Source of the DNA: Armatimonadota bacterium
Lineage (GTDB): Bacteria > Armatimonadota > UBA5829 > DTLH01
Direction of reading: 5' to 3'
NCBI GenBank assembly: GCA_039680575.1
Contig: JBDKSP010000071.1
Location: 1-64,000, forward strand
Length of the DNA: 64,000 nucleotides
Made by a program: the position numbers and the translations under genes. Each line of letters opens with the position of its first letter. Position 1 is the stretch's first letter. Positions 1-64,000 of the stretch are shown one piece after another. The notes beneath the pieces were generated by a model that saw nothing but the letters and a program-made list of their open reading frames with translations, did no database searches and was not told the DNA's origin.

Positions 1-107
1 AACGCTGCTGTTATAGCCGCGGTCAGCGTGGTCTTGCCGTGGTCCACGTGCCCGATTGTCCCGATGTTTACGTGCGGCTTCGTCCTCTCAAACCGCTGCT
101 TTGCCAT
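1..107 (-). CDS. tuf: Elongation factor Tu, N-terminal part (runs off the window edge)
   Basis: The reverse strand translates [33 protein letters not shown], with a GGGAGG RBS upstream. Confidence 0.98.
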
Positions 108-214
108 CTTATTCGTTGCCTCCCAAAATTACTGATAAGTCAATAACGGGCATCCGCCCCAACATGTGGTACATTCTTACTCCCCGCCCGATCGATAAAT
201 TCAGGAAGGGAACC

Positions 215-289
215 TGGAGCCCACGATGGGATTCGGACCCATGACCTCCTCTTTACCAAAGAGGTGCGCTACCCCTGCGCCACGTGGGC
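215..289 (-). tRNA. tRNA-Thr(GGT)
   Basis: Cloverleaf GCCCACG...CGTGGGC-T-CCA; anticodon arm CCTCT-TTGGTAA-AGAGG. The T-loop reads TCCGAAT. Confidence 0.95.
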
Positions 290-377
290 GTACTTCCGTG
301 CGGCCTGAAAATCATGCCAGACACACACTGGCTCCCGGGTCCGATCAAAAAAGGAGCCGGAAGCCACAACAAAAACC

Positions 378-406
378 ATTATATCAGGATTACTCAGCCC
401 TTGCAA
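378..406 (-). promoter_or_regulatory. sigma70-type promoter for tRNA-Thr(GGT)-tuf
   Basis: TTGCAA-17 nt-TATAAT on the minus strand. Confidence 0.7.
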
Positions 407-448
407 GTGAGCTTGGCAGATCCTTTTTTGGATCAAAATAAAAGGAGT

Positions 449-533
449 TGGTGGTGGGAGTAGGTTTCGAACCTACGTAGGCTTCGCCGGCAGATTTACA
501 GTCTGCTCCCTTTGACCACTCGGGCATCCCACC
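449..533 (-). tRNA. tRNA-Tyr(GTA)
   Basis: GGTGGGA...TCCCACC-A-CCA; anticodon arm GCAGA-CTGTAAA-TCTGC; long variable arm. Confidence 0.97.
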
Positions 534-539
534 ATATCA

Positions 540-598
540 GAGGCTAGTAGCTGGAGGCTGGAGGTTAGAATTTTCTGGCCTCCAACCCCTAACTTCCA
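540..598. repeat. Inverted degenerate heptamer repeat (GAGGCTG / CCTCCAA type) between tRNAs
   Basis: gaggctagtagctggaggctggaggttag ... cctccaacccctaacttcc. Confidence 0.5.
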
Positions 599-603
599 CA
601 TCC

Positions 604-679
604 TGGAGCCGACGATGGGACTCGAACCCGCAACCTGAGGTTTACAAAACCCCTGCTCTGCCAATTGAGCTACGTCGGC
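604..679 (-). tRNA. tRNA-Thr(TGT)
   Basis: GCCGACG...CGTCGGC-T-CCA; anticodon loop TTTGTAA; T-arm GGTTCGAGTCC. Confidence 0.97.
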
Positions 680-763
680 ACTTTCACGAAAAAATCCCCG
701 CTTTCGGGGATTCATCGCGCCGGCTCCAGCCATATAATTGGCGACTGGAACCTTGATACAATG

Positions 764-792
764 ATTATAATGGCAGATAGATGCTCTGTCAA
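764..792 (-). promoter_or_regulatory. Consensus sigma70 promoter of the tRNA cluster
   Basis: Perfect TTGACA-17 nt-TATAAT on the minus strand. Confidence 0.85.
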
Positions 793-846
793 TAGCCTTT
801 TTCGCGAAATATTGCAAGAATCCGCCCTGAAATTTGAGTTTAGCTG

Positions 847-1377
847 TTAATCATCTTTAGCTGGATCAAAACTCGGCAAGTTATGCCATCGTAAGGAGCC
901 AAGCCAGATCGTTATTATTACAACTCCTGAAAAAATGAAGCTGAGCGGTAAACAGCCAACAAGTTTCCATGGTTCCGGTATGGCACCAGTCATTACCATG
1001 ACGAAACAGAAAAGGACCTGAAGAATGATAGCGACAATAAAGCTGTCGATTCCACACCGAAATCCAAGATACTTTCTGCTTTTCCGGCCGTACAGAAATG
1101 CGCCGCCAAAAATAAGAAAAGTCGGGAGCATGAAAGCAAAACTAAGCTCTGGGATGGTGTGAAACTGAATATTAAATACAATGCTTTCGCCTGCTAATGC
1201 AAATTCCAACGCATTTGGGGCAAGCATGGCAATCAGCGCAGACACAACAAACTGCGAATCAATTCGAAATCTCTCAGCAGGCGGGGCGGGATTATCTTCC
1301 ACCAGGGGAGAATCACAGTCTGCACAGACCGTAATGCCGGGCTGATACTCTGAACCACACTTCGGACACCAGGGCAT
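847..1377 (-). CDS. Zinc-ribbon-containing membrane protein
   Basis: MPWCPKCG...CADC zinc ribbon followed by about 4 hydrophobic helices; AAGGAG RBS before ATG 1377. Confidence 0.75.
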   Translation of the reverse strand: MPWCPKCGSEYQPGITVCADCDSPLVEDNPAPPAERFRIDSQFVVSALIAMLAPNALEFALAGESIVFNIQFHTIPELSFAFMLPTFLIFGGAFLYGRKSRKYLGFRCGIDSFIVAIILQVLFCFVMVMTGAIPEPWKLVGCLPLSFIFSGVVIITIWLGSLRWHNLPSFDPAKDD

Positions 1378-1471
1378 GGTTATCTCCTTCTCTGGATCTG
1401 CTCCATTTGATTCCTGCGCGTATTTTACTCCGAAACCAGGCTTTTCTAACTCCAAAGAGATCGGGTGAAAA

Positions 1472-1620
1472 CTCGTGCTTCTCCCCGTGTGCCCACGGGG
1501 TAGGACGAACTGCGATCCCGAAGCATCAGGGTGAATGCACTAAACTTCCACCATTCGCGTCAATTCGCCAAATCCGCGTAATCCGTGTTTCAAACGCTGA
1601 TAGCTGATGGCTGACAGCTA
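1472..1620. repeat. Composite intergenic palindromic element, copy A
   Basis: GTGCTTC[TCCCCGTG..CACGGGGTA]GGACGAACTGCGATCCCGAAGCAT, then TTCGCG/ATCCGCG repeats and (GCTGAYA)n heptamers; homologous to 31624-31830 and 32806-33080. Confidence 0.75.
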
Positions 1621-1632
1621 AATTCTACCCGC

Positions 1633-2955
1633 CTACGCCTGCCCGGTCGACCTGGCCCTTGGCTTAGGCTTCGGCTCGGCCTCATGAGGAGGAACCGGTT
1701 CGTATCTGTCATACGATATATGCTCTTTTACCGGCTCAGCGCCGTTTCCACGCAGCACCCGGTATACTGAGACAGCAGTCACAACCTTGCCGTTAGCTCT
1801 ATGTATCTGTTTCGGAGCGCTTGTCAGTATCCGAACATCTCTCTTGCTCTCACCTGACCCGTATATCTCGACTGTGAGATGGCTTCCCCGGACCCTTGTA
1901 GCAATGTAGATCGGTGCGGATGTCGTATTCCTGAACTTAAGATCAAGAAGCCCGTAAGCTACTGTCGCATCCCTGCCCATCGGAACGTACGAGACCGGCA
2001 TCGAGTGGTTGCTCCTCTCGATGATCTTGAGATTTGCAAGAAGCGCAGCGTTATACACCGTGCTGGAAACCTGGCATATGCCGCCGCCGGTACCAGGGAT
2101 TATTTTCCCTTTGACGTAGATCAGAGCGTCCCTGAACCCGTTTTCCTTGACCCTGGGCCCGACAATATCGTTATAGGAGAATATGCCGCCCCGCTTTACG
2201 AGCTTGCCGTTGATCGACGCAGCAGCCAGCTTTACGTTGTGAGTCCTGTCCGTGCGCCATGCGGCAAACCTGGTGGTGTAGCGGGAAAGAAGTGTATCGA
2301 CCTGTGTCAGATCAGCCGCAGTCACCTCCGGCTTGTCTACGACTACCGGCAGAATAACTCTGGATTCATTGCGGTCGACAGTCGTTTTAATCAGCTCGGT
2401 TGCATTTACCGGGTCCACCGTCGTTCCCGTCGCTTCAGGCGTGATAGACCTGTACCCGTCCTCAAACGACAGATTTGCATCCTTAGCCGGTACCGCGACA
2501 GCCGAGTTTATCTTATCTACGAGTTCACGGAGCTTATCGTTATGATAGCGGTAGCGGACGCCGAGATCAGCCGTTCCTCTCAGGATTCCGAGCCCCTCGA
2601 CCAGTCTCACCGGCAGGTTCCCCCGCCGGCCGATGGAATAAGCCTCCGCCGCCATTTTTTTGGTATCGACCGTTACGCCGATATCTCCAAGGACGCCCGT
2701 CCACCTGCGTTCCGCCGCAGTAATCTCAAGGCTGGTTGCGAGCCGTTTCTTAGCCCATCCTCTAAGCTGATTAGCGGCTTCGTCCTGCTTCAGTCCTCCA
2801 ACGTTCACCCCGACAACCTTGACCCCCGGAGCTATACGCCCCGACACGAGGAAGCTGAATTTTATCCCTAATACAAGAGCCAGCGCAAGCCCTGCTGCAA
2901 CCGTTATTCCTATGCGAAATGATTTCCTCGCCGACATCTTTACCTCATCCGACAT
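1633..2955 (-). CDS. VanW family protein with peptidoglycan-binding (PG_binding_4-like) region
   Basis: N-terminal TM anchor; motifs GGGICQVSSTVYNAAL, ERSNHS, GRDATV, DLKFRN. Confidence 0.9.
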   Translation of the reverse strand: MSDEVKMSARKSFRIGITVAAGLALALVLGIKFSFLVSGRIAPGVKVVGVNVGGLKQDEAANQLRGWAKKRLATSLEITAAERRWTGVLGDIGVTVDTKKMAAEAYSIGRRGNLPVRLVEGLGILRGTADLGVRYRYHNDKLRELVDKINSAVAVPAKDANLSFEDGYRSITPEATGTTVDPVNATELIKTTVDRNESRVILPVVVDKPEVTAADLTQVDTLLSRYTTRFAAWRTDRTHNVKLAAASINGKLVKRGGIFSYNDIVGPRVKENGFRDALIYVKGKIIPGTGGGICQVSSTVYNAALLANLKIIERSNHSMPVSYVPMGRDATVAYGLLDLKFRNTTSAPIYIATRVRGSHLTVEIYGSGESKRDVRILTSAPKQIHRANGKVVTAVSVYRVLRGNGAEPVKEHISYDRYEPVPPHEAEPKPKPRARSTGQA

Positions 2956-3248
2956 CTGCCGTCTACAGAGTTTTGGCAGTTGATGTAACGAGTAATAACT
3001 AATCGTTTCAGCCGAAACTCTTTATATCATTTTACTGCTATCAGGGGAGAAAAGTTTACATATATTCGAATGTTTTCTTAAAAAGCTGTCAGCTATCGGT
3101 TTTTTGGAGATGCGGAGGCTAGGATTTACAGAGTTTCGGGCGTAAGCGTAAAACCAACAGATGCAGCATTATAATTGGCTGGCTATGCGTCCGTAGGATT
3201 GTTACATCATTACCCGATGACTGAGAGCTGATGGCTATATAAAAGATA

Positions 3249-3408
3249 TCGTGATAATTCACACAAATGATTGTCTCGGTCGTTGACTAAATATTCACCA
3301 GAGGTTATACTACCCCTGACAAACGTATATAATAAATCGTTAAAAAATGCACAATTAGCTCGAAAAATCGCGTTATTGAGCTATCAGTGCTTGTGAAGTA
3401 TATCGCAA
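3249..3408 (+). promoter_or_regulatory. Hydrogenase operon promoter with three Rex-like operators
   Basis: TTGACT-17-TATACT (3283-3311). 18-bp boxes TCGTGATAATTCACACAA (3249), TCGTTAAAAAATGCACAA (3337) and TTGTGAAGTATATCGCAA (3391) resemble Rex TTGTGAA-N4-TTCACAA. Confidence 0.7.
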
Positions 3409-3471
3409 GCCTATCCACAGCTTGATAACTCGAATTATCGCCATAATAAACCCATTACAATCAGGAGAGGA

Positions 3472-3843
3472 ATGTCGAGTATGAAATCACTTGAGGATCT
3501 CCGTAAGATCAGGGAACAGGCGCTCGAGAACATGAAGGTCCGCGAAAGCGGTTCCAAGTGCAAAGTCGTTGTCGCCATGGGTACCTGCGGGATCGCCGCC
3601 GGCGCGCGAGAAGTTATGGCCGCCATTTTGGATGAACTCGAAAAAAGAGGCCTGACCGATATCGCTGTCACTCAAACAGGATGCAAAGGTCTCTGCGAGC
3701 AGGAACCGATGCTGGATGTCTGCAAACCAGGCCAGCCGGTCATCACCTACGGCTATGTCACCCCCGAGAAAGCCCGGACTATCGTCGCCCAGCACCTCGT
3801 CAATGACAGCATCGTCGGCGACTGGGTCGTGACTACAAGGTAA
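3472..3843 (+). CDS. Thioredoxin-like (2Fe-2S) ferredoxin subunit of the multimeric hydrogenase (HndB/HydD-like)
   Basis: AMGTCGIAAGAR...TGCKGLCEQEP motif; first gene of the operon. Confidence 0.9.
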   Translation: MSSMKSLEDLRKIREQALENMKVRESGSKCKVVVAMGTCGIAAGAREVMAAILDELEKRGLTDIAVTQTGCKGLCEQEPMLDVCKPGQPVITYGYVTPEKARTIVAQHLVNDSIVGDWVVTTR

Positions 3844-3858
3844 TAGGAGGATCCAAGC

Positions 3859-4359
3859 TTGGAAAAGAAAGAATGCTCCTGTTGTAAGTCCTCGGAGGGG
3901 GAAGGCGGCTACACCGCCATAATCCGCGCCTTCGAGAAGAAGCGGGGGAATGTCATCCCTGCCCTACACGCGGTCCAGGCGAAGATGGGACACCTTCCTG
4001 AGAGTGCCATGCAGGAAATCGCCGATTGGCTCGATGTCCCCATCGCCGATGTCTACGGTACCGCCACTTTCTACACGCTTTTCTCCACCGAGCCCAAAGG
4101 CCGGTATGTTGTCAGAATCTGCGACTCCCCGCCCTGCCACATAGAGGGATCGAATGCCATCAGAGCAGCCATCACCAAGGAACTCGGCATCGGACCCGGT
4201 GAGACCACCGAAGACGGCCAGTTTTCTTTCGAGACTGTAAGCTGCTTCGGCCTGTGCGGAGTCGCCCCGGCTATAATGGTCAATGAGGACGTCTACGGCA
4301 ACCTTACGCCGCAGATGATCGGTGAAATCTTCCTCAAATACAGGAAAAAGGAGTCATAA
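3859..4359 (+). CDS. NuoE-like [2Fe-2S] hydrogenase subunit (HndA/HydC-like)
   Basis: TTG start after AGGAGG; ATFYTLF, C-x4-C (CDSPPC) and CFGLC motifs. Confidence 0.92.
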   Translation: MEKKECSCCKSSEGEGGYTAIIRAFEKKRGNVIPALHAVQAKMGHLPESAMQEIADWLDVPIADVYGTATFYTLFSTEPKGRYVVRICDSPPCHIEGSNAIRAAITKELGIGPGETTEDGQFSFETVSCFGLCGVAPAIMVNEDVYGNLTPQMIGEIFLKYRKKES

Positions 4360-5979
4360 ATGCCGTTCTACAGAGCTCATGTACTGGTCTGCAACGGGAC
4401 TCCGTGCATCCTAAAGGGAAGCCGCGCAATCCAGGCCGCCCTGGTCGAAGAGATCAAGAAAAAAGGGCTGGAAAACGAGATAAAAGTAGTCGAGACCGGC
4501 TGCCTCGGTATCTCGGAGTACGGGCCTGTGATAGTTGTCTACCCTGAGGGGACGACTTACTGCGGAGTTACCGTCAACGACGTTCCTGATATCGTCGAAG
4601 AACATTTACTAAAGGGACGAGTCCTTCAGAGGCTCGTCTATAACGCAAAACCCGCCGGAATCACCACCGCTCCCGCGTCCGCCAGGCAGAAAGAGCACAG
4701 GATCGTACTGAAAAACGTCGGTACGATAGACCCGACTTCCATAGAAGAATACATCGCGGTCGGCGGCTATGAGGCGCTTGGGAAGGCGCTCACTGAGATG
4801 CGGCCGGTGGATGTAGTAGAAACCGTTAAAAAATCCGGCTTGAGAGGCCGGGGCGGAGCGGCATTCCCGACAGGACTCAAATGGGAGCTTACCGCCAACG
4901 AATGCGGCGATGGAAAGGCTATCGTTTGTAACGCCGACGAAGGCGAGCCGGGCAATTTCAAAGACAGGCTTATTCTTGAAGGCGATCCGCACTCGATCAT
5001 AGAAGCTATGATAATCGGCGGTTACGCAGTCGGCGCGAACAAGGGCTATGTCTACATCCGCGGCGAATACCAACAGTCCGTAAGCCACCTCGAGCTTGCC
5101 ATCGCACAGGCTCGGGAGCTGGAACTGCTTGGAGAAAATATCCTGGGAAGCGGATTCTCTTTCGACATAGATGTGTTCAAAGGCGCGGGCGCTTACATCT
5201 GCGGTGAGGAGACAGCTCTTCTGGAATCGCTCGAAGGGACCCGCGGCGAATCAAGGATGAAGCCGCCATATCCTCCGACATCCGGGCTTAACGGCAAGCC
5301 GACTGTCATAAACAACGTCGAGACACTCGCCAACATCCCTCAGATTATCTCGAACGGCCCGGAGTGGTTCGTATCCATCGGGACCGAAAAGAGCGCGGGA
5401 ACGAAGATATTCTCGCCCTGCGGCGATGTGCTCATGCCGGGAGTCTATGAAGTGCCGTTCGGGACGACGATGCGCGAAGTCATCTATGAGATGGCGGGCG
5501 GAATCAAGTCCGGGAAGGATTTGAAGGCTGTTTTGATCGGCGGTCCGTCCGGTGTATGTGTCAGCAAAGCAGACCTGGACCGACAGTTTGCGTTCGAAGA
5601 CCTTCCGCCCGGAGCCGGCGCGCTCATAGTGATGGACGACGCCAAGTGCATGGTCGATATGATGCAGAACTGCGCTCAGTTCTTCCTGCACGAGTCATGC
5701 GGCCAGTGCGTGCCATGCCGCGAAGGGACTAAGCGTCTTCACGAGATGTTCACCTGGTGGCAGGCCGGAGCGGGAAGCCCCGGAGACATCGAGCTTGCCA
5801 AAGAACTTGGAGAAGTCATGTCGGTAGCGGCCAAGTGCGGCCTCGGCCAGTTTGCGGCCACGGCGTTTCGCACCAGCCTGCCGCTCTTCGAAGAGGAGTA
5901 TCGAGCGCATGTCGTCGACAAAGTATGCCCAAACGGCGTGTGCGAGATGGATAACGGTCACGGAAGCGAGGTGGTGTGA
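4360..5979 (+). CDS. NuoF-like NAD(P)H/FMN-binding hydrogenase subunit (HndC/HydB-like)
   Basis: GLRGRGGAAFPTGLKW, CNADEGEPG, GAGAYICGEETAL, ESCGQCVPCREG. Confidence 0.95.
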   Translation: MPFYRAHVLVCNGTPCILKGSRAIQAALVEEIKKKGLENEIKVVETGCLGISEYGPVIVVYPEGTTYCGVTVNDVPDIVEEHLLKGRVLQRLVYNAKPAGITTAPASARQKEHRIVLKNVGTIDPTSIEEYIAVGGYEALGKALTEMRPVDVVETVKKSGLRGRGGAAFPTGLKWELTANECGDGKAIVCNADEGEPGNFKDRLILEGDPHSIIEAMIIGGYAVGANKGYVYIRGEYQQSVSHLELAIAQARELELLGENILGSGFSFDIDVFKGAGAYICGEETALLESLEGTRGESRMKPPYPPTSGLNGKPTVINNVETLANIPQIISNGPEWFVSIGTEKSAGTKIFSPCGDVLMPGVYEVPFGTTMREVIYEMAGGIKSGKDLKAVLIGGPSGVCVSKADLDRQFAFEDLPPGAGALIVMDDAKCMVDMMQNCAQFFLHESCGQCVPCREGTKRLHEMFTWWQAGAGSPGDIELAKELGEVMSVAAKCGLGQFAATAFRTSLPLFEEEYRAHVVDKVCPNGVCEMDNGHGSEVV

Positions 5980-5981
5980 CG

Positions 5982-7754
5982 ATGGCTAAGATCACACTTA
6001 CGATAAACGGACTCCCCGTAGTTGCCGAAGAGGGGATGACAATCCTCCAGGCGGCTCAAGGCGCGGGGATTTATATCCCGACACTTTGCCACCATCCCGA
6101 CCTCCGCACGGAGGGAGTCTGCCGCATCTGCGTAGTGGATATAAAGGGGCAAAAGCTGCTCCAACCGGCGTGCGCCTTCCCTGTCTCGGACGGGATGAGC
6201 GTCATGACCCACTCTCCGAGGGTACGGCAGGCAAGGAAGATGATAATCGAGCTTTTGCTTGCCAACCACCCGCAGGACTGCCTGACCTGCTCCAAAAACC
6301 AGAAATGCGAGCTGCAGAAGCTGTCGAAAGAGTACGGTATAGAGGATGTCCCGTTCCGCGGCGAGCGAAAGGTCTACGATGAGGACGATTCCAGCGCATC
6401 CGTCATCCGCGACCCCGAAAAATGCATCATGTGCAAGAGGTGCATCCGGGTCTGTCACGAAATCCAGAGCGTGGGGACACTTTCGGCAAGCGGCAGGGGA
6501 TGGGATATGACAATCGGCCCTGCGCTCGGCAAGACTATGGTCGAAGCCGTCTGCGTAAACTGCGGCCAATGCATCAACAGGTGTCCCACCGGGGCGCTCC
6601 GCGAAAAAAGCTCGGTCCAGCAGGTCTGGGCAGCGCTTCATGACCCGGCAAAGCACGTTGTCGTCCAGACGGCTCCTGCCGTCCGCGCGGCGATAGGCGA
6701 AGAGTTCGGAATGGAGCCCGGTCATCGAGTCACAGGCAAGATGGTCACAGCGCTTCGGGCGATGGGGTTCGACAAGGTGTTCGACACCGACTTCACGGCG
6801 GACCTCACTATCATGGAAGAAGGTTACGAGCTTATCCACCGGATAAAGAACAGCGGGGTGCTGCCCCAGCTCACATCCTGCTCGCCGGGATGGATCAAGT
6901 TCATCGAGCACTTCTACCCCGAGCTTTTACCGCATGTATCGAGCTGCAAGAGCCCGCAGCAGATGTTCGGCGCTCTCGCCAAGACATACTATGCCGAAAA
7001 AGCCGGAATCGACCCGAAGGACATCGTATCCGTATCTATTATGCCTTGCGCGGCGAAGAAATACGAGTGCGACAGGCCGGAGATGGCCGACAGCGGCTAT
7101 AAGGATGTAGATTACGTTCTGACGACCCGCGAGGCGGCTGCTATGATGAAGGAAGCAGGGATCGAACTGCCGAACCTGCCGGACGGCCAGTATGATGACC
7201 CATTAGGAGAGTCGACCGGCGCTGCGGTCATCTTCGGGAACACCGGAGGAGTCATGGAAGCCGCCATTCGGACTGCTTATGCAGTGCTTACGGGGTCAGA
7301 ACTCGATAATGTGAACATCACGGCTGTCCGAGGCATGGATGGAGTGCGCTCGGCGGAGATTCCGGTAGCCGGAATTGCACTCAAAGCGGCAGTCGCCCAC
7401 GGACTGGGTAACGCTAGAGAGGTTCTCGAAGGGATAAAGTCGGGCAAGTTTGCCGATTACCACTTCATAGAGATAATGTGCTGCCCCGGTGGGTGCATTG
7501 GCGGCGGAGGCCAGCCCATCCCGACGAATGAGGAGATCAGGAAGAAGCGGGCTCAGGCGATCTATGAAGAGGACGAGGCAATGACCGTCCGAAGATCACA
7601 CGAAAACCCGTCCGTCCAGAAACTGTACAAGGAATTCCTGGGCGAACCGCTCTCCCACAAGTCCCACGAGCTGTTGCATACCCACTACACGGCCCGTGGA
7701 ATGAAACCCGACCCCAAACCGGAAGAAAAACCGGTTAAGGTGAAGATAGATTAA
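5982..7754 (+). CDS. hydA: [FeFe]-hydrogenase catalytic subunit, group A
   Basis: H-cluster motifs TSCSPGW, MPCAAKKYE, EIMCCPGGCIGGGGQP; N-terminal 2Fe-2S, His-ligated 4Fe-4S and 2x4Fe-4S motifs. Confidence 0.96.
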   Translation: MAKITLTINGLPVVAEEGMTILQAAQGAGIYIPTLCHHPDLRTEGVCRICVVDIKGQKLLQPACAFPVSDGMSVMTHSPRVRQARKMIIELLLANHPQDCLTCSKNQKCELQKLSKEYGIEDVPFRGERKVYDEDDSSASVIRDPEKCIMCKRCIRVCHEIQSVGTLSASGRGWDMTIGPALGKTMVEAVCVNCGQCINRCPTGALREKSSVQQVWAALHDPAKHVVVQTAPAVRAAIGEEFGMEPGHRVTGKMVTALRAMGFDKVFDTDFTADLTIMEEGYELIHRIKNSGVLPQLTSCSPGWIKFIEHFYPELLPHVSSCKSPQQMFGALAKTYYAEKAGIDPKDIVSVSIMPCAAKKYECDRPEMADSGYKDVDYVLTTREAAAMMKEAGIELPNLPDGQYDDPLGESTGAAVIFGNTGGVMEAAIRTAYAVLTGSELDNVNITAVRGMDGVRSAEIPVAGIALKAAVAHGLGNAREVLEGIKSGKFADYHFIEIMCCPGGCIGGGGQPIPTNEEIRKKRAQAIYEEDEAMTVRRSHENPSVQKLYKEFLGEPLSHKSHELLHTHYTARGMKPDPKPEEKPVKVKID

Positions 7755-7759
7755 ATATT

Positions 7760-7790
7760 AGGGGCGGCCAGCTTAAGCTGGCCGCCTTTT
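7760..7790 (+). terminator. Intrinsic terminator after hydA
   Basis: GGCGGCCAGC-TTAA-GCTGGCCGCC-TTTT. Confidence 0.85.
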
Positions 7791-7870
7791 CTTATCTTTA
7801 ATCCGCAACTAATCTTAGTCTGAAGTTCAACAACCTCCGCACCTGACAAAAAATTATTACATATTGCATA

Positions 7871-7899
7871 TTGACAACACCAAGATTGTCGGCTATATT
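7871..7899 (+). promoter_or_regulatory. sigma70-type promoter of PEP-CTERM gene 1 (paralogous -35 at 9007 for gene 2)
   Basis: TTGACA-17-TATATT; the TTGACAAC...AAGATTG context is repeated at 9007. Confidence 0.6.
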
Positions 7900-8042
7900 G
7901 GGATTATCTATTATGGATCAGGTAGATGGGAAATCGAGATTCACTTCCCACTATGGTCTTACAACAAGAGAAGAGCAGGTCTCTAGCATAAGCAGAAGAC
8001 CTGCCAAAACCACATAATACTTTTAGGTAAAGGAGAAAATGC

Positions 8043-8768
8043 ATGAAAATCACAAAAGTATTACTAATCGTAGCAGTGCTTGTTATGGCACTTGCAACCT
8101 CCGCAATGGCGAGTGAAACTAAATGGTCTTTCGCCATGGACATCACTAGTTCAAACTACAACAATTACCAACTGGGTACAGACGAAGCCGGTCAGGTAAA
8201 CGGCACAAATCAATCCTCAAGCTACATTACGAATACGGCAGGTTATTGTCTTGGTTACTCTGGAGCAACGAGGTTTGACACTAACTCAGAGTTACTAGCT
8301 ATAACTGCTGGCGAGTCCGGGACATGGTCCGCGTATGCTTGGGTTGGTAACGGTTTTGTTGGAAATACGGCTACGATAAGTTGGAAGAGCCCTACCGGTC
8401 TTCCCGCTACCATCAGCAATATGCCTTATACGCTCAAGGTTAAAATCCTTAGCGATCCGACAAACACTTATGCCGCTGGTACAGAGTGGATTATCCCTTC
8501 CAACTTGGGTGCAACCTACGTTATCGGCGCAACATTTGGTAATGCGAATGACGCCACCAAGTTGGATGCGATAAGATATACCCAGCAGGCAAATGTAGTG
8601 CCGGGTAAATCATCAGCATTTGACCTTAGCACTCTTAACAATGGTAAGGCGGTCAAGATGGAAGTTACAATGGCTCCTACGCCTTCAGTCCCTGAGCCGG
8701 GCAGCATGCTTGCACTCGCAACAGGACTTGTTGGTCTGGCAGGCGGACTTCTTAGAAAAAGAAGTTAA
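8043..8768 (+). CDS. PEP-CTERM sorting-domain surface protein 1
   Basis: Signal peptide; C-terminal VPEPGSMLALATGLVGLAGGLLRKRS. Confidence 0.93.
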   Translation: MKITKVLLIVAVLVMALATSAMASETKWSFAMDITSSNYNNYQLGTDEAGQVNGTNQSSSYITNTAGYCLGYSGATRFDTNSELLAITAGESGTWSAYAWVGNGFVGNTATISWKSPTGLPATISNMPYTLKVKILSDPTNTYAAGTEWIIPSNLGATYVIGATFGNANDATKLDAIRYTQQANVVPGKSSAFDLSTLNNGKAVKMEVTMAPTPSVPEPGSMLALATGLVGLAGGLLRKRS

Positions 8769-8794
8769 TCCTTATAGTTCTTGTTGAAATTACG

Positions 8795-8828
8795 CCCGCA
8801 GTATTCCAAAATGCTGCGGGTTTTTTTA
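8795..8828 (+). terminator. Intrinsic terminator
   Basis: CCCGCAGTATT-CCAA-AATGCTGCGGG-TTTTTTT. Confidence 0.85.
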
Positions 8829-9187
8829 TAAATTCTGTATGACGGAAAGAAATGCGTCTACGGAATCATATATCGCCTGTGAAGAACAGTCATTAGCTGA
8901 GTATTGTATATATTACTACTCATTTCTGCATTAGCGGTCATCTGTTGATCATGTTTATGAAGCTCAACATTTTTCTGCTCAATAATAATAATTATCACAT
9001 TGTCTATTGACAACTTTAAGATTGCAAGCTATTAATATAGTGGTTAGCTGATAATGGTTAAATAGAAAGAACCGCAGGATGCACTTCCTATTACAGCCCC
9101 ACGACAAGAGAAGAGCAGGTCTCTAGCTAGTGCAAGCAGAGGACTTGCCGAAACCACACAACACTTCAACGTAAAGGAGAAACAGGT

Positions 9188-9898
9188 ATGAAAGTCACAA
9201 AAGTAGTACTAATCGTAGCAGTGCTTGTTATGGCACTTGCAGTCTCTGCGATGGCCAGTGAAACCAATTGGAAGTTCTTTGCAAACACCACAGGTAACCC
9301 GACAGGTATCCGGGTAGGCACGCTATCTACAGCAGGAGCTAATTCTGCATCCGTGAATTTAGTGACAGGAACCGGCTGCGCTATCTATGATCTTGCTGCA
9401 CCAACATACGGGACGACGAACCTTTTATCTATCGATATGACGGCACCCATAACAGAAGGAACGTCTAGAGCATGGACCATGCTGGTATGGGCTGGTAAGA
9501 GTTTTACAGGTAGCAGCATTACAGTGAATTGGCATGATGGTGGCTCTAGCTACCCTCTTCCCACCAAAATTGGTAACACTGAATATTCATTTAAGCTTAA
9601 GGTGGTTACAGATCCGACAGGCACATATGCTGTTGGCACAGAGTGGACTTTCCCTACTACGCTGTATAATTCCGGATCCTACTCTGCATCGCCGATAGTA
9701 TTTAATAAGAATATAAGTTCGATAATGTATAACCAAAAAAGTATCACTGATCTTTCTCCTGCTACTGGGGCTAATGGTGCACAGGCAATCAAACTGCAGA
9801 TTTCAATGGCTCCTACCGTTCCTGAGCCGGGCAGCATGCTTGCACTCGCAACCGGACTTATCGGTCTGGCAGGCGGAATCATTAGAAGAAAGAAGTAG
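9188..9898 (+). CDS. PEP-CTERM sorting-domain surface protein 2 (paralog of 8043)
   Basis: Near-identical signal peptide and VPEPGSMLALATGLIGLAGGIIRRKK tail. Confidence 0.93.
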   Translation: MKVTKVVLIVAVLVMALAVSAMASETNWKFFANTTGNPTGIRVGTLSTAGANSASVNLVTGTGCAIYDLAAPTYGTTNLLSIDMTAPITEGTSRAWTMLVWAGKSFTGSSITVNWHDGGSSYPLPTKIGNTEYSFKLKVVTDPTGTYAVGTEWTFPTTLYNSGSYSASPIVFNKNISSIMYNQKSITDLSPATGANGAQAIKLQISMAPTVPEPGSMLALATGLIGLAGGIIRRKK

Positions 9899-9920
9899 TT
9901 TTTATTTATTGAAACTCAAG

Positions 9921-9953
9921 CCCACAGCATTTTAGAGTGCCGCGGGCTTTTTT
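9921..9953 (+). terminator. Intrinsic terminator (paralog of 8795)
   Basis: GCCCACAGCATT-TTAG-AGTGCCGCGGGC-TTTTTT. Confidence 0.75.
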
Positions 9954-10004
9954 GTATAATCCTTATTTCACTCTATTCCTGTCATCTGTTCACCCTTACG
10001 ATAA

Positions 10005-10033
10005 TTGACACCATTTTCCCTCGGTGTTATAGT
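10005..10033 (+). promoter_or_regulatory. sigma70 promoter, probably giving a leaderless mRNA
   Basis: TTGACA-17-(TGn)TATAGT with ATG 10041 only 7 nt downstream and no SD sequence. Confidence 0.75.
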
Positions 10034-10040
10034 TTTTCAA

Positions 10041-10538
10041 ATGAAACCTGATGAGTTTACAATAGATATCCTTAAGATTCTTGAGAAAGATTCGCGCGCT
10101 ACACTCTCTCAGATTGCCGCTATGACTGGGAAAAGCGAAGATGAAGTGCAGAAAACAGTCGCTTTGCTTGAAGGCCAGGGGATAATCAGGCGTTACAAGA
10201 CCGTAATCGACTGGCAAAAAACTAGACTGGAGTGCGTCAACGCCTACATCGATGTCAAAGTCGCGCCGTCGAGAGGTGTCGGGTTCGATGACGTTGCCGA
10301 GCGCATCGCCAGATTCCCCGAAGTCCATTCGATCTATCTGGTATCTGGCGAGCTCGACCTTCGCATAATCGTGACAGGTAAGACCATCCTTGATGTGGCG
10401 CATTTTGTCTCCGAGAAACTGAGCACCATAGACCGCGTTCAGTCGACTATCACCCATTTTGTGCTGAAATGCTATAAGGAAGACTCCGAAATCTTCGGGG
10501 AACCGTCGGATGACAAGCGGCTGCCGGTAGTGCCATAA
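10041..10538 (+). CDS. Lrp/AsnC family transcriptional regulator (YugG/AlaR-like)
   Basis: N-terminal HTH (ILKILEKDSRATLSQIAAMTG) and C-terminal RAM domain (PEVHSIYLVSGELDL). Confidence 0.92.
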   Translation: MKPDEFTIDILKILEKDSRATLSQIAAMTGKSEDEVQKTVALLEGQGIIRRYKTVIDWQKTRLECVNAYIDVKVAPSRGVGFDDVAERIARFPEVHSIYLVSGELDLRIIVTGKTILDVAHFVSEKLSTIDRVQSTITHFVLKCYKEDSEIFGEPSDDKRLPVVP

Positions 10539-11728
10539 TGAAACCAATATCCCACCTGGTAAAGTCCGTTCCGCCATCGGGAATCCGGCGGTTTTTCGAT
10601 ATCGTTGCCCAGATGCAGGACGTTGTGTCGCTCAGCGTCGGAGAGCCGGATTTCGTGACACCTTGGAGGATCCGCGAGGCCTGCATCTACTCGCTTGAAA
10701 AAGGTTACACCAACTACACCTCGAACTATGGCTTGCTCGAGCTGAGAAAACTCATTTCAGCCTATCTCAGCAAGCGGTGGGGCGTGGAGTATAACCCGGA
10801 GAAACAGGTTCTGGTAACGGTCGGCGTAAGCGAGGGTCTGGACCTTGTAATGAGGGCGATATTGAACCCTGCCGATGAGGTCCTTGTCCCGGAGCCGTCC
10901 TATGTATCCTACAAACCCTGCGTGATGTTCGCAGGGGGCGTTCCCGTGCCGCTGCCTACGACCATCGAGACCGGGTTCAAGGTCACCCCGGAGCAGATCG
11001 AGAAAGCGATTACATCACGGACCAAAGCGATCCTCCTCAGCTACCCATCGAACCCTACAGGCGTAACGGCAAGCCGCGATGAGCTGCAGTCGATTGTCGA
11101 TATGGCTCGAAAACACGACTTGTTTATTATCTCGGATGAAATCTACGACCGCCTTACCTACGGCGGCTGCCATACCACCATGCCCTCGCTCGACGGAGCC
11201 TATGAGCGGACGATACTCCTTAACGGTTTCTCCAAAGCCTACGCAATGACGGGCTGGAGGATCGGTTACGCAGTAGCTATGCCGGATATTATAGAGGCTA
11301 TGATGAAAGTCCACCAGTATACTATGCTCTGCGCTCCGATGATGGCGCAGATGGCTGCAATCGAGGCGATGAAAAACGGCAGCAGCGAAAGCGATGAGAT
11401 GGTGGAAGAATACAACCGCCGCAGGCGGCTCATTACTTCAGGATTGAACTCCATAGGGCTCGACTGCATTCTTCCCGGCGGCGCGTTCTACGCTTTCCCG
11501 TCCATTCGGAGGACCGGGCTTACCGCCGAGGAGTTTACTGAAAGGCTCCTTATGGAGGAAAAGGTGGCGATAGTCCCCGGAACTGCATTCGGCGAGTGCG
11601 GCGAAGGCTATGTCCGATGTTCATATGCAACCGACACCGACAGCATCAAGCTCGCGCTGGAACGCATGAGCCGGTTCCTGGAGAAGATCGGCGCTGCCGG
11701 CAGTGTTAAAGCAACCAGGCGGGAATAG
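10538..11728 (+). CDS. PLP-dependent aminotransferase class I/II (YugH/AlaT-like)
   Basis: SLSVGEPDF, PSNPTG, ISDEIY, GFSKAYAMTGWRIG; translationally coupled to the Lrp gene (TAATG). Confidence 0.95.
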   Translation: MKPISHLVKSVPPSGIRRFFDIVAQMQDVVSLSVGEPDFVTPWRIREACIYSLEKGYTNYTSNYGLLELRKLISAYLSKRWGVEYNPEKQVLVTVGVSEGLDLVMRAILNPADEVLVPEPSYVSYKPCVMFAGGVPVPLPTTIETGFKVTPEQIEKAITSRTKAILLSYPSNPTGVTASRDELQSIVDMARKHDLFIISDEIYDRLTYGGCHTTMPSLDGAYERTILLNGFSKAYAMTGWRIGYAVAMPDIIEAMMKVHQYTMLCAPMMAQMAAIEAMKNGSSESDEMVEEYNRRRRLITSGLNSIGLDCILPGGAFYAFPSIRRTGLTAEEFTERLLMEEKVAIVPGTAFGECGEGYVRCSYATDTDSIKLALERMSRFLEKIGAAGSVKATRRE

Positions 11729-11748
11729 GCGCGGGCCTTCTGCGTCTA
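11722..11748 (+). promoter_or_regulatory. Putative ECF-sigma promoter
   Basis: GGAAT-16-CGTCTA; the same motif occurs at 25889 and 27790. Confidence 0.5.
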
Positions 11749-11813
11749 TGTAGAGAAAGACTAAGTGTTTGAAGCCGATGGCTGACCGCCGGAAGCTATA
11801 ACCACTGATTGAG

Positions 11814-14800
11814 GTGACTAAACTGCGCAAGCTTACTCTACTTTTAATAATTCTCCTCGGGTTGGTCCCCGCCATAGTGCTGGCTCAGGGAAAGCTGGCC
11901 GGCTATACGACCTGGGACGAAAACTATTTTTACGCCGCTTTTACCGTGGACGATCCCGATATAACCGGGACAAACACCTCGCCGTTTTCCAACCCCTGGG
12001 AAGACGATTCAGTCGAGATCTTCCTTGAGACGGACAACAAGCATGAGTCCGGCAGGTCCAAGTCCACTTACCACATGGCTGTCAGTTCCGCAGGCGGAGC
12101 AGCTTTCACCGAATCGGACGGCGGCGGCTGGCGGATCAAGAAGATACTTTCATTCAAATACGCCGCCATCTCAGATGGCTCCATAAGCAACCCGAACGAC
12201 CTAGACATAGGCTACACGGTCGAGATGGCTCTGCCCTGGAACGAACTCGGTGTCAAAGCCCCGACTCCAGGCACCATGATGAGTTTCAACGTAGTCGTGC
12301 GGATGCGAGGAGAGACGAACAAGTTCGTCAGCCTTTCTCCAGCGGTCAAAACAGAGGAAGAGATCCACGACGCATCGAAATGGGCGAACATAGTCTTCAC
12401 CGGAGCGGGGTTTGCAGTAGCAACTACATCGCTCGATAAGATAGTATCGGCCAAGTACATCGCCAGGATGCCTCTTATCGACGGTCAGGTAAGGCAAAAA
12501 GAGTGGAACAATAACACATCATTCGAACTGCCGCTGCCTATCGAAAAGCAGAAACTGCCCCAGCACCAGATTCAGAAAATGGTGCTTACACATTACTTCT
12601 ATTGGTACCAGGACAACCCCAGAAAAGCCGCTTCCTGCAAGTTCGTCAGGACAGGAGACGGAATGCTCGGGCTGAGCAACACCCCCGTCAACGGGACAGG
12701 CCCTTGGTTCTCTTACGACAGGGTGCAGTTGCACAAAAACGAGTTTTCGGACATGAAACGCGCGGGCGTGGACATCATGCTGCCTGTTTACCGGGGCGAC
12801 ACCGCAAGCCGCGCAGCTTACGCAGCCAAGGGACTGGACACCATAGCAGAGGCGCTGAGAGAACTGAAGTCCGAGAAAAAGCCCTACCCGCTTGTCGGGA
12901 TGTTCTTCGACACATCCTCAATGGCGCTGGCTTATAAAGACAACCCTCAGGCCAAAGACCCGGAAGATGTCAAACGGACCTTCTATGGGATGATGCGCGA
13001 TTTCTTCCTGCGAGTACCGGAGGAGTTCCGAGCGCAAGTGCAGATGTCGGATGAGCGCAAGGACCACCCGTGCTACATCGTTTATCTTTACTCGTGCGAG
13101 CCGGTCCCCGGGTTCGACGCGAGCTTCATATCTTATGCAAACGAGCGATTTGCCAAAGAGTTCGGCGCCCACATTCTATGGATGGGTGCTGAGGACTTCA
13201 AAGACAAACAGGCATCGTTCGATGCTTACTGTAACTATGGCGCGGGAATCAGCTCAGGCTATGACGATACGGCCAGGATCAGGGTAGCAACAATCGGTCC
13301 GGGTTACGATGACTGCGCCATAGCCGTTCGTGAGGCTCATATAAACGCCAGAAACGCAGGCGATATCTACAAGGCAGAATGGGCTGAAGCGCTCAATAAG
13401 CGGCCTAACTGGGTAGTGCTCGACGGGTGGAACAACCTTTCGGAAGGGACCGAGATCTGCGGAAGCAGGCAGTACGGGTTTGCTTATGTCGATACGACGG
13501 CACTCCAGACCCTGAAGTTCCGGGGTGCGAGAGAGTATGACGCCAAGTATATACGGCACAACCTTCCGGCAGTCATAGCCACCGGCGCGTTTTACCAAGC
13601 GGATATTACGGTGCAGAACGACGGCACGAAGCCTTGGAAAGCCGCAGAGGGTTATGCCCTTGGATACCGCTGGTATCAGAACGGCGCGCTGGTCGCGGAG
13701 AGCGGCATCAGGCGGCCTATTCAGTATGATGTTTTTCCGGGGCATTCGTCCAATATCACCATCGGAATTGCCGGTGTAACTAAAGACGGGCAAAACCTGC
13801 CGGAAGGCGACTACGATGTCCGGTTCGAGATGGTGCGGCTGGCTGATGATAAATGGTTCTCCACACTCGGAGATGACGGGTTCGTCGTGCCGGTCATAGT
13901 AGGCAAGGAGAACGATGTTCAGGCGAGATTTTTGAGCATCGACGGGCCGGTCATGATGAAAACCGGAGCCGTTTACCAGTTCGAGGTAACAGCAAGAAAC
14001 GACGGCGCTTCCACCTGGAAAGCCGGCTGGACACTCGGCTGCAAGCTCTTCAAAGTATCGAACTATGTGTATGGTGGGCCGAACGACTCGCGTGAAGAGG
14101 TCTCTATAGCGCCGGTGAGCGTCAGTCTGGGGAAGGATGTGCCGCCTGGTGAGACTGCCGAGGTCACGGTCAACATCAACCTGAAGGATGCGGCCGGGCA
14201 GCCAGTCCCTGTCTGGAAACAGACTGACCCATGGTCTTACCTCCTCAGATTCGATATACTGGACGGCTCAAAACCCATAACGGAAGACAATATTACATCC
14301 AATGAGAAGATAATAGATGTTTTCGAGAACGATTACAGCGCGAAGATAATCGCCTGTGACATACCTGATGAGATCGAAGCCGGAAAGACAATCACGTCCA
14401 AGGTCGTAGTAAAAAATAACGGAACGGACACATGGACAAAAGAGACTTACAGTATCGGCTGCCACTGGTATTACCTGGATGGAGTAGAAGCCGCATGGGA
14501 CGGTGAAAAGACCCCGATCAGCGGGCAGATCCTGCCGGGTATGCCCGCGATTATCAATGCAAAGCTGGCCGCGCCTCCTTATGATGGACATTATATCCTT
14601 GTATGGGACTTCTTTATAGACGGCAAGTGGGCTTCGGCCTCCGAAATCAGCCGTGGCAACGACATTCTTACGACGGAAGTGACTGTAAAGAACGGCAAAC
14701 TGCAGTTCGCCGACCTGTCGAAGCTGTATGATGTCGTCGGGACGAGCCCGGACCGGAACAGGGAGAGCGGCGGGTTCGACGGCAGCGGTCACTCATTCCC

Positions 14801-15302
14801 CGCCGAAATGATGCCGCCGGACACGAGTATGGGCAAGCCGAACGATATTTATCCGTGCTGTTATGGCTGGAAATCCGATCCTGCGGGGTTGGAGTCGCCA
14901 AGACACATCAGCTTCGTCTATGGTCCCAAGGCTGCAGGTGATAAGAACTCAATCGCCTGCGCGGGGCAGGCTGTAGCTGTGCCCAAGGCAAAATACGCAA
15001 AAATCCACATCCTCGGCGCGGCTATAGAACCCGACCAGGAAGCGGAGTTCGGACTTGGATACCAATCATCCGTCGAACCGGCAAAGGTCGTTATGAGTTC
15101 GTGGACGGGCGAGCCTGCACACGGCGAAGAGACAGGGCTGGCAACGCTCCACAGGCATTCCAAGGCGGGAGACGAGCCTGGAGTGAAGTGCTACCTGTTC
15201 CATTACACAATTCAGGTGGACCCGACAAAGCCGCTCGCATCCATTGTTCTGCCTAAGAACGACAAGGTGAGAATCACGGCAATAACGCTTGAAAAACATT
15301 GA
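11814..15302 (+). CDS. Secreted multidomain protein: CBM9-like sugar-binding domain, GH99/DUF5010-like TIM barrel, three Ig-like (NBR1-type) repeats
   Basis: Signal peptide; WDENYFY...WEDDSVEIF...YTVEMALPW (CBM9-like); HYFYWY, GPGYDD, WNNLSEGT (GH99-like); three NxGTxxW...G repeats. Confidence 0.7.
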   Translation: MTKLRKLTLLLIILLGLVPAIVLAQGKLAGYTTWDENYFYAAFTVDDPDITGTNTSPFSNPWEDDSVEIFLETDNKHESGRSKSTYHMAVSSAGGAAFTESDGGGWRIKKILSFKYAAISDGSISNPNDLDIGYTVEMALPWNELGVKAPTPGTMMSFNVVVRMRGETNKFVSLSPAVKTEEEIHDASKWANIVFTGAGFAVATTSLDKIVSAKYIARMPLIDGQVRQKEWNNNTSFELPLPIEKQKLPQHQIQKMVLTHYFYWYQDNPRKAASCKFVRTGDGMLGLSNTPVNGTGPWFSYDRVQLHKNEFSDMKRAGVDIMLPVYRGDTASRAAYAAKGLDTIAEALRELKSEKKPYPLVGMFFDTSSMALAYKDNPQAKDPEDVKRTFYGMMRDFFLRVPEEFRAQVQMSDERKDHPCYIVYLYSCEPVPGFDASFISYANERFAKEFGAHILWMGAEDFKDKQASFDAYCNYGAGISSGYDDTARIRVATIGPGYDDCAIAVREAHINARNAGDIYKAEWAEALNKRPNWVVLDGWNNLSEGTEICGSRQYGFAYVDTTALQTLKFRGAREYDAKYIRHNLPAVIATGAFYQADITVQNDGTKPWKAAEGYALGYRWYQNGALVAESGIRRPIQYDVFPGHSSNITIGIAGVTKDGQNLPEGDYDVRFEMVRLADDKWFSTLGDDGFVVPVIVGKENDVQARFLSIDGPVMMKTGAVYQFEVTARNDGASTWKAGWTLGCKLFKVSNYVYGGPNDSREEVSIAPVSVSLGKDVPPGETAEVTVNINLKDAAGQPVPVWKQTDPWSYLLRFDILDGSKPITEDNITSNEKIIDVFENDYSAKIIACDIPDEIEAGKTITSKVVVKNNGTDTWTKETYSIGCHWYYLDGVEAAWDGEKTPISGQILPGMPAIINAKLAAPPYDGHYILVWDFFIDGKWASASEISRGNDILTTEVTVKNGKLQFADLSKLYDVVGTSPDRNRESGGFDGSGHSFPAEMMPPDTSMGKPNDIYPCCYGWKSDPAGLESPRHISFVYGPKAAGDKNSIACAGQAVAVPKAKYAKIHILGAAIEPDQEAEFGLGYQSSVEPAKVVMSSWTGEPAHGEETGLATLHRHSKAGDEPGVKCYLFHYTIQVDPTKPLASIVLPKNDKVRITAITLEKH

Positions 15303-15333
15303 GAATACATCCCAAATAGAAGGATTTTCCATG

Positions 15334-15360
15334 AAAGCAGGAGCCGGCAACTCCTGCTTT
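15334..15360. terminator. Probable bidirectional terminator between convergent genes
   Basis: AAAGCAGGAG-CCGGCAA-CTCCTGCTTT. Confidence 0.7.
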
Positions 15361-15374
15361 CGCGTTTTTGAAGG

Positions 15375-16043
15375 CTAATACGCGCCGTTCCCGGTTATAA
15401 CGGCCGGTATGGTCCTTATCAGGATCAGCAGGTCGAGTTTGAGCGAACGGTGGTCTACGTAGTATACATTCAGCCGTACGCGGTCTTCATACGACAGCTT
15501 GCTGCGCCCGCTTACCTGCCACAACCCCGTAATTCCCGGCTTAACGGAGAGGATTTTGTCCTGGTATATTCCGAACTTCTCGATCTCCTCAAAACTGATC
15601 ATCCTCGGCCCTACCAGAGACATCTGCCCGAGGAGCACGTTCATCAGTTGCGGGAGTTCATCGATGCTCGTCTTGCGGAGGATCTTTCCGACGCGGGTAA
15701 CCCTTCTGTCAGAGCGAAGTTTGTGGTTATTTTCGAGCTCTTTGCGCTCTTCTTCGCTCGCATATTCCAGCGGATCGATACCGTCCAGCATTGTACGCAG
15801 CTTAAATGCGTTGAATTCGCGTTTTTCGCGTCCAACAACCTTGCGCTTGTGAAACAGCGGGCCGCGGGAATCCAATTTCACAGCCAGCGCGATTACCGGC
15901 AGGAACGGAAGCAAAACAATTACAAGCGGAAAGGATATTGCTATATCCAGCGCCCGTTTTTCCATTATATATAGCTTATGCATCTGCCTAATATCGTTAT
16001 GTATCATATCGCCGGGTTTTGCGAACCCATTGATGCTTCCCAT
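15375..16043 (-). CDS. Priming sugar transferase (polyprenyl-phosphate glycosylphosphotransferase)
   Basis: KRALDI, FKLRTM, RKTSIDELPQLMNVLLGQMSLVGPR, KPGITGLWQVSGR. Confidence 0.95.
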   Translation of the reverse strand: MGSINGFAKPGDMIHNDIRQMHKLYIMEKRALDIAISFPLVIVLLPFLPVIALAVKLDSRGPLFHKRKVVGREKREFNAFKLRTMLDGIDPLEYASEEERKELENNHKLRSDRRVTRVGKILRKTSIDELPQLMNVLLGQMSLVGPRMISFEEIEKFGIYQDKILSVKPGITGLWQVSGRSKLSYEDRVRLNVYYVDHRSLKLDLLILIRTIPAVITGNGAY

Positions 16044-16063
16044 GCGGGCTCTCCTTTGCTGTT

Positions 16064-17419
16064 TTATATTCTCATATTTGCCGAATTTATCTTCCTGCTG
16101 CCAAAAACATCAGATGCTTCCTGGTAGATATCCACCAAGCGCTCAGCTATCCTTCCCCAATCGTGGTTTTCCCTCACATAGGCAGATGCGTTCGAGCCGA
16201 TCCTGTGGCGCTTCTCCGGGGAGGTAAGCAGCTCGATTATTTTAGAAGCGAACTCCTCAGGCTGGTCTGCGGTCAGAAAATGTTCGCCGTCCCGAGCGGG
16301 AATTGCCGAGCAGGCTCTCGATGTCGCCACAATGGATTTGCCCATCGACATCGCTTCCAAAACCTTGTTCTGTATGCCCACCCCCACCGTAATCGGGCAC
16401 ACGGCTACGGCGGCGCGCGCAATGTACGGCCGGATGTCATCTACATAGCCGGTCACTGTGACTGAAGGGTCTTCCGCCAGTTTCTGTATGCTAGATGGAG
16501 GATCGGCGCCGACGATCAGGAATTTGACACCGGGTCTTGCCGTCTTTACGAATGGGTAGATATTCTCATAAAAATGCTTTACCGCGACGACATTCGCGTA
16601 ATAGCTCATCTTGCCCGAGAAAATTATCGTTTCCGGGTCTTCCGGCATATCCATCGAATGAAAATACTGATGGTCTACGCCGTTCGGCAGCACTGAGATG
16701 TGGCCTCCCTGGGGCATAAGCGCCTCGAGGCGCTGATCCTGCGATAATTCGATGAGTTCCCGGGTTGCCCTCCACTCCTCCAGCTCATTTTGTGTATCCA
16801 CGGACCGGGCTGGCATTTCTTGGATCTTAAGCCGCTTGCGTATCCTCTCCCAGAGCAGGCCTTCCAGCGCCTGCCGGTCACCCTGTGAGGTTATCACGAC
16901 CTTCTCGAACCGTTCCGAAATCATGGCTTCATAGACCCGCATCTTGGCCCATTCTTCCAGTGCTACAAACCAGGATATCGGGTTCTTTTTTGTCTTCAGA
17001 AACTGTTTCAGAAGCAGAGTAATACAGTCCACTGAGTCATAGACCTTTGGAAGGGAACCTATGTGGGACGCGAAGTGCGCTCCCCGGACATGCTCGACAT
17101 GAACGACATCAAACGGCTGCCTGATTATGAGGTCGTCTACAGCATGCGTCAGGTTCGGCAGGTAAGTATAGGCAGCCTGGAGCGGCATGCTTGTAAACAG
17201 CCGCCTCCCGCAGCTTGCAATCGACTGGAGCTTGCTCATCCTTACGGGTTTTACGTTGCAGCAGATATCCGACATCTCGTCAAGCGCCCGCCGGTCGTGC
17301 TCCGACTGCATGAGCGATACCAGTGTAACCTCATGATGTCTGGCAAGGTTCTTTATCAGATTGTAGGGCCTCACACGGATGCGTGAGGGAACATAAGGAG
17401 TAATATAGAGCACTCGCAT
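16064..17419 (-). CDS. Glycosyltransferase family 4
   Basis: GT-B motifs PNGVD, GIQNKVLEAMSMG; contains a ~45-aa insertion. Confidence 0.9.
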   Translation of the reverse strand: MRVLYITPYVPSRIRVRPYNLIKNLARHHEVTLVSLMQSEHDRRALDEMSDICCNVKPVRMSKLQSIASCGRRLFTSMPLQAAYTYLPNLTHAVDDLIIRQPFDVVHVEHVRGAHFASHIGSLPKVYDSVDCITLLLKQFLKTKKNPISWFVALEEWAKMRVYEAMISERFEKVVITSQGDRQALEGLLWERIRKRLKIQEMPARSVDTQNELEEWRATRELIELSQDQRLEALMPQGGHISVLPNGVDHQYFHSMDMPEDPETIIFSGKMSYYANVVAVKHFYENIYPFVKTARPGVKFLIVGADPPSSIQKLAEDPSVTVTGYVDDIRPYIARAAVAVCPITVGVGIQNKVLEAMSMGKSIVATSRACSAIPARDGEHFLTADQPEEFASKIIELLTSPEKRHRIGSNASAYVRENHDWGRIAERLVDIYQEASDVFGSRKINSANMRI

Positions 17420-17606
17420 GGCGCGACCACACTTTCATAAAATATCTAGGCAACCTCTGGTTTTGTCATTCTAGCCCGTATTTTCCATGAACAATGAGCT
17501 CTCACAATATTTCGCACAAAACCGCCTGATGGTTATTAATGAGTTGCTTTTCATTCTTTCCCAACTCCAACCCCGCGCAATCCTCCTTTAGCGCTGTAAT
17601 GCAATA

Positions 17607-18872
17607 TTACCGGTTTTTCATCTTGATCGGCGGCGGCGCGTTTTTCCTCCGTATAAACAGGCTGCGGTTATGTTTTTCCAGAACCAGCGTATCGAGCGCT
17701 TTGTCCAGCCTGTCCCAGATGGAATCCCAACCATAGTTCGACAGCACGAACTCTCTTCCCGCCTCCGCAAGCTGTTTTCGCAGTCCGAAGTCCGAAAGAA
17801 GCCTGAGAACAGCGTCCGAGAACGCCTGCGGTGTGTCGGCAATCAACAGATGGCGTCCATGCTCCGCCCCGATCCCCTCGCAGCCGACCGATGTGCTTAC
17901 AACCGGCAGCCCCATAGCCATCGCGTTCAATATTTTGACTCTCAGCCCGCTGCCGGACCTCAATGGAACGATGAATACCGCGGCTTCAGACGTCAGAGCC
18001 GACAGATCATGCACGAACCCTGTTACTTCGATAGTATTGTCCAATCTCGACAGCCTTTTGATACTGCCTGGGGGTTTGCTGCCTGCGATTACAAGCTTTA
18101 CGCCGTCCGAACGCGATTTTATCTCAGGGTATATCTCGTCCGCGAAATAAAGGATCGAGTCGATATTGGGAGGCCAGGACATCGTGCCGATGCTCAGGAT
18201 ATTTCTGGCGTTCGGGGATAGACCGGCTCTGGGAAAACTGTCGAAATCCACCCCGATAGGGATACAGGTTATGTTTCCAGAGCTCCGGCGCTCCGAGAGC
18301 AGCGTCGCTTTATCAGTCTCCGTCACCGTGAGTATCAGATCGGCCTTTTCACAAGCCGAAAGCTCCCACTTCTTAAGTTTCTTCCACTCGATGGCTGCAT
18401 AGAGTCCCTTTGCCGAAAGCCTTTCACCCTGAGCCATCCGCTCGATGATCTTCCACTCGACATTATGCTCGTCCAGGACCCAGGGGATATGGTCCCATCT
18501 ATCCATATACTGCGCCATCTGAAGATGATCGACATAGACCATATCGAACCCACCCGGCGCCAGCAGTCCATCTACGGTGCGCTGCATCTCCGCAACCCGG
18601 TCGCGCGCTATTATGAACGGATCATGGCTGAACAGGCTTCTCACGGCAAACTTCACATTTGCGGCGGCAGACCTTCGGATCGGCACTGTATGGACTTCCC
18701 TGCAGAACGAAGCCGCTACCCCCATCTGTTCAGCCGTCGGGTCTTCTCTTACGAAAGAGACCAGCACGACATCGTGCTTCACGCCCAGGTGGCGCAGGAT
18801 ATTGCAGCTTCTTATCGTCCCGCCGCAGACAGGCGGATAAGGAAACAGTTGGGTCAGAAAGAGTATCTTCAT
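17607..18872 (-). CDS. Glycosyltransferase family 4
   Basis: PYPPVCGG, DEHNVE, GSGLRVKILNAMAMG. Confidence 0.92.
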   Translation of the reverse strand: MKILFLTQLFPYPPVCGGTIRSCNILRHLGVKHDVVLVSFVREDPTAEQMGVAASFCREVHTVPIRRSAAANVKFAVRSLFSHDPFIIARDRVAEMQRTVDGLLAPGGFDMVYVDHLQMAQYMDRWDHIPWVLDEHNVEWKIIERMAQGERLSAKGLYAAIEWKKLKKWELSACEKADLILTVTETDKATLLSERRSSGNITCIPIGVDFDSFPRAGLSPNARNILSIGTMSWPPNIDSILYFADEIYPEIKSRSDGVKLVIAGSKPPGSIKRLSRLDNTIEVTGFVHDLSALTSEAAVFIVPLRSGSGLRVKILNAMAMGLPVVSTSVGCEGIGAEHGRHLLIADTPQAFSDAVLRLLSDFGLRKQLAEAGREFVLSNYGWDSIWDRLDKALDTLVLEKHNRSLFIRRKNAPPPIKMKNR

Positions 18873-20026
18873 CCTGTTATCCCTCCCGCCATTGTCTTTG
18901 CACCCGGCAGGCTGATCAACGACTTGTAGACCGCTATAGTCTCTTTCGCGGTCCTCTTCCAGCTAAACTCAGCAGCTCTTTCTCTCCCGCGCCGGATCAT
19001 CTTCTCTCTGAGCTTTTTATCATTGAGCACTTCCATAAGCCCGCGCGAAATGGCTTCGGGATCGTTGGGATCGACCAGCACCGCGGCATCCCCCGCCACC
19101 TCCGGCATCGAGCTTATATTGGATGTGACGACCGGCGTCCCGCAGGCCATAGCTTCGATTACCGGCAGCCCGAACCCTTCGTAGAACGACGGGAAGACGA
19201 GCACATCGGCGAGGGTATAAATGGCGGTCAGGTCCTGCCTTGAAACAGGGGCTAGCATTACCATCCTGGGTAAATGGGACTGGTGGCGGCAGGCGGTGTC
19301 GAACGCCATATCTCTGGCCGCCGGGGAAGCGCATATCAGGACTATTCCGATTCCATCCAGCTCACTCGATACGAGCCCCGCAGCCCCCACGATCCCCCGG
19401 CAGTTTTTTCTGGGATCGGATGAGACCAACCCGAGGATAAACCTCTCCGGCAGTCCGTGAGTCTCCCGCACTCTTTTAAGCAGCGCGGAGTCCGTAATCG
19501 AATGGAAGTCCGGGTTGAGCCCCGTCGGGACTACACTTATCTTTTCTTCCGGGATGTTCAGCATCCGCTGTATGTCCGATTTCGACGCTTCGGATATGGT
19601 GATTATCCGGCTCGCACGCCGCGCTGCCTTAGGCGTGATCGTCCGCCAGTAGCTGCTAATCATCCGCATTTTGCGCGACATGCGCCGGTCTTTTTCCCTT
19701 GGCAGAAGCGGAATGAGATCGTGGACCGTCAACACAGTGGGACAAGGCGGCGTAAGCGGCCCCGTATTGAATGGAAAATGGGCGATATCCACTTTATCAC
19801 GGGCCATTGCGAGAGGCAGAAGCGCCTGTTCCCTGACCGGCGCAGGACCGCTCACGATCTTCACACTGAAGTTATCGTGAGATTCGACTCCCGGCCTGTC
19901 AGTGTACAGGATGTACTCGTTTTCATGGTCCAGCTCCATAAGTCCATGTACGATGTTCTGGGTATAGGTCTTGAACCCGCCGTCCTGGGGATGGGACAAA
20001 TATCTTGCATCGATCCCTATCTTCAT
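18869..20026 (-). CDS. Glycosyltransferase family 4 (mannosyltransferase-like)
   Basis: MKIGIDAR, TVHDLIP, PSFYEGFGLPVIEAMACG. Confidence 0.93.
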   Translation of the reverse strand: MKIGIDARYLSHPQDGGFKTYTQNIVHGLMELDHENEYILYTDRPGVESHDNFSVKIVSGPAPVREQALLPLAMARDKVDIAHFPFNTGPLTPPCPTVLTVHDLIPLLPREKDRRMSRKMRMISSYWRTITPKAARRASRIITISEASKSDIQRMLNIPEEKISVVPTGLNPDFHSITDSALLKRVRETHGLPERFILGLVSSDPRKNCRGIVGAAGLVSSELDGIGIVLICASPAARDMAFDTACRHQSHLPRMVMLAPVSRQDLTAIYTLADVLVFPSFYEGFGLPVIEAMACGTPVVTSNISSMPEVAGDAAVLVDPNDPEAISRGLMEVLNDKKLREKMIRRGRERAAEFSWKRTAKETIAVYKSLISLPGAKTMAGGITG

Positions 20027-20949
20027 CTTGCGCCCACCGCCCATGTAAATATCCTCCCCTGGACTGAGAGTCTGTCTTTGTAGGTATTTCTATTCCGTCC
20101 GACTACCGCCCTGGGGCTCCAGGCGGCAAGCCGGACGACCGATGAAAGCGCGGCAACCGCCCTGTACGCCGCGGCTGATGGAAGGCCGTAATGCTTTCTC
20201 ATAAACCTGTGCTTGCTGCGGCAGAGCTCGACTGAAGTCCTGTTTACGTCGAGTTTCGAGCTTTGTCCGCCATAATGGATAACCCGCGCATCGGGATAGA
20301 AAAACACCTTCCATCCGGCTTCCTTCAGTCTGTAGCAGAGGTCGGCTTCCTCGCTGTACATAAAGAACCCTTCGTCCAGAAGCCCGATCTCCTCAAGCGC
20401 AGCCCTCCTGAGGAGGAGACAGCTCCCCCCGGCAAAGTCCACTTCTCTCACACTGCTGAAGTCCCAGTATGACATGGCGAAACTGCCGGTCAATCTGTTT
20501 TCCGGAAACAGTTTGCTCAGGTAGAGCGCGTCGAACAGTTCCTGAAGCGGAGTCGGAAACGGACTGCAGGAACGCTGAAGTGTGCCGTCGCCGTTCAGGA
20601 GCTTACTTCCAACCGCGCCTGCCGCCGGGTTCGACTCCATGAACCGCACGAGGAGCGGAAGCGCCCCCGGAAGGACAACTGTATCGCTGTTCAGAAGCAA
20701 AAAGCAGTCCCCGCTCGATTCTTTGTAGGCCAGGTTGTTCGCGCGGGTGAACCCCAGGTTCTCACCGGCTTCGATCAGCCTCACCTGAGGAAATTCGCAT
20801 CGGACCATGCCAGCGCTATCGTCTGAAGAGCCGTTATCGACCACGATCACCTCTGCGGTAAGCCCGTCGAGGTCCCCAAACACCGATGACAGGCACTGCC
20901 GGAGGAGTCTCTTCGTATTCCAGCTCACGATAGCTATGGAAAGCTGCAT
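20023..20949 (-). CDS. Glycosyltransferase family 2
   Basis: VVDNGSSD, NLGFTRANN, LLNSD, FFMYSEEADLC. Confidence 0.93.
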   Translation of the reverse strand: MQLSIAIVSWNTKRLLRQCLSSVFGDLDGLTAEVIVVDNGSSDDSAGMVRCEFPQVRLIEAGENLGFTRANNLAYKESSGDCFLLLNSDTVVLPGALPLLVRFMESNPAAGAVGSKLLNGDGTLQRSCSPFPTPLQELFDALYLSKLFPENRLTGSFAMSYWDFSSVREVDFAGGSCLLLRRAALEEIGLLDEGFFMYSEEADLCYRLKEAGWKVFFYPDARVIHYGGQSSKLDVNRTSVELCRSKHRFMRKHYGLPSAAAYRAVAALSSVVRLAAWSPRAVVGRNRNTYKDRLSVQGRIFTWAVGAR

Positions 20950-22373
20950 CAGCCATCTGCCTCCTCATAATAGTCCTCTTCTCCCGGCTGGGCTGCCGCT
21001 ACAGCCGCGCCGAGGAGGAGCCACGGGAAGACTGATGTGCTAAACGACCATATCCCGCCGTTCACCCTGCTCGGAAGGAGGTAATCACCCACCAGACTCG
21101 TTACAGCCATCGCCGTAAATATCGCCGTCGCGCTGACGGTCAGCCACTTAAGCTCCTTTGGACTCCTATTGACCGTGTCGAACCCTGTCCTTACTCCCGC
21201 GACCACCATCCAAAGGAACGCAGCAATCCCTAAAAGACCCAACTCGGCTATCATCTGGGCATAATCGCTGTGCGCGGTGGTGTAGGTAGTATTGCCATAC
21301 CAGATACTGCTGTATTTTTTCGAGTAGGCAAGATAGTCCGCCGGACCTATTCCGAGGATGGGGTTTACAGAGGAAGCCATCTTCGCGGCATCGCCCCAAA
21401 GGTCGAACCTATCCATATCGCCCTCATGGCGCGATTCGCTGTAGACCGTGTTTACAGCAGCCGGTTGAATGGCAACGGCAAACAGCAGAATGATGGCCAT
21501 CCCGGCAAGCATCCGCCTGGAATAAAACAGGACAACCATCATTATACCGAGTGACGTTGTGAGCCAGCCGGAAACCCAACTGCGGGACCAGAACGACCCC
21601 AGAAGGAATATGCCGAGGAGCACCGCAAGCCCGATCTTCCCTCCAGCGGACTCTTTCCCGAAAAGCACTCGTGCAGTAGTCAGTGTCGCTGCAAATGCCG
21701 TAATGAATGTGCTTCTAGTGATGTCCCACGGCGGTTCTATCCCTGCCACCAGGAAAAATGTCACGTATATTCCGACTATCGCAACCGGCCAGTAGAGCGC
21801 CCCAATCCACTGTTTGTCCTTCAAGGAGCTTGCGGCCAGGAAGAACGCAGCCGCGCATAACCCCCATAACCCGATTTCTGATACCTGGTAAAGGAGCTGT
21901 TTGTCGTACCGGTGCACTCCATCGTCCCAAATAAAATAACTCGAGACTATGGAAGCTACCGCCACGCCTAGAAAAACCGCGATGGGCAGGTTCAGCCTCG
22001 ATTCGGCGAGTTTGATCCCGCTCCCGAAGAACCTTGTAATCCCCCAGAACGCACACATGAAGACCAGCCCGAGCTGGCTCGGCATGACTCCTGCCCTGTA
22101 GCTTGCTTCAGCTCCGAGCACCGCGGGAGAGTTGCCTGTATTGAACGGCGCGATCAGCGCAAATAGGACGATACCCAGCGCGAACCACCGCGAAAGCACG
22201 ATAGACGCAATTACGATGATCCCGACGACGATTACGAAGTAGATATCCAGTTCGATTATCATCGAAGACAGGATGTAGCCTGTGAGCAGTATCCCTCCCA
22301 CGGCAAAAACTGCTCCTACGGCTTTTTTCGCTGCATCTCTCCTGTCGATCGCGCCGGAAAGACGTCCGATCAT
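20949..22373 (-). CDS. O-antigen ligase/polymerase (Wzy_C family) membrane protein
   Basis: About 12 TM helices; R..LW, PILGIG, AHSDYAQMIAELG. Confidence 0.85.
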   Translation of the reverse strand: MIGRLSGAIDRRDAAKKAVGAVFAVGGILLTGYILSSMIIELDIYFVIVVGIIVIASIVLSRWFALGIVLFALIAPFNTGNSPAVLGAEASYRAGVMPSQLGLVFMCAFWGITRFFGSGIKLAESRLNLPIAVFLGVAVASIVSSYFIWDDGVHRYDKQLLYQVSEIGLWGLCAAAFFLAASSLKDKQWIGALYWPVAIVGIYVTFFLVAGIEPPWDITRSTFITAFAATLTTARVLFGKESAGGKIGLAVLLGIFLLGSFWSRSWVSGWLTTSLGIMMVVLFYSRRMLAGMAIILLFAVAIQPAAVNTVYSESRHEGDMDRFDLWGDAAKMASSVNPILGIGPADYLAYSKKYSSIWYGNTTYTTAHSDYAQMIAELGLLGIAAFLWMVVAGVRTGFDTVNRSPKELKWLTVSATAIFTAMAVTSLVGDYLLPSRVNGGIWSFSTSVFPWLLLGAAVAAAQPGEEDYYEEADG

Positions 22374-23578
22374 CTCTCTCTCCCCTGCCCTGTTATGGAT
22401 TTCAGCGCATATTCCATCGCTTCTGCAGATCTATCCCATCCGAACCTGGCTGCCACATGTTCACGGGCATTTTTCGTGAGCTCCGCTCTTAATTCGGAGT
22501 CTTTCATAAGCTGTATCACACAATCCGCAAACTCATCGGGGTCGTCTGCAATGAGCGCAGTCTCTCCATGTCTTACCCCGATCCCTGCCGCTCCGAGCGT
22601 GGTCGCCACTACGGGCGTTCCGAGCGCCATCGCTTCCAGAATCTTCAGCCTGGTCCCGCCGCCTATCCTGAGCGGAACAACGAGCACGGCGCTTCCTGCC
22701 ACCAGGGGACGAATATCGTCCAGAAAGCCTGTGAGTGCTGCACCGGCAGCGGTAAAAGGCGATATATCCATTCCTTTATGCCCGCCTGTTATGACAAACC
22801 CGGCATCAGGAATAGCCTTCTTGATTCCAGGTAAAATTCGCTCGCAAAAGAAGACTGCGGCATCGTAATTGGCATGATATGTAAGCGCGCCGGTCGAGAT
22901 AATGCGTTTCGGGTCAAAATCGGGAGTCTTGTAGTCCATGAGTCCCAGGTCAACGCCGTTCGGCACGACATGGAGCGCCCGGCAGTTATTTTTGGCCGGG
23001 AGGAGCTTTGCCAGCTCCCGTCTGTCTTCTTCGGACACCGCTGTTACGGCATCAAATGCGGCGACCAACCTTTGTTCGTGCCTGGCAACCTTTACCCATG
23101 TGAGTTTTCGCCTAAACTTAGCCAATGGACTCCCACCCTGCCCGATAAGCCGCGCGAAGTAGGCGGTATCGACATTGTCGTTATCAAGTATTTTAGGCAG
23201 CTTTGCATGCATCAAGTACTCGCCCGCTCTGGTCGTAAATGCGATCGCGGCATCAAACGAGTGAGTATTTAGCTGGTCTTCCACCATCTCAGCCATTGTT
23301 TTACTCCAGCAGTCGATACTGGAACGCGGCCTCATGGAAAAAAGCGCGCGGACAGCATTCCCGGCCGTAGGTTTGAAGTCATTTCCCTTGACCACGACAA
23401 CATCTCCGCACAGCTCGCCAAGCTCGTGGACGTGCTCCATGTCCGACGGGTCCTGGGTGAACGAGAGTAAGTGTATATCATGCCGCTCAACCAGCCCGCG
23501 AAGCAGATGATACACCCGCTGCCTCCCGCCGTTTACCGGCGGACAGGGAAACCATTGGGATACAATAAGTAACTTCAT
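22370..23578 (-). CDS. Glycosyltransferase family 4
   Basis: FPCPPVNGGRQR, PNGVD, GGGTRLKILEAMALG. Confidence 0.92.
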   Translation of the reverse strand: MKLLIVSQWFPCPPVNGGRQRVYHLLRGLVERHDIHLLSFTQDPSDMEHVHELGELCGDVVVVKGNDFKPTAGNAVRALFSMRPRSSIDCWSKTMAEMVEDQLNTHSFDAAIAFTTRAGEYLMHAKLPKILDNDNVDTAYFARLIGQGGSPLAKFRRKLTWVKVARHEQRLVAAFDAVTAVSEEDRRELAKLLPAKNNCRALHVVPNGVDLGLMDYKTPDFDPKRIISTGALTYHANYDAAVFFCERILPGIKKAIPDAGFVITGGHKGMDISPFTAAGAALTGFLDDIRPLVAGSAVLVVPLRIGGGTRLKILEAMALGTPVVATTLGAAGIGVRHGETALIADDPDEFADCVIQLMKDSELRAELTKNAREHVAARFGWDRSAEAMEYALKSITGQGRER

Positions 23579-24459
23579 TTCCCCATCCTGCCTAAATAGA
23601 AGTCCGCTACGCCCCTCAGCACCGCGCGGCTCGATCTCACATCGCCATGAACAGCCATGGATGCAGCCATCCTGCTAAAATCAGACAGGACGATCCTGAG
23701 AAGTCTGGAACTCTTCACCCTTCGTTTCTTGAGAAAATACAACCTGTTCCGGCAGAAATAATAAAGCTGTGCGGCGCTTCTGCCTTCGAAACCGCGCGAT
23801 ACCTTGTGCCAGATCTTCGATTCAGGAGTAAATATGGTCTTGTAGCCCGCATCCCTCGCGCGGAAGCACCAGTCGGACTCTTCGTAGTAAAGAAAATAGT
23901 CCGGGTCCAGGAGCCCGACCTTCTCAATCGCTTCCCGACATATGAGGAGCGCCGCGCCGACACCGTAGTCGACAGCAGTCTCACCCCTAAACTGCCCGAC
24001 GTCCTTAATGTCCAAATACCTCTGGTAAGCTATACCTGTTCGCCTGTCGATTTCACCGCCTGCCGACCAGATGACATCAGGCTGATCGTAATAGTAGATA
24101 AGCGGGTTGACTGCCGCTATATCATCCGAACGGTACAGCACTTTTACCAGAGGAGAGAGAAACTCCGGGGCGACTACAGTGTCGTTATTGAGCAGCAGCA
24201 CCGCATCTGCCCCGGAATCAAGCGAGCGGCGGATACCAATGTTGTTCCCACCGGCAAATCCAAGGTTCTGCCCTGTTTCTATGACCTCGACATCGGAAAA
24301 AGCAGACCTCACAGCCTCCGCTGTGCCGTCTGTCGAGCCATTATCGACCAGAATAGTCCAAAAATTCGGATAAACAACCTCTCCGAGAGACTTCAGACAT
24401 TCGAAAGTGTCATCCTTGCCGTTCCATGAGAGCACTATTATGGCTACCTTCGGTGTCAT
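23575..24459 (-). CDS. Glycosyltransferase family 2
   Basis: VDNGSTD, NLGFAGGNN, LLNND, YFLYYEESDWC. Confidence 0.93.
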   Translation of the reverse strand: MTPKVAIIVLSWNGKDDTFECLKSLGEVVYPNFWTILVDNGSTDGTAEAVRSAFSDVEVIETGQNLGFAGGNNIGIRRSLDSGADAVLLLNNDTVVAPEFLSPLVKVLYRSDDIAAVNPLIYYYDQPDVIWSAGGEIDRRTGIAYQRYLDIKDVGQFRGETAVDYGVGAALLICREAIEKVGLLDPDYFLYYEESDWCFRARDAGYKTIFTPESKIWHKVSRGFEGRSAAQLYYFCRNRLYFLKKRRVKSSRLLRIVLSDFSRMAASMAVHGDVRSSRAVLRGVADFYLGRMGK

Positions 24460-25853
24460 CACAGCAATTTCAGGGTTTCCTTTCCGACCGTAAGGCCGTA
24501 CAACTTATAAAAGATTGTCCAGAGGACGAGCACAGCCGCTATACCGGCCAGGTGCATAGTTATACCGTTTCCGGTGAAGAAAAATGCCGCGCCGGAGACG
24601 ATGAACGAAACGCTGTAGACAACAACAAGCTTTCGCGTGAGGTCGATTATATGATTCCTGATCATCCGCCAGAGAGAGAGCACGACGAAGATCGCGCTGA
24701 CCGGCAGATAGTTGGCTGCGACCATCCCCATCGCGCCGAACCGGCTGGTCAGGATGAACCCGGCTGTGACCAGAGTGAGCGCCCCTGATGTCGACGCGAA
24801 AAAGAGCATCCTGTCCTGCTTTGTCGCCCGAAGCACCTCTATACCGAATGACGAGTAGGGGTTGACCACACCGGACATCGCAAGCGCCTGGAGTATCACC
24901 GCCATCGGCATCCACTTAGGCCCAAAAAGCGCGGAAACAAAGAACCCTGAATGGAACAGCAGGAAGAGATAAATGGGCGTCTCTATCGCAGTGATGGCAA
25001 GGGTGGTGCATTTATATATCTGGCCGAGCTTGTCCGTGTCGTGCGAGACCTCGCAGAACAATGGATAGATCACCCGGTAGATCGCAGTCTCGACGATTTT
25101 CGATACCCTCTGACAGAGCATGAGCGCCATAGCATATAGCCCGACTGTTTTCGGGTCGAGCATCGTTCCGGTGACTAATATATCCCCCTGCTGGAGCAGA
25201 AATCCGATCAATGCTATTAGAAACAAGTAGCGGCTTCCCGCAATAAGCGTTCTGGTGTAGTTGAGAGTAAACTCGATCTTGAGCAGTTTTCGGACGGAGA
25301 CCCACATCAGCGCCGTATATGCCATTTCACCGGCGAGCGAGCCAAGAACGAGCGCCCACACTCCCCAGCCAGATGCAGCGAAAGATATGCTCACCGCTGC
25401 ATTCAGCCCAAGCCTGGCGAACTGAGGGATGAGTGACCTGTGGACTATCAGTTCCCGGTCCACATAGACCGTGGGAACGGTGCCGACGGCTTTTACCAGG
25501 ATCAGCGGAGCTAGCGCACGCGCCGGGGTAATGAGTGCCGGAGTAAAAACCTTGAGATAAGGCGCAAACAGCTCGACCATGCCGATAGCCAGCAAAGAGA
25601 GCCCTGTCCTGATGAGGAGCACATTCCCGAAAGGCCGCTTCTTCTCCCGCGAGAGGTGCTGGGAAAGCCCGAGATCGGTAAATACATCCGCAATGAGTAC
25701 CACGAGCATCGCTTCAGCAAAGATCCCCCATTCTCTCGGCAGGATCAGCCTCGCGAGTATGATCTTGCTGATGAATTCGACCCCGGTAGTGCCAAGTTGT
25801 GATAGATACGATGACGCGAGCGATACTACCGCGCGGCGTTTTAGTCGGTCCAT
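24459..25853 (-). CDS. wzx: Oligosaccharide flippase (Wzx family)
   Basis: ILARLILPREWG, GWGVWALV, many TM helices; first gene of the polysaccharide operon. Confidence 0.85.
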   Translation of the reverse strand: MDRLKRRAVVSLASSYLSQLGTTGVEFISKIILARLILPREWGIFAEAMLVVLIADVFTDLGLSQHLSREKKRPFGNVLLIRTGLSLLAIGMVELFAPYLKVFTPALITPARALAPLILVKAVGTVPTVYVDRELIVHRSLIPQFARLGLNAAVSISFAASGWGVWALVLGSLAGEMAYTALMWVSVRKLLKIEFTLNYTRTLIAGSRYLFLIALIGFLLQQGDILVTGTMLDPKTVGLYAMALMLCQRVSKIVETAIYRVIYPLFCEVSHDTDKLGQIYKCTTLAITAIETPIYLFLLFHSGFFVSALFGPKWMPMAVILQALAMSGVVNPYSSFGIEVLRATKQDRMLFFASTSGALTLVTAGFILTSRFGAMGMVAANYLPVSAIFVVLSLWRMIRNHIIDLTRKLVVVYSVSFIVSGAAFFFTGNGITMHLAGIAAVLVLWTIFYKLYGLTVGKETLKLL

Positions 25854-25862
25854 AGCCCCATA

Positions 25863-25915
25863 TTACCCGGATGAGGCAATAGCAAACCGGAACCGTTTTC
25901 GGTTTCCTGCGTCTA
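25863..25915. promoter_or_regulatory. Back-to-back promoters: SigB/SigF-like on the minus strand and ECF-like on the plus strand
   Basis: Minus: GGTTT-15-GGGTAA (25888-25863), 9 nt before the wzx ATG. Plus: GGAAC-16-CGTCTA (25889-25915). Confidence 0.6.
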
Positions 25916-25938
25916 TATGTAAAGTGGAGGTAGTTACA

Positions 25939-26304
25939 ATGAAAAGAACAGCTTTCGTCGTTCTCGCGGTTATATTGGCCTTCGGGATTCTTATGGTTTC
26001 TGGCTGCAAGAACAATGACTGCACTAAAATATCATCTATCCTGAACAACCCCGGTAAATATGTAGACCACAAAGTGATAGTCGCCGGAGAAGTGACAAAG
26101 TGTTACGGAGTGGACCTTCTCATCACGGAAGCCGGAGCGTACCAACTCGACGACGGAACCGGCAAGATATGGATCATCACCAAAAACGGAGTACCCAGAG
26201 AAGGCACAAAAGTAGGGCTTAAGGGCACAGTCTCAAGCGGATTCAAACTCGGCCGTGATGTATTCGGAGCTGTAATCAAGGAAACCGAGCGCCGCACTCG
26301 ATAA
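25939..26304 (+). CDS. OB-fold lipoprotein
   Basis: Lipobox VSGC; ISSILNNPGKY..V.VAGEV, LDDGTGKIWI; GGAGG RBS. Confidence 0.8.
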   Translation: MKRTAFVVLAVILAFGILMVSGCKNNDCTKISSILNNPGKYVDHKVIVAGEVTKCYGVDLLITEAGAYQLDDGTGKIWIITKNGVPREGTKVGLKGTVSSGFKLGRDVFGAVIKETERRTR

Positions 26305-26360
26305 AACATTGGTAGATACAGTAAATTCAGACGATTAATTGTCATGTAAACCCGGCAGTA

Positions 26361-26389
26361 TTGACAACTGATCACAACAGTTGTACACT
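26361..26389 (+). promoter_or_regulatory. sigma70 promoter overlapped by an inverted-repeat operator
   Basis: TTGACA-17-TACACT with ACAACTG-N7-CAGTTGT (26364-26384). Confidence 0.6.
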
Positions 26390-26447
26390 TCAAGCAGCCT
26401 GCCATCAAGTTTGTTTGCAGATAAACGAATGACACAGAGGTCTTAGC

Positions 26448-26840
26448 ATGTTTTGTCCAAAGTGCGGTACTGAAAACGAAAATAACGCTTACCGGTGTGT
26501 ATCTTGCCAGACAATTATTCAGGTCGAGCCGATACCACAATATGTACAGCCGATGGTCACTGCACCTGCCGAGGATGACCCTGCCTTAAGGATCTTACTT
26601 CCGGTGGGAAGGTCCGGGCTTGCAATAGCCGCGGGATATGCAGGTCTGTTTTCAATCACGCTTGTCTTCGGACCATTTGCGATTCTGCTCTCAATTCTTG
26701 CGCTGAAGGACATCAAGAAAAACCCCAAGAAGCTCGGCAAGGGACGGGCGATTTTCGGCCTCGTTATGGGAATCTTGGGCACTATCGGCCTTATAATAAC
26801 ACAGATGATGTTACACTGGGCGATTTCCACAGTACAATGA
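26448..26840 (+). CDS. Zinc-ribbon + DUF4190-like membrane protein
   Basis: MFCPKCG...CVSC; AL.DIK...GKGRAIFGLVMG. Confidence 0.85.
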   Translation: MFCPKCGTENENNAYRCVSCQTIIQVEPIPQYVQPMVTAPAEDDPALRILLPVGRSGLAIAAGYAGLFSITLVFGPFAILLSILALKDIKKNPKKLGKGRAIFGLVMGILGTIGLIITQMMLHWAISTVQ

Positions 26841-26867
26841 TTTCCAACATAAACGGAGGGCAGAGGT

Positions 26868-27302
26868 TTGTTTTGTAGGCAATGCGGGACACAGAACGAG
26901 GATAATGCAAAGCGGTGCGTAAGGTGCGGCGCAGAGTTGGCGCCGATTCCGGAACAGCAACCTGGTCAATTCTCTAATCAGCCGCCGGGACAATATCCGG
27001 GGCAACCGTCGTATCAGCAGCCAATGACGCCGCCTAAGGGTGTACCTAACCATCTCGTCGAAGCAATCTTGGTTACGATTTTCTGCTGTCTAATACCAGG
27101 TATTGTAGCAATAGTCTATTCAGCTCAGGTCAATTCAAAGCTGCTTCAAGGAGATTATTACGGCGCAGTTGATTCGTCAAATAAGGCCAAGACCTGGTCC
27201 TGGGTATCGTTTGGTCTGGGACTGATCTGGATAATCGTCTACATCACCGTGGCTGTAATAGGAGCAAAGAGCGGAGCAGGCTCTTCCAGACACTATTACT
27301 AA
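26868..27302 (+). CDS. Zinc-ribbon + CD225/dispanin family protein
   Basis: CRQCG..CVRCG, PQ-rich linker, PNHLVEAILVTIFCCLIPGIVAIVYSAQV. Confidence 0.9.
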   Translation: MFCRQCGTQNEDNAKRCVRCGAELAPIPEQQPGQFSNQPPGQYPGQPSYQQPMTPPKGVPNHLVEAILVTIFCCLIPGIVAIVYSAQVNSKLLQGDYYGAVDSSNKAKTWSWVSFGLGLIWIIVYITVAVIGAKSGAGSSRHYY

Positions 27303-27363
27303 AAAGTTCCGGCTGAAACAATGTCTAATACTCGTTACATCAATTGCCAAAACTCTATCAAAT

Positions 27364-27786
27364 ATGGTTTTTGCAGTTAATACGGACAAACCTCGCCGTA
27401 AGTTTATACCGTTTCGATTGGCGCTGTCTGCAGCGGGAACACTGGCAGCGCTGACCTTTTTGTATGTTTTGAACCCAAACATCAGCCGTTACCTGCCGCC
27501 GTGTCCGTTTCATGCGCTGACCGGGCTTTACTGCCCCGGATGCGGCTCTACCCGCGCCATGCATCAACTGCTTCACGTCCACATTCTGGCGGCACTCGAT
27601 TTGAACCCACTGATGGTTATATCTCTGCCGTTTCTGCTCTATTCTTCCCTCAAGCAAGCATTTATGCAGTCAAAGCCTGAGCAGCCTGTCAAAGCCATTT
27701 GGGTGTGGTCCATCTTTGTGGTCATTATCATCTACGGCATAATGAGAAACATCCCAGTTTACCCCTTTACATTGCTTGCGCCGTAG
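27364..27786 (+). CDS. DUF2752 family membrane protein
   Basis: CPFHALTGLYCPGCGSTRA motif. Confidence 0.9.
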   Translation: MVFAVNTDKPRRKFIPFRLALSAAGTLAALTFLYVLNPNISRYLPPCPFHALTGLYCPGCGSTRAMHQLLHVHILAALDLNPLMVISLPFLLYSSLKQAFMQSKPEQPVKAIWVWSIFVVIIIYGIMRNIPVYPFTLLAP

Positions 27787-27841
27787 GCTCGAACTTTTTG
27801 GCACCGGCACGTGTCTAATGTATAAAAAGGAGGGGATAGCC

Positions 27842-28636
27842 ATGTTCCACAGCGCCAAGAATTCTGGATACAGTGGAAAGATCAGTATCACCAGTCTTTT
27901 AGCAGTGATAGCCATTTGCTTTGTAGTCGCCATTATCATGTTTCCGATCTTCTTCAAGACTATTGAACCAACTTCAGGCTCAGCTTGCCTATCGAATATG
28001 AACCAGCTTGGCAAGGCACTGAAGGCCTATACACATGATTGGGATGATAAGTTTCCAACTAACCGCACCCTCGGAGGGAATTTGAGCTGCGAAATTCGGT
28101 TATCACCTGGCAGCGCTGAAAATTCCAGGCTGTATCAATACGGGCATAACTGGGTTGAAGCACTATATCCATATGTGAAGAAAGTTAGCACACCAGACGA
28201 TAACCAATCTGTATGGAAGTGTCCTAAAGCTAAAGATATTGCCGGAAACAGCACCGTAGCTGCCTCCTATGCAATGAATTACAACCTGTTGGAGCTAGCC
28301 GAAGCTGATCTAAAGCTTGCTTCCAGTACAATGCTTCTTCGTGAAATGGACAGAACATGCAAAGCGGCGGTGTGCAGGCCGGTCAATAGATGCAATACAT
28401 CAAAAACTCCGCCTATAGGCGCGTTTCTTACCGAGAGTGACCCCATTTACGATGTCTGTAGTCCTAAGCTTCATTGCAGCGGCTCAAATATTCTCTTCGC
28501 CGATGGGCATGTTAGAACCGTCCAGATAGCACAAATGCCCGAGGTTTTCACCGTTGAGAAAAACTGGGAGAAGAAGACAAACCGCTGGTGGGATACAGTA
28601 GATTCCGATCGTATGATGATTACAATTAACCCATAA
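27842..28636 (+). CDS. Prepilin-like / DUF1559-type H-X9-DG domain protein
   Basis: CLSNMNQLG.A...Y..DWD, SYAMN, HCSGSNILFADGHV; degenerate prepilin N-terminus. Confidence 0.85.
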   Translation: MFHSAKNSGYSGKISITSLLAVIAICFVVAIIMFPIFFKTIEPTSGSACLSNMNQLGKALKAYTHDWDDKFPTNRTLGGNLSCEIRLSPGSAENSRLYQYGHNWVEALYPYVKKVSTPDDNQSVWKCPKAKDIAGNSTVAASYAMNYNLLELAEADLKLASSTMLLREMDRTCKAAVCRPVNRCNTSKTPPIGAFLTESDPIYDVCSPKLHCSGSNILFADGHVRTVQIAQMPEVFTVEKNWEKKTNRWWDTVDSDRMMITINP

Positions 28637-28643
28637 ACAGCAA

Positions 28644-28670
28644 TGGGTGGGCGGGAATCCCGCCCATCCA
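28644..28670. terminator. Hairpin between convergent genes
   Basis: TGGGTGGGCGGG-AAT-CCCGCCCATCCA. Confidence 0.65.
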
Positions 28671-28672
28671 GA

Positions 28673-29773
28673 TCACGCATTAACTGTCTCGGCACGGCGC
28701 CGGAAGAACATCAGCGCAATTGCGCCCAAGCCGAAGATAATCACCGCAAGCCGTACCAGCCCTCCAAGAACAGGTATTGCTCCGAGTATATAGATTATGA
28801 AAAGCCCCAATAGAAGCTGCAGCCATATAGTCCGGCCTCTTAGAGTCAGCGCCCCGACCGCCAGGGCTGCGACTATAACGGCAACCATGAGCGCAATGAT
28901 ATAGATAAACAGGAGAGTCAGTCCTATTGGGATCCCGATGAGCGTTATAAAAACGATAACTGCGGCAATCGGAGTGATTATAAGCGCTATAAAACCCGCG
29001 AGCGCTGACCAACCCGGCGCTGAAATTACCCGTAGAGCCGTTTCCGCCGACCACCTCGGGAAAAGCGCTACCATGACCACCCCGAAAACGAACATCGTCA
29101 AAAATCCGAAGATTGCCCGTGTAACCTTGCCCGGACCTTTCGGCGCTGCTGCTTTTCGAGGTATTCTCTGTTCGATTTTACCCGTAATCCGCGCGCCCTC
29201 CCCGATATTTGCTTTGCTCCGGCTTTCGTAGATGAAATTCCCTCCGATAACCGTCCCCGGCATTATCGAAATATTGTTACCGCTCGCCAGCACATCTCCG
29301 CGGATGTTTCCGCCGATACTGAGGTTTGTCCCAGTTGCCTTCAGGTTCCGGCCAATGGTCCCGCGCGTGGTCACATTGGTCCCAGCCAAGAGCATATCCC
29401 TCGATATATTCGATGTATCATCAACATTGACGCTGTTTCCTGCAATGATGACATTTCTGGCGCTCAGCCCCTGAACATTTACATTCTGTCCGGCTGCGGC
29501 GACCATCTGCTTAACCCCACGTACGTTCACATTTTGACCTGCTGCTCCCAGAAACCCGGTTACAAGACCTGCGACGTTTACAGTCTCTCCTGCAACAAGA
29601 GCTGTCCCGGCCACATTGCCCGACATATCGACGTTATTTCCGGCAGCAAGAAGGTCATCTTTGACTGCAGTTTTTTCAGGCACCACAACCGATCTGCTCG
29701 ATCTCAGATCGACTGCACCCGCCTGTGCGACTACAGCAGCGATAATCACGACCAAAAGAACTAATCTAGACAC
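28673..29773 (-). CDS. Polymer-forming (bactofilin-like) beta-helix protein with C-terminal membrane domain
   Basis: Signal peptide, repeated AAG.NV.V.G.V motifs, about 5 C-terminal TM helices; GTG start after GGAGG. Confidence 0.75.
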   Translation of the reverse strand: MSRLVLLVVIIAAVVAQAGAVDLRSSRSVVVPEKTAVKDDLLAAGNNVDMSGNVAGTALVAGETVNVAGLVTGFLGAAGQNVNVRGVKQMVAAAGQNVNVQGLSARNVIIAGNSVNVDDTSNISRDMLLAGTNVTTRGTIGRNLKATGTNLSIGGNIRGDVLASGNNISIMPGTVIGGNFIYESRSKANIGEGARITGKIEQRIPRKAAAPKGPGKVTRAIFGFLTMFVFGVVMVALFPRWSAETALRVISAPGWSALAGFIALIITPIAAVIVFITLIGIPIGLTLLFIYIIALMVAVIVAALAVGALTLRGRTIWLQLLLGLFIIYILGAIPVLGGLVRLAVIIFGLGAIALMFFRRRAETVNA

Positions 29774-30128
29774 TTGTTTTCCTCCAATTCTAATGCCAAA
29801 TATGTAAGTCATGTCCCAAATTCAGACCTTATGACAGGCACAGGCATCGGTTGTGACAGGATTATCAATTCCTTTTTGCGTTTAGCGAGCCTATCACCCG
29901 CCAGGAGCGTTATTCTGGTAAGCCATAGCAAAACGTGACTTGCTGCTCATATGCTTCCCACTGTCTATCTTATACCTCTCCCCATTCTTCCCCTGCTTGT
30001 AATGTAGGAAACGACTGCTGTATGAGAAGAAAATCCGGGCTAATGAAAATCTTTGTTCTTCGCGGCTGGGCGATGTAATTACTCCCGATTACGCGCAAAA
30101 CTAAACGATTCCTAGTATTTCTACGGGT

Positions 30129-30154
30129 GGATTACCGTAGCAGGCATGGGGTAT
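30129..30154 (+). promoter_or_regulatory. Putative SigB/SigF-like promoter
   Basis: GGATT-15-GGGTAT upstream of the CBS-GGDEF gene. Confidence 0.5.
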
Positions 30155-30260
30155 ACTGCTATATGATAGGTTGCTATCGCCTGGGAGGGTTCAATTACCC
30201 GAAACACTCAGGAAGATTTTCGGCCGTAGTTGAACCGAAAATCCATAGAAGAACAATTCG

Positions 30261-31598
30261 ATGAAGACACTCAAAGATGTTATGAGCGCCGATGTGGTAT
30301 GGATCAGTCCGGCGCAACAAGTCAAATCCGCGATATTCCTGCTCAAGGGACATGGGATAGATGCCCTTCCGGTCGTCTACGCCCACGACTCCGTCGTCGG
30401 AATGCTCTATTGTTCTTCTCTCATAGGTCAGAACCAGGATTCGTCCGTTATGGACGTTATGGATAAGAACTACACCGCCGTCCCGTCGGATACACCGGTC
30501 TACCAGGCCGCCGAAATGATGAAAGTCGGCGGAAACAGCCATCTTCTCGTCGTCGATGCCGGAAAGCTCATCGGCATTGTCTCCCGAAGCGACATCGTAG
30601 CGGAACTCGGTAAGTCCTACGATACCTTGACGAAGCTGCCATGGCAGGACGCGTTCAGAGAATGGGGTATAAGCGCTCTCGACCACGGGTTCGAGATTTC
30701 CGTCATCCTCATCGATCTCGATTCGTTCGGCAAATTCAACAAAAGGTATGGGCATGTGATAGGTGATAATGTGCTGAAGTCCGTGGCTGAGATTTTATCG
30801 TCATCCGCCGATCCGGAGAAGGACTTTCTATGCCGGTATGCAGGCGATGAGTTCGCAATTGCCAGCTATCGGAAGTCAAATGAGGCGACGGAGTTCGGCA
30901 GACAGTTGATGGAAAAGATCTCCAGGATTGAGATCCCCGGCCTGTCCGAAAAAATCAGCGCGACATTCGGTATGGCCGGAGGCCGGAGGTCTGGCGGACG
31001 TGAACAGGTCCACTCTGCTGCAATGCTGGATGATCTTATCACCAATGCGAGCTTGAATTGTACCGCATCGAAGCCTGTAAAAGCAGAAGAACCGGCAAAA
31101 CCGACCCCGACCGAGATACAACAGGTCCAACCTGCAGCTCCGCCGGTAGAGACACCCATCCAAGCTGTGACACCTCGCGCGCAGCAGACAAGGCTGAAGA
31201 TTCAGACCATCCGGCTCTCTACAAGCCCGGCTGAGACTACGGTCCAAGTCGTGCTCTCACTCGGAGATACGGAGTTCTCTCATTCCGTGACCGGTTACTC
31301 TACCGGAGGGAGAAGTCTCCTGAGGCTGGTTGCTGAAGCAACTGCTTCGGCGGCGTCCAAGTCGCTCCCGGCAGATCACGGCATTATGATCGACGATGTG
31401 ATTACATTCAAAGCAGGGGATGACAGAGAGGTAGTATCGGTCATTGCGACTCTGATTACAACGAGAAACAGCAATACATGCGCCGGGAGCGCGGTTGTAA
31501 AACACGCTGACCCCTACCGCGCCGCTGCCGCCGCACTGCTTTCCGCGACGAACCGCCAGTTATCGCTGATACCGAAAGAGGGAGCAGGTAAAATGTAG
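30261..31598 (+). CDS. CBS-pair + GGDEF (AGDEF variant) + C-terminal domain of unknown function
   Basis: Two CBS domains; DLDSFGKFNKRYGHVIGD...RYAGDEF; PAE-rich linker. Confidence 0.88.
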   Translation: MKTLKDVMSADVVWISPAQQVKSAIFLLKGHGIDALPVVYAHDSVVGMLYCSSLIGQNQDSSVMDVMDKNYTAVPSDTPVYQAAEMMKVGGNSHLLVVDAGKLIGIVSRSDIVAELGKSYDTLTKLPWQDAFREWGISALDHGFEISVILIDLDSFGKFNKRYGHVIGDNVLKSVAEILSSSADPEKDFLCRYAGDEFAIASYRKSNEATEFGRQLMEKISRIEIPGLSEKISATFGMAGGRRSGGREQVHSAAMLDDLITNASLNCTASKPVKAEEPAKPTPTEIQQVQPAAPPVETPIQAVTPRAQQTRLKIQTIRLSTSPAETTVQVVLSLGDTEFSHSVTGYSTGGRSLLRLVAEATASAASKSLPADHGIMIDDVITFKAGDDREVVSVIATLITTRNSNTCAGSAVVKHADPYRAAAAALLSATNRQLSLIPKEGAGKM

Positions 31599-31623
31599 TG
31601 GCCGGTCTCCGTGCCGGCCTTAT

Positions 31624-31830
31624 TTTTGAAACGCGAATTACACGGATTTAACGGATTTCGCAGATGGTAGAGACTCGAAGCATCTACCCATATGCTTCTG
31701 TGCTTCGGGACCGCAGTTCGTCCCGAAGCACAAATCTCCACTAATTCGATAAGTATTCCTGCAATCACTTTCCGCGTCTTTCGTGCTGCTTCGCGTTCTT
31801 CGCGATTCAAAACCTGACTGCTGACAGCTA
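31624..31830. repeat. Composite intergenic palindromic element, copy B (inverted relative to copy C)
   Basis: TTTGAAACGCGAA...TTCGCGATTCAAA outer IR; inner GTGCTTCGGGAC..GTCCCGAAGCAC; heptamer tail. Confidence 0.8.
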
Positions 31831-32799
31831 TAAAAGCATCTCCACGAAGCTTTCAATCCTCACGCGCGTACGGGCATCTATCGGACCGGGGGACTCCCCT
31901 TCGAGCGTCAGAATCGGGATATCGATGTTATTCCGCACGATCAGGTCCTGAATCTGCCTGAAGCAGAAGCTCTGAGTGTAGTGGATCAGCCCGTCAATCT
32001 CTCTCCGCTCGATCTCGCGCTTGATGTCCTCGAGACGCCCGAAAATATCGTAGGGATAAGTATATCTCGCATACTGCTCGACGATGTCATCCGTCTCGAA
32101 CGGCATGGAAAACTGCCGCTGGACCTCGTTGAAGACTACTGACGTTCCGCGTTCCTCCAAAAGCTGGTATAGGTCGTTAAAAATCGAAGGAATACCCGCA
32201 TAACCGAGCCTTATCTGCGACTTTTTCGGCTCGCGGGACTTCGTTTCTGCTATAAAACTATCTATTTCTCGCTCGAACTTGTCCGGGTCGCCCCAGAAGT
32301 CGCTCGCGCTCACCTGCCAGAGGTGGTTTTCGAGCCCTGAGACCTTACCGTCTTTCCAGGTCAGCTCATCGACCTGCCAGACTTTCCTGCGGATGCCGTC
32401 CAGCTGCGCTTTCCAGTCATAGACATCCGACCAGTCCGCATCGAGGCGGTCTGCCAGCTTGCGGAGCTGCATCGCGAGTATATCCCGGTCACGACCGTAT
32501 GGAAACGCGAACGGGATGATCTCAACACCCATCATTTCGAGCGTTTCCATCATCGCCTGCGTCTGGCTGCAGTCGCCTTCCACAGCAGCGATAACGGTTT
32601 TGATCCCCTTCGCAAGCGCGGTGCCGTAGATCCCCTTTATCCACCCGCAGACGTTTCTGGGGTAACCGTCATGCTCCGCGCGAATGACCATCTCCTGCGG
32701 ATCATCCGAAGCTATGAAGATGTTGTTCAGGTCTACCGGCACATGTCCGGCTGCGTAGACTACCTCTATTGGGACTGTTGTTGTAATTCCGATTTCCAT
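31828..32799 (-). CDS. 2-hydroxyacyl-CoA dehydratase subunit D-like Fe-S protein
   Basis: PIEVVYAAG, GYPRNVCGWIK, EGDCS, QSFCFR, PILTLEG, TRVRIESFVEML. Confidence 0.85.
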   Translation of the reverse strand: MEIGITTTVPIEVVYAAGHVPVDLNNIFIASDDPQEMVIRAEHDGYPRNVCGWIKGIYGTALAKGIKTVIAAVEGDCSQTQAMMETLEMMGVEIIPFAFPYGRDRDILAMQLRKLADRLDADWSDVYDWKAQLDGIRRKVWQVDELTWKDGKVSGLENHLWQVSASDFWGDPDKFEREIDSFIAETKSREPKKSQIRLGYAGIPSIFNDLYQLLEERGTSVVFNEVQRQFSMPFETDDIVEQYARYTYPYDIFGRLEDIKREIERREIDGLIHYTQSFCFRQIQDLIVRNNIDIPILTLEGESPGPIDARTRVRIESFVEMLL

Positions 32800-32805
32800 T
32801 TTTAT

Positions 32806-33080
32806 TAGCTATCAGTTATCAGCTTTCAGCCGTCAGGCTTTGAATCGCGAATTGCGCGAAGCAGCACGGAAAACGCGAAAAAGGATTGGTGGAGATTTAT
32901 GCTTCGGCCATTTGAGATCCTTCGCCTACGGCTCAATAGGATGACATATCAATCAAGCACAACGTCATGCTGAACTTGATTCAGCATCCAGGAATACTTA
33001 TCGAATTAGTGGAAAATCGTGCTTCTCCCCGTGGCCCAATAGGTCCACGGGGTAGGATGAACCGCGGTCCCGAAGCATAG
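32806..33080. repeat. Composite intergenic palindromic element, copy C, with two internal insertions
   Basis: Colinear with the reverse complement of copy B except for inserts at ~32889-32987 and ~33025-33053. Confidence 0.8.
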
Positions 33081-33125
33081 TGCTGCTTCCGCAATCCAAA
33101 TTTTTGTTCCCTGTTCCCTAAAATC

Positions 33126-33875
33126 CTACCTTATCCCCAGCGCCTTGTGCAACTGAGGGAGGATGCGGACATCGTCGAGTTCTTCGGAGGCTATCGCATG
33201 CATCCTCAGAAGCTGGGGGAGCGCCGGCGGCTTAGTCCCTTCATCCGAGAACGGAGTGACCGGCTGCAAAATCAGCGGAACAGGCTTCGCTCCGGCTATT
33301 GTCTCTGCACACCGGCGGATTTCGGCATCCGTAGTCTCCGATGTCACTACAGCCTTTACGAAGACCTTCGCGCGTTTCGCAGCCTTCAAAAATCTTGCAT
33401 GCAGCTCGAACAGGTCTCCGACACTCGATGCGGACTGGAGCTTGAAGTCCATCGCTATCACATCCACCTGCCCGGCAAGCCGCGCGACTTCATCCGGCTT
33501 CGTCCCGTTCGTCTCAAGGTGGACACGGTAGCCCTTGCTCCTGAGCGAAGGCAAAAGTTTGACCAGAAAATCACTTTGCAAGAGCGGCTCGCCGCCGGTC
33601 AGTGAAACGTCTCCGTAAACTGCGAGTGACTCGATAGCTTCGACTACGTCATCCACCACGAGAGGGTTCTGCATATACGCGAAATCGCCTCTGCCCGGAG
33701 TCTTTTCGACCGAACAGAACGGTTTTTGCCTGTCCCTGGACGTCGGTGTGTCGCAGTAGTCGCAGTTCAGATTGCAACCACAGAAACGGACGAACACCTG
33801 TGGACGCCCCGTATAAATTCCCTCGCCCTGTATCGAGGTGAATATCTCTGATATAAACGCTGTCGGTGAAGACAT
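33126..33875 (-). CDS. queE: 7-carboxy-7-deazaguanine synthase (radical SAM)
   Basis: EIFTSIQGEG, FVRFCGCNLNCDYCDT, TGGEP, ETNG, PQLHK. Confidence 0.92.
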   Translation of the reverse strand: MSSPTAFISEIFTSIQGEGIYTGRPQVFVRFCGCNLNCDYCDTPTSRDRQKPFCSVEKTPGRGDFAYMQNPLVVDDVVEAIESLAVYGDVSLTGGEPLLQSDFLVKLLPSLRSKGYRVHLETNGTKPDEVARLAGQVDVIAMDFKLQSASSVGDLFELHARFLKAAKRAKVFVKAVVTSETTDAEIRRCAETIAGAKPVPLILQPVTPFSDEGTKPPALPQLLRMHAIASEELDDVRILPQLHKALGIR

Positions 33876-33897
33876 AGTGTAATTCCTTAATTAAATA

Positions 33898-34767
33898 TTA
33901 TAAAGCTTCTGCCGCGATCTGCGCAGCCATCTCATAATCCCCAAAAGGAGGCATAAAGTATGCACCTGCAGCCAAATCCTTTGCCTGCCGCAGAAACTCC
34001 ACAGCAATATCGATGCCTGTCGCCCGCGCGTGTTCCTCGTCGGCATTTCTTATACGCATTCTGATATGCTCCGGGACGTCAATTCCCGGCACTTCGTTAT
34101 GCAAATATTCGGCATGTTTCGAGCTTTTTAACGGGAGCACGCCGACAAGTACGGGTATTTTACTACCTTCGACCAACTTTGCAAACTTTTCAAGGACTGC
34201 CAGATCGTACACCGGCTGCGTGAGGGCGAAATGAGCTCCGGCCTCCATTTTCTTCTCCAGCCTGCCGATCTCCTTTGGAAGATCGCTCGAAGCCGGATTG
34301 ACCGCCACTCCAATGCAGAACTTCGGCGGCTCGGAGAGCGAATTACCCGCGAGGTCCGTCCCGCTGTTCAACCGGCTGATTACCCGCACCAGTCCTTCGC
34401 TAGTTACATCGAAAACACCTGTTGCCTGCGGATAATCCCCGATGCTGACCGGGTCGCCGGTCAGCGCAAGCACGTTGTGAACCCCAAGCGCATAAGCGCC
34501 GAGGAGGTCCGACTGCAGGCTGAGCAGGTTTCGGTCCCGGCAGGTCATATGCAGGATCGTATCTACACCCATGCACTCGCGCAAGAGGTGGGCAAGCGCA
34601 ACCGGACTCATCCTGACCCTTGCCATAGGGCTGTCAGCGATGTTTATAGCATCGAACCCGCGCAGGACGGATGCTTTTCCGATTGTTTTCTCGATGGCGA
34701 CACCGCGCGGCGGGTCGATCTCCACTGTAGTTACGAATTTTTTTCCGAGTTTGTCTCTAAGCGCCAT
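33898..34767 (-). CDS. Methylenetetrahydrofolate reductase (YitJ C-terminal-type)
   Basis: VEIDPPRG, NIADSPMARVRMS, HMTCRDRN, LTGDP, TQPVYD. Confidence 0.9.
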   Translation of the reverse strand: MALRDKLGKKFVTTVEIDPPRGVAIEKTIGKASVLRGFDAINIADSPMARVRMSPVALAHLLRECMGVDTILHMTCRDRNLLSLQSDLLGAYALGVHNVLALTGDPVSIGDYPQATGVFDVTSEGLVRVISRLNSGTDLAGNSLSEPPKFCIGVAVNPASSDLPKEIGRLEKKMEAGAHFALTQPVYDLAVLEKFAKLVEGSKIPVLVGVLPLKSSKHAEYLHNEVPGIDVPEHIRMRIRNADEEHARATGIDIAVEFLRQAKDLAAGAYFMPPFGDYEMAAQIAAEAL

Positions 34768-34771
34768 TGAG

Positions 34772-35635
34772 TTACCTCCCCAGCGCCTTAGCGATTGCGC
34801 GGATGTGCTCTGGAGTAGTCCCGCAGCATCCGCCGATTATCGCCACGCCCAAATCAGCAAACTGGCGGGCATAATCGGCCATGTACGCCGGTCCGCTGAC
34901 ATATACCAGTCGCCCGTCCACGAACTGAGGAAATCCTGCGTTCGGCTGGGCTATGACCGGTTTTGTGGCGACGGCAACCATTTCGCGCACTACGTTCAAC
35001 ATATCATGAAACCCTGTGCCGCAGTTAGCGCCGACGACATCCGCACCGAGCTCCTCGAATGTCTTGACAGCGGTCGCAGGGTCGACTCCCATCATAGTCC
35101 GGCCTTCCTGCGAAAACGACATCTGCGCGACTACCGGAATCCCAGTCGCCTTTGCGGCACTCACGGCGGCGGTGGCCTCGTTCAGATCGGCCATCGTCTC
35201 TACGAAGATGACATCCACTCCGCCTTCTTTCAGCGCTTCGGCCTGCTCATCGAAGACTTCGCGGGCTTCATCGACCGAAAGCGCGCCGTAAGGTTCCAGA
35301 ATCTTCCCTGTCGAACCCATAGAGCCTGCCACAACGATACCGCCTTTTGCTTCTTCTCTTGCTATCCGCGCGCCTGCCAGGTTGATCTCCCTTACGGAAC
35401 CGGCAAGTCCATGAGCTGCAAGCCTGATGCGGTTGGCTCCGAATGTGTTCGTTTCGAGGATTTGCGCTCCAGAATTAGCATAATCGTGGTGGATTTGGCG
35501 GATAAGGTCTACATTGGTCAAATTGATACTGTCGAGGCACTGGTCCATCCTGCCGCTTCGGCGGTGGATCTCCGTGCCCACAGCACCGTCGCAGATGACC
35601 GGCTTATGCTCGATCAGGTCGAGAAATTTGCTCAT
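34772..35635 (-). CDS. Homocysteine S-methyltransferase family protein (YitJ N-terminal-type)
   Basis: DGAVGTE, ETNTFGAN, GANC, PNAG.P, IGGCCGTTPEHI. Confidence 0.92.
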   Translation of the reverse strand: MSKFLDLIEHKPVICDGAVGTEIHRRSGRMDQCLDSINLTNVDLIRQIHHDYANSGAQILETNTFGANRIRLAAHGLAGSVREINLAGARIAREEAKGGIVVAGSMGSTGKILEPYGALSVDEAREVFDEQAEALKEGGVDVIFVETMADLNEATAAVSAAKATGIPVVAQMSFSQEGRTMMGVDPATAVKTFEELGADVVGANCGTGFHDMLNVVREMVAVATKPVIAQPNAGFPQFVDGRLVYVSGPAYMADYARQFADLGVAIIGGCCGTTPEHIRAIAKALGR

Positions 35636-35997
35636 TATTCCTCCCAATAGCTGGCAGCGGCTGAATCAGTCTCCCAGACAGTAACTTTCTTTACCTGGCT
35701 GGCGAACTTTTTGCTCATTTTTCCGTATATGTAGCAGGCAAGGTTCTCGGCTGTTGGGTTGGTCTCAGTGAAATCCGGCAATTCGTTCAGGTACGTATGG
35801 TCGAGCGATTTCATTATATCTCTTAAGGCCGACCGGACAGACCTAAAATCGGCAGCCATCCCGATCTTGTCGAGGTTCGGCGTGCGAAGGAGGACCTGCA
35901 CCTTGTAGGTGTGCCCATGCAGGCGTTCACAGTCTCCCGGATAGCCGCGAAGACAGTGTGCGGCATCGAATTTCTCTTCAACAAGTATATCGAACAT
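35635..35997 (-). CDS. queD: 6-carboxy-5,6,7,8-tetrahydropterin synthase
   Basis: FDAAHCL..YPGDCERLHGHTY, LDH.YLN, NPTAENLA, VWET. Confidence 0.93.
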   Translation of the reverse strand: MFDILVEEKFDAAHCLRGYPGDCERLHGHTYKVQVLLRTPNLDKIGMAADFRSVRSALRDIMKSLDHTYLNELPDFTETNPTAENLACYIYGKMSKKFASQVKKVTVWETDSAAASYWEE

Positions 35998-36063
35998 GGG
36001 AAATACCGCCTTCCTTGACGGAATTGCGAAATGTCCGCGGTTTGCTGCTCCGCGAACTGTGAT

Positions 36064-36092
36064 ATTATACCTATGGTAGAGGTACGCGTCAA
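36064..36092 (-). promoter_or_regulatory. sigma70 promoter of the queD operon
   Basis: TTGACG-17-TATAAT. Confidence 0.75.
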
Positions 36093-36101
36093 GAATCGAC
36101 C

Positions 36102-36177
36102 GTAAGAGTTCACTCTTAATGAGAGATTGTACATCAATCTGAATAACCCGCACGTCATCATGGAAGGACGTCACCCT
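36102..36177 (+). repeat. 76-bp dispersed repeat (second copy at 42432-42507)
   Basis: 68/76 identical by manual alignment. Confidence 0.85.
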
Positions 36178-36190
36178 TAACAACCAGCAC

Positions 36191-36326
36191 GTCACCCTGA
36201 ACTAAGGAGTTTCAGGTATTACCTGAAACTCTCCCCGGAAGATTTTCGGCTATAGCCGAAAATCCATAGATTCAGGGTCCATTCTTTTCCTGGATGCTGA
36301 GTCAAGCTCAGCAGCATGACGTTGTG
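36191..36326. repeat. REP-like doublet GTCACCCTGAAC..GATTCAGGGTC / GGATGCTGA..TCAGCATGAC, interrupted by a MITE
   Basis: The second half is an inverted near-copy of 32958-32993. Confidence 0.7.
36205..36266. mobile_element. Twin-hairpin MITE-like element with apparent TA target duplication
   Basis: TA|AGGAGTTTCAGG..CCTGAAACTC-TCCCCGGAA-GATTTTCGGC..GCCGAAAATCCA|TA; removing it restores the palindrome GTCACCCTGAACTAGATTCAGGGTC. Confidence 0.7.
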
Positions 36327-36408
36327 GTCATTCGGAATGATGTTATACTCATCAACTCTGAACTATTACAAAGAATGGGTAGAATCAAAAGGGGATGAGG
36401 GTAAAAAC

Positions 36409-37125
36409 GTGGCTGTTGAAACTCGAATTACGATCAGTTGTGCAAGTCATAATGGCTCGAAAGAAGTAAATGAAGACGGGTATCTTACGCTCGTGGGTGA
36501 GTCGGCACCATGTGGAACGCTCGGACTCCTGGCTGTGGCTGACGGCATCGGCGGGCGGGCGACAGGATCGCAGGCAAGTGAGCTTGCCCTGAAGACCCTC
36601 GCGGAAGTCTTTTCAGCCGGATGCACTGTTGCGAATAAATCTGTGTCGGATGTGCCTCACCTGCTCAGGTTCGCGCTCCAGAAGGCAAATGCGGCCGTCT
36701 TCCGTGCCCAGACAGAAGATGAATCCCTTAAGGGGATGGGGACTACATGCGTCGCCGCCGCTCTGACGGATAAAGAGATCCACATTGTCTCCGTCGGAGA
36801 CAGCCGGGCTTACATATACCGGCATAATGACCTCATACCTCTCACGAAAGATGAATGGATAAAACAACCGAACGGTGTGACGCTGGTCAACCACGCGGTG
36901 GGCTGGCAGCCGCTGCTCCCGGTCGAGCCTTCCAGTGTCGAGGCGCAAGCCGGAGACCTGCTTCTCCTATGCACGGACGGACTGACGGACGTGATCCCGG
37001 AGGAGGTAATCCTCGAAGTGCTGGCTTCCTGGGATGACCAGACCTGCACATTGCTTACCGATGCTGCCGCGCTTTATCCGAATTCGGACAATGTAACGGT
37101 AATTATTGCGAGAATAGAAGATTAG
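36409..37125 (+). CDS. PP2C-family Ser/Thr protein phosphatase
   Basis: NEDG, AVADGIGG, GMGTT, VGDSRAY, LLCTDGL, DNVT. Confidence 0.92.
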   Translation: MAVETRITISCASHNGSKEVNEDGYLTLVGESAPCGTLGLLAVADGIGGRATGSQASELALKTLAEVFSAGCTVANKSVSDVPHLLRFALQKANAAVFRAQTEDESLKGMGTTCVAAALTDKEIHIVSVGDSRAYIYRHNDLIPLTKDEWIKQPNGVTLVNHAVGWQPLLPVEPSSVEAQAGDLLLLCTDGLTDVIPEEVILEVLASWDDQTCTLLTDAAALYPNSDNVTVIIARIED

Positions 37126-37256
37126 ATCATACCATTTGTCATCTTATACCTTGACAATGAGTCAAAAAAGGAACAATCTGGAACGCAGGCAAGTCTTTGT
37201 AAGTAATTTAGCAGCCTGGCAGGGTCAGATTGTGCCATCCACAAGGGAGACGACAA

Positions 37257-39413
37257 ATGCGTATCGTAATGCTTTTCTGCTTATCTGTTTTATCACTTGC
37301 TTCATCCATACCGGCAAGCGCCGAACCGCTCAAAAGTAACAGCATCAGCATCACGGATCTTCTTAAAATAGCCAGAACTGCTTCCAAAACCGAGCTTTGG
37401 GCCAGTGATTCGGTAGCTGAAGACAAACTTTCGGTGTATGTAGACCCATCATCCGTGGATAAGGTAGAGCAGGGGCTCGACCTCTTGCCGGGATACCAGT
37501 GGATAAGCATCAAACCGGCAGATGGAACCATATATAAGGTGCTTGGGCCGGACTATATCGAAAGAAGCAAGTGGCGCAGCCTCGCTGACGCCGCAGATGA
37601 GGAAGAAAGAAGAAAAGTCAGGGAATTTGTGGAAAAACGCCTCTCCGAATATAGAGCTGCGATGGCTCTTACCAACGATGAACTCCAAGCACTTGCCGAG
37701 ACAGACCCGCGACTTGTGTATGATCTTACCACCCCTTCCTTTCGTGTGGAAATAGAATTGCTTACCAGCTTCAACAATGAGCAGTTGAACCAGGTCTTAA
37801 GCCCGCAGGGTCTGAAAGTAAACGTCCGTGATTTGCCTGCAGACATGCAGGAAAGGTTTCTCGACAGTAAGGTTCGAGGAATGGTGGATGAGCCAGCTAA
37901 AAGATTGGCAAAAAAATACGGTGCTAATGCCCCAAGCGCAAAAGAGTTGCTGAAAGTGTTTGTTAACACCGGAACTCTACAATTCTCCGGTTATGGTTCG
38001 GGCGGGTTTACTGTGGACATCAGATCGGATGTTCCCTTGTTTGGAGGGTATCAATCATCTATTATAGGCCCCACATATACAGATAATTATTGGATTTATG
38101 TATTGAATCTAAGAGAAAAGACCATGTCCCGGGAAGATGCCTGGGATTTATGGAAAGCAGAAGAAGATCATTTCGACAAATTACGAACTGATGCTATGGC
38201 AAAGGAAAAAGAGACCCGTTTTGCAGAAGCCCCTCCCAGATTCGGCTCGAGGAATGCCCCTGATTTTAAGATAGACAGACAGCTTCTTGATAAACCTGTA
38301 GTGGAAGGATATCCCTATTATCGAGGCGTGGAATTCGTCCAAAGCGTCTGCAGCCAGAAAGGCTGTTCACTCTTTGCCCTTGAACCTTATCGGAACCGTG
38401 GATTAAAGGCAACCGATGATATGCAGTTCCGTTATGCTCTGGACCTGGCGATGGATAGTCTGGGTATTCTTAAGGACTATCTGGGTGATTATGTCTGGGC
38501 TTACCAGGATGATCAGCTAATCCTCGCTCCCAGGCATTTTGAAGATAGACTCGCTGCAGGTATACCGCTGTCTACTATAAATAAACTCCGAGCCATTGCA
38601 GCGAAAACCAACGGCACATTCGATCTTGACGGCCTGGCGGAGGCGGTTCCACTACTTAATCAGAGACAGATCGATGCTTTACCGGAGAATGCACCGGATG
38701 ACCTAAGAGCTACAGGTATAGACTATGTTAAGGAACCCGCCGTAAGGTTATATGCTTCCCTCAGTCCACGCCGGCGTGTAAAAGCATGTAATGGAGGTGT
38801 CTCATACACAGTATTGGAAAATAAACAGAGAGCCCTGTTCTATGAGGCGTTAGGAAGAGTTGTAAATGCAGTGGATTTGCTTCCTGAACCGTCTTATTTC
38901 AGTGTCGATGATCGTGATTCCCAAAATGGCAGGTATCACCTCATAACATTTACATTCGGCTTTGCCGATGAGACAGCCTTGCCGTTTGATCTTAGATTGC
39001 CAGCACGCAAAGATAATAGTAAAACCGCTCAATCTGCTTCCAAGGCTGATGCTAAGGCAGAACCGACACAGCCGCAGGTGCTTACGGTGATGAAATCCCT
39101 TGCAGAATGGAACTATATCGGCAGGAGAGAGCATGATGATGATAATGAGCTTAAGGCAATCATGTATTCTCAAATAGGAGAGAGGCCGGTAAAACGAATA
39201 TTAAAGGTGGGAGAAACCCTGGAAGGCGCGAAACTGGTTGAGATCGGAGCAAAATTCGTTACATTCTCGCTTGACGGCGCACAAATCACTTTCCCAATAA
39301 CACAGGCAACTGCACTTGCACCATTCGATCCGAAAGTTCCATCAATCTATACATCCTGGATAGGTATAGATGAGACTTGGACGGGTATTCTGAAGAAAGA
39401 GAAGGGTGAGTGA
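37257..39413 (+). CDS. Secreted hypothetical protein, tandem paralog 1
   Basis: Signal peptide; long ORF with GGGAG RBS; paralog at 39468. Confidence 0.85.
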   Translation: MRIVMLFCLSVLSLASSIPASAEPLKSNSISITDLLKIARTASKTELWASDSVAEDKLSVYVDPSSVDKVEQGLDLLPGYQWISIKPADGTIYKVLGPDYIERSKWRSLADAADEEERRKVREFVEKRLSEYRAAMALTNDELQALAETDPRLVYDLTTPSFRVEIELLTSFNNEQLNQVLSPQGLKVNVRDLPADMQERFLDSKVRGMVDEPAKRLAKKYGANAPSAKELLKVFVNTGTLQFSGYGSGGFTVDIRSDVPLFGGYQSSIIGPTYTDNYWIYVLNLREKTMSREDAWDLWKAEEDHFDKLRTDAMAKEKETRFAEAPPRFGSRNAPDFKIDRQLLDKPVVEGYPYYRGVEFVQSVCSQKGCSLFALEPYRNRGLKATDDMQFRYALDLAMDSLGILKDYLGDYVWAYQDDQLILAPRHFEDRLAAGIPLSTINKLRAIAAKTNGTFDLDGLAEAVPLLNQRQIDALPENAPDDLRATGIDYVKEPAVRLYASLSPRRRVKACNGGVSYTVLENKQRALFYEALGRVVNAVDLLPEPSYFSVDDRDSQNGRYHLITFTFGFADETALPFDLRLPARKDNSKTAQSASKADAKAEPTQPQVLTVMKSLAEWNYIGRREHDDDNELKAIMYSQIGERPVKRILKVGETLEGAKLVEIGAKFVTFSLDGAQITFPITQATALAPFDPKVPSIYTSWIGIDETWTGILKKEKGE

Positions 39414-39467
39414 TACCCTATTTTTCATCATTTGAACTCGTTGGGCTATAAATAAAGGAGACGACAA

Positions 39468-41663
39468 ATGCGCATCGTAATGCTTTTCTGCTTATCTGTT
39501 TTATCGCTTGCTTCATCCATACCGGCAAGCGCCGAACCGCTCAAAAGTAACAGCATCAGCATCACCAATCTTCTTGAAAAAGCCAGGACTGCTTCCAAAG
39601 CCGAATATTGGCCAAGTGATTCTGTAGCCGAAGACAAACTTTCGGTGTATGTAGACCCATCATCCACAGATAAGGTAGAGCAAGGGCTCGACCTCTTGCC
39701 GGGATACCAGTGGATAAGCATCAAACTGACGGATGGGACTGTATATAAGGTACTCGGACCGGATTACATAGAAAGAAGCAAGTGGCGCACACTTGCTAAT
39801 ACTGCGGATGAGGAAGAAGGAAAGAAATTCAGGCAGTATTCCGAGAAACGGCTTGCCGAATACAAAGCTGCGCTAAATTTTTCCGATGAAGAGTTGCAAT
39901 CACTTGAGTATGAAGACCCCAGCCTTTTACATGATCTTACCACCCCGTCCTCTCGTGTAAAAATAGAGCTGCTTGCCGGCCTCAACGATGAACAGACTAA
40001 CTATGCCCTAAGTCCACAAGGCTTGACGGTGAATGTTCGTGACCTGCCTGCCTCAACACAGAAAAAGCTCTTTGACAGCTTTCGAAAAAGCATGATAGAA
40101 GAATCGGCTTATAAATATACACAACTGGGTTACAATCCACCAAGCGCGACAGAATTGGAGGAGGACTTTTTTAATAACGGAGCTTTGTATTTCTCTGGTG
40201 ACTATGGGAACGTTTGTCTGCGGATAAAATCGAATATTCCGATGCTTTCAGGATGCCAAAGCTGTGTTCTATCAAGCAAGGGTATTTCTTATTCCTGGGC
40301 TCGTTTAGCGTTATTAGTCGCAAAAGGCATGTCGTGGGAAGATGCCCATACTTTCTTGGAGGCAGAGTTAAAGTATTTCTCCAAATTACGGCTTGACGTC
40401 CAGAAAAAAGTAAGGGAAAACTATTCTGCAAAAAACCCTCCCAGGTTCGGTTCGAAGAATGCTCCTGAAGGCAAATTCGATAAAGAATTTCGTGCCAGTT
40501 GTCCGGAAATCATACAACGCATCTGCAAACAGAAAGAATATTCGTTCTTTGCTTTTAAACCTCGTATGACAGGGGGAAGGCTGATTAAAGATAATACGCC
40601 ACTTGGATATGCGCTCGACCAGGCAGCAGACAGCTTGGAAGATTATGTTTGGGCTTATCAAGATGGGCAGCTAATCTTCGCTCCCAGGCATTTTGTGGAT
40701 AGACTTGCTGAGAATATACCGCCGTCCACTATAGCGAAACTTCGGAAAATCGCTCTCCAGACTAACAGCATATTTGACTTTGAAGGTCTGGTAAAGGTAA
40801 TTTCATTGCTGAATCAGAAACAGCTTGAAGCCTTGCCGGAAAATGTACCGTATGACTTGATGCAGGCACGTATATACTATGCTAATGAACCGGTTATTAA
40901 ATTTTACGCTTCCCTTAACCCATCTCAACGGAAACAGGCATGTAATGGAGGTATCTCCTGCACAGCGCTGGGAGACCTGCAGAAGGATCTATTCTACAAG
41001 GCAGTAGAAGGTATTTTAACTGCTCCAACTCCATGCTCTGAACCTGCAGAGTTTAGTATTATTGACCGTGGTTCATTCCTCACTGAAGACCCGGAAGGCG
41101 GTGAGTCCTATTTCTGTGATGAGCTGTCCGATGATACCGAAAATAGTGAAGATTACCAAGGTTTTCCAACAAACACCCCTGACCAGCATCATTTTTTATT
41201 TAGGCTCAGCCTTGCTGATGGAACAACGCAGTCAATCGATCTTCGGTTCCCCGTTCCCGGAGATAAATGCAAAATAACACAAAATGCTTCCAAATCCGAA
41301 GATAAACCAGCGCCTACACAGCCGCAGGTGCTTGCGGTAATGAAATCTCTTTCGGAATGGAACTATATTGGCCGGAGAACGCATGATGATGACAATGAAC
41401 CTAAAGCAGTCATGTCGTCGCAAAAAGGAGACAGGTCAGTAAAACGAGCGCTAAAAACAGGCGATACTCTGGAAGGCGCAAGGTTGGTTGATTTTGGAGT
41501 AACATCTGCTACATTTTCGCTCGATGGAGCGCAGATCACCTTTCCTCTAGCACAGACTACTGCGCTCGCACCATTCGATCCGAAAACGCCGACAGAGGAA
41601 ACATTGTGGATAGATATAGATGCTGCCTGGGCAGAAGCTATAAAGAAAGAGATAAGCGAGTGA
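39468..41663 (+). CDS. Secreted hypothetical protein, tandem paralog 2
   Basis: N- and C-terminal regions highly similar to the 37257 protein. Confidence 0.85.
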   Translation: MRIVMLFCLSVLSLASSIPASAEPLKSNSISITNLLEKARTASKAEYWPSDSVAEDKLSVYVDPSSTDKVEQGLDLLPGYQWISIKLTDGTVYKVLGPDYIERSKWRTLANTADEEEGKKFRQYSEKRLAEYKAALNFSDEELQSLEYEDPSLLHDLTTPSSRVKIELLAGLNDEQTNYALSPQGLTVNVRDLPASTQKKLFDSFRKSMIEESAYKYTQLGYNPPSATELEEDFFNNGALYFSGDYGNVCLRIKSNIPMLSGCQSCVLSSKGISYSWARLALLVAKGMSWEDAHTFLEAELKYFSKLRLDVQKKVRENYSAKNPPRFGSKNAPEGKFDKEFRASCPEIIQRICKQKEYSFFAFKPRMTGGRLIKDNTPLGYALDQAADSLEDYVWAYQDGQLIFAPRHFVDRLAENIPPSTIAKLRKIALQTNSIFDFEGLVKVISLLNQKQLEALPENVPYDLMQARIYYANEPVIKFYASLNPSQRKQACNGGISCTALGDLQKDLFYKAVEGILTAPTPCSEPAEFSIIDRGSFLTEDPEGGESYFCDELSDDTENSEDYQGFPTNTPDQHHFLFRLSLADGTTQSIDLRFPVPGDKCKITQNASKSEDKPAPTQPQVLAVMKSLSEWNYIGRRTHDDDNEPKAVMSSQKGDRSVKRALKTGDTLEGARLVDFGVTSATFSLDGAQITFPLAQTTALAPFDPKTPTEETLWIDIDAAWAEAIKKEISE

Positions 41664-41725
41664 ATTTCGGCACAACTGTTTGATCTCGCCGACGCTGCAG
41701 ACATCGGGAATTTGTGATATGCTGG

Positions 41726-41760
41726 ATGTGCTTCGGGATGGTTCTTGTCCCGAAGCACAT
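41726..41760. repeat. Stand-alone GTGCTTCGGGA..TCCCGAAGCAC palindrome (core of the composite element)
   Basis: ATGTGCTTCGGGA-TGGTTCTTG-TCCCGAAGCACAT. Confidence 0.7.
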
Positions 41761-41787
41761 TTTTGCATGCTGCCGCGAGGAGAACGG

Positions 41788-42432
41788 GTGATTAGAGGCG
41801 TTATTTTTGACATGGACGGGGTTCTGGTGGACTCCGAGAAATATATTTGTGAAGCCGCGACGCGGATGTTTGTCGAACATGGCCTTACTATCAAACCGGA
41901 GGACTTTCTTCCGTTTGTCGGGGCTGGAGAAGACCGCTATATCTCAGGTGTAGCCGAAAAATACGGTTTTTCTCTCGATATTGAAAGAGACAAAGCCCGG
42001 ACTTACGAACTGTACGGGGAGATCGTAAAAGGCAGGCTCGAACCGCTCGCGGGCGCGCGCGAATTCATCCAAAAAGCCAGGGAAAAGGGGCTGAAACTGG
42101 CTGTAGCCTCGAGCGCGGACAAGGTGAAGGTATTGATAAACCTGAAGGAGTCCGGCCTCGCCCCGGAAAACTTTGACGCAATCGTCAACGGGCTGGATGT
42201 GACATATAAAAAGCCCGATCCTGAGATATTTTTGACCGCAGCCGAACGGCTCGGCCTTTCGCCGTCGGATTGTCTTGTTGTCGAGGACGCCGTAAACGGA
42301 GTCGCCGCCGCAAAAGCCGCAGGCGCAAAGTGTCTGGGACTGACTACTACATTTTCAGCAGAAAAACTATCTCTGGCTGACTGGATTGCGCCCAACCTGG
42401 CCGAAGCACCCGGCGAAGCTCTCGATTGGTAG
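41788..42432 (+). CDS. HAD-family phosphatase (beta-PGM/CbbY-like)
   Basis: FDMDGVLVDSE, ASS, KPDPEIF, VEDAVNG. Confidence 0.93.
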   Translation: MIRGVIFDMDGVLVDSEKYICEAATRMFVEHGLTIKPEDFLPFVGAGEDRYISGVAEKYGFSLDIERDKARTYELYGEIVKGRLEPLAGAREFIQKAREKGLKLAVASSADKVKVLINLKESGLAPENFDAIVNGLDVTYKKPDPEIFLTAAERLGLSPSDCLVVEDAVNGVAAAKAAGAKCLGLTTTFSAEKLSLADWIAPNLAEAPGEALDW

Positions 42433-42507
42433 TAAGAGTTCACTCTTAATGAGAATTTGTACATCAACCTGAATAACCAACACGTCATAATGTGAGGACG
42501 TCACCCT
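42432..42507 (+). repeat. 76-bp dispersed repeat (copy of 36102-36177)
   Basis: Direct match; followed by GAATCTATGGA, the MITE/REP junction in reverse orientation. Confidence 0.85.
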
Positions 42508-42588
42508 GAATCTATGGAACAATAGTCAGCCTGCCGGAATCAAAGAAAATGGTGCCCCCGATAAATACACTCTCAAAGGAGCGGAATC

Positions 42589-43293
42589 TTGAACAGATCG
42601 ACAGCAAACTGGTTGTTTGTAACACCTATTGTGATCGCCATTCTATTGTTAACCCAGCCAACGCTCACAGGCGGCAATGACAGAATAGACGAAACGGTCG
42701 ATCTGTTGGGGCTGGTCATAGCCGTAATGGGGCTGGTAATGCGAGTTGTATCGCGCGACTGGAAGTCATCCCATATAGCGGGCGGCCTTGTCACCACCGG
42801 ACCTTATTCTGTAATCCGGCACCCGATGTACGTCGCCAGTTACCTGGTAGGGCTCGGGTTATTCATTGTCATCGGAAACCTCGTGCTGACGCTTGTTTTC
42901 ACAGCACTTTACATTCTGGTACACGTCAAGGTCGGCAGGCGGGAAGAGCGGTTTCTCAGCAAAAAGTGGCCGAAGGCTTATAAAATGTATAAGGCGAGAG
43001 TCCCCGCGGTCATCCCATCTCCGTCGGCACTGCCTAAGCTCTTTACGAGAAGACATCCCCTGGTGTCGTCCAGGAAGGCTGCAGTCAAGCGCGAGTTAGG
43101 AACGATATGCAGTGTGATTGCCGCCGCAATTCTCTTTGAGGCCAGGGAAGATTATGTCGTCGAAGGCTGGACGCACGCGCATACCGAAATAACCTTCTGT
43201 CTCGTGCTTGCAGCATCGACTCTTTTTTTCTGGCTCATGTTCAGCATAATTCAGCGTATAACCAAAGACACTGCTTCAGCAGATCATGCATGA
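42589..43293 (+). CDS. Isoprenylcysteine carboxyl methyltransferase / PEMT family membrane protein
   Basis: LVTTGPYSVIRHPMY, EERFL, Y..Y...VP. Confidence 0.88.
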   Translation: MNRSTANWLFVTPIVIAILLLTQPTLTGGNDRIDETVDLLGLVIAVMGLVMRVVSRDWKSSHIAGGLVTTGPYSVIRHPMYVASYLVGLGLFIVIGNLVLTLVFTALYILVHVKVGRREERFLSKKWPKAYKMYKARVPAVIPSPSALPKLFTRRHPLVSSRKAAVKRELGTICSVIAAAILFEAREDYVVEGWTHAHTEITFCLVLAASTLFFWLMFSIIQRITKDTASADHA

Positions 43294-43411
43294 AACTGTT
43301 GTCTCCGTCCTGATGCCGCTTTATAACTCGGCATCTACTGTCCGCTCAGTCCAGTTTTGCCTAACCGGACTTGGGGTAACCACTAATAGCAATACATTTA
43401 TGGGCAGGTGA
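43286..43411 (+). pseudogene. Truncated GT2 glycosyltransferase remnant
   Basis: MHETVVSVLMPLYNSASTVRS resembles the GT2 start motif (VSV.MP.YN); similarity stops after ~21 codons. Confidence 0.55.
43354..43379 (+). promoter_or_regulatory. Putative SigB/SigF-like promoter
   Basis: GTTTT-15-GGGTAA upstream of the ferritin-like gene. Confidence 0.55.
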
Positions 43412-43419
43412 TTACCATT

Positions 43420-43902
43420 ATGGATAGGGAATACCTTTCAACTCAACTTGCTGAAGCGCTCGGGACTGCTCAGGGGATGCGTATGATAGAGCACAAGCTG
43501 TTGAACAGCGAAGGTCTCGAGACCGGCATGAAGCGGCAGCTTCAGGATATTCACGACCAGGACGAGCAGTTGATAAACCGGCTGGAAAGAGTCCTGGATG
43601 AGATCAGCCATGGGGGAGACTTCGACGAGAGCATACAGCGCGGGCTCAAGATAGCCCAGCAGCTCATAGACATGAGCGGAAACGACATTATCGAACTGCT
43701 CAGAACGGTTATCCTCATCAAATACAGGCTGTCGGATTCTCAGGAGTTGTTCTACAACCTGTGCGAAGAGATAGGACATGACGAAAGCTGTGATATTTTC
43801 GAGGAAAACCTTGAAGACGAGGAAGACCATCTTGATTACCTGCGTGAACAGGCTATATTGATGGCCCGTGAACGGATTACAGGCCAACCAGTAGCTGGCT
43901 AG
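43420..43902 (+). CDS. Ferritin-like four-helix-bundle protein (DUF892/YciF-like)
   Basis: Acidic helical protein with C-terminal ENLEDEEDHLDYL (ExxH). Confidence 0.7.
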   Translation: MDREYLSTQLAEALGTAQGMRMIEHKLLNSEGLETGMKRQLQDIHDQDEQLINRLERVLDEISHGGDFDESIQRGLKIAQQLIDMSGNDIIELLRTVILIKYRLSDSQELFYNLCEEIGHDESCDIFEENLEDEEDHLDYLREQAILMARERITGQPVAG

Positions 43903-43995
43903 TGGTTGGGGGATGAGGGTTGGCTAGCTGCCACTCATCCCTCATATCTCAATCCCTTTCCATCCCCCGATTCCCGTTCCCCTGTCGAAGTCCCG

Positions 43996-44025
43996 TTGCC
44001 CAACTCTCCGGCTCTCTGGTATAAT
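43996..44025 (+). promoter_or_regulatory. sigma70 promoter for hisD-hisB
   Basis: TTGCCC-18-(TGn)TATAAT. Confidence 0.65.
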
Positions 44026-44057
44026 TTTGCAACACCATTCGAGGAGACAAGCAACGT

Positions 44058-45386
44058 ATGAAAATATTCGAGATCGGACGTGATCCTCAGTCTGAGATCG
44101 ACGCCGCGATTGCTTCGCCCGAGCGACCAGCTGCGGAAAAAATAGAGCAGGTCACAAAAGAGATCATCGCCGATGTCAGATCAAGAGGCGATCAGGCTCT
44201 GATTGAACTCGGACAGAAGTTCGATTCAGCCGAGCTAAGCTCATTATCTGTGACTGAAAATGAGTTTGCAGCGGCATACGAGCGAGTCGAACCGAGGTTG
44301 ATTGCCGCCATTCGCAGGGCTAAGGCAAGCATCGAAGACTACCACCGAAAACAGCTCCGGCAGTCATGGATAGACGTGAGGGACGGCATAACTCTCGGCC
44401 AGATCATCCAGCCGATAGAGCGCGTCGGCCTTTACGCTCCGGGAGGAAAGGCAACATATCCAAGTTCCGTGCTTATGACCGCAGTGCCCGCGAAAGTCGC
44501 AGGCGTGCCGTTTTTTATAATGTGTTCGCCCGCTCAGGCCGGCGGCGGCATAGACCCTCTGATGCTGATAGCCGCCCGTGAAGCCGGGGTCGATGAGGTC
44601 TTCAAAGTAGGCGGAGCACAGGCAGTCGCAGCTATGGCTTATGGGACCAAAATGGTTCCCAAAGTCGATAAGATCGTGGGACCGGGAAACCCCTATGTAA
44701 CCGAAGCCAAGCGGCAGCTTTTCGGAATAGTCGGAATAGATATGATCGCCGGTCCGAGCGAGATCATGATAGTCGCGGACGAAAACGCCGATCCTCACTA
44801 TGTGGCAGCCGATATGATCTCGCAGGCCGAACACGCGGGAGACTCGAGATCGGTGCTGGTCACGGTGAGCAGGAAACTTGCCGATAGTGTCTTGGCCGAG
44901 ATCAAGCATCTGAAGACAATTACCCCGCGTAAGGAGATAGTCTCCGAGTCTCTCGCCGAAAACGGAGTCATAGTGATTGCGGGAACGCTCGAAGAGTCAG
45001 CTCATATCGTCAACCAGTTCGCTCCTGAGCATCTCGAGCTTATGGTCAGCGACCCGTGGGCGATGCTTCCTCTTATCAAAAACGCCGGAGCTATCCTGCT
45101 TGGGGCTTATTCACCGGTCCCGCTCGGGGATTACGCTGCCGGTCCCAGCCATACGCTGCCGACCGGGGGCACGGCACGGTTCAGCTCGCCCGTGACAATC
45201 GACGATTTTCTGAAGAAAAGCAGTCTTATATCATATTCGAGGGATGCGCTGCGCGAAGCGGCGCCGACCGTCATAGACCTGGCTGAGGCCGAAGGGTTCT
45301 TTGCCCATGCGGACTCAATCAAGGTCAGGGTCAATGGAAAGAAGGAGAGTCATGGCACGAACGGCGGAGATACACAGGCAGACTAA
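44058..45386 (+). CDS. hisD: Histidinol dehydrogenase
   Basis: YAPGG.A.YPSSVLM, GGAQAVAA, IDMIAGPSE, SQAEH, APEHLE, GPSHTLPT. Confidence 0.97.
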   Translation: MKIFEIGRDPQSEIDAAIASPERPAAEKIEQVTKEIIADVRSRGDQALIELGQKFDSAELSSLSVTENEFAAAYERVEPRLIAAIRRAKASIEDYHRKQLRQSWIDVRDGITLGQIIQPIERVGLYAPGGKATYPSSVLMTAVPAKVAGVPFFIMCSPAQAGGGIDPLMLIAAREAGVDEVFKVGGAQAVAAMAYGTKMVPKVDKIVGPGNPYVTEAKRQLFGIVGIDMIAGPSEIMIVADENADPHYVAADMISQAEHAGDSRSVLVTVSRKLADSVLAEIKHLKTITPRKEIVSESLAENGVIVIAGTLEESAHIVNQFAPEHLELMVSDPWAMLPLIKNAGAILLGAYSPVPLGDYAAGPSHTLPTGGTARFSSPVTIDDFLKKSSLISYSRDALREAAPTVIDLAEAEGFFAHADSIKVRVNGKKESHGTNGGDTQAD

Positions 45387-45939
45387 AGAGACCGATGTCC
45401 GAGTAAAAGTCGAGTTGGACGGCGCGGGAGAGAGTTCCATAAGCACAGAGGTGGGATTTTTCGATCACATGCTGGACCAGTTGTCCCGCCATTCGCTGAT
45501 CAACCTGGATGTGAAGGCATCCGGCGACCTGGAGATCGACCCTCATCACACTGTGGAGGATGTTGGAATCACGATCGGGCAGGCTATCGACAAGGCGCTC
45601 GGGACCAAAGAAGGCATACGCCGCTACGGGTCAACTGTGGCCCCGATGGACGAGGCGCTCGTGATGTCCGCTATCGATATCAGCGGGCGCGGCCATCTCG
45701 AATACTCGCTCGATATTCCCGCCGAGATGATCGGTGACTTCCCCACCGACCTGGTGCAGGAGTTCTTTATATCGCTTGCGAGAAACGCAAAGATGACCAT
45801 ACATATCCGTCAGCTTGGCGGTACAAACCCTCATCACATCGTAGAGGCCGCATTCAAGTCGTTCGCAAGATCGCTTGGCGAGGCTGTATCGATAAGTGAT
45901 CGAATAAAGGGTGTGCCGAGCACAAAAGGGTCACTCTAG
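45352..45939 (+). CDS. hisB: Imidazoleglycerol-phosphate dehydratase
   Basis: RQTKETD, FFDHML, HHTVEDVG, PMDEAL, HHIVEAAFK, PSTKGSL. Confidence 0.97.
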   Translation: MARTAEIHRQTKETDVRVKVELDGAGESSISTEVGFFDHMLDQLSRHSLINLDVKASGDLEIDPHHTVEDVGITIGQAIDKALGTKEGIRRYGSTVAPMDEALVMSAIDISGRGHLEYSLDIPAEMIGDFPTDLVQEFFISLARNAKMTIHIRQLGGTNPHHIVEAAFKSFARSLGEAVSISDRIKGVPSTKGSL

Positions 45940-45943
45940 CTCC

Positions 45944-46786
45944 ATGCCAGACAGCGGACGGAGCAAAAAGCGTATAACTGTCGATGGCATAACGCTGGCT
46001 TACGAAGATTACGGCCGGGGCAGGCCTGTAGTATTCGTCCATGGCGTTGCCGCGACCTCTTTTGCGTGGAATTCCGTTGCCGGGATGCTTTCAGACACCT
46101 GCAGAGCTGTCTGTTTCGACTTGATGGGGTTCGGTGACTCGGACAAACCGCGTAAAGAGTCGTATACCTACAGGCGGCAGGCTGAACTGCTCCTTGAGGC
46201 CATTAATCAGCTCGGGCTGGAGCGCCCGGTGCTTGCCGGTCATTCGCTCGGCGGCGGAGTGTGCCTTGCGATACTTCAGGAGCTGGGAAATGCTCATCAA
46301 AAAGCCGTCTCCGGCCTGGTTTTGGTGGATACCGTCTGTTATCCGCAGAAGATCCCCGTGTTTCTGCGGTTTCTTAAGGTCCCCGTCCTGCCTGCGCTTG
46401 TTATGAAGGTATTTCCGGAGGGATGGGGGATGAAACACTCAGCAAGGTCTGTATTCCAAAGAGACATGCAAAGCGAAAGCATCGATATATACACCCATGC
46501 ACTCCAATCAAACGGGGCTCATTCCTCGCTTATAGCCACGGCGAAGAGCATCATACCGTCCAATCTGGACGACTTCGTGTCTTCCTACTCCCGCATATCC
46601 GTCCCGACGCGCATTATATGGGGCAGACACGACAATATCGTCCCGCTTGAGCTTGGCCGGAAGCTGGCGGAGGAAATTGGGACAGCTGGTTTTTATATAA
46701 TCGAGGAATCAGGTCACTGCCCGCATGAAGAACGCCCCGAAGAGGTTGCCCGGTTAATCGGGTGTTTTTTGGAGGATCAGAGTTAA
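45944..46786 (+). CDS. Alpha/beta hydrolase
   Basis: FVHG, DLMGFGDS, GHSLGG nucleophile, WGRHD, GHCPHEE. Confidence 0.92.
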   Translation: MPDSGRSKKRITVDGITLAYEDYGRGRPVVFVHGVAATSFAWNSVAGMLSDTCRAVCFDLMGFGDSDKPRKESYTYRRQAELLLEAINQLGLERPVLAGHSLGGGVCLAILQELGNAHQKAVSGLVLVDTVCYPQKIPVFLRFLKVPVLPALVMKVFPEGWGMKHSARSVFQRDMQSESIDIYTHALQSNGAHSSLIATAKSIIPSNLDDFVSSYSRISVPTRIIWGRHDNIVPLELGRKLAEEIGTAGFYIIEESGHCPHEERPEEVARLIGCFLEDQS

Positions 46787-47056
46787 CACTTTGCGCCCGG
46801 CAGCCGTCTATACTTATTGAGTTTGCGGATTTTTGCCTCATCATTGACCGGAATCCCGCCCGCTAGAATAATCCGCCGTGAAAAGCAATGATTGGAGGGC
46901 ATCATTTCGGCTCTGCCGTGCGTATTAATTCTATGTGTTTCACGAACGAAGCTCTTGCAGCGGAGTCGACCACGACAGTAATATCAATTGAATGCGACAG
47001 CATTGTCCGCACTTCTATTACCAATTTCAGTAGAAAATTTGGGAGATGGCTCATCA

Positions 47057-50000
47057 ATGTTAAAAAGACGTATCGGTATCTTTCTGGTAGCGGCATTCGT
47101 TATTTCCATGATTGCCTCTATTGCACATGCCGGCAATTCCCCCGGCGTTACCAAAGAGGACTTGAAATACATAATGCCTCTATCGGAAGTCCGTGCTGGA
47201 ATGAAAGGCTACGGACTGACGGTTTTCAAAGGGACCAAGATCGAAAAGTTTGATGTCGAGGTTCTTGGGATCCTCCGAAAAGCCAATAACGGCAGAGATC
47301 AAATTTTCGTAAGGCTTGTCGGCGGCCCGGTAACGGAACGCAAGGCCAATATCATCCAGGGGATGAGCGGCAGCCCGGTCTATGTAAACGGCAGGATCAT
47401 CGGCGCAGTCGCATACGGCCCCGCCTCGTTCTCCAGAGAACCGCTCGGGATGCTGACGCCGATAGAGGACCTGCTGGACGCGCTCGACCCGAAACTTCCG
47501 TCTCATCCATCAGGTCTTTCCAGCCCTGCATCGACCCAGCTCAGCACACCTCTCAATGTCGACGGAGAGCTCATAACCCGCATAGAGTTCAGGGATTCCA
47601 CGTCCGCCGGTACCGCTCCGGCCAAGGGAACCCTCGTTATGACCCCGCTTATGACTCCGCTTATGGTAAGCGGAATGAGCAACCGGAGCATTGCCGGTCT
47701 CAGCAGTATATTCGCACCCTACGGAATGATCCCTATGGCCGGACCTGGGGCAAAGGCTGATCCTGTTCAGGTCGAACTCAAGCCGGGTTCATCCGTTGGG
47801 GTGTCGCTCATCACCGGAGACATCGATATGACCGGTGTGGGAACTGTCACTTACCGAAGAGGCAACAAAATTGTGGCATTCGGCCACCCTATGCTCGAAG
47901 TCGGTCCCATCGATGCGCCTATGACCACCGCATGGGTACACGATGTCTTCCCGGATTATGAAATCTCATTCAAGATCGCATCACCGATGAAGACCGTCGG
48001 TCGGATATTCGAAGACAGGCCGTGGTCCATCGGCGGAGAGATCGGCAAAATGCCCAGGATGATCCCCGTTACGGTGGATGTAGACGACAAAGCAATCGGC
48101 AGGAAGCGCACTTTGAACGTCAAGGTAATCAACCATCCTGCTCTCGCGCCGAAACTGATCTTGACAGCCGCATCGGAAGCCATCACCCAGGTACATGGAA
48201 TACCAAGCGATGCAATGGCTACGGTCGACCTCACGATAGATGCGGACCAGGTCGGTAAGATCGAGCGCAGGAATGTGTTTTTCAACCCATCGGAAATCGA
48301 AGTAGAGGCGATGGGTGACCTTCAGGACCTGCTCAGCATTCTGGCCGGAAACCGCTTCCATCCGGTGGATGTCAAGTCCGTCCACATGTCGGTCAAGATC
48401 GAATCCGGACGCAAGACGGCGTCTATAGAACGGATATTTATCCCTAAAAACGAGTATCAACCCGGCGAGACGATCAATGTAGGCGTTGACCTCAGGCCGT
48501 ATAAAGGTGAGAAGTTCACGAAGTTCATCAAGGTGAAGCTGCCGGAAAATATACCGGACGGCAAGCTCAGCCTGAAGGTTGCCGGCGGGATCGCCGGTGG
48601 AGACAGCCAGACTATGGCGCTGAGCGCCATTGACGGTAACACCGCCAAGGTGTCTCCCGCAGCGGGCGGCGGTGCCGAAAACATTCGACAACTCATCGAC
48701 AAGTATCTGGAACGCGATCAGAACAACGACCTGATCGCCAGGCTGCAGCTTCCGACTATGGCGCTGAATGTCGATGGAGAGAAGCTGACTGATCTTCCCG
48801 ATTCCATCGCAAACGTGATGAAATCGACCAAAACTACCGGTCTCAAGCTGGAGCGCGATGAGATCAAAACCGTAGAGCAGATGGACTGCATCGTGACCGG
48901 CACACAGTCGCTTACTATCAAAGTCGAGAGCCCGCAGACGAATGAGAAACCGGCTTCGGACCAGCCGCAGGTAGCTCCGTCAGCACCGCCACAGCCCGCA
49001 TCTTTGGCGTCCGCTGAGGATATCGCTCCTGTGGCTGACGGTTCTGAAGCATTCTATGCAAACCGGGCAATCGAGCTCCCTGAATTGTCGAATGTCCCGA
49101 TGGCTGAGGTTTCGACCACCACCGAGATCGAAAAGAAGAGCGCTCCAACCGCGGCAAAACCGGCGAATGGGAATGGAGTCAAGTCAGAAGCGGCGTCCGG
49201 CGCAAAAACACCGGAAGCCAAGCCGGAACAAAAACCCGCGGCATCGAGTGAAGAAAAACCTGTAGGCAGGCAGCCGAGCGTCTGGAAACAGAGCAGCCTG
49301 AAAGAGTTCTCCGCTGGTAAGTTCGAGTCCACAGCGGCAACCGATGCCAACGACATCCGGCTGATCCAGGCAATGGACAAGCTCTCCGATCTGTCCGCGG
49401 ACTATGTATGGCAGGTAATCCCGGACGGTAACGGCGGAGCGTTCGCTGGCACAGGCAGCAACGGGATTATCTACAGGATAAATAAAAACGGCACAAGCTC
49501 CGTCTTCTTCAAGACCGGAGAACTTCAGGTACACAGTCTTGCAAGAGACTCCAAAGGAAATATCTATGCCGGGACATCGCCCAACGGCAAAATTTTCCAG
49601 ATAAGCCCGGATGGCAAGGGTAAAGTGGTCTTCGACGCGGAGCAGAAGTATATAGTGGCGCTGGCCGCAGACGAAAGCGACAATGTATACGCCGCGACGG
49701 GCGACGCCGGTATTATCTACAAGATCACTCCTTCGGAGCCGGCCAAAGAGTTCGTGAAGCTGCCCAAGGATTCCGTGCTTTCGCTTATAATCGGCAAGAC
49801 TGGCAACCTCTATGCCGGTACCGGAAACGGCGGCGTGGTCTTTGAGATTACGCCTGATGGGACTGCTTCTCCGGTCTACAACGCATCGGAAGATTCCATA
49901 ACAAGCCTTGCGGCGGACGGACTCGGCAATATTTATGCAGGTACCGGATCGAGCAAGGGTATGATCTACAGGATCTCCCAGTCAGGGACGGCCAAGCCTG

Positions 50001-51430
50001 TGTTCGACAGAGCGCCGCATGCGCTTTCGCTCGCCGCAGACCACGATAACAATGTGTATGTGGCTTCCGATGAACAGATATTCAAGATACTGCCCGACGA
50101 GACGACAGCGGCTCTCGACACCCGAGACTCAGGTGCGCAGTTTGTATCGCTTGCAATCACTTCGGACGGCGCGCTCTTCGCGGGTACGGCCAATATGGGA
50201 TCGGTCTACAGTTCAACGGCTCCGGTCAACGGGACTTACACATCGTCCGTTCATGACGCGGGACTGATGTCTAGATGGGGACGGATAAGCTGGATTGCCC
50301 AAAACCCTGAGGGGTCGTCGATTATGCTGCAGACAAGGTCCGGCAACATAGCGAAGCCTGACAAAACATGGAGTGAATGGTCAGCAGCTTATACGAATGC
50401 GTCCGGGCAGGCAATCGACGGTCCCGCCGGTCGCTACATCCAGTACAGAGCGTTTTTGAGCGGTCCCAAAGCGTCTTCGCCGGTACTAGACCAGGTGAGC
50501 ATCACATATCTGACTGAGAACCAGGCACCTCTGGTTTCTATCAGTGAACCAGCCGCAGGGTCTATCGTAAGCAAGACCCAGACTATTAAATGGGCTGCGA
50601 TGGACCCTGACAAGGACTCACTGTCTTACGATCTTTACTACTCAGCCAACGAAGGCAAGACCTGGCGCACCCTTACGAGCGGCGTAAAGCAGGCTGGAGA
50701 GGCAACACCTGCCGCGCCCAAGCCCGAGGCGCAGCAGCAGACCAGGCCTAAATCATCCGAAGTGATGAGTATCGACCTGGGCGCGCTCTTGAAGTCGTCG
50801 AAGAACACGGATGAAGTGATTACGAAGATCAAAGCCGAGTTGGACAAGCACCCTGAAATTACCCCTGAAGCAAAAGCCCGGATTCTCTCTCAGGCTCCGG
50901 CTGCGATAGCTAAGGTAATCAGCGCCAGTGCAGGCCAGAGCTCTCCGCCCGCGGCCAAACCGGCGGGCAGTCCATCCGAGAACAGTTCGACCAGGCAGAC
51001 AAGCTACAGTTGGGACACGGCAAAAGTCCATGACGGGTCTTACACGATAAAGGTAGTTGCGAGCGATAGAGTGAGCAATGCGGTGGGATTCCTTACGGGT
51101 GAGAAGGTGGTCGGTCCGATCATCGTTTCCAACAGGCCGCCTAAGGTGGAAGTGCTCAAGAAAGATGCCAAGATCGGTTCAGACCGCAGCGTCAGCTTCA
51201 ATGGTTCCGCTTACAACGACTCAATTGCGATCGCCGGCGTTCAGTACAGGATCGATAACGGCGATTGGATGGCTGCGGCGGCAGCGGACGGAATATTCGA
51301 TTCCCCGACCGAACCGTTTGTCGTTGTCACTCAGCCGGTCGATTTGGGTAAGCACACTGTGGAAGTCAAGGTCATTGACGCAGCAGGAAACTCCAACTCG
51401 ATCAAATTCCCGTTGGAAATTGCCAAGTAG
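47057..51430 (+). CDS. Secreted SpoIVB/peptidase S55-domain protein fused to a beta-propeller and Ig/FnIII-like domains
   Basis: Signal peptide; IIQGMSGSP and AFGHP; repeated D..GN.YAGT blades; C-terminal beta domains. Confidence 0.85.
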   Translation: MLKRRIGIFLVAAFVISMIASIAHAGNSPGVTKEDLKYIMPLSEVRAGMKGYGLTVFKGTKIEKFDVEVLGILRKANNGRDQIFVRLVGGPVTERKANIIQGMSGSPVYVNGRIIGAVAYGPASFSREPLGMLTPIEDLLDALDPKLPSHPSGLSSPASTQLSTPLNVDGELITRIEFRDSTSAGTAPAKGTLVMTPLMTPLMVSGMSNRSIAGLSSIFAPYGMIPMAGPGAKADPVQVELKPGSSVGVSLITGDIDMTGVGTVTYRRGNKIVAFGHPMLEVGPIDAPMTTAWVHDVFPDYEISFKIASPMKTVGRIFEDRPWSIGGEIGKMPRMIPVTVDVDDKAIGRKRTLNVKVINHPALAPKLILTAASEAITQVHGIPSDAMATVDLTIDADQVGKIERRNVFFNPSEIEVEAMGDLQDLLSILAGNRFHPVDVKSVHMSVKIESGRKTASIERIFIPKNEYQPGETINVGVDLRPYKGEKFTKFIKVKLPENIPDGKLSLKVAGGIAGGDSQTMALSAIDGNTAKVSPAAGGGAENIRQLIDKYLERDQNNDLIARLQLPTMALNVDGEKLTDLPDSIANVMKSTKTTGLKLERDEIKTVEQMDCIVTGTQSLTIKVESPQTNEKPASDQPQVAPSAPPQPASLASAEDIAPVADGSEAFYANRAIELPELSNVPMAEVSTTTEIEKKSAPTAAKPANGNGVKSEAASGAKTPEAKPEQKPAASSEEKPVGRQPSVWKQSSLKEFSAGKFESTAATDANDIRLIQAMDKLSDLSADYVWQVIPDGNGGAFAGTGSNGIIYRINKNGTSSVFFKTGELQVHSLARDSKGNIYAGTSPNGKIFQISPDGKGKVVFDAEQKYIVALAADESDNVYAATGDAGIIYKITPSEPAKEFVKLPKDSVLSLIIGKTGNLYAGTGNGGVVFEITPDGTASPVYNASEDSITSLAADGLGNIYAGTGSSKGMIYRISQSGTAKPVFDRAPHALSLAADHDNNVYVASDEQIFKILPDETTAALDTRDSGAQFVSLAITSDGALFAGTANMGSVYSSTAPVNGTYTSSVHDAGLMSRWGRISWIAQNPEGSSIMLQTRSGNIAKPDKTWSEWSAAYTNASGQAIDGPAGRYIQYRAFLSGPKASSPVLDQVSITYLTENQAPLVSISEPAAGSIVSKTQTIKWAAMDPDKDSLSYDLYYSANEGKTWRTLTSGVKQAGEATPAAPKPEAQQQTRPKSSEVMSIDLGALLKSSKNTDEVITKIKAELDKHPEITPEAKARILSQAPAAIAKVISASAGQSSPPAAKPAGSPSENSSTRQTSYSWDTAKVHDGSYTIKVVASDRVSNAVGFLTGEKVVGPIIVSNRPPKVEVLKKDAKIGSDRSVSFNGSAYNDSIAIAGVQYRIDNGDWMAAAAADGIFDSPTEPFVVVTQPVDLGKHTVEVKVIDAAGNSNSIKFPLEIAK

Positions 51431-51438
51431 CATCAAAA

Positions 51439-51477
51439 CACCCGGCTGCAGCAGGTTTAACTAATCTGCGGCCGGGT
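51439..51477. terminator. Hairpin after the S55 gene, overlapping a SigB-like motif
   Basis: ACCCGGCTGCAG...CTGCGGCCGGGT. Confidence 0.55.
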
Positions 51478-51499
51478 ATAATATAAACGAGATACCAGT

Positions 51500-51596
51500 A
51501 AGCTCCGTTCCTGCATATGGTTCTCCCTAACGACTTCTCTGGTTAAGCCAGGGATGAAAGAGATGGGAGTAAAACCCAGGCGCAGGAGCGGAGCTT
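51500..51596 (+). ncRNA. Candidate structured small RNA (~100 nt, rod-like with internal bubbles)
   Basis: 15-bp closing stem AAGCTCCGTTCCTGC/GCAGGAGCGGAGCTT plus nested GGTT/AACC, CTCCC/GGGAG and TCTCTGG/CCAGGGA; promoter-like GGTTT-15-GGGTAT(AAT) just upstream. Confidence 0.4.
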
Positions 51597-51607
51597 CATA
51601 TTTGCGC

Positions 51608-52387
51608 TTATGGCTGTATCGTATCCCACAGCGTCCGAAGTTTCTCCCGGCTGATCGTCAGATAATCCGGGTCGTCCCCGAAGACTTCTATCGTGATCCG
51701 GTCGTCGTAACCGGCGTTCTTCAGGATTTTCACCACCCAGGCCCAGTTGATATTTCCTACCCCAAGCGGCAGATGCAAATCATCACGCCCTCCCCTGTTG
51801 TCGGAGACATGCACATGACACAGCCTGTCGCCGAAGTTTGCGACAAGCTCCTCTGTGCGGTTGTAAGGCGTGTCCAGGTGGGCATGGCCTACATCCAGAT
51901 GGAACCCCGCGCCGGGTACGGCATCGAGCAACTTCCTTAACTCTATTGACCGGCTGAAGTGGGAGGTATTTTCGACTATGATCCTCATCCCGAGGCGGTC
52001 GGCGACGGAGACCAGGCGGGACAGCGTCGCTATGTTCTGGCTCATAATCCAGTTCCAGTCGTGGAGCGGCGCGACGGTGTGTGGGTGAATATTCATCATT
52101 TTTGCGCCAAGTTCGTGGAATATCCTGAGGCATCTCTCGAACTCTCTCAGGACCACTTCGCGTATCTCAGGAAACGGGCTCGCTATCTGCAGATACCACG
52201 CAGTATGGCCGATGACCCCAAGCCCGGTACGGTCCAGTGCCTTACGGACATCGCGTGTGGGAAAAGTCCCGGAATATGCTGCCTGCGGTTCCATTGTCAG
52301 ATCGATGAAGTCGAAGCCGAGACCGGCAATCGCCTCGATCTCCTCCACGACATCGATCATGGGGTTATTCATTGCTCCAAGTAGCAT
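51608..52387 (-). CDS. Sugar-phosphate isomerase/epimerase (AP-endonuclease-2-like TIM barrel)
   Basis: IVEN, HLDVGH, HVHVSDN, DLHLPLG and TIE metal ligands. Confidence 0.88.
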   Translation of the reverse strand: MLLGAMNNPMIDVVEEIEAIAGLGFDFIDLTMEPQAAYSGTFPTRDVRKALDRTGLGVIGHTAWYLQIASPFPEIREVVLREFERCLRIFHELGAKMMNIHPHTVAPLHDWNWIMSQNIATLSRLVSVADRLGMRIIVENTSHFSRSIELRKLLDAVPGAGFHLDVGHAHLDTPYNRTEELVANFGDRLCHVHVSDNRGGRDDLHLPLGVGNINWAWVVKILKNAGYDDRITIEVFGDDPDYLTISREKLRTLWDTIQP

Positions 52388-53097
52388 TTATTTTCCGGCC
52401 TCGAATGAATCCAGGGATCAAGCAGGTTCTCGCGGGAGGGGCTGTCCGGGGCAGGCTTGTATTCCAGCCTCCTTCTCGCCAACTCCCGGCGAATTTCGAC
52501 GGGAACACAGGTGCTTTCCGCTGGAAACTGCCAATCGAATACATCGATAACGCCTGCGAAAAGCAGCCAGTGCTCTCCAAGCATACTGAGCAGCCGGTTC
52601 CAATCGAATGTGGTACAGTTGGCCTTGAAAATTCTCATTATATCAGGCCAGTCGCACCGGTGCTTGTTCATTGTAAATATTTTGGAGTGGACAAGCTCTT
52701 CTACCGGCATGAATTTGAGAGAGACGCCAAGAAATTCGCCTTCCTTGCCTCGCTCTATCCAATCATCCGCAACAGTAGTGACCCGGTTTGCGAACTTGAA
52801 GATAACATCGACGATAATATCGCCTTTTACCGCATGGTGTATCCACTCGCGGTCGCCCTCAGCCTGCTCCCCCAAGTCTTCGAACCCGGCTGCCGTCAAC
52901 GCATCCACTGCAGGCGGTACATTCTCAGGCGTGGTAAAGACATCTATGTCGTGAGTGTCGCGCCATCTGCCGGTATAGAACCAGACAGCGAACGCCCCAC
53001 CCAAAACGAACGGGACCTCATGCTCGGCGAGAGATTCCAGCGCCTGAACATATACATCCCTGTGCTCAACCGACACGAAGTGCTCAGCTTGTGCCAA
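52369..53097 (-). CDS. Nucleotidyltransferase family protein (Pol-beta superfamily)
   Basis: LGGAFAV..YTG..RDTHDIDVF; TTG start after GGAGG. Confidence 0.85.
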   Translation of the reverse strand: MAQAEHFVSVEHRDVYVQALESLAEHEVPFVLGGAFAVWFYTGRWRDTHDIDVFTTPENVPPAVDALTAAGFEDLGEQAEGDREWIHHAVKGDIIVDVIFKFANRVTTVADDWIERGKEGEFLGVSLKFMPVEELVHSKIFTMNKHRCDWPDIMRIFKANCTTFDWNRLLSMLGEHWLLFAGVIDVFDWQFPAESTCVPVEIRRELARRRLEYKPAPDSPSRENLLDPWIHSRPENKCYLEQ

Positions 53098-53133
53098 CTG
53101 TAAAAGCCTCCATTGTTACAATCCGGCTTTAGG

Positions 53134-53160
53134 TTACCCGATGGTAGAGCAGCACGAAAC
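53134..53160 (-). promoter_or_regulatory. Putative SigB/SigF-like promoter
   Basis: GTTTC-16-GGGTAA upstream of the nucleotidyltransferase. Confidence 0.5.
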
Positions 53161-53269
53161 TATAGATTTTCGGCAATAGTGGAAAACGGTATTTTATGGC
53201 TGACTGCTGCGCTTATAGTAGCTCCATTTTATTGGGTTTCGGGTGAAACGATATTTATTATTCGTCACA

Positions 53270-54880
53270 TCACTGCTGAGACTCCGCAGGTGGCCGCACG
53301 ACATCGAATGCCTCCTGCGCGTGGTATATTTCAACCAGCTCATTGAACGCCTTCGCGAGGACAGTCCCTCGATGTTCTCCCCCATTTTTGTAAAGCTCGT
53401 GGTCGATAAGTGCCCGCAAGAAGAGAATTCGCCAGCGCCATGCCTGCCGCGCCTGCATAGTCAACACTTTATCGGCGTTTTCCATAAGTTCGCAGGCATG
53501 GACAGCGCTTTCGCCTATTTTGTCGCGGTGATGGTTCGACTCCATTATCCGAACAGCCTCCAGCACGGCATCAGCGACACTCGGTGAAGCCTCGAACGAG
53601 ATATATTCCCTCAGGATGTCCTCTGCGGACCTTTTCTTTTCCCAATAAAACTGGAGGCACAACACTTTGTTGATATCTTCTGAAATGCCTTCCGAGTAAG
53701 GAAACCCACCCGAGAGTTTATGCGACGCCTGGTTCCAAAGCCTTTGAAACCTGTCCGGGAGAGGATTAGCCCCATAACCGCCCCACGGCAGTATGCCCCA
53801 CATACTGATTTCAGGGAAATTGAGTAATGGCCGGTTGCCAGGCACGGGATTATCCAACGGGTAGCGGGGGAAGTCCTCATGGGCATCCGCCATGATGTAA
53901 TCGATCCAGCTCCCGTCTTCCGCCATGTACTCACTCAGCCCATCCCATTCCCCCGCATAAGGGGTGTCATACATCCATGTAGCAAGAATAACCCTGCCGG
54001 ATGGATATTTGCTGCGGAAGAGGTCTGCGACTTCTTTTGAAATACTCAGGAAACCCTTCTTCCCCCAGGGCCAGCACTTCTCGCAGCCGCAGCCGCCTTC
54101 GTCATAAGACCATGACTCGAAGAAATCCAGTTCGATATCGCGGAACTCATCCAGCAGCCCGCCCCACTGCCGAAGCAGATAATCGCGCCCGTCCGGATTG
54201 CCGGGGCACAGCAGAGTCCCGAGGTTTCCCCTCCTGCCCAGGTCATCGGGAAACGGTGTGTAGTAAATCTGCTTCGGAGCGGACTTGAAGCCGATGTTGA
54301 TGGCTTCGAGAAGCCCTACCTGCAGCCCGATGCGCTTTGCGGCAAGAAATATCGCGCGTATTCGTTCGATGTTGCGCTTCGCGCCCGGATCATCCAGGCC
54401 GTTGAACTGCTGCGGCGGAAAATGACAGGCTACGGCGTTCAGTCCCCACAACGCAAGCTCTTCCAGATAACGCTCGACCTCGGCATCAGATGCCGCCTCG
54501 TAAAAATTGTTGAAATGGACAGCGAAGTATATCCCACGGACAGGGCACTCAGGTATAGAGCTTCCCCGCCACTTGCCCGGGGTGAAACCGCCCTCGCAGC
54601 ACCGCGAAGTCCTGAGGAACTTACCGACTCCGTAAAGCAGGCCGCGCTCGTCATTGCCGGTTATCCTGATTCCACCATCAGGAACATCCGATATAGTGTA
54701 GCCTTCCGGCCCAACGCCCTGTTCGACCGCAAGGTACACCTGGAAATCGCCGAGGCTGTCGTTTATTACCCGCGCACCAGAACGTTCTTCTATTTTACGA
54801 GTGAGTATTGCGGCTATGTTGCCCGTTATCCGGCCAATTTCATTCGGAAGATGAATACGTATTGTCTTGACCATTTCCAT
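53270..54880 (-). CDS. Putative glycoside hydrolase (GH20/GH67-type N-terminal domain + TIM barrel)
   Basis: GPEGYTI...ITGNDERGLLYGVG..LR; RGIYFAVHFNNFY; YDEGGCGCEKC. Start codon uncertain. Confidence 0.65.
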   Translation of the reverse strand: MEMVKTIRIHLPNEIGRITGNIAAILTRKIEERSGARVINDSLGDFQVYLAVEQGVGPEGYTISDVPDGGIRITGNDERGLLYGVGKFLRTSRCCEGGFTPGKWRGSSIPECPVRGIYFAVHFNNFYEAASDAEVERYLEELALWGLNAVACHFPPQQFNGLDDPGAKRNIERIRAIFLAAKRIGLQVGLLEAINIGFKSAPKQIYYTPFPDDLGRRGNLGTLLCPGNPDGRDYLLRQWGGLLDEFRDIELDFFESWSYDEGGCGCEKCWPWGKKGFLSISKEVADLFRSKYPSGRVILATWMYDTPYAGEWDGLSEYMAEDGSWIDYIMADAHEDFPRYPLDNPVPGNRPLLNFPEISMWGILPWGGYGANPLPDRFQRLWNQASHKLSGGFPYSEGISEDINKVLCLQFYWEKKRSAEDILREYISFEASPSVADAVLEAVRIMESNHHRDKIGESAVHACELMENADKVLTMQARQAWRWRILFLRALIDHELYKNGGEHRGTVLAKAFNELVEIYHAQEAFDVVRPPAESQQ

Positions 54881-54941
54881 GGAATCGATTACCTCATAAT
54901 TCTTGGTGCTGCTCATAAATAGCATGAGCGGATGTTACTTA

Positions 54942-55100
54942 TAGATTTTCGGCTGATTAATTAACGGCCAATCATATGTTGGCTGTTGCCGAAAATCCTC
55001 CGGAAGAGTTTCAGGTGTAAGTGTAAAATCAACAGATAAAGCTATATCAGAGAACTGTTTATATAACTGTAAGGCTGTTACTTTATCTCCTGAAACTCTA
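54942..55100. mobile_element. Twin-hairpin MITE-like element, long-loop copy, TA-flanked
   Basis: TA|TAGATTTTCGGC..GCCGAAAATC-CTCCGGAA-GAGTTTCAGG..CCTGAAACTCTA|TA; inverted homolog of 36205-36266. Confidence 0.7.
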
Positions 55101-55103
55101 TAG

Positions 55104-56837
55104 CTAAAATCGATGCTCGCGGCTAAAAGCCTTCCTAAGCCTCTCTTGATCGAATTTCAGCCTGCGGTCATAGGTATACAGGCCGTTTTTCTCCTGCTCG
55201 ACATCCGTCAGCTGCGTATAGCAGAAGCCTGCAATATTCGGATGATCTGTGAGCACTGAGGTAAGGCCTTCAATACGCTTAAGGACTTCTTTCGTATCTT
55301 TTGGCCTTTGTCCGTAGCCCCAACCGCTGTCGAGAACGGCATCCAGGTCCCAGAACGTCCCGCCGTATTCATCGATGACGAACGGCTGGCCTTTGTAGCC
55401 GATATCAAATTTCGGAAAGGCCACGCAGAACTTGCCTCTGGCATCAGGAGAAACGGATGCGTACGTTTGGGCGAACTTCTCCGGGTTTTGCTCGTAGTTG
55501 TGCATCGTATAGATATCCGGCTGCACATGCACCCAGCCGCTGGCATCGTTTACTGGCCGGGTCGGGTCAAGCGCTTTTGTCAGTTCGTATGTTTCGCTGA
55601 CGGCTCTGCGATGCGCTTCGAAATCAGCCGTTGCTCCACCACTGCTCTCATTAAAAGGTGTCCACGCGATTATCGAGGGATGGTTCATATCGCGCATTAC
55701 GACCTCACGCCACTCGCGCTGATGGTTGTGGATACTTTGCGGCTGCCTGAAATCCATTCCCCAGTCGCAAAACTCGCCCCATGTCAGATATCCGAGTTTG
55801 TCTGCCCAGTAATGGAACCTCTCTTCGAAAACCTTCTGATGGAGGCGCGCTCCATTGAATCCCAGAGTCATCGAGCGCTCGATATCGCCGCGCAGTTCAT
55901 CATCTGACGGGGCAGTCCAGATCCCTTCGGGATAAAAGCCTTGATCCAGCACTAATCTGAGGAATATCGGCTCATTGTTGAGGTAAAACCTGTTGCCGTC
56001 GATTACAAACTTCCGCAGCCCCGCATAGCTGTGCACGAGATCGACTGTTTTTCCATTTTCCAGTATTTCGAAACGCATATCGTAAAGATACGGGTTCACC
56101 GGGCTCCACGGATGCGGGTTTTCAATATCCAGCTGAACGGGCACACCGCTTGTACATCGAGCTTCGCTGCAAATGCCATCATTGACTGTCGTCCTGAATG
56201 TGAAACGCTTTGTATCACCGTTGAAAGTTGGAATAAGCGTGAATTTGCCTTCATCGAGGCCTGGTATTATCCTCACTGACTCGATAAAACTGAGTGGTCT
56301 GGCTTCGAGCCAGACTGTCTGCCAGATTCCTGTGGTCCGGGTGTAGTCGCAGCCGTGCGAATGCAGGAGGCGGGACTGTTTGCCCACCGGCTGAACCCCC
56401 GACCTGATCTCGTCTTTGACACAGACAACCAGCAGGTTCTCTTTTGATTGGATCGCCTCTGTCATATCGAAAGAAAACGATGATCCTGTGCCGTAATGCC
56501 TGCCGACAGATTTGCCGTTGACCCAAGCCCGGCAATCGTAATCCGCGGCTCCGATATTCAGGAATACCCGCATGCCGCTCCACTCGGGTGGAACCTCGAA
56601 CGTCCGCGAATACCATATGCAGGGTATAAAATCCGTGTAACCCACGCCTGAAAGCCTGCTCTCCGGGCAAAACGGGACATTTATATCACCGGTCAGCTGC
56701 GATGCATCGCTCTGCCAGCTCTTCTCCTCACCAGAAAGGCTAAAATCGAAGGTGAATTTCCATTTGCCGTTCAGATTCAGCCAATTATCGCGTCTGAACT
56801 GAGGTCTGGGATGCTCTGGACGATATACTTCGGACAA
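55104..56837 (-). CDS. Glycoside hydrolase family 2 (beta-galactosidase/beta-glucuronidase-like)
   Basis: HPRPQFRR..WLNLNGKW, TTGIWQTVWLE, LDQGFYP, NHPSII.WTPFNE, DEYGG. Confidence 0.93.
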   Translation of the reverse strand: MSEVYRPEHPRPQFRRDNWLNLNGKWKFTFDFSLSGEEKSWQSDASQLTGDINVPFCPESRLSGVGYTDFIPCIWYSRTFEVPPEWSGMRVFLNIGAADYDCRAWVNGKSVGRHYGTGSSFSFDMTEAIQSKENLLVVCVKDEIRSGVQPVGKQSRLLHSHGCDYTRTTGIWQTVWLEARPLSFIESVRIIPGLDEGKFTLIPTFNGDTKRFTFRTTVNDGICSEARCTSGVPVQLDIENPHPWSPVNPYLYDMRFEILENGKTVDLVHSYAGLRKFVIDGNRFYLNNEPIFLRLVLDQGFYPEGIWTAPSDDELRGDIERSMTLGFNGARLHQKVFEERFHYWADKLGYLTWGEFCDWGMDFRQPQSIHNHQREWREVVMRDMNHPSIIAWTPFNESSGGATADFEAHRRAVSETYELTKALDPTRPVNDASGWVHVQPDIYTMHNYEQNPEKFAQTYASVSPDARGKFCVAFPKFDIGYKGQPFVIDEYGGTFWDLDAVLDSGWGYGQRPKDTKEVLKRIEGLTSVLTDHPNIAGFCYTQLTDVEQEKNGLYTYDRRLKFDQERLRKAFSREHRF

Positions 56838-56873
56838 AATAACTGTCGCTCCTTGTTAAGCTAACTAAATGTG

Positions 56874-58265
56874 CTAATAGATCACCTTCCGATGGCGTTC
56901 TTTGGGCGTACGGGGGAGTTCCGGCGCTATTTCGCGGCTTTCCTTGCCTGTGCTTCGGGTAATTGACCATCTGAGTAATGGAGGCGTGATGAGAGTTGTG
57001 ACTATCACCATTATGACGACAGCGGAAAAAATACCGGAAGAAATAACCGGATGTTCTCCGATCACCAGTTGCGAGCCTATCGCGGCGAATATAAGCCCGA
57101 CTTCTCCGCGGGGTATCATCCCCAGGCTGACGGATAAGCGGTCCAGCCCTTTTTCCACTATTCCCGCGGAACAGGCCAGCTTACCGATAATCGCGGCCAC
57201 AGTGAGCACGGCTGCAAACCCAAGGACTCCCACCCGTGCAAAACCGGCCAGTTGAACCTTGATACCCATCAGCACGAAGAATATCGGTATAAGGAAATCT
57301 GCAATCGGCTCGATCAGTTCGGTCAGTGTATGCTCGCCTCTGCTGATAAAATCTTCATAATGGACCTCGTCGAGCAGCAGGCCTGCTGTAAACGCGCCGA
57401 CTATCGGAGCAAGCTGGATCTGCCCGGCAATCCACGCCATAAGGAAGCAGAACGAAAGAGACAGCGCAAGCAGTATGCCTCTGGCGCGGAGCGCGGATGC
57501 AAGTTTGAAGACTCTGGGAGACAAATACCGCCCCAGCACGATGCTTCCTGCAAGGAACAATACGGCTTTGCCGATAATCCAGCCGACGCCGCCGGCCGAT
57601 ACTGCACCGCCTTTGTTGGCTGCAAGGATGATTCCCTGCACAACAGCCAGGATCACCAGCCCCTGGATGTCATCGATGACCGCGGCTCCCAGGATGATCT
57701 TGGACTCCTTCAAATGGACCTTGCCCAGGTCTTTCAGGACTCTTGCGGTGATACCCACGCTCGTTGCGCATAATGTCGCTCCGATGAAAACATGCGCGTA
57801 GACCGATTCGTTCGGGAAAAAGACAGCAGCAACGCCCCAGCCGAGAAAGAACGGGATAACGACTCCGATGGTGGCTACCAGAAGAGACGAAAGCCCTACC
57901 GAGAGCATCTCTTCGACATTCGACTCCAGCCCGACCGAAAAGAGAAGCAGGATAACGCCAAGCTCCGAAAGGCTGTTTATGATCTCATTGCCTTTGATAA
58001 ACCCAAGGGCGTCCAGACCGACAAGCCCGAGGTTCCCGATTATGACGCCGATTATCAGCTCACCCAGCACCGGTGGCTGGCCGATCCGAACGAACACATC
58101 GGCTCCGAGCTTTGCCGCTACAAGGATAACTGCAACCCCGAAGAGCACCGGAAGGATCAACTCCTCGGCCGTTGCAGGGTGAACTCCACCTGACTGGGAA
58201 TGAACAGCCACGGCAGGCAGCAACAACCCGGCGATCATAATCCAAAAGTACTTCCTTCGAAACAT
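56874..58265 (-). CDS. Cation:proton antiporter (CPA2 / NapA-like)
   Basis: GQPPVLGELI.G, ATSVGIT, AAVIDDI, GMIPRGEVG. Confidence 0.93.
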   Translation of the reverse strand: MFRRKYFWIMIAGLLLPAVAVHSQSGGVHPATAEELILPVLFGVAVILVAAKLGADVFVRIGQPPVLGELIIGVIIGNLGLVGLDALGFIKGNEIINSLSELGVILLLFSVGLESNVEEMLSVGLSSLLVATIGVVIPFFLGWGVAAVFFPNESVYAHVFIGATLCATSVGITARVLKDLGKVHLKESKIILGAAVIDDIQGLVILAVVQGIILAANKGGAVSAGGVGWIIGKAVLFLAGSIVLGRYLSPRVFKLASALRARGILLALSLSFCFLMAWIAGQIQLAPIVGAFTAGLLLDEVHYEDFISRGEHTLTELIEPIADFLIPIFFVLMGIKVQLAGFARVGVLGFAAVLTVAAIIGKLACSAGIVEKGLDRLSVSLGMIPRGEVGLIFAAIGSQLVIGEHPVISSGIFSAVVIMVIVTTLITPPLLRWSITRSTGKESREIAPELPRTPKERHRKVIY

Positions 58266-58352
58266 CGGCGGTAAATCTCTTTCTTCTCTACAATTACAAG
58301 TCCGGTATTTATGTGAAAATTTTCTCAGTAGATTCTACGCTACCGATGGCAG

Positions 58353-61211
58353 CTAGTCAATCTTCGCCATCATAAGAAGCTCTGCTATGTGGAGGGCTTT
58401 TCGCCCGCTGCAGAAATCGGCGATCTGGGAGCGGCAGGAGAACCCATCGGCGACGACATAGTCCTCTGAAGGAAGTGACCTTACGGCGGGAAGGAGCACG
58501 CGCTCGCCGATCAAGCGCGAAATTTCGTAGTGTTCTTTTTCGTAGCCGAACGCGCCAGCCATCCCGCAGCAGCCTGAGTCCAGAATCGTGAACGTGAGGC
58601 CGTCTACGCGGCTTAGAATCTTTTTCAGCGGTTCAACACCCGTGATAGCTTTCTGATGGCAGTGGCCGTGGACCAGCGCATGACCCTCCAGCCTACCTGG
58701 GCGGTAATCTTTCGCATACTCTACAAGGAACTCTTCAAGAGTGAAAGCAGCCTCAGCGACGGTGTTTGCCCGCCTGTCTTTGGCGAGACAAGGCATCTCG
58801 TCTCTGAGGGTCAGCACTTCGCTCGGCTCCAGCCCGACTATCTTCATCCCCTGCTCCACCATCGGCGCGAGAATATCTACCAGATGCTCCTGGCGGCTCC
58901 GGGCATGCTTCAGCATCCCCTTGGAGATGAACGCGCGGGCGCATGAAACGGGTTTTGGAGGCAGGATTACATCGAAACCGGCGCGCTCAAGCACTTCAAC
59001 CCCGGCCATAAGCGTCTCAGGCTTGAAATAGCTGTTGAACGCGTCATCGAGCAGAATTACATGAGGTTTATCCGTTCTTTTAACGTGATTGCGGCTGAAT
59101 TCTTTCCTGAAACTTCTTCTGGCGAGCGTCGGCAGCTTTCTATCGGGATGGACACCGGCGATACGCTTTATCAGCCCTTCAAACGGCCCTGAAGTCATCC
59201 AGTTTGCAAGCCATGGCGCAATCGAACCCATCGCAGCAAGAGAATCGATGCAGCCGTAAGCCCTGGTCTTCGCTGGTATGCCATGGATGTCGTAGTACTG
59301 GGCCAGATACTCAGCCTTGTACTTCGCCATATCGACCCCAATGGGGCACTCGCGCTTGCAGCCCTTGCATGCAATGCAGAGGTCGAGGACTTCGAGCACA
59401 CGCTTGTCGCCCATCCCGTCGAAATTGCCTTTGAGAGCCTCTCTGAGCGCGTTCGCGCGGGCGCGGGTAGAGTGCATCTCCTCCATCGTGACCATATAGC
59501 TCGGGCACATTACGCCGCTGTCGACTTTTCTACAAGTGCCTTCGCCATTACACGACTCGACAGCAAGCGCAAACCCCTTCTGCGCGCTGAAATCGAAGTA
59601 CGTAGCGGGCAGTTTAGCCGCATAATCCGGCCCGAACTTGAGGTTTTTATCCATCGGGAGCGGGTCGATGATCTTGCCGGGGTTCATAATCCCTGCCGGG
59701 TCGAAAACCCGCTTTACATCCCGGTGGAGGTCCATTATGCTCCTGCCGTAGAGCTTTGGAAGGAACTCCGCGCGGGAGATACCGTCGCCATGCTCGCCGG
59801 AGTAGACTCCGCCGAACTCTATTACGAGATCGGTAATCTCCTCGGCGATGGCGCGCATTTGCGCAATACCCTCGGCAGTCTTGAGCGTCATATCGAGCCT
59901 GATGTGCAGGCATCCCTGCCCAGCGTGGCCATATATGGCCGACCTTGTGCCGTTTTTTGCGAAAATCCGCTCCGCCCGGCGGACGTACTCACCCAGCCTG
60001 TCGGGAGGAATGGCCGTGTCCTCCACGAACTCGACAGACTTGATCTCCCCTACTCTCCTTGAAAGGAGCCCAAGCCCGGCCTCACGTACCTGCCAGACGG
60101 CTTCCTGCGCGGCGTCATCCGTAACGGTGAGACACTTCGGACTCCCCGGAAGGTCTTTCGAAAGTTTTTTGAGCGCTTCCATGTCGGAGCGGATCTGGTC
60201 TTCCTCGTCGCAGCTGAACTCCAGTATCAGCACCCCCTGGGTTGCGTGGTCGACCATAGACATCTTGTCCTTGTGCTCCGGCGACTGCCGCGCCATCTCC
60301 AGCAGCCTGTAGTCGATCATCTCAAGCGCGCGGGTGTTAGTCTGAAGGAGCGCCGGGACGGAATCGAGCGCGGAGAACCTGTCCGGGAACTCCAGAAGAG
60401 CAAGACCTTTCTTCGACGGTAGATGCGCGAGTGTGACCTCCGCCTCCGTCATTATGGCAAGCGTGCCTTCAGAGCCTGTAACGAGGTCCGCAAGGTTGAA
60501 CTTTTCAGCCGCGAGGACAGTATCGAAGTTATAGCCGGAAACCCTGCGCGGGATTTTCGGGTATCTCTCGTCGATCTCGTCCCTGTGCGGAGTGATGAGT
60601 TCGAGCACTTTCGATGCAATCATTCCCGCTCTATCGCAGCTTTTCGCAAGCGATTCTATCTCTTCGAGCGTCTTCGGCCCAAAATCGACCACGGTACCAT
60701 CTGACAAGATGCACTTCATCCCCGAAACGTGGTCGCCGGTCTTGCCGTAGACAAGTGAATGGGAGCCGCTGGAGTTGTTTGCTATCATCCCGCCGATGTT
60801 GCACCTGTTCTGGGTGGCGGGATCAGGGCCGAGGGTGAGGTTGTAGCGCTTCAGCGCCTGGTTCAGTTGAAGCAGACGGACTCCAGGCTGGACCCTGGCG
60901 ATTTTCCGCTCAGAGTCCAGCTCGATTATCCTGTCCATATATTTCGAGAAGTCGATTATGAGCGACTCCCCGACCGATTGACCGGCGAGGCTCGTGCCTG
61001 CCCCGCGCGGGGTGATCGGAATGCGCTCTTCGGAAGCGGTCTGGACAGCATGAAGCACATCCTCCGCATCCTTGGGGATTACCACGCCTATCGGCATGAA
61101 CTGGTAATTGGATGCGTCCGTGCTGTACAAAAGCCGTGAGGTATAATCGAACCTCACTTCGCCTTTCAGCCGTTCCTTCAGCGCGCGCTCTATTCGATCA
61201 TGGGTAGTCAT
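58353..61211 (-). CDS. FAD-binding and Fe-S-binding oxidoreductase (YdiJ/GlcD-GlcF fusion type)
   Basis: YSTDAS, RGAGTSLAGQ, GEHGDG, C..C..C...CP, HGHCHQK, CCGMAG. Confidence 0.93.
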   Translation of the reverse strand: MTTHDRIERALKERLKGEVRFDYTSRLLYSTDASNYQFMPIGVVIPKDAEDVLHAVQTASEERIPITPRGAGTSLAGQSVGESLIIDFSKYMDRIIELDSERKIARVQPGVRLLQLNQALKRYNLTLGPDPATQNRCNIGGMIANNSSGSHSLVYGKTGDHVSGMKCILSDGTVVDFGPKTLEEIESLAKSCDRAGMIASKVLELITPHRDEIDERYPKIPRRVSGYNFDTVLAAEKFNLADLVTGSEGTLAIMTEAEVTLAHLPSKKGLALLEFPDRFSALDSVPALLQTNTRALEMIDYRLLEMARQSPEHKDKMSMVDHATQGVLILEFSCDEEDQIRSDMEALKKLSKDLPGSPKCLTVTDDAAQEAVWQVREAGLGLLSRRVGEIKSVEFVEDTAIPPDRLGEYVRRAERIFAKNGTRSAIYGHAGQGCLHIRLDMTLKTAEGIAQMRAIAEEITDLVIEFGGVYSGEHGDGISRAEFLPKLYGRSIMDLHRDVKRVFDPAGIMNPGKIIDPLPMDKNLKFGPDYAAKLPATYFDFSAQKGFALAVESCNGEGTCRKVDSGVMCPSYMVTMEEMHSTRARANALREALKGNFDGMGDKRVLEVLDLCIACKGCKRECPIGVDMAKYKAEYLAQYYDIHGIPAKTRAYGCIDSLAAMGSIAPWLANWMTSGPFEGLIKRIAGVHPDRKLPTLARRSFRKEFSRNHVKRTDKPHVILLDDAFNSYFKPETLMAGVEVLERAGFDVILPPKPVSCARAFISKGMLKHARSRQEHLVDILAPMVEQGMKIVGLEPSEVLTLRDEMPCLAKDRRANTVAEAAFTLEEFLVEYAKDYRPGRLEGHALVHGHCHQKAITGVEPLKKILSRVDGLTFTILDSGCCGMAGAFGYEKEHYEISRLIGERVLLPAVRSLPSEDYVVADGFSCRSQIADFCSGRKALHIAELLMMAKID

Positions 61212-61228
61212 TTGTTCAGTTGAGTTTT

Positions 61229-61486
61229 ATCACGAAAGCACGAAAGGGAGAAAGCAAGAAAAGTGAATAGAATGAAAAGTCTGCTATTTCTCGGGCAGTA
61301 TTTGCAATGCTGCCCGGATAGGCCGGATAGGGATCTATAGATCCCGGTCAATCAACTATAATCGATCTCCCGGCATCAGAGATGCCTCATTTGCCTCTGC
61401 GGGAGGAATTGCAAATCCCTCCCGAGTTGTTTCGACCGCTACTACATTCCCTATTTCGTGTTTTCCTAATTTCGTGCTTTCGTGAT
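61229..61486. repeat. Nested palindromic element: outer 17-bp IR with an inner REP-like pair
   Basis: ATCACGAAAGCACGAAA (61229) / TTTCGTGCTTTCGTGAT (61470); inner CTCGGGCAGTATTTGCAATGCTGCCCG (61290) / CGGGAGGAATTGCAAATCCCTCCCGAG (61400). Confidence 0.75.
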
Positions 61487-61495
61487 TAAAATAAA

Positions 61496-63331
61496 TCAGA
61501 CAAACTCGTAAGTGTTGCCGGATTTGCGCTTCTCCAGTTTCAGCTTATTGACGCTGTCTTCCATGCCGCCGGGGCGGTTGCGGAGAAGCCATACATCGTC
61601 GTGCTTCTCCTTTAATGCCTTTACCTTCGCGGCGAAATTCTTCGGTTTCTCGGCGCCCAGCCTCATCTTTCCCACATCTACGGAAAGCCGAAGCATGGAA
61701 ATCGCATATTCGAACTCTTCGAGGACGATATCCGCGTCCTCAAAAGTCATCTTGTCGCGTACGAATCCGTCTTCGATCTCGTCAATCCGCTTCTCCATCT
61801 CTTCGAACTCGCTCATCTCGATGCCTTCGATGACTGATTCGTCGTCAATCGGCCTAAAAAGCATCTGCCATGGGACTGAATTGTTGCCCGTCTTCTTCTT
61901 GAACACCAGGTAGATGTCCGAAAGTGCATACCATACCTTGCCCGTAACTCCGCTTCTGTCTCCGAACGCATGGAGCGAGTAGTTTTCTGCCAGACCGTCT
62001 TTTACGTCGGCCTTTGCGTTCCATGAGGCCATTGCTCCGATCAGAAGCCCGAGATAAGATGTGGACAGCGGCTGCCAATGACCGTTATCGCCCCATTCGG
62101 TGTTCAGGAGGCCGGTTGCTCCATGCTTCAGGCCTTCTCTTGCGCCGCCGACGATGTTGCCGATGGCATTCTCGCCGCGTCCGACGAGCGCGTTCCACGA
62201 GGATGTACCCGGACAGACATAGAACGGAAGCCCTGCAGCCGCGAACTTCTCGCAGTTCCCCTTCCAGTCACGGCCATTCTCGTAACCCCATTCGAGGGCT
62301 ATTATGTCCTTCGGAATCTCAGGGATCAGCTCGGGATGATGCAGGACAATGTCGCCCCAGAACATCATGGTGCGGCCATGCTCTTTTACAAACTTGTGTA
62401 TCTCAAGCAGGAAGTCGAGATATACGCGGCCTCTGCCTTTTTCCTTGCACACTTTTTCGCTTCTGTCTCTACCGAGGTCGACCGTCTCATCACATCCGAC
62501 GTTGAAGAGTGAACTTGAGAAATGCGGAAGGAGTTCATCGAAGAGTCCCTTGACAAACGGCAGGCTCTGCTTGTCACCAGGGCAAAGGCTGAACGGATAG
62601 TCGAAATGTCCCCACTCGGTGTCGCAGCCATTCGGCGCCTCGGCCATCGGGAGGTATTCATCATGCTTCAGCCACCGGTCCATGTGCCCGAACGAGTTCT
62701 GGTTAGGGACCAGCTCGATGAACTGACTCTTGCAGTAAGCGTCCAGCGCCAGGATTTCCTCGCCGGTCATCGGGCTTGCCTCTTCCCAGACCTTTTCGTG
62801 GGCAAGATAGGCAAATGTGTGCTCGGTATAAAGCTGGAACTGGTTTATCTTCCAATCCGCCATGAGGTCTACCAGGTGATAGAGAGTCTCCATGTTCGGG
62901 ACCTTGTCACGGCTGATGTCCAGCATAATACCCCTGTCCGGGTAGTCCGGCCAGTCATTTATCGTAAGACATGGGACCTGGCCGTCACACTGCCTCAAGA
63001 TCTGCGCGAGAGTACATGCTCCATAGAACGCGCCTGCCGGTGTGGACGCCAGTATTTCGATCACATCCGGCTTGACGGTGAGCTTATAGCCTTCCGCATG
63101 TATATCCGCTCCGTAATCGAGCTCTATAACGAGGCCAACTTCATCTTTCGGAGCTTTCGGGCTTGCAGTTATCTCCCACTCAAGCTCTGTCTTGAGCGCA
63201 GCGGGGATGGTCGACTGCGTATCATCGGCAACGAGCTGTATATAGTTCTTGCCTTTTGTATCAAACTCGCCCTGATGGGCAGACAACTTCTTGGGTACGG
63301 GTGCTAAATAAAGGTCTTTTGCACCAGACAT
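61496..63331 (-). CDS. Glycoside hydrolase family 20 (beta-N-acetylhexosaminidase-like)
   Basis: EGYKL, RGIMLDISR, NSFGH, NVGCDE catalytic pair, FWGD. Confidence 0.9.
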   Translation of the reverse strand: MSGAKDLYLAPVPKKLSAHQGEFDTKGKNYIQLVADDTQSTIPAALKTELEWEITASPKAPKDEVGLVIELDYGADIHAEGYKLTVKPDVIEILASTPAGAFYGACTLAQILRQCDGQVPCLTINDWPDYPDRGIMLDISRDKVPNMETLYHLVDLMADWKINQFQLYTEHTFAYLAHEKVWEEASPMTGEEILALDAYCKSQFIELVPNQNSFGHMDRWLKHDEYLPMAEAPNGCDTEWGHFDYPFSLCPGDKQSLPFVKGLFDELLPHFSSSLFNVGCDETVDLGRDRSEKVCKEKGRGRVYLDFLLEIHKFVKEHGRTMMFWGDIVLHHPELIPEIPKDIIALEWGYENGRDWKGNCEKFAAAGLPFYVCPGTSSWNALVGRGENAIGNIVGGAREGLKHGATGLLNTEWGDNGHWQPLSTSYLGLLIGAMASWNAKADVKDGLAENYSLHAFGDRSGVTGKVWYALSDIYLVFKKKTGNNSVPWQMLFRPIDDESVIEGIEMSEFEEMEKRIDEIEDGFVRDKMTFEDADIVLEEFEYAISMLRLSVDVGKMRLGAEKPKNFAAKVKALKEKHDDVWLLRNRPGGMEDSVNKLKLEKRKSGNTYEFV

Positions 63332-63493
63332 TCATTTCCTCCTATGAATATACTCAACAGGCAATATTAAACCGCTTTAACTAATTGTATCACAGCGGAA
63401 GTAAAGTTTACAGGAGATAGGCAACAGAAATTTGGAGCGCTGAAAAACACTACCCCATATCTATAATACGAAAGAACGCGGCGGTTATTTTCC

Positions 63494-64000
63494 TTAATAA
63501 GCGTCAGTTTTCAACAGAAGCGCCTCGACACCCTCCATAAGCTCATCCAGCGTGGAAGCAGCAGCGGACAGGGAGGCAAGGCGGGTGACTATCTCCTCTG
63601 CCTCGGCTCCGGTGAAGTTTCTATCGCGGAACGTCTCCGGCCTGAAAACCACCAGCTTTTTACCTGAATCCAAAGCGGCTGATGCTGTCTTGAGGTTGGT
63701 CAAATTCCACGCACCGCACGGCATATCGGAGACAATTACGACATCGGCGGCCTGGGACATGCGAAGGTTCTCGGCTGCGGCATCATCCGGGATGGGGCTG
63801 AACGGCGGAGCCGAAATATAGGCGATTCCAAGCGCGTCGGCGACTTCCTGGTCCGTATCCCCGGTATTCAGCACACCCGCCGTGACCGAATAACCCCTCT
63901 TCAGCAGCTTTGCAAAGATCGGCGAGCCCGTCCCGCCGCCGCATATCACATGGACCTTCGGTCTGTGCTCGAACCTGGAACTCTCATCGTCCGTGACCGG
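63494..64000 (-). CDS. C-terminal part of a probable cobalamin/heme ABC transporter ATP-binding protein (partial)
   Basis: KVHVICGGGTG...AGVLNTGDTD..VA..LG...APPFSPI extension seen in such ATPases; the ORF runs off the window. Confidence 0.6.
   Translation of the reverse strand, partial: PVTDDESSRFEHRPKVHVICGGGTGSPIFAKLLKRGYSVTAGVLNTGDTDQEVADALGIAYISAPPFSPIPDDAAAENLRMSQAADVVIVSDMPCGAWNLTNLKTASAALDSGKKLVVFRPETFRDRNFTGAEAEEIVTRLASLSAAASTLDELMEGVEALLLKTDAY

Follow-up and report, generated by a model that had tools for sequence, protein, structure and literature searches.

A lone gene behind queE in an Armatimonadota genome, here called X, probably encodes an ATP-activated [4Fe-4S] preQ0 reductase that converts the nitrile to the amine preQ1 in place of QueF. 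This assignment draws on the fold model, cysteine pattern and que-operon position of X, on its mutual exclusion with QueF and on the retention of TGT, QueA and either QueG or QueH in genomes that carry it. With somewhat less assurance, we take X to define a family of nitrile reductases that is widespread, driven by ATP and equipped with one [4Fe-4S] cubane; its Armatimonadota members would have shed their own activase and use a borrowed one. An unknown 7-deazaguanine pathway enzyme had been proposed here in a preliminary description of the window, that is, the whole 64,000-nt stretch of DNA analyzed, and gene neighborhood and QueF exclusion strongly support that proposal. Our literature search found no publication on X as a QueF replacement.

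Gene calls and profile searches showed all five genes of the cluster to be genuine and located on the minus strand (Table 1), matching the earlier picture of queD, HMT, MTHFR and queE followed on one strand by an HGD-D-like gene. A single promoter ahead of queD had also been suggested, and a sigma70-like site was found there, by consensus match only. HMT, whose start overlaps the queD stop, is the N-terminal half of a PRK08645-type protein that is split here, and the top NCBIfam matches of queE were four QueE models, all under cut-off. Inspection of the queE-X gap revealed no terminator-like site, and no Shine-Dalgarno sequence was evident for X. The hairpin behind X is common to X and a convergent CBS-GGDEF gene, which together with a PP2C gene forms the direct neighborhood. 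We rejected the idea that the inverted repeats flanking X delimit a mobile cassette, as their arms match 90-152 places in the genome and X is under purifying selection (dN/dS 0.066 versus its closest relative). No preQ1 riboswitch was detected in the window, in 10 X loci (gathering score) or in 4 loci (E-value), a neutral result.

Table 1. Features of the queD-to-X cluster and its flanks in window coordinates
Feature	Position	Strand	Basis and remarks
sigma70-like promoter, TTGACG-17-TATAAT	36064..36092	-	11/12 consensus positions; upstream of queD
queD, 6-carboxytetrahydropterin synthase, 120 aa	35635..35997	-	PF01242 E 3e-40; TIGR03367 over cut-off
Homocysteine S-methyltransferase domain (HMT)	34772..35635	-	PF02574, NF006396
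MTHFR domain	33898..34767	-	PF02219, NF006396; C-terminal half of split PRK08645-type protein
queE, radical SAM 7-carboxy-7-deazaguanine synthase, 249 aa	33126..33875	-	PF04055
queE-X gap, 326 nt	32800..33125		short repeats, genome-wide; 152 blastn hits in genome
X, 323 aa, single-subunit BCR/HAD/DCCP-fold, candidate QueF substitute	31828..32799	-	PF06050 E 3e-38
Repeat-filled gap behind X	31599..31827		two-way hairpin 31600-31619

X matched the HGD-D profile PF06050 over residues 7-322 with 132.7 bits (cut-off 28.4), and its ESM Atlas matches were HGD-D clusters only; the QueF profile PF14489 gave no match. The structural model (pLDDT 93.6) revealed a two-domain alpha/beta fold, closest to those of DCCP, HadBC and BzdNO (TM 0.72-0.82). 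The three cysteines singled out beforehand, C51, C77 and C279, proved to be the only Cys columns invariant in all 43 homologues, and in the alignment they match cysteines three, four and seven of the DCCP motif. X scored 53.5 bits against the DCCP model NF040772, which has a cut-off of 350, and lacks its six/seven-Cys motif. One [4Fe-4S] cluster is likely to be bound, as predicted from sequence and model.

Among 80 homologue loci (GTDB), X directly follows queE in 45, all of them Armatimonadota-type by title or tree, and in none of the 35 others, a linkage far beyond chance that bears out the expected enrichment near que genes. An earlier suggested association with queCDE and folE in low-GC anaerobes was likewise recovered in Ilyobacter polytropus, with the order X-activase-queD-queE-folE-queC, and in two Bacillota genomes, one with the same order and one (G166) with X-activase-queC-queD-queE. 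A metagenome contig carries queC-queE-DUF366-X. Beyond Armatimonadota, que genes are missing from the surroundings of most X loci, and the Bacillota loci mostly lie with murI-rph-rdgB. On a 62-row tree, the que-linked loci form four groups, requiring 5 changes, of which at least 2 are forced by starred branches. HMT occurs near X in 6 of the 80 loci, MTHFR in 5 and both together in 5; as both are also present in a genome without X (G416), we rejected them as pathway members, and judging from this distribution they are passengers outside the conserved module.

We then compared the occurrence of X and QueF, a co-occurrence check proposed earlier, in 533 genomes from three phyla (201 Bacillota, 151 Desulfobacterota-type, 181 Armatimonadota). 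X was present in 116 and QueF in 212, with just 2 genomes holding both where ~47 were expected; the sampled genomes are kin rather than independent, so that p-values overstate significance. In both overlapping cases, the QueF-like protein lacks the catalytic Cys, which was present in six controls. Bacillota contained 42 genomes with X, 48 with QueF and none with both, and the 55 Bacillota genomes with queC split into 33 with X and 22 with QueF, leaving none with neither or both. The Desulfobacterota-type genomes (X 46, QueF 75, both 2) were compared by X and QueF presence, queC being scored in Bacillota. Within Armatimonadota, X occurred in 28 genomes of 8 families and QueF in 89 genomes of 14 other families, with no overlap; 64 of the 181 had neither, and of 5 of these checked for queC, 1 was positive. 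No QueF scored above cut-off in 50 X genomes, nor was PF14489 found in the genome studied here. X was found where genomes possessing queC, tgt and queA lacked QueF; family f3 is the exception and speaks against a preQ0 reductase role. In Bacillota, queC is absent from 9 of the 42 X genomes and 26 of the 48 QueF genomes, which fits salvage.

The remainder of the pathway is largely retained. QueA was found in 75 of 80 X genomes, and QueG (34) or QueH (41) in 75, with no overlap and neither in 5; the genome studied here has QueG. Its bin lacks queA, and we rejected a real loss: the missing 6.4-kb queA block lies on one 9.6-kb contig of run X1, which also carries the window, at a depth of 33.6 versus 28.5 for a binned neighbor, so the absence is likely a binning gap.

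An activase gene is the only family that recurs beside X across phyla. A dedicated activase was present in 40 of 42 Bacillota, 9 of 21 others and none of 17 Armatimonadota, so that the cognate activase anticipated for this genome was found neither here nor in the 16 other members of the phylum. The X-linked activases form their own clade (100/100 support; PF01869 in most phyla); one locus that ends before its activase (L187) was left out of this tree. We also sought a shared orthologous activase in Armatimonadota and identified none, the best activases falling in at least 3 separate clades. Because no dedicated activase was found in these 17 genomes while all 18 Armatimonadota rows retain the docking residues P295, R310, R314 and F318, it is likely that X borrows another activase, a candidate here being encoded on contig C20. 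When X was modeled together with the C20 activase dimer, the predicted complex reached a score of 0.68 versus 0.04 for the best control (the score's mark is reached by 116 of 157 solved pairs versus 2 of 215 mismatched pairs), with runs agreeing in at least 72% of contacts and partner pLDDT of at least 82. Since a similar complex has already been solved (7yzm), this modeled score shows likeness to that complex rather than binding.

By themselves, neighborhood and QueF exclusion assign X to this stretch of the pathway and no more, and X might act on a 7-deazaguanine by another route or toward another product, for instance reducing the amide or acid intermediate (ADG, CDG) directly to the aminomethyl level or making a different base from preQ0. 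The constant neighbor in Armatimonadota is queE rather than queC, and DUF366, a family whose role is unknown and for which a literature search returned only unrelated DUF3669 papers, precedes queE in 21 of the 45 loci. We nevertheless consider this unlikely: 33 of the 42 Bacillota genomes with X retain queC, this gene shares an operon with X in three cases, the retention of QueA and QueG or QueH points to ordinary queuosine, and in a queC-less genome (G080) X stands behind the preQ0/preQ1 transporter gene yhhQ and ahead of the activase. Other deazaguanines are common in phages. We rejected a phage or DNA-modification link for X, which was absent from 50,697 phage records and from viral contigs (66 pattern matches, none confirmed); plasmid sightings came to one record.

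Quite improbable is a role as an accessory factor that serves QueE or another step, be it by relaying low-potential electrons, handling Fe-S or removing by-products, with a third protein performing the reduction. At 26 of the 45 loci, no more than 40 nt separate queE and X, and in family f3 the pathway persists although X and QueF are both absent, so something else may be able to carry out this reduction: G416 (same class, 99% complete) has queC, queD, queE and queA as well as the same queD-HMT-MTHFR-queE operon, and G498 has queD, queE and queA. However, a QueE helper would not be expected to exclude QueF or to occur in salvage settings devoid of queE and queC, such as yhhQ-X-activase, and the activase is its sole recurrent partner across phyla.

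We consider it highly improbable that the protein is simply one more 2-hydroxyacyl-CoA dehydratase or CoA-ester reductase of anaerobic bacteria whose que linkage and QueF exclusion reflect shared ancestry and niche. Pfam and database names do read dehydratase, many X loci adjoin glutamate-fermentation or housekeeping genes, and whole families, as in Armatimonadota, hold one state or the other. Yet X is ~60-110 residues shorter than its solved relatives and 13-20% identical to them, and paired alpha/beta subunit genes are absent beside it in most loci. The earlier impression of a lone subunit held, X being the sole PF06050 gene on its contig while the genome's other three HGD-D genes are grouped on C20; loci in which another HGD-D gene directly adjoins X or the activase are few (L058, L014, L169, L219), and no CoA-transferase recurs as a neighbor among annotated clusters. 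Moreover, the exclusion also holds inside the Desulfobacterota-type phylum, which is largely anaerobic, all 55 queC-bearing Bacillota carry exactly one of X and QueF, and que-linked operons appear in separate tree groups. Of the two steps initially considered for X, preQ0 nitrile reduction is strongly supported by neighborhood and QueF exclusion, whereas a third epoxyqueuosine reductase, which Fe-S reductive chemistry and the 5 X genomes without QueG and QueH would suit, was rejected as extremely improbable because 75 of 80 X genomes keep QueA and 75 of 80 have either QueG or QueH, this very genome having QueG.

As a preQ0 reductase, an EC 1.7.1.13-like function, X would follow FolE2, QueD, QueE and QueC, which produce preQ0. 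The substrate, either free preQ0 base or preQ0 that tRNA already carries, may sit in the space vacated by a lost second cubane, its nitrile at the open Fe site, in a pocket whose walls are predicted to consist of invariant residues, polar and aromatic (D23, N25, N26, E225, R228, Q229, Y243, T247, Y248, Y250). By analogy with BzdO and DCCP, an activase dimer would dock at the PRNxC loop and C-terminal helix and supply four electrons singly, and protons or H atoms might come from Fe-bound water; TGT, QueA and QueG would then complete queuosine. In BzdO, substrate reduction takes place at an aqua-[4Fe-4S] cluster with three Cys (PMC11971306), and DCCP catalyzes ATP-dependent, cyanide-inhibited reduction of the triple bond of acetylene (PMC7317905). 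Our literature search found no direct precedent for reducing a substrate by four electrons at one cubane by way of an imine that can be hydrolyzed.

If confirmed, X would give cells a second way, unrelated to QueF, of turning a nitrile into a primary amine and supply preQ1 in ~1/5 to 1/3 of the sampled Bacillota and Desulfobacterota-type genomes. It would also provide new nitrile-reducing chemistry of interest for biocatalysis and be, in the literature found, the first activase-driven protein of this fold whose natural organic substrate is not a CoA compound. Predictions of queuosine-making anaerobes would change: a published reconstruction rule counts QueF among the complete-pathway genes (PMC6593275), so X-bearing genomes would likely be miscalled.

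Compared with known systems, X resembles QueF (PF14489) in proposed reaction, pathway position and gene neighbors (queCDE, folE, yhhQ), and both persist without queC in probable salvagers. The folds are unrelated, however: QueF is metal-free and uses a Cys thioimidate and NADPH hydride (PMC13740343), whereas X is predicted to rely on a [4Fe-4S] cluster and ATP-driven single electrons. DCCP/DCCP-R (6eno, 7yyl, 7yzm; NF040772), whose natural substrate is unknown (PMC7317905), is the best fold match (TM 0.78) and, like X in most phyla, pairs a single catalytic gene with an activase; X keeps its PRNxC loop and C-terminal docking helix but has three of the seven motif Cys and is ~100 residues shorter. 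HadBC/HgdAB and BzdNO/MbdON share the PF06050 fold and, presumably, a three-Cys cluster with an open Fe site, but they are heterodimers acting on CoA esters, while X, 323 aa long and encoded by a lone gene, is linked to que genes, shares 13-19% identity with those proteins and has an activase clade of its own (100/100). Finally, QueG and QueH, whose functions are experimentally established, differ from X in reducing an epoxide, but as unrelated enzymes for one step that never occur together (80 genomes), they offer a model for the pattern of X and QueF.

Gene calls confirmed the gene row read from the sequence in the preliminary description: queD, a homocysteine methyltransferase (HMT) domain gene, an MTHFR domain gene, a QueE-type radical SAM gene and the HGD-D family gene, here termed X, follow one another on the minus strand. 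A strong match to a sigma70-like site lies upstream of queD, and the first four genes are closely packed, with ribosome-binding sites; X follows queE after a 326-nt gap and has no evident ribosome-binding site. Short repeats occur throughout this gap and the one behind X, with 152 and 90 genomic matches, respectively. The X reading frame is intact and under purifying selection, with a dN/dS of 0.066 against a 93%-identical relative (0.047 for queE in the same comparison), and the titles of its nearest homologue records are Armatimonadota. Further MetH domains are encoded on contigs C41, C42 and C50 of this genome.

In the bin (2.97 Mb, 96.8% complete), contig C107 carries folE2 and queC together, tgt lies on C121 and queG on C42, while searches of this genome found neither QueF, the NADPH-dependent reductase of preQ0 to preQ1, nor QueH. 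The bin also yielded no queA; the whole queA-holding block of the nearest relative is absent from it and sits on one contig, at similar depth, of a run that has 97% of the window's words. The only pathway step that lacks a gene in this genome is therefore likely preQ0 to preQ1.

Selected features of the window and of compared genomes (G), contigs (C) and loci (L)
Feature	Location	Strand	Remarks
CBS-CBS-GGDEF protein	window 30261-31598		AGDEF motif; unannotated C-terminal domain; convergent with X
X	window 31828-32799	-	323 aa
HMT and MTHFR genes	window 33898-35635		PRK08645-type HMT/MTHFR protein as two separate genes
Gap between queD and PP2C gene	window 35998-36315		same repeat family as beside X; 206 blastn matches in genome
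Tandem paralogous ORFs	window 37230-39413, 39468-41663		727 and 731 aa; signal-like N-termini near-identical; first without Pfam match
Three tRNA genes	window 218-679	-	
Three HGD-D genes with activase	this genome, G000:C20:44905-50089		418, 321 and 455 aa; kept in nearest relative (83-94% identity)
QueF-like proteins without catalytic Cys	L151:2361-2816, L152:2437-2871		behind HTH/cyclase-like gene and small unknown gene; thyX between in one
Loci with neither X nor QueF	G416:C8 (L275), G498:C131 (L276)		same-class relatives of window genome
queD/DUF366 split upstream of queE-X	L037-L071 (Armatimonadia-type) vs L010-L033, L072, L078, L086, L089		

Across genomes, X and QueF proved nearly mutually exclusive. 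QueF reached the cut-off in none of 50 X genomes, part of the 79 distinct genomes behind the homologue list, with three weak matches below it. We then counted both genes in three phylum samples, each with its X-bearing centre genome (X profile at E 1e-40 or 1e-60, PF14489 at E 1e-8; minimum completeness set to 92% for the first two). The phylum of a Bacillota record (201 genomes) contained 42 genomes with X, 48 with QueF and none with both; queC (E 1e-35) occurred in 55, of which 33 had X, 22 had QueF and none had neither, and it was missing in 9 of the 42 X genomes versus 26 of the 48 QueF genomes. In the phylum of a deltaproteobacterial record (151 genomes), 46 had X, 75 QueF and 2 both; the QueF-like proteins of these two lack the Cys present in six control QueFs, and their genes lie behind an HTH gene rather than beside que genes. 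Among 181 Armatimonadota, X occurred in 28 genomes of 8 families and QueF in 89 of 14 other families, with none holding both and 64 neither. Together, 2 overlaps were observed versus about 47 expected under independence, although the genomes are kin, so that p-values for the exclusion overstate it. These counts support the earlier proposal of preQ0 nitrile reduction in place of QueF, and we predict that X is probably a non-orthologous, Fe-S-based replacement for that enzyme.

The preliminary description had alternatively proposed epoxyqueuosine reduction. Among 80 chosen X genomes (42 Bacillota, 17 Armatimonadota, 21 others), QueA occurred in 75, QueH in 41, QueG in 34, both reductases in none and neither in 5; as 75 of 80 thus possess QueG or QueH, this reading was rejected. 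The mutual exclusion of QueG and QueH shows, in the same data, the pattern of a true replacement pair. Five Armatimonadota without either X or QueF were checked for queC, which is absent from four; the fifth, G416 (99% complete), has queC and queA and, as in the window, a queD-HMT-MTHFR-queE operon. Its queE is not followed by X, and its HMT ORF measures 498 aa. A second relative, G498, has queD, queE and queA. Even at E 0.001, X was not found in either, apart from one weak partial HGD-D match. Pathway genes can therefore persist without X or QueF, either because they are being lost or because preQ0 is reduced in a third way.

Gene neighbourhoods likewise connect X to queuosine genes. In the best 80 of 81 confirmed GTDB homologues, queE lies directly upstream of X in 45 loci (gap of 40 nt or less in 26), all Armatimonadota by title or, for untitled ones included in the tree, by tree position; none of the other 35 is titled Armatimonadota. 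An activase occurs in 21 other loci and never together with queE. Among the best 80 of 569 metagenome loci, many of them short, 28 have queE in the vicinity of X and 24 the dedicated activase, the one adjoining X. X joined que genes separately in other phyla: Ilyobacter polytropus and G155 have the order X-activase-queD-queE-folE-queC, G166 has X-activase-queC-queD-queE, and G080, which lacks queC, has a yhhQ transporter-X-activase unit (for yhhQ and salvage patterns, see PMC5372724). In a tree of 62 X proteins, que-linked members fall into four groups; explaining the que-linked label takes 5 changes, and at least 2 of them are forced by well-supported branches. Upstream of queE-X, queD (23 loci) and DUF366 (21 loci) are alternatives that never occur together, which makes DUF366 a candidate for replacing or assisting an early preQ0 step. 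Most Bacillota loci are at murI-rph-rdgB and some others adjoin rtcA or ksgA-tsaD. Such RNA-processing neighbours (rph, rtcA, ksgA-tsaD) are frequent away from que genes (L032, L035, L039, L058, L153, L165, L166 and many Bacillota loci), which hints weakly that X may act on a tRNA-bound substrate.

The cognate activase, which the preliminary description had marked for identification, did not emerge here. Activases beside X form one clade (support 100/100) with members in 40 of 42 Bacillota and 9 of 21 others, but in none of 17 Armatimonadota, this genome included (4 of the 17 had no activase match at E 1e-55). This genome encodes only the C20 activase, whose cluster also contains three HGD-D genes other than X, and, on C51, a fused protein. 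X R48, present in at least 90% of rows, is the equivalent of DCCP R110, which contacts the ATPase (PMC9351452), and the C-terminal helix residues P295, R310, R314 and F318 are kept in 18 of 18 Armatimonadota rows. Moreover, X lies directly behind a non-dedicated activase in two Thermodesulfobacteriota-type loci (L058, L169). When X was modelled with a dimer of the C20 activase, the complex, in contact through the C-terminal helix, scored 0.68 versus 0.04 for the best control, the score mark being reached by 116 of 157 solved pairs and by 2 of 215 mismatched ones; contact agreement was at least 72% and partner pLDDT at least 82. Since the DCCP:DCCP-R structure is already solved, the model shows likeness only. 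Taken together, the missing dedicated activase, the kept docking residues, the non-dedicated neighbours and the model suggest that Armatimonadota X likely runs on a borrowed activase.

A literature search of listings and abstract openings, largely outside subscription journals, found no link of X's family to queuosine, and PMC13740343 describes QueF as the only known nitrile-to-amine family. C51, C77 and C279 of X are invariant across all 43 rows. Its confident structure model (pLDDT 93.6) resembles DCCP, HadBC and BzdNO/MbdON (TM 0.72-0.82, identity 13-20%), and in alignment its three Cys match the third, fourth and seventh Cys of the DCCP motif, whose fifth and sixth give way to invariant ExQRQF and YTYPY stretches. 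The aqua-[4Fe-4S] cluster of BzdO is held by three Cys, and the substrate occupies the room left by the lost sub-cluster (PMC11971306); by analogy, X is predicted to share this layout, with a polar pocket that would suit a guanine-like ring. Acetylene is a substrate of DCCP with its ATPase, and cyanide an inhibitor (PMC7317905), so that reduction of a triple bond by this fold is plausible. X belongs to the BCR/HAD/DCCP superfamily, while the tests that define DCCP, the heterodimeric CoA enzymes and the QueF family place it outside all three.
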